A DNA stretch of 17,593 nt from Candidatus Zixiibacteriota bacterium (GCA_036170655.1 JAVHPP010000036.1:1-17593), one strand, 5' to 3'; shown: positions 1 to 17,593, counted from the stretch's first letter. Numbers and translations: made by a program. Notes: generated by a model from the letters alone, not told the origin.

Positions 1-118
1 TTTTTTTAGAAGAGATACGTTTTCTGCTGCACTGGCGCCGACTGTCGGCGGATTCCCCCAACGTGCGGGGGCAATCCCACAGAAAATCCGCTCTCACAGG
101 CATCTGTTCAGACTCTTG

Positions 119-134
119 GTTGCTGCGCAGCAAC
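119..134. repeat. Perfect 16-bp palindrome
   Basis: GTTGCTGCGCAGCAAC is its own reverse complement. Confidence 0.9.
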
Positions 135-325
135 AGAACAGCGCCGTAACTCATTCTCCGGATTGTGCTTCGTGTATGTGCCAAAGACTCTCTGTGAACT
201 GGCCGCACAATTGCAGTAGAGACCTTGCGTGATCAGTGACGTTCGCCGTGAACTTATCGGACAAATGATGACAAGCCCAGCAAGTTGCCCATAAAACCCC
301 GAGACCCAAGTCTCGATCCTCCCCC

Positions 326-356
326 AACCCCGGGTCGCCGCCCTCGACCCGGGGTT
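326..356. repeat. Perfect 12-bp inverted repeat (stem-loop)
   Basis: AACCCCGGGTCG (326-337), a 7-nt loop, then CGACCCGGGGTT (345-356). Confidence 0.9.
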
Positions 357-467
357 CCTCCCTTTTGGGGGATCCCTGGAATGACCAGTTGCCGTGCGTG
401 CTCCCGACCAACAGATTCAGACTCTGAGGCTCGTGCCAACCTGTGACAAGTCTCTTAATGCCAGAGC

Positions 468-1397
468 ATGATCGCCCAGAAACCAGATCCGGCTCAAGAC
501 CCCGGTGAGGACTTTCCCGGACAACAGGGCAGGAGGGAATGCACTCACGGACGTATCCCTTGGGATGGCGGACGCGCGATCCTCTATTTCATCCTGTCCG
601 GGTTGACGTCGATTCTGGTGGGAATCGTCCTCTTTGCGCCCCTGGGATTCAATGGATCGGTGATTGCCACAGAGGTTCTTGTCTTTGGCGTTCTGCCGCT
701 TCTTCTCAGCCGGGTCTTTGCCACCGGATGGCGTCAGTGGCTCACATGGCCGCAGGTGACCGGCAGATTCTGGATCTCGTCTGTCGTTGCTATTGTGGCA
801 TTTGTTGTGGTGCAGAGCAACCTGCTGGTCCTCTTCGATCGGATCTACCCGATTCCCAGCGCCCAACTCGAACTCTTTCGTCGTTACCTGACACCGGAGT
901 CTCCCATCGGTCTGGCGGGCATGATCAGCGTGGCCGCCATCGTCCCCGCCGTGTTCGAGGAAATCGCATTTCGCGGGCTGATTCAGTCGGGATTGAAGGC
1001 CACCTACGGTGCGCGTCATGCCGTCATCTGGACAGGCCTCCTCTTCGCCGTGTTGCACATGAATCCATGGAACCTGTTCGGATTGTGGTCACTGGGATGC
1101 CTGCTGGGCTATCTGACAGAACGAACCGGATCAATTCTGCCGGCTGTCTTCTTGCACCTGATCAACAATGTCCTGGCCCTTGTCCTCATCTACGCGCAGG
1201 GAGCACAGCAATGGGAGAAACGCCCCGAGTTCATCCCTTGGTACTGGACACTGCTTGCGGGATTGGTCATGATTGTCGCCATCCGTCAGCTCCACATCCT
1301 CACGCAGCGTCCGGTATCATTTCAGGCGGTGGAGTCGCGTGTTGAGGTTTCCAGTCAGGATATAGCCCCGCCCTCACCCCCTGTGTTCCCCTCGTGA
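468..1397 (+). CDS. CPBP family (CAAX/Abi-type) intramembrane glutamic endopeptidase
   Basis: 309 aa with multiple hydrophobic helices. Family motifs EEIAFRG (EExxxR), FAVLH (FxxxH) and HLINN (HxxxN) occur in the canonical order. Confidence 0.9.
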   Translation: MIAQKPDPAQDPGEDFPGQQGRRECTHGRIPWDGGRAILYFILSGLTSILVGIVLFAPLGFNGSVIATEVLVFGVLPLLLSRVFATGWRQWLTWPQVTGRFWISSVVAIVAFVVVQSNLLVLFDRIYPIPSAQLELFRRYLTPESPIGLAGMISVAAIVPAVFEEIAFRGLIQSGLKATYGARHAVIWTGLLFAVLHMNPWNLFGLWSLGCLLGYLTERTGSILPAVFLHLINNVLALVLIYAQGAQQWEKRPEFIPWYWTLLAGLVMIVAIRQLHILTQRPVSFQAVESRVEVSSQDIAPPSPPVFPS

Positions 1398-1505
1398 CAT
1401 GAGCGCACCCGGCCCGTTTTTTCAACACAAAGGGACTCTTTCCTCGTATGTTTAGCTTTGGTCGGTTCAGTACGATCAAGCGTTGTTGATACTGCTGGAG
1501 CACCC

Positions 1506-3329
1506 GTGGAAGCGCAAACATCGACAAATCACACTCCTGGCGTATCCTCTAAGCCGAATGTTCTCACCGAGTTGGATGACCCGGTCCGGCTCGATGGAAG
1601 AAGTGACGCCGAATTACTGATGGTTGCGGCAAGAGCCATGCATTCGACGCTCAGGTTGAACGACTTGTACGAGTTGATTCTTGGCGCCACGACTCGGTTG
1701 ACTGGATCTTCTGGATCCATTCTCATCATTCAGCGGCCACGCACTCACCACCCGATCATCTTCAAACTCCTGCATCGCGCGGGGCAGGTCATGGTCGACC
1801 TTCCTGCGTCCGTTGGCCACGCGCTCTTGGAGTGGCTCAAGACCCATGGTGACGCCGATGTCAACTTCGAGGACACGCCTGACTTTGTCTTAGCGGCGGC
1901 AAAAAACGCCATTGACGCCCCGTTCTCATCAATCCGGTGGTCACGCATGACCAACCGTGGGCATCTCCTTGGCGCGCTGGGAATTCTGGGAGGAGAGCAA
2001 GGGTACGGTCTGCGGGCGGATGCTTTGCTGCAGCCTTTGGCGGAACAGGCGGCCGTCGCCTTGGAGAATGCCATCCTCTATCGCCGGGCGGAGAGACAGT
2101 CACTGGAAACAGAGATTCTTCTCGAATCCAGCCGTCTGTTGATGTCCTCGTTAGACTTGGATGAAGTGCTGGACGCGATTATGGACTCACTGCAGAGAGC
2201 GGTCCCCTACAATGCGGCCGGCATCTTTCTCGTCAACGGCCATGGTGAAGTCGAGAGGATTGTGGACAGAGGATACGACCCTGACAGTCGGCAGGCGATT
2301 GAGGGCAAAGCGGGTCGCGGTCTCGTGGGCTGGGTTGCTTCGAGCGGAAAACCACTGGTGATCGACGATGTTTCGAAGGATCCTCGCTATCAGAAGGCAC
2401 GCCTCACAACGTGTTCTGAAATGGTCGTGCCGATTTTCGCCGGCGAGCATCTCGTTGGGGTATTCAATCTGGAACGGGATATTCCTGCCGGCTTCTTTGA
2501 GGCCGATCTCGATCTTGTTCATGCGTTTGCCCAGCACGCCGGCGTGGCCATCGAACGCGCGCGGATGCACGAAGCGTCTATGGAACAGCGTCGCATCAAG
2601 GCCGAATTGCAGGCCGCGCGCAACATCCAGACGAGCTTCCTCCCGGAAGAAAACCCGGCCATCGCCGGCTTTGACATCGCCGGGGTCAACATTCCCTCAG
2701 AGGAAGTCGGCGGCGACTACTACGATTTCATCCACATTGTCGAGGGCCAGTTCGGCGTGGCCATCGCCGATGTCTCTGGCAAGGGGATCCCTGCGGCCCT
2801 GATCATGGCGTCGTTCCGGGCGTCTTTGATCGCCGAAATCCGCAACAACTACGCGATCCGCAAGATCATGCAGAAGGTTAACCGCCTTCTGTGCGAGCGA
2901 AACGACAAGTCGCGCTTCGTGACCGGTATCTATGGAGTGCTGGACACCAGGAACGCCATCTTCACATTCAGCAACGCGGGTCATAACCCCGGCATTCTGC
3001 GACGCGCCGACGGCTCCGTTACTCTGCTGAAGGAAGGCGGCATGGCGCTGGGGATCTTCAAGGATGCCAAGTATGAAGAACGCGCGGTCGGGCTCGCACC
3101 GGGCGACATGGTGGTTCTTTACACGGATGGAGTGACGGAGGCTATAGGACGTGATGACAGCATGTTCGAGCTTGATCGCCTGATCGACATTCTGCACGCC
3201 AACTGTCAGCGTCCGGCGGGTGAGGTGATTCGTGCCGTTCAGACAGCGATCCAGGCGTTTGCCGATCCTTCTGCCGCGGTTGATGACATCACCATGGTCG
3301 TCATCCGCGTGCTTCAGCCCTCTGTATAA
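1506..3329 (+). CDS. GAF-GAF-PP2C (SpoIIE/RsbU-family) serine phosphatase
   Basis: Two GAF-like segments end in LAEQAAVALENA and FAQHAGVAIERA. PP2C motifs GGDYYD, ADVSGKG, NAGH, YTDG and DDIT are present. Start placed at the in-frame GTG 1506 after GGAG (1497-1500); the ORF track starts at TTG 1458. Confidence 0.9.
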   Translation: MEAQTSTNHTPGVSSKPNVLTELDDPVRLDGRSDAELLMVAARAMHSTLRLNDLYELILGATTRLTGSSGSILIIQRPRTHHPIIFKLLHRAGQVMVDLPASVGHALLEWLKTHGDADVNFEDTPDFVLAAAKNAIDAPFSSIRWSRMTNRGHLLGALGILGGEQGYGLRADALLQPLAEQAAVALENAILYRRAERQSLETEILLESSRLLMSSLDLDEVLDAIMDSLQRAVPYNAAGIFLVNGHGEVERIVDRGYDPDSRQAIEGKAGRGLVGWVASSGKPLVIDDVSKDPRYQKARLTTCSEMVVPIFAGEHLVGVFNLERDIPAGFFEADLDLVHAFAQHAGVAIERARMHEASMEQRRIKAELQAARNIQTSFLPEENPAIAGFDIAGVNIPSEEVGGDYYDFIHIVEGQFGVAIADVSGKGIPAALIMASFRASLIAEIRNNYAIRKIMQKVNRLLCERNDKSRFVTGIYGVLDTRNAIFTFSNAGHNPGILRRADGSVTLLKEGGMALGIFKDAKYEERAVGLAPGDMVVLYTDGVTEAIGRDDSMFELDRLIDILHANCQRPAGEVIRAVQTAIQAFADPSAAVDDITMVVIRVLQPSV

Positions 3330-3330
3330 T
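3325..3330 (+). promoter_or_regulatory. Possible -10 element (TATAAT) just upstream of tilS
   Basis: Perfect TATAAT overlapping the upstream stop codon, 6 nt before ATG 3337. No convincing -35 and no Shine-Dalgarno. Confidence 0.35.
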
Positions 3331-3336
3331 TAGAGC

Positions 3337-4806
3337 ATGTCTGAGAGAATCCCACCAGTGTCCCTTGTGGCTATTCCGGACGATTCCCGCCCGATTCCAC
3401 CATTGTCGGTGGCGAGGGACAAGTGTTCCCCGCAACTGGACACGTTGATGGCGTGTGTTAGAAGTTACTTCGGCCGCTATGGCCGCCCCGTAGATGGCGC
3501 GGGCGTGCTCGTGGCACTCTCCGGTGGACCGGATTCTGTCGCCCTGCTGTCGATCCTTCTTCGTTTGGCCAAGGAGTTCCGGTGGGTGATCGGCGCCGCG
3601 CACGTCAACTACGGGCTGCGAGGGGAAGAGTCAGACGAGGACGAGGCCTTCTGCCGTGAACTCTCACTCCGGTGGGGCGTAGCCTTCCATTGCCACCACG
3701 TGGAAGACGGGCAACGTTCAGCAGACGTCAACCTCCAGTTATGGGCACGTGCCATCCGTTATGCGTTTTTTGAGGAGGTTGCGTCCGCGCACGGCTACGA
3801 CAAGATTGCCACAGGGCATCATCTTGGCGATCGCGCAGAGACCGTGGCGGCAGCGGTTCTCGACGCGTCCGGCTCCTTCGCACTCAGCGGCATCCCGCCG
3901 TTCCGGGGACGTATCATCCGCCCACTTTTTGAATGCCGGCCCCAGATGATCCGCGACTACCTTTACGCGCACCAGATTCCTTTCCAAGTTGACCGGTCCA
4001 ACGGCACCATGCGGTATCGTCGCAATCGCATCCGTCTCCAGACCCTGCCCGAATGGTCAGAAGATAACCCGCGCATTGTCGAGGGTCTGGCGCGCTTGGG
4101 AGAACAACTCTGGCGCCAGCAGGTCTATCTCGAAAAGGAGGCGGATTGCCATCTGCAGGAAAGCGTGATCGGCAGGGAAACAGGCCGGATTCTCCTTGAT
4201 GCGGAGCGGTTATCGCGCTATGATTCCTGTTTGGACCCTTTCGTCCTGCGCCTGCTGATTCGCCAGATTGATCTGCAACTGGTGCCGACTCAGGCCACGG
4301 TCGACCGATTCTCCCGCCTGTGTCGTCGGAATGGTTCAGGGCGGGTCGAACAGGGAGACTTGATCCTCGAAAGGTCCAAAGGGCAGATGATGGCGATGCG
4401 ACGTATAGCTGATTCCGTTGTCCCCCTGCCACAGGTTCCGGTGATGGCGGGGGCGGTGACCATGTTCCCGAACTGGCGTTTCACATCTCAGGTGGTCGCC
4501 GGCCACGAGCCCGGCACGCACCATGATGACCGCGAAGTATCTTTGGATGCCGATTGTCTGCACGAGCCGCTCGTTATCAGACAGGGGGAAGCCGGTGATC
4601 GGTATCGGCCATTCGGACTGCATGGTACCAAGAAGTTATATGATCTACTCGCCGACCGGTCGGTCCCAGCGTTCGAACGGGGCCGAATCCCGGTTCTGTC
4701 AGACCAAGCGGGCGTTCTTTGGCCGGTCGGACATCCGATTGCCGAACGCGCCAGAGTCACAGACGCGACAAGACGCATTTTTCAGGTGAGGGCCACACGA
4801 GTATGA
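3337..4806 (+). CDS. tilS: tRNA(Ile)-lysidine synthetase
   Basis: PP-loop VALSGGPDS, HVNYGLR, GHHxxDxAET, IRPL, RNRIR, and a C-terminal TilS_C-like region (GDRYRPFG, KKLYDLL, RIPVL). Sits in tilS-hpt-ftsH synteny. The start may lie further downstream. Confidence 0.95.
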   Translation: MSERIPPVSLVAIPDDSRPIPPLSVARDKCSPQLDTLMACVRSYFGRYGRPVDGAGVLVALSGGPDSVALLSILLRLAKEFRWVIGAAHVNYGLRGEESDEDEAFCRELSLRWGVAFHCHHVEDGQRSADVNLQLWARAIRYAFFEEVASAHGYDKIATGHHLGDRAETVAAAVLDASGSFALSGIPPFRGRIIRPLFECRPQMIRDYLYAHQIPFQVDRSNGTMRYRRNRIRLQTLPEWSEDNPRIVEGLARLGEQLWRQQVYLEKEADCHLQESVIGRETGRILLDAERLSRYDSCLDPFVLRLLIRQIDLQLVPTQATVDRFSRLCRRNGSGRVEQGDLILERSKGQMMAMRRIADSVVPLPQVPVMAGAVTMFPNWRFTSQVVAGHEPGTHHDDREVSLDADCLHEPLVIRQGEAGDRYRPFGLHGTKKLYDLLADRSVPAFERGRIPVLSDQAGVLWPVGHPIAERARVTDATRRIFQVRATRV

Positions 4807-5399
4807 CCAATGCGCGACAGACAGAGACAGGCAGCGCGACGCCCTCTCATTCCGCGCCGACACGCGTGCTGATCACCGCTGATCAATTGCGGACCCGCGT
4901 CGCGGAGATCGCAGCGCAAATTGATGCGGATTTTGCCAATGAAACTCCCGTTCTGATTGGACTGCTGAAAGGAAGTTTTATTTTCTTGGCCGATCTATGC
5001 AGGGCCATGACCATACCCCATCTGGTCGATTTTATGGCCATCGCGGCCTACGGTGGAGGAACCTCGCCATCAGGGGGGGTGCGGCTGCTCAAGGACTTGA
5101 GCGTCAATATCACCGGACGGTCGGCCATTGTGGTGGAGGATATCATTGATTCGGGATTGACCATGGCCTATATCCACCGACTACTTATGGCTCGTCAGCC
5201 CAAGCGCTTAGCCATTGTTACCCTGCTCAGCAAAAAGAGCCGGCGCGCGACCGATTTGCCGATAGAATATGTGGGATTTGAGGTCGGTGGCGGATTTGTC
5301 GTCGGCTATGGGCTTGATTTGGCCGAGCGCTACCGTCACCTGCCACACATCGCTGAACTTGATTTGTCTGCCGCAGAGGAGATCCCCACTCGTGACTAA
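4803..5399 (+). CDS. hpt: Hypoxanthine phosphoribosyltransferase
   Basis: [16 protein letters not shown]-binding [12 protein letters not shown] and [13 protein letters not shown] motifs. ATG 4803 overlaps the tilS stop (ATGA). Confidence 0.96.
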
Positions 5400-7392
5400 T
5401 TCGCCCGTCGACCCAGCCAACGCTCCACGTCCGCCCCGCCCCGCCCGCCGCCCCGGCGATCCCGATGGCAAGCCGCCCTTCCCGTGGCGGCGCTCTTCGC
5501 GTACCCTGTTTCTCTGGGTGGCGCTGATCACGATGTCCGCGCTGCTCATCAACTACTACAATTTTGGGCGCGCGCCCCAAGCCGAGCTCACTTACACCGA
5601 ATTTATGGAGCAGCTCGACGCGGACAACGTCGATGCCATCACGCTGATTGACCGGAAGGTGGAAGGTTCCTTCAAGGTCGACATTCTCAAGACCGTCGGA
5701 CGCAAGAGCCGCAAGGTCCATGACTTCCGTATGCTCCTGCCGCTAACCGACCCTGCGCCGTTCCTGGCCCGTGTCGAGCAGAAAAGCGTCAAGATTTCGG
5801 CGCAAGAGGAGAGCTTTAACTGGACCAGTCTGCTTCTCGGATTTGCCCCCTGGGTGTTGATTCTGGTCTTCTTCTGGGTCTTCATGTTCCGTCAGATGCA
5901 GTCGGGGCCCAAGGGGATCTTCTCATTCGGGAAGAGTCGCGCCAAGCTGCTGGCCGAGGACAAGCCCAAAGTGACCTTCAGCGATGTGGCCGGTGCCGAA
6001 GAGGCCAAGGAGGAACTTGAGGAAATCATTGAGTTTCTGAAAGACCCGGGCCGTTTCCAGAAACTGGGAGGAAAAATCCCCAAAGGCGTGCTGCTTCTGG
6101 GGCCGCCGGGAACCGGCAAGACACTAATGGCCAGAGCGGTCGCCGGTGAGGCTGGTGTCCCCTTCTTCTCCATGAGCGGTTCCGACTTCGTCGAAATGTT
6201 CGTTGGCGTCGGCGCATCCCGTGTGCGCGACCTCTTCGAGCAGGGCAAAAAATCAGCGCCGTGCATCATCTTTATCGATGAGATTGATGCGGTCGGCCGT
6301 CATCGTGGCGCCGGCTTGGGTGGGGGGCACGACGAACGCGAACAGACGCTGAACCAGTTGCTCGTCGAGATGGATGGTTTTGAATCCAATGAGGGGGTCA
6401 TTCTGCTCGCGGCGACCAACCGGCCCGACGTGCTCGATCCGGCCCTGCTTCGTCCCGGACGGTTCGACCGTCAGGTTGTCGTCGACTCTCCCGATGTGCG
6501 CGGACGCGAGGGAATCTTCAGAGTCCATACACGCAAGATCCCTGTGGCCAGCGATGTGGACCTGCAAGTGCTCGCCCGTGGAACTCCCGGGTTGTCGGGT
6601 GCTGACATCGCCAATCTGGTCAATGAGGCCGCTTTACTGGCGGCCCGTCGCAACCGTGACAAGGTGATCATGTCCGATTTTGAAGACGCCAAGGATAAGG
6701 TCATGATGGGTACGGAGCGCCGGTCCTTGGTCATCACCGAAGAAGAGAAGAAGACAACCGCATACCACGAGGCCGGGCACGCGTTGGTCGGCAAACTAAC
6801 CCCGGGAACCGACCCGGTTCACAAGGTCACGATCATTCCCCGTGGAATGGCGCTCGGGCTCACGCATTTTCTGCCCATCAACGAGAATCACACGCATTCG
6901 AAGGAGTATCTCGAAGCCCGGCTGAGTTACACGATGGGTGGACGTGTCGCCGAAAAGCTCATTTTCGATTGTTACACGACCGGAGCCGGCAATGACATCG
7001 AGCAGGCCACGGCGCTGGCGCGAAAGATGGTTTGCGAGTGGGGTATGTCCGAAAAGCTTGGACCCCTCACATTCGGCAAGAAACAAGAAGAGATCTTCCT
7101 GGGCCGTGAGATCACCCAGCATCGTGATTACTCTGAGCAAACGGCGATTGTGATTGACGACGAGGTCAAGCGCATCATCACGGAAGCCGAAGCCAAAGCC
7201 ACCGGTCTCCTGTCCGAGAACATGGACAACCTGCACGCCATTGCGAAGGCACTGCTCGAGCGGGAATGCTTGGACGGTGAGGAAATCGACGCGATTCTGC
7301 GTGGAGAACCGCTGAGGAAGAAGCCGGCGCCCGTGATCTCTCCACAGGACCCTGAACCCAAGACATCGGCGCAGACCGCGAAGACGGTTTGA
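5392..7392 (+). CDS. ftsH: ATP-dependent zinc metalloprotease FtsH
   Basis: Two N-terminal TM helices, Walker A GPPGTGKT, pore FVG, Walker [12 protein letters not shown] region [10 protein letters not shown] and HEAGH zinc motif. Start placed at GTG 5392 after GAGGAG, overlapping the end of hpt. Confidence 0.98.
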
Positions 7393-7410
7393 ACGGCGCC
7401 GCCCACCGCG

Positions 7411-8256
7411 GTGATCGGCAGATCAATGCCCTTGCGGGACCAAATCCTGCCACTGTCCGGGAAGACGCGGATCATGGGAGTGCTCAACTGCACTCCTGAC
7501 TCCTTTTTTGACGGGGGGCGCTATCTCGACCAGCGAGCCGCTGTCGAGCAGGCGCGCCTTTTGATCCGCGAAGGAGCCGACATCCTCGATGTTGGCGGAG
7601 AGTCGTCAAGGCCCGGGGCCAGCCCCGTTGATCCGTCTGAACAGATCCGACGCACTGCACCCGTGATTGCCGCGATCCGCGCGTTCTGGCCGGGTCCCAT
7701 CTCGATTGACACGACATGCGCCGACGTTGCCCGTGCAGCCATCGCCGCTGGCGCGGGCTGGATCAACGACATCTCGGCGCTGCGTGACGATGCCGGTATG
7801 GTCTCGCTGGCCGCCGAGTCAGGCAGCATGTTGGTCCTGATGCACATGCAGGGCACACCCCGGACGATGCAGGCGGCCCCACATTATGAAGATGTCGTCG
7901 CCGAGGTTGGCCGCTTTCTTGCCGAGCGATCCTCTTTCGCGCAGAGCCGCGGGATCGCGTCCGATCGGCTGGTCATTGATCCCGGCATCGGTTTTGGCAA
8001 GCGCCCCGCCGACAACCTGACTCTTCTGCGCCATCTACCGGACCTCGTCTCAATGGGGTATCCTCTCTTGGTAGGGGCATCACACAAGTCATTCATCGGT
8101 CATGTGACGGGAGAAGGCCCCGAAGGGCGTCTCGAAGGGTCGCTGGTCGCCGCCATCTGGGCCGCGCGGCATGGAGCACAGATCGTCCGTGTCCATGACG
8201 TGGCCGCGACGCGCCGGGCTCTCATGGTGGCATCCGCCATATCCCAAGCCGAATAA
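7411..8256 (+). CDS. folP: Dihydropteroate synthase
   Basis: IMGVLNCTPDSF.DGG, DVGGESSRPG, ISIDT, INDIS, DPGIGFGK and VRVHDV motifs; ftsH-folP adjacency. Alternative start at ATG 7426. Confidence 0.97.
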   Translation: MIGRSMPLRDQILPLSGKTRIMGVLNCTPDSFFDGGRYLDQRAAVEQARLLIREGADILDVGGESSRPGASPVDPSEQIRRTAPVIAAIRAFWPGPISIDTTCADVARAAIAAGAGWINDISALRDDAGMVSLAAESGSMLVLMHMQGTPRTMQAAPHYEDVVAEVGRFLAERSSFAQSRGIASDRLVIDPGIGFGKRPADNLTLLRHLPDLVSMGYPLLVGASHKSFIGHVTGEGPEGRLEGSLVAAIWAARHGAQIVRVHDVAATRRALMVASAISQAE

Positions 8257-8290
8257 TTCGCCTGATTGTGTCGGCCCCGCCGCGTCACGA

Positions 8291-8319
8291 TTGACCCGGA
8301 CCGTTCTCCAGCGTAAGTT
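8291..8319 (+). promoter_or_regulatory. Putative sigma70-type promoter for cdaA and downstream genes
   Basis: TTGACC (8291-8296), a 17-nt spacer and TAAGTT (8314-8319) in the folP-cdaA intergenic gap. Confidence 0.55.
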
Positions 8320-8345
8320 GACGCTGTGGTCAGTCTTGAAGTCCG

Positions 8346-9122
8346 ATGGAGAATCTGACTGTGGTCCTGTTTCGCTATGGCTTTCTGCGCTTTGGGGTCA
8401 TCGACCTGGTCGATGTCCTTTTGGTGGCTTATATCTTCTACCGGCTGTTGTCCCTGATGAAGGGGACACGATCGGCACAGATGGCCACGGGGTTGGTTCT
8501 CGTCGGTATCATTTCTTTTCTGGCTTTCTGGTTCCGGCTGGAAGCATTAAAATGGCTCTTTGTCAACTTGGCGACGGTCGGGTTCATTGTGCTGGTCGTC
8601 GTCTTTCAACCGGAATTGCGCGGGGCGTTGGCACAGATCGGGCATTCGCGTGTATTCCGGTTTTTTTTCAAGCTGGAGGAACAGGCGGCTGCCGGCGAGA
8701 TTGTCAAGGCCGTGACCCGGTTGTCGGAGCTGGGTCACGGTGCGCTGATCGTTATTGAACGCAACGTCGGGTTGCGGAACATTGCTGAGACCGGAAAGGA
8801 TCTCAACGCCCGTGTATCGACAGAAATCCTCGTGACCCTGTTCACGCCGCACACACCGCTGCACGACGGCGCCGCTCTGCTGCGTGGCGAATTTGTGGTC
8901 GCGGCCGCATGCACGCTGCCGCTGACGACCCGTGAGGAGTTCACCAATCTCTACGGCATGCGTCACAAGGCCGCCATCGGTGTATCCGAGGTTTCCGATG
9001 CCGTCGTGCTGGTCGTCTCCGAAGAGACCAAAGAGATCTCGATCGCCTACAAGGGCGAATTGTACCGGCGTATCCAGCCCGACCGCCTGCGAGAGCATAT
9101 ACGGGTACTGATGGAAAGCTGA
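8346..9122 (+). CDS. cdaA: Membrane-bound diadenylate cyclase (c-di-AMP synthase, CdaA/DacA)
   Basis: Three N-terminal TM helices, FQPELR, GALIVIER, TPLHDGA (DGA motif), GMRHKAA (RHR-like motif) and VVSEET. Confidence 0.95.
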   Translation: MENLTVVLFRYGFLRFGVIDLVDVLLVAYIFYRLLSLMKGTRSAQMATGLVLVGIISFLAFWFRLEALKWLFVNLATVGFIVLVVVFQPELRGALAQIGHSRVFRFFFKLEEQAAAGEIVKAVTRLSELGHGALIVIERNVGLRNIAETGKDLNARVSTEILVTLFTPHTPLHDGAALLRGEFVVAAACTLPLTTREEFTNLYGMRHKAAIGVSEVSDAVVLVVSEETKEISIAYKGELYRRIQPDRLREHIRVLMES

Positions 9123-9148
9123 ACGGTAACCTCTGCAAGCGCGCAGAT

Positions 9149-10174
9149 ATGGAATTCGTCGATGAAGTCATAATCCAAGTGACGGCCGGTCATGGCGGCG
9201 GTGGTATCATCAGCTTCCGGCGCGAGAAGTTCGTCCCCAAAGGAGGACCTGACGGTGGCGATGGGGGCAAGGGCGGCGACATCATCGCCGAAGTCGATCC
9301 CAACCTCGCCACTCTCCTCGACCTGCGCTTCAAGAAACACATCAAGGCCGGACGGGGACGCCATGGCTCGGGTGGAGAGAGAAGCGGAGTCGGCGGGGCC
9401 GATGTCATCATGCGTGTCCCGCCGGGAACGCTGATATATGACGCCGATCATGAAAGCCTCCTGTGCGATCTCATTGAGCCAGGGGCGCGTGCGGTCATCG
9501 CCGCCGGAGGGAAGGGAGGCCGTGGTAATGCCCACTTCAAGTCGGCGACACGGCAATCCCCTCAGTTCTCCGAACTGGGTCAGCCCGGGAGGGCGCGGCG
9601 CGTCCGAATTGAATTGCACCTGATCGCTGACGTCGGACTGGTGGGGTATCCCAACGCCGGAAAGTCTACCCTCCTCCGTGCGGTCAGCGCCGCCGAGCCC
9701 AAGATCGGAGCCTACCCTTTCACAACGTTGCAGCCTCAGTTGGGGGTGGTCAAGAGACCGGGGTATCTGACCTTCACCGTCGCCGATCTCCCTGGCATCA
9801 TCGACGGGGCGCACGAAGGGCGCGGTCTGGGGTTGCGCTTCCTGCGTCACATTCAGCGCACCAAAGTGCTGCTCTTCCTCTTGGACATGGCCGCTGACTC
9901 TCCCGGAGACGATCTGGCGCATCTCCTGAGTGAACTGTCCGCTTTCGATCCTCTTCTTCTGAACAAGCCCCGGCTTGTGGTGCTGAACAAGTCCGATCTT
10001 GTCGATTCCAGTCTGCTGCATTCCCCGGATTACAGATTCGCCGATTTTGCGATCTCAGCCAAAGAAGGGCAGGGAGTGGAGTCAGTTCTCCAGGGGGTCG
10101 AGCGCATTCTCGCACGGTTCAAGAAGGACGCGGACGCAGTTGCGGCGGATCATTCTACCGGATCTGAAGCATGA
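9149..10174 (+). CDS. obgE: GTPase Obg/CgtA (short form without a long C-terminal domain)
   Basis: Gly-rich Obg fold (FRREKFVPKGGPDGGDGG, GGRGN), G1 GYPNAGKS, G2 YPFTT, G3 DLPG, G4 NKSD, G5 ISA. Confidence 0.97.
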   Translation: MEFVDEVIIQVTAGHGGGGIISFRREKFVPKGGPDGGDGGKGGDIIAEVDPNLATLLDLRFKKHIKAGRGRHGSGGERSGVGGADVIMRVPPGTLIYDADHESLLCDLIEPGARAVIAAGGKGGRGNAHFKSATRQSPQFSELGQPGRARRVRIELHLIADVGLVGYPNAGKSTLLRAVSAAEPKIGAYPFTTLQPQLGVVKRPGYLTFTVADLPGIIDGAHEGRGLGLRFLRHIQRTKVLLFLLDMAADSPGDDLAHLLSELSAFDPLLLNKPRLVVLNKSDLVDSSLLHSPDYRFADFAISAKEGQGVESVLQGVERILARFKKDADAVAADHSTGSEA

Positions 10175-11343
10175 TGGACGAAGCAAACGAGAGCGTCTTT
10201 CCGAGCCGGGAACTCCCAGTCTCTGGCGAGTCTGTTCCCGCTGCACAAATTCCCGGCGATGCCGAATACTGGCTGGCGCTCGCGCGGCTGCCGGGGGTGG
10301 GGCGCAAGACGTTCCTCAATCTGATTCAGGCATACAAATGTCCTAAAGCGGCGTGGGATCACTCCGATCGCGACTGGCAACAGGCGAAACTGCTGCGTGG
10401 CGGCATCAGCACGGTCTCCCATCGAGGCGAGGCGCTGGCATGGGCGGTCCGGCAGATCGAACGTCTGACCGCCAGCGATTGGCGCCTGCTTGTCTACGGA
10501 GGGATGGGATACCCGCGTGCTCTGGCAACTTTGGCGTACCCCCCGCCATTCCTGTTTACCGCCGGGCAATTGCCGCCGCAGCCGGCAATCGCTATCGTCG
10601 GTTCCCGGCAATGCACCGAGTACGGCATCAATGTGGCCCGGCAGATCGCCAGTGAACTGGCCGCCGCGGGGGTCTTGATTGTTTCGGGTTTCGCACGCGG
10701 GATCGATACCGCCGCGCACACGGCCGCGGTCGAGGCCGGCGGAGCGACAGTCGCGGTCTGGGGTTGCGGGCCCGACACCATCTATCCACACGAGAATAAG
10801 TCGCTCGTTCCTCGCATTCTCGAATGCGGGGGCATCGTGACCGAATTCCCCTTCGGTACGGCGCCCGAGCCGCAGAACTTCCCCGTGCGCAACCGCCTGA
10901 TCGCGGGGCTGTCCGCGGGGGTTTTGGTGGCTCAGGCGCGACAGAAGTCCGGAGCGTTGCTGACCGCCCAGCACGCCCTCGAGCAGGGCAAGGAAGTCTA
11001 CGCCGTCCCCGGTGAAATCGGCCGTCCCCAGTCCGCGGGCACAAACGAGTTGATCAAACAGGGCGCCAGAATCGTGACGGACGCCGGGGATATTCTCACG
11101 GACTTGGGGCTGCGGGCAACGCGCCATTCTGCCGCCGCTGCCATGCCCAGTCGACCACTGCCACCGCTGACACCCTTGGAACATCAGGTATGGGACGGAC
11201 TGGGATGTTCTGCTTGCCACATCGACCGGCTGGCCGTTTCTTTGAAACGGTCGGCCGCGGAGTGCGCCGCCGTGCTCCTGTCTTTGGAACTCAAGGGCAT
11301 TGTCAGACAGGCCGCGGGCAATATGTTCTCTCGCGTCGGCTGA
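10171..11343 (+). CDS. dprA: DNA-processing protein DprA/Smf
   Basis: N-terminal SAM-like LPGVG, IAIVGSR, IVSGFARGIDTAAH, NFPVRNRLIAGLS, SGALLTA, and a C-terminal winged helix (LLSLELKG). ATGA overlap with obgE. Confidence 0.96.
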   Translation: MMDEANESVFPSRELPVSGESVPAAQIPGDAEYWLALARLPGVGRKTFLNLIQAYKCPKAAWDHSDRDWQQAKLLRGGISTVSHRGEALAWAVRQIERLTASDWRLLVYGGMGYPRALATLAYPPPFLFTAGQLPPQPAIAIVGSRQCTEYGINVARQIASELAAAGVLIVSGFARGIDTAAHTAAVEAGGATVAVWGCGPDTIYPHENKSLVPRILECGGIVTEFPFGTAPEPQNFPVRNRLIAGLSAGVLVAQARQKSGALLTAQHALEQGKEVYAVPGEIGRPQSAGTNELIKQGARIVTDAGDILTDLGLRATRHSAAAAMPSRPLPPLTPLEHQVWDGLGCSACHIDRLAVSLKRSAAECAAVLLSLELKGIVRQAAGNMFSRVG

Positions 11344-11383
11344 CCGGCCACCGGCGACACCGTAACGAGCAGCCCCAGAAAAC

Positions 11384-11650
11384 GTGAACGAGCGCAAGGT
11401 GAAAGTCACAAACCCCCTTGGGGTTCATGCCCGCCCCGCAGCGATGCTGGTCCAAACCGCGGCCAAGTTCAAATCCGAAATCTGGTTTTCAAAGGACGGA
11501 TACGAAGTCAATGGCAAGAGCATGTTGGGAGTCATGACCCTGGCGGCCGAAATGGGATCGACCGTGACCATCCGTGCCGACGGGCCCGATGAAGACAAGG
11601 CGATCGAGGCCTTGGTGCGGGTGTTCGAAATGCGTTTTGGCGAAGCGTGA
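11384..11650 (+). CDS. ptsH: Phosphocarrier protein HPr
   Basis: 88 aa with GVHARPA (His15 site) and NGKSMLGV (Ser46 site). GTG start. Confidence 0.96.
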   Translation: MNERKVKVTNPLGVHARPAAMLVQTAAKFKSEIWFSKDGYEVNGKSMLGVMTLAAEMGSTVTIRADGPDEDKAIEALVRVFEMRFGEA

Positions 11651-11714
11651 TGTCTGAATGTTGCAATTATGCAGGTGCGTGGTCCGCTGAGCTGACTTTC
11701 GGTGGTTTCCGAGT

Positions 11715-13481
11715 ATGAATCCGATCATTACAGGGCGTCACGGTGAGAAAAGGCGCTGGAAGGGTGTCCCCGCGGCAGCGGGCATCGCGCTGGGACCGGC
11801 GATTGTCTACCGCGCGCGACAGGAAGAACCGGACCTGCGTCATCTCACCGGTGCGTCCGATGTCCCCGGCGAGTTGAAGCGGTTCGAAGACGCCCTTGCC
11901 TGCGTGCGTCAGGACTTGCTGCACCTCAAGGCCGAATCAGGCGGCTCCGTGCGGTCTGCCCTGGCGAAGATCTTCGATGCCCAAATCATGATTGTCGATG
12001 ACGCTGCCATCGTGGCGGAAGTCAAAAGGCTGATCGAACGCGACCACATTGCTGCTGAGAATGCCTTCGGTCAGGTGGTTGGCAATGCCCAGCGGTCGAT
12101 TGTGCGCGCAACCGATCCCTACCTGCGCGAAATGGTCAACGACATCCAGGCGGTCAAGACTCGAATCATCAACCGTCTCCTGGGTGTCGAAGCAACACTG
12201 AATCAGCCGCTCGCGTCGCCGGCCATCGTGCTGGCCGACAACATCACACCGGCCGACATCATCAGCCTCCGGCGTGATTGCGTGCTGGGCATCGTCACCG
12301 AGGGCGGAGGACAGACCTCCCACACGGCGCTCCTGGCCAAGTCACTGGGCATCCCGGCTGTGGTCGGTGTGGCATTGGACGTGCGGCGGGTTCGTTCGGG
12401 ACGGCTCGTTGCCGTTGACGGTTACAGCGGGATCGTGATTCTGGAGCCCGACGCCGCGACCATCGAGTTCTTCGAGAGGAAAAAGAGAAGGACATTAGCC
12501 CCTTGGCCAAAGAAGTACGGCGGCCTGCGCGACTTGCCCGCGGAAACAAAGGACCGCCACCGTCTCCAGTTGATGGCCAACATCGACTTGGGCGCCGAAG
12601 CGCCGACCGTGCTCGAGGCGGGCGCCGACGGCGTCGGGCTTTTTCGGACCGAGTACCTTTTCTTGGAGCGCGGGAAATACCCGACCGAAAAGCAGCAGCG
12701 TGATGTCTATGCCCAGACTGTCCGGGCCCTGCGTGGACGGCCTTTGGTCGTCAGGACATTCGACTTGGGAAGCGATAAGGCAATTCCGGGACATGTTCAG
12801 GAGACAAACCCCGCTCTGGCGTTGCGTGGAATTCGTCTCTCCTTGCGTTACCCCAATACGTTGAGTACGCAACTCCGCGCACTCCTGGCGGCATCAGCGC
12901 GGGGGCCGATCTGGGTCATGCTGCCGATGGTTATTGGTCCGGAGGAACTTCAGGACGCGATACATCACTGGTCGGCGGCCAAGGCCGCGCTCGCAAGCCG
13001 GGGGATCCGGTTCGACCGGAAAACGCCGCTGGGGATCATGGTGGAGACGCCATCGGCAGTTTGCATGATCGACGAACTCGCTCGGGCAGCCGATTTCCTG
13101 TCCATTGGGTCCAACGATCTCTTGCAATACACGCTGGCGATCGACCGTGGCAACAGCAGCGTGTCGCATCCCAGTGATTCCTGGCACCCGGCGCTCTGGA
13201 GGCAGATCGCCTCCGTGATCAAAGCGGGTCACCGGGCGAAGAAGCCCGTATCCGTCTGCGGTGAAATCGCCACCAATCGGATGATGATTCCCATTCTTCT
13301 GGGACTCGGCATCGATTCCCTGTCCTGCCACCCGAACTCGGTCCCGGTGATCAAGAGCATGATCCGTTCTGTGAGATATGCCGAGCTCAAGCTGGCAGCC
13401 AGAGAGTTCCTCACGCTCGCTTCCGAACTGGACGCGAGGGGGTTCGCTTACGATCTGGCCCGTCGGCTGGGTATCAGGTGA
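11715..13481 (+). CDS. ptsI: Phosphoenolpyruvate-protein phosphotransferase (PTS Enzyme I)
   Basis: GGQTSHTALLA phospho-His motif, GVGLFRTE, RTFDLGSDK, GIMVETP, SIGSNDLLQY and VCGE. No N-terminal GAF, so not the long Ntr-type PtsP. Confidence 0.95.
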   Translation: MNPIITGRHGEKRRWKGVPAAAGIALGPAIVYRARQEEPDLRHLTGASDVPGELKRFEDALACVRQDLLHLKAESGGSVRSALAKIFDAQIMIVDDAAIVAEVKRLIERDHIAAENAFGQVVGNAQRSIVRATDPYLREMVNDIQAVKTRIINRLLGVEATLNQPLASPAIVLADNITPADIISLRRDCVLGIVTEGGGQTSHTALLAKSLGIPAVVGVALDVRRVRSGRLVAVDGYSGIVILEPDAATIEFFERKKRRTLAPWPKKYGGLRDLPAETKDRHRLQLMANIDLGAEAPTVLEAGADGVGLFRTEYLFLERGKYPTEKQQRDVYAQTVRALRGRPLVVRTFDLGSDKAIPGHVQETNPALALRGIRLSLRYPNTLSTQLRALLAASARGPIWVMLPMVIGPEELQDAIHHWSAAKAALASRGIRFDRKTPLGIMVETPSAVCMIDELARAADFLSIGSNDLLQYTLAIDRGNSSVSHPSDSWHPALWRQIASVIKAGHRAKKPVSVCGEIATNRMMIPILLGLGIDSLSCHPNSVPVIKSMIRSVRYAELKLAAREFLTLASELDARGFAYDLARRLGIR

Positions 13482-13506
13482 TCACGGGTTCATCTCTGGA
13501 GTGTCG

Positions 13507-14628
13507 TTGACCAACGCGAGAACAACTCAGTATACGCTAACGCTGCTCGATGACCCAGAGCGTCATCGGTCGTTGGATCGCGGATCGATGCATGACGCCA
13601 TCGTGGCGTTCCCCGGACATCTCCGCGAGTCGGTGCGTCTGGCCACTGCGGTTGACTGGTCCGCTTACAAACCAACGACACCGCAGGGCATTTGTATTTG
13701 CGGCATGGGCGGATCGGCCATTGGGGGTGATCTGGCGCGGTCCTACTGGGAATCAGAGTCGCCGATACCTATCATTGTGGTGCGCAACGACCGGTTGCCC
13801 GCCTACGTCAACGATCACTGGTTTGTCATCGCTTCGAGCTATTCCGGCGACACCGAGGAGACGCTGTCGGCTGTCAGCGAAGCGGCCCATCGGGGCTGCC
13901 GGCGGATTCTGGCTCTGGCCGCCGGTGGACGGCTGGTATCACTGGCCGAGGAGAAACGCTGGGCGTTCGTGCGTCTCCCCGGCGGGTTGATGCCGCGCGC
14001 GTCATTGGGTTTTTCCTTCGGCGTCGTGATGCTCACACTGGCCGACTGGGGGGTCTCCGGCAACAACGCGATGGAGTTGGCAGAACAGGTGTCGTCCCTC
14101 TTGGCAGATTCCGCGTCGCTTCTCGCAGCCCGTGGCCCGCATCTTGATCGCCTGTGCCCGTCTGGTGAGAATCTTGCCAAACAGACAGCCGCCGCGCTCG
14201 CCGGACGTGTCGTCGTGGTCCTCGGTTCCACGGGCACGACCGACGTCATCGCCACGCGGTTCAAGACGCAACTTTGCGAGAACGCGAAGGCGCTCGCCTT
14301 TGCGAACGCGTTCCCGGAAGTCACACACAACGAGATTGTCGGTCTCGCCGCCTTCGCCGATGCCGCCGATCGTCTGGCCGTTCTCATTCTATCCTCTGAC
14401 GACGACCACCCAGGCGCGGCCACACGGCAGGAGGCAATGGCGCGCATCCTGCAAGCCCAGGGGATACCTGTTGCGTCCCTTCGGGCCGAAGGGTGCAATC
14501 GCCTCGAGCGGATGCTCTCGCTGGTCCAGTTGGGTGATTTCATCAGCTACCATCTGGCCATCCTCACGGACCATGACCCCACCCCCATCGCCGCCATCGA
14601 GGCGTTGAAGCGATCGCTCCCACGCTGA
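13507..14628 (+). CDS. Bifunctional phosphoglucose/phosphomannose isomerase (two SIS domains)
   Basis: CGMGGSAIGG, SSYSGDTEET, PRAS, QLCENAK, PEVTHNEIVG and GDFISYHLA motifs. Start placed at the in-frame TTG 13507 after GGAG; the ORF-track start 13378 overlaps ptsI by about 100 nt. Confidence 0.9.
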   Translation: MTNARTTQYTLTLLDDPERHRSLDRGSMHDAIVAFPGHLRESVRLATAVDWSAYKPTTPQGICICGMGGSAIGGDLARSYWESESPIPIIVVRNDRLPAYVNDHWFVIASSYSGDTEETLSAVSEAAHRGCRRILALAAGGRLVSLAEEKRWAFVRLPGGLMPRASLGFSFGVVMLTLADWGVSGNNAMELAEQVSSLLADSASLLAARGPHLDRLCPSGENLAKQTAAALAGRVVVVLGSTGTTDVIATRFKTQLCENAKALAFANAFPEVTHNEIVGLAAFADAADRLAVLILSSDDDHPGAATRQEAMARILQAQGIPVASLRAEGCNRLERMLSLVQLGDFISYHLAILTDHDPTPIAAIEALKRSLPR

Positions 14629-14650
14629 TGTCAGATCCCCACTCACTCCA

Positions 14651-15574
14651 ATGCCCGTGACCTTGCCAGACAAACAGGCCAGAATCGCCGGGGTAACTCC
14701 CACGGATGTTTTCTTGGGTGGCTGGCTGGCGCTGGTGGTGTCGCGATGGCTTCTGCCCACTTGCACGCCGTGCGGGGCAGCGGCCATCGCGCATGCCGGA
14801 CTGTTTCGCATGGAACGACTCAACGCCCTTGTTCTCTGTGTGATCTTCGCGGCGGCCGTCCTCTGGTACATTGCCCATGCACGGCGCGGCGGGACGATCT
14901 ACATTCGTCCGTTGCCGGGGCTGTCCGCGGTCGATGAGGCCGTCGGGCGCGCCACCGAAATGGGACGTCCCGTCGTCTTCATTCCCGGCACCGGAGACTT
15001 GGACGAGATCCAGACCATCGCGGGATTGTCGGTCTTGGGGCGCGTTGCGCGGGTCACGGCGCGCTATGCCACGCCCTTGCGCGTGCCGGTCCTGTACCCG
15101 CTCCCGATGGCGGCGGCGCGGGAGACAGTCCGCGAGGCGTATCTCGACGAAGGCGTGGAATACGTGGATCCGGAGACCGTCCAGTATGTCGCCGGCGAGT
15201 CATTTTCCTACGCGGCGCGTGTCGGCGGGATGATGCTGCGTGAACGTCCTGCCGCGGTCATTTACATGGGCCAGTTCACCGCTGAGTCGTTGCTGATTGC
15301 CGAGGTAGGACAGTCGACTGGAGCAATCCAGATTGCCGGCACCGCCGCGCCCGATCAGATGCCGTTCTTCATTGCCGCCTGCGATTACACGCTCATCGGC
15401 GAGGAACTCTATGCCGCCAGCGCCTATCTCTCAGGCGATCCGAAGATGCTCGGCTCATTGAAGGGTCAGGATGTGATAAAGATCCTGCTGGCCGCCGCGG
15501 TCGTGATCGGTGTCCTGTCGGTCACCTTGGGCTGGGGCAGCGCCTGGTTGATGGCTGCCTTTGAGGCGAAGTAG
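14651..15574 (+). CDS. Uncharacterised membrane-anchored protein, DUF6754-like (cassette subunit A)
   Basis: Signal-like N-terminus, one TM, a soluble alpha/beta region and a C-terminal TM. YIRPLPGLSAVDEAVGRATEMGRP and CDYTLIGEELYAASAYLS resemble DUF6754 proteins as I recall them; not verified by search. Start uncertain. Confidence 0.75.
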   Translation: MPVTLPDKQARIAGVTPTDVFLGGWLALVVSRWLLPTCTPCGAAAIAHAGLFRMERLNALVLCVIFAAAVLWYIAHARRGGTIYIRPLPGLSAVDEAVGRATEMGRPVVFIPGTGDLDEIQTIAGLSVLGRVARVTARYATPLRVPVLYPLPMAAARETVREAYLDEGVEYVDPETVQYVAGESFSYAARVGGMMLRERPAAVIYMGQFTAESLLIAEVGQSTGAIQIAGTAAPDQMPFFIAACDYTLIGEELYAASAYLSGDPKMLGSLKGQDVIKILLAAAVVIGVLSVTLGWGSAWLMAAFEAK

Positions 15575-15594
15575 CCGGGAGTCTGCCGCCCTCT

Positions 15595-16215
15595 ATGAAG
15601 ACCCGTCTTCCTGTCGTCGTCGCGTTCGTCTCGGGGGCGCTCATGATTCTGTCTTTTTTCGGACGGGGTCCCTTGGTCGATTCTGCTTCGGAGGTCGCGC
15701 TGACTTGGCAGACCATTGTGGGGGGATTCTCTCTGCTGTTGGGGGCTGTGTCCATCGTGCGCGTGCATTGGCGGCGCGTTGCGACCCGTGAGCGGGACCG
15801 GTTTTATTCCCTGTCTCTGCTGGTTTGTTTCGTGGTGATGGCGGGTTCCGGCGTTTTCTTCGGCATCGAACGAGGCACCGTCTTCGAGCGTCTGTTCAAC
15901 ACCATCCAGAGCCCGATGATGTCGACCATGTTCTCTCTCTTGGCGTTCTTTATTGCGTCGGCGGCCTATCGGGCGTTCCGCGCCCGCTCCGTCACCTCGG
16001 CGATTCTCTTGCTGACGGCATTGGTCGTCATGCTCGGCCGGATTCCGATGGGGCAGCTGATCTATTCACAGCTCCCGGCGTGGGCCGATTGGGTGATGTC
16101 CATTCCCTCGATGGCGGTCCAGCGAGGCATCCTCATCGGCGCGGCGCTGGGGGCCGCGTCGATGTCCCTGCGGCTGATTCTGGGCATTGAGCGAACCTAC
16201 CTGGGGCGGGGATGA
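15595..16215 (+). CDS. Uncharacterised integral membrane protein, about 6 TM (cassette subunit B)
   Basis: 206 aa, very hydrophobic, with Arg-rich loops (RRVATRERDR, AYRAFRARS). GGGAG upstream and ATGA coupling to the next gene. Confidence 0.85.
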   Translation: MKTRLPVVVAFVSGALMILSFFGRGPLVDSASEVALTWQTIVGGFSLLLGAVSIVRVHWRRVATRERDRFYSLSLLVCFVVMAGSGVFFGIERGTVFERLFNTIQSPMMSTMFSLLAFFIASAAYRAFRARSVTSAILLLTALVVMLGRIPMGQLIYSQLPAWADWVMSIPSMAVQRGILIGAALGAASMSLRLILGIERTYLGRG

Positions 16216-17102
16216 AGAGCGGCAACCGCGCCGATCACACCCCTGCCGGGCGTTCCTTCTGGGATCGTCTCCAGACGGTGGACCGGCGCATCCTCTACAC
16301 GCTGATCTTTGCCGCCGTGATCATTCCGGTGCTGTGGCCCCTCCATCTGCCCACCCCGACCACCCCGGAGTCACAAGCGTTCTTCAACGCGGTCGATAGT
16401 ATTCCCGCTGGGTCTGTCGTCCTTTTCCCTTTTGATTTCTGGCCTTCCACACTGGCCGAGACCGAGCCGATGGCCATTGCCGGTCTGCGGCATTGCTTCC
16501 GGAAAAACCTGCGCATCGTGGGGCTGTCGAATGTTGGCATGGGTGGTCCCACCATCGCAGAGCGGCTTCTCGACTCGATCGGCGGGGAGTACAAGAAGAC
16601 CTACGGCGTGGACTATGTTAATCTCGGTTACAAGGCCAACTACTCCGCGGTCCTGCTCGGGATGGGAACGCGCATCGCGGACATCTTCCCGACTGATCAC
16701 AGGGGGACGCCGATCGGCGATCTCCCTCTGATGCAGCATGTGCCCAACTATGATTCCGTCCGGTTTGTGCTGATCATCTCGGACAATGCCATGGTCGACT
16801 ACTGGGTGGCGCTGGTCAACGCACGCTTCGGGTTGCCGATGGTGGCCGGTGTCACGGCGGTTATGGCGCCGAAGGCGCTTTCATACATCCAGTCCCGCCA
16901 GCTCCTCGGATTGCTCGGTGGCATGAAGGGCGCGGCTGAATATGAGCAGTTGACCGGACTGGCGGACAGAGCAACCCGTGGCATGGATGCTCAGTCGCTG
17001 GTCCACTTCCTGATCATTCTGTTCGTCCTCATGGGCAATACGGGATACTTTGTCATACGTCACAGACAGCGCCATCTTCCGTTGGGGGGCGTGAGACCAT
17101 GA
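16212..17102 (+). CDS. Uncharacterised protein with N- and C-terminal TM helices and a central soluble domain (cassette subunit C)
   Basis: 296 aa: DRRILY then a TM, an alpha/beta-like core (VLFPFDFWPS, YGVDYVNLGY), LLGGMKGAAEYE and a terminal TM. ATGA overlaps on both sides. Confidence 0.85.
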   Translation: MKSGNRADHTPAGRSFWDRLQTVDRRILYTLIFAAVIIPVLWPLHLPTPTTPESQAFFNAVDSIPAGSVVLFPFDFWPSTLAETEPMAIAGLRHCFRKNLRIVGLSNVGMGGPTIAERLLDSIGGEYKKTYGVDYVNLGYKANYSAVLLGMGTRIADIFPTDHRGTPIGDLPLMQHVPNYDSVRFVLIISDNAMVDYWVALVNARFGLPMVAGVTAVMAPKALSYIQSRQLLGLLGGMKGAAEYEQLTGLADRATRGMDAQSLVHFLIILFVLMGNTGYFVIRHRQRHLPLGGVRP

Positions 17103-17593
17103 CGGACTGGCTGTCGCACCAGTTTCCATTCTTCCTGACGATGGTGACGGCGTTTTTCACGCTGGCAATCTTCTCGTTTCTCTATCGGGACAATCCGTTT
17201 TTCAAGTTCGCCGAGCATGTCTTCGCGGGGTTGTCCGCGGGTTATTACTTCGGTCTGATTTATCAGTCGGTCATTGTCCAACAAGTCTGGTTTCCGCTCA
17301 CCCACAACGGGCAATGGAGCGTTCTGATCCCCGGCGCGCTGGGCCTTCTCATGTTCGCCCGGTTCATCCCGCGCATCGGCTGGACAACCCGGCTTCCTCT
17401 TGCCTTCGTCATCGGCAGCACGGCCGGGATCATGTTCATCCAGCAGTTGCACGGCGTCATTCTTCCCCAGGTCGGGCGCACATTCCTCACGCTGGGGTCG
17501 CTGAACAACATCCTGATCGTCGCGGGTGTGCTGTCAACTTTGATCTACTTCTACTTTTCCAAGCCACACACCGGACCGCTGGGGTGGGTGGCG
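17099..17593 (+). CDS. Uncharacterised integral membrane protein, truncated by the window end (cassette subunit D)
   Basis: Not in the ORF track. Hand translation from ATG 17099 (ATGA overlap) is open for 165 codons to the window end: MTDWLSHQFPFFLTMVTAFFTLAIFSFLYRDNPFFKFAEHVFAGLSAGYY...LIYFYFSKPHTGPLGWVA, with at least 5 hydrophobic helices. Confidence 0.88.
   Translation, partial: MTDWLSHQFPFFLTMVTAFFTLAIFSFLYRDNPFFKFAEHVFAGLSAGYYFGLIYQSVIVQQVWFPLTHNGQWSVLIPGALGLLMFARFIPRIGWTTRLPLAFVIGSTAGIMFIQQLHGVILPQVGRTFLTLGSLNNILIVAGVLSTLIYFYFSKPHTGPLGWVA

Follow-up and report, generated by a model that had tools for sequence, protein, structure and literature searches.

A conserved DUF6754 membrane cassette of Candidatus Zixiibacteriota, the probable membrane part of a system linked to an actin-fold ATPase and possibly an importer

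The window analysed here is the whole stretch of 17,593 nucleotides from a Candidatus Zixiibacteriota bacterium (GCA_036170655.1 JAVHPP010000036.1:1-17593) and constitutes the entire contig C36 of its source genome. Its 3' end carries four consecutive open reading frames on the plus strand, termed A to D. Gene A (14651-15574) encodes 307 amino acids, the choice of start codon (14651 or later) not being settled. It is followed after a gap of 20 nt by gene B (15595-16215, plus strand; 206 aa), which shares an ATGA stop/start overlap (16212..16215) with gene C (16212-17102, plus strand; 296 aa). A second ATGA overlap (17099..17102) joins C to gene D (17099-17593, plus strand), of which 165 aa lie in the window and whose frame is open at the window end. 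This arrangement, including the truncation of D, the short gap and the two overlaps, had been described in the original prediction and is read directly in the sequence. Downstream sequence, proposed earlier as the place to look for further subunits, was recovered from contig C65 of the same genome; the D frame resumes there across an 85-nt overlap with 1 mismatch and gains 42 residues, giving a full protein of about 207 aa, and the gene 3' of D is no further conserved subunit. The genes 5' of the cassette in the window are housekeeping genes, the last of them being ptsH, ptsI and a PGI/PMI gene. The same three genes stand directly upstream in 13 related loci, an arrangement confined to one paralogue clade. 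By the names of the source records, the close relatives of A belong to candidate division Zixibacteria.

A belongs to DUF6754 (PF20539), a family without described function: the match covers residues 49-295 (14795..15535, plus strand) with an E-value of 6e-105 and 350.5 bits against a gathering cut-off of 27, which bears out the resemblance noted in the original prediction. B, C and D gave no Pfam or NCBIfam match over cut-off, and in the ESM Atlas C and D fall in unnamed clusters only. Profile searches of solved structures with alignments of the four subunits, and with the associated proteins M and E introduced below, returned nothing below an E-value of 0.1. No paper on DUF6754 or on the A-D system was found among the titles and opening lines of abstracts in the open-access literature. 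The supplementary text of a study of essential genes in Planctopirus (PMC10632474), its essentiality table apart, likewise gave no match to the system, which that species may or may not have. In sum, no characterised family, solved homologue or paper was found that describes any such machine.

The order A-B-C-D is conserved far beyond chance. In the loci collected, 253 distinct copies of A have 3 kb or more of sequence downstream, and in 243 of them B, C and D follow in the same orientation over no more than 6 kb; in four of the remaining ten, C or D is located elsewhere in the genome. The original prediction held that similar neighbourhoods recur in poorly cultured bacteria, and neighbourhood profiling confirmed this, with A, C and D distributed alike across the sampled genomes. 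The 80 genome loci examined come from Zixibacteria, WOR-3, Eisenbacteria, Fermentibacteria, Marinimicrobia, Armatimonadota, Phycisphaerae, Riflebacteria, Vicinamibacteria, Deltaproteobacteria and others, and a profile search yielded 2555 clusters at 50% identity. The labels of the ESM Atlas clusters of C and D, which have few recorded members, include Bathyarchaeota, Chloroflexota and Bacillota; archaea are represented in these labels and in none of the loci examined. Subunit B is present in named cultured Planctomycetes. The cassette is also repeated within genomes. Matches to DUF6754 number 3 to 6 per genome in all 31 genomes searched (the source genome and its relatives), and the source genome has four cassettes (the one in the window, two in tandem on contigs C171/C144 and one on C15) which are mutually only 28-52% identical, subunit by subunit.

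Hydropathy agrees with the earlier description of A and C as soluble domains between membrane helices and of B and D as polytopic proteins. A and C each have two main membrane helices flanking the soluble domain; A has an additional weak N-terminal hydrophobic stretch at residues 12-30. The AlphaFold (AF2) models are of high confidence (pLDDT 93.7 for A and 96.1 for C) and display an identical order of elements: a membrane helix, a helix, six alternating strands and helices, and a second membrane helix. On these models, A and C have the same predicted Rossmann-like architecture between two membrane helices, a likeness in the order of elements. Profile-profile comparison of A with C revealed no significant homology, the best local alignment having an E-value of 0.086 and sitting in the expected register. 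A Foldseek search with the A model gave nothing at an E-value of 1e-3, and the C model gave 16 generic Rossmann matches with TM scores of about 0.3. With VIA-align, the best Z scores were 10.1 for A and 9.7 for C, with no match standing clear; 1kjn (Z 9.7) was common to the fold matches of both, as were several RCK/KTN and SDR domains.

The two soluble domains are predicted to lie on opposite faces of the membrane. Across 312 cassettes, the count of lysine plus arginine near the helices of A is 3.8 after the first versus 0.4 after the second, and near those of C it is 3.1 before the first, 0.9 after the first and 3.3 after the second. By the positive-inside rule, and because exported FN3 or propeller domains occur N-terminal to A in many of its homologues, the A domain is predicted to face the cytoplasm and the C domain the outside. 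In the window copy of A the N-terminal extension is short; many homologues carry FN3 or beta-propeller ectodomains at that place.

B has about 6 helices by hydropathy and contains the conserved motifs ATMFxLLAFFIASAAYRAFRAR and QRAIxIG, and D has several helices. Conserved polar residues occur in or beside the helices of both proteins, and relatives of each tolerate large insertions in one loop (FG-GAP-like, WD40, HhH). No significant similarity between B and D was detected by profile-profile comparison.

Four further genes recur beside the cassette: those of M, a protein of about 600 aa with a PF13941 (MutL/GlmL) match, of E, a protein of 375 aa, and of the small proteins c13 and c8. Complete operons are found in the orders c13-c8-A-B-C-D-M-E (locus L123) and A-B-C-D-c13-c8-M-E (locus L132), and full operons or permutations of the eight genes occur in several phyla. 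In the source genome, the four A-D modules are accompanied by a single copy of each of the other genes, M and E lying on contig C5 and c13 and c8 on contig C21. The idea of a four-gene unit thus captured A to D and missed four more genes elsewhere in the same genome, including that of the ATPase M. M matches PF13941 with an E-value of 4e-129 (431.9 bits against a cut-off of 27), and its ASKHA nucleotide motifs are intact in nearly all sequences: phosphate-1 in 73/74, phosphate-2 in 74/74 and adenosine in 68/74. It also matches the GlmL model (E-value 1e-67) and the Or-4 model (7e-64), but remains below the NCBIfam equivalog cut-offs with 228.9 versus 475 bits for GlmL, 216.1 versus 600 for Or-4 and 179.6 versus 204 for TIGR01319. 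E has a weak match to a biotin/lipoyl hybrid motif (E-value 3e-5), and neither it nor c13 or c8 has a family over cut-off. The open frames of 937-1330 aa that extend over M proved to be upstream stop-free stretches and not fusions.

Across three phyla with patchy distribution, 323 genomes were compared, and A and M are either both present or both absent in 318 of them. In the first sample of 101 genomes both were present in 40 and neither in 61, a sub-cut-off match to A in one genome (G081, E-value 2e-4) being dropped from the count; C matched the same 40 A-positive genomes. In the Armatimonadota sample (101 genomes), 88 had both, 2 had M only and 11 had neither. The third sample (121 genomes) comprised 31 with both, 2 with A only, 1 with a weak M only and 87 with neither; here D matched the same 33 A-positive genomes, and E was present in 31 of the 33 and as a fragment in one more. 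In two genomes (G289 and G292), A and D are present although no M or E was found. Such co-occurrence is inflated by the structure of the phyla, since related genomes do not count as independent cases. PTS enzyme I served as a control in the first sample: it accompanied A in 33 of 40 genomes and was discordant in 14/101 (7 of the 40 A-positive genomes without enzyme I, and 7 enzyme-I genomes without A), as against 0/101 for M. Clade structure accounts for much of the co-occurrence in that phylum, yet M is never discordant there. A to D are very probably the membrane part of a system linked to M.

Within that membrane part, the original prediction envisaged one hetero-oligomeric machine. After 8 of the 312 cassettes had been dropped for gaps, coevolution was analysed over the 304 paired sets that were left (Neff 245); positions are numbered as alignment columns. 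The top B-D pairs were B78-D33 (z 13.1), its helical neighbour B74-D29 (z 10.2) and B118-D17 (z 9.4); other top pairs were C216-D120 (z 11.3), B129-C11 (z 10.3) and A40 with D158 and D156 (z 9.1 and 8.0). Six clade-preserving shuffles peaked at z 7.5-9.4 and two random shuffles at 9.8 and 10.6. In a first run with 256 cassettes the real best z was 11.4 and the controls reached 10.0-10.4. Five of the seven leading pairs rose with more data, and the loop pairs join ends predicted on the same side of the membrane. The number of pairs above z 5 (133 in the real data versus 84-128 in controls) is no higher than in some controls, and the coevolution is shallow, with only about four pairs above noise.

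Gene fusions bear on the same point. Among 39 long relatives of D, four C-D fusions were found. Two of these, with a mutual identity of 61%, have an extra hydrophobic linker helix, as the predicted topology requires; the linker helix is absent from a third (P0395), and one of the four resembles a deletion. Left out of the count were an A-B fusion (P0311), the linker of which reads as a frameshift, and P0393, an apparent deletion. Taken together, the gene order, the identical distribution of A, C and D, the top coevolution pairs and the C-D fusions support a single assembly, and A, B, C and D likely form one inner-membrane complex. The earlier view of one machine is supported for these four proteins and is incomplete with regard to the eight-gene system.

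Mean identity is 62% for M, 58% for the A domain, 50% for E, 42% for D, 41% for B and 35% for the C domain, so that within the membrane module conservation is highest in the A domain. A mechanism can be proposed in which M, a GlmL-like actin-fold ATPase, would act together with E as the shared energiser of the A-D complex, which would import a solute. B and D are predicted to form the membrane core, M and E may dock on the highly conserved cytoplasmic domain of A, and the variable outer domain of C, together with the exchangeable ectodomains of A, may face the substrate. The paralogous modules would share one energiser, in the manner of group II ECF importers. An ATP-driven importer with interchangeable membrane modules served by one energiser is ranked first, since a single conserved cytoplasmic pair is shared by several variable modules that face outwards; its probability is estimated at about 0.5. 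The solute transporter favoured in the original prediction is thereby also the preferred candidate here. The fuller proposal is held more tentatively, at rather less than even odds: a primary active transporter in which an actin/Hsp70-fold ATPase would power interchangeable four-subunit modules, each built on two Rossmann-like domains in inverted arrangement, one per face of the membrane, in many bacterial phyla and probably in archaea.

Comparison with known systems helps to place this proposal. In group II ECF importers, several exchangeable membrane modules are served by one energising module, and the likeness, with four modules per single M/E pair in the source genome, is one of logic only. 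Here an actin-fold ATPase would take the part of the energiser, and the modules consist of four subunits each; no match to an ABC ATPase, BPD_transp, EcfT or an S component was found in A-D, M, E, c13 or c8. To our knowledge, no class of solute transporter is energised by an actin-fold ATPase. RCK domains, as in the RCK/KTN-gated K+ transporters and related systems (KtrAB, TrkA, MthK, KefC), are among the fold matches of A and C with Z scores of 8-9.4, but dozens of unrelated Rossmann folds (SDR, GT-B, sirtuin) score equally well, and the C domain, in contrast to those systems, is predicted to lie outside the cell. A K+ selectivity filter of the TxGYG type is absent from the consensus of B and D over 312 cassettes.

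Clustering of the 499 flanking genes gave 311 groups, most of which are housekeeping or lineage-specific, and no substrate-linked neighbour conserved across phyla was found among them, nor is there a conserved solute-binding protein within the system. Some lineage-specific neighbours suggest that amino-acid or peptide-like nutrients are taken up: the cassette is followed in 4 loci by a family-5 solute-binding protein and in 5 by a TonB-dependent receptor together with ExbB, and is preceded in 8 by glycine cleavage P. Other neighbours are of envelope type, namely NlpC/P60, SLBB/polysaccharide export, PorV/UPF0164 and Omp85 proteins. The latter would suit a different role of the same ATPase-coupled complex, in which it exports, flips or assembles a surface protein, lipid or glycan and the A ectodomains serve as scaffolds. 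Retention in 31/31 Zixibacteria and 88/101 Armatimonadota suits a core envelope role no less than it suits uptake, and FN3, BamB-like propeller, FG-GAP, WD40 and HhH ectodomains are typical of envelope scaffolds. An envelope-biogenesis machine is nevertheless considered unlikely, although it is the foremost of the alternatives: the system is patchy in two of the three sampled phyla (40/101 and 33/121), the Bacillota, Chloroflexota and Bathyarchaeota named in the sparsely populated cluster labels have different envelopes, and the flanking genes contain no conserved outer-membrane or glycosyltransferase partner. More doubtful still is a transmembrane sensor, in which C and the A ectodomain would bind an external ligand and the signal would pass through B and D to the cytoplasmic domain of A, with M and E as the switch. 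Such a device would agree with many receptor-like modules per single cytoplasmic pair, with variable ectodomains and with Rossmann-like domains on both faces, for which RCK/KTN regulatory domains are some of the many equally ranked fold matches. Against it, none of the eight genes encodes an output domain, be it a kinase, a cyclase, a DNA-binding domain or another, and two polytopic subunits with conserved polar residues exceed the usual needs of signalling.

The other explanations are much less probable. An ion-translocating or energy-converting complex of the Rnf/Nqr type has a layout of soluble and several membrane subunits that is similar in outline, and the weak biotin/lipoyl hybrid-motif match would suit E as a peripheral subunit like RnfC or NqrA; this is very improbable, as no subunit has Fe-S cysteine clusters or matches to flavin-binding or redox families, and no RnfD/E/A-type membrane family was matched in the system. 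The family matches of M might be taken at face value, so that M would be a GlmL-type reactivase proper, serving a B12 mutase, with its link to A-D incidental or with A-D supplying cobalamin. M shares with GlmL/MutL and Or-4 proteins (PF13941, NF040745, NF040744) the PF13941 match and the ASKHA nucleotide motifs; it differs from them in its length of about 600 aa with a C-terminal extension, in scoring far below both equivalog cut-offs, in tracking A and not a mutase, and in being paired with E. Glutamate mutase E (PF06368) was not found in the source genome, which is 100% complete by markers, in a search whose control gave a weak match, in one genome; lysine/ornithine aminomutase (PF09043) had no match in the source genome, nor in any control genome. 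Where real, short GlmL-type proteins occur in a genome, the long M is present in addition to them. The reactivase is slightly less probable again than the Rnf/Nqr type, and M in these genomes is probably mis-annotated as a B12-mutase helper. Least probable of all is that the window copy is a PTS permease of a new type supplied by the HPr and enzyme I whose genes lie upstream of it and of the 13 related cassettes, even though the source genome lacks EIIC of either family tested. Only one of its four paralogous modules adjoins pts genes, A and enzyme I occur without each other in the genomes counted above, and no EII family match was obtained.

An ATP-driven importer thus remains the preferred reading of the cassette. 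A conserved eight-gene machine that is present in all Zixibacteria tested and in most of the Armatimonadota sampled would represent a major missing piece of the physiology of poorly cultured phyla. The natural C-D fusions would simplify expression, and the cultured Planctomycetes that have subunit B would make the system testable.

The four-gene membrane cassette A–D is preceded in the window by a co-directional run (468-14628), which comprises genes for a CAAX protease-like protein, a GAF-SpoIIE phosphatase, tilS, a phosphoribosyltransferase, ftsH and folP, together with a cdaA-type diadenylate cyclase, obgE, dprA, HPr, PTS enzyme I and PGI/PMI. HPr and enzyme I are encoded although the two EIIC families searched for in this genome were not found. 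On contig C65 of the same genome, into which D continues (locus L001), the genes 3' of D were labelled from their sequence as putative lipoproteins, a putative ammonia-lyase-like gene and a putative TPR protein, and beyond the latter as putative ExbB, two ExbD, two TonB-like and cysteine-metabolism genes; the lipoprotein-TPR-ExbBD block is also present in L017, L031 and L034. Upstream of the most divergent cassette of this genome (L004:5589-10319, contig C15) are genes for a large propeller protein and for two proteins of PorV/UPF0164-like type.

In some Zixibacteria, the cassette genes are separated by unrelated inserted genes, among them a DNA-methyltransferase-like ORF, with the order intact (L043:11414-12715, L045, L079). 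Four of the genomes sampled from the G032 phylum have a second, divergent pair of M, the GlmL/MutL-like ATPase, and its partner E, with no A–D adjoining (L340:7390-10358, L341, L342:1995-5014, L343:4391-7329); its E carries a long insertion, and the pair is possibly a sister system.

Some Armatimonadota genomes have the small proteins c13 and c8 followed by A, with B, C and D absent nearby (L347:4657-6515, L135:6565-7927, L208), and the N-terminus of this A is zinc-ribbon-like, replacing the exported domain. Homologues of B and D contain insertions of 200-400 residues in one loop, which are repeat-propeller-like, WD40, helix-hairpin-helix or helical domains of no named kind (L066:18705-20480; P0322; P0423, P0425; P0295, P0370). 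Several of the genomes sampled from the G031 phylum have additional copies of C that stand alone (L221-L223; G057, G031, G045, G051), which suggests that the outer domains are exchangeable.
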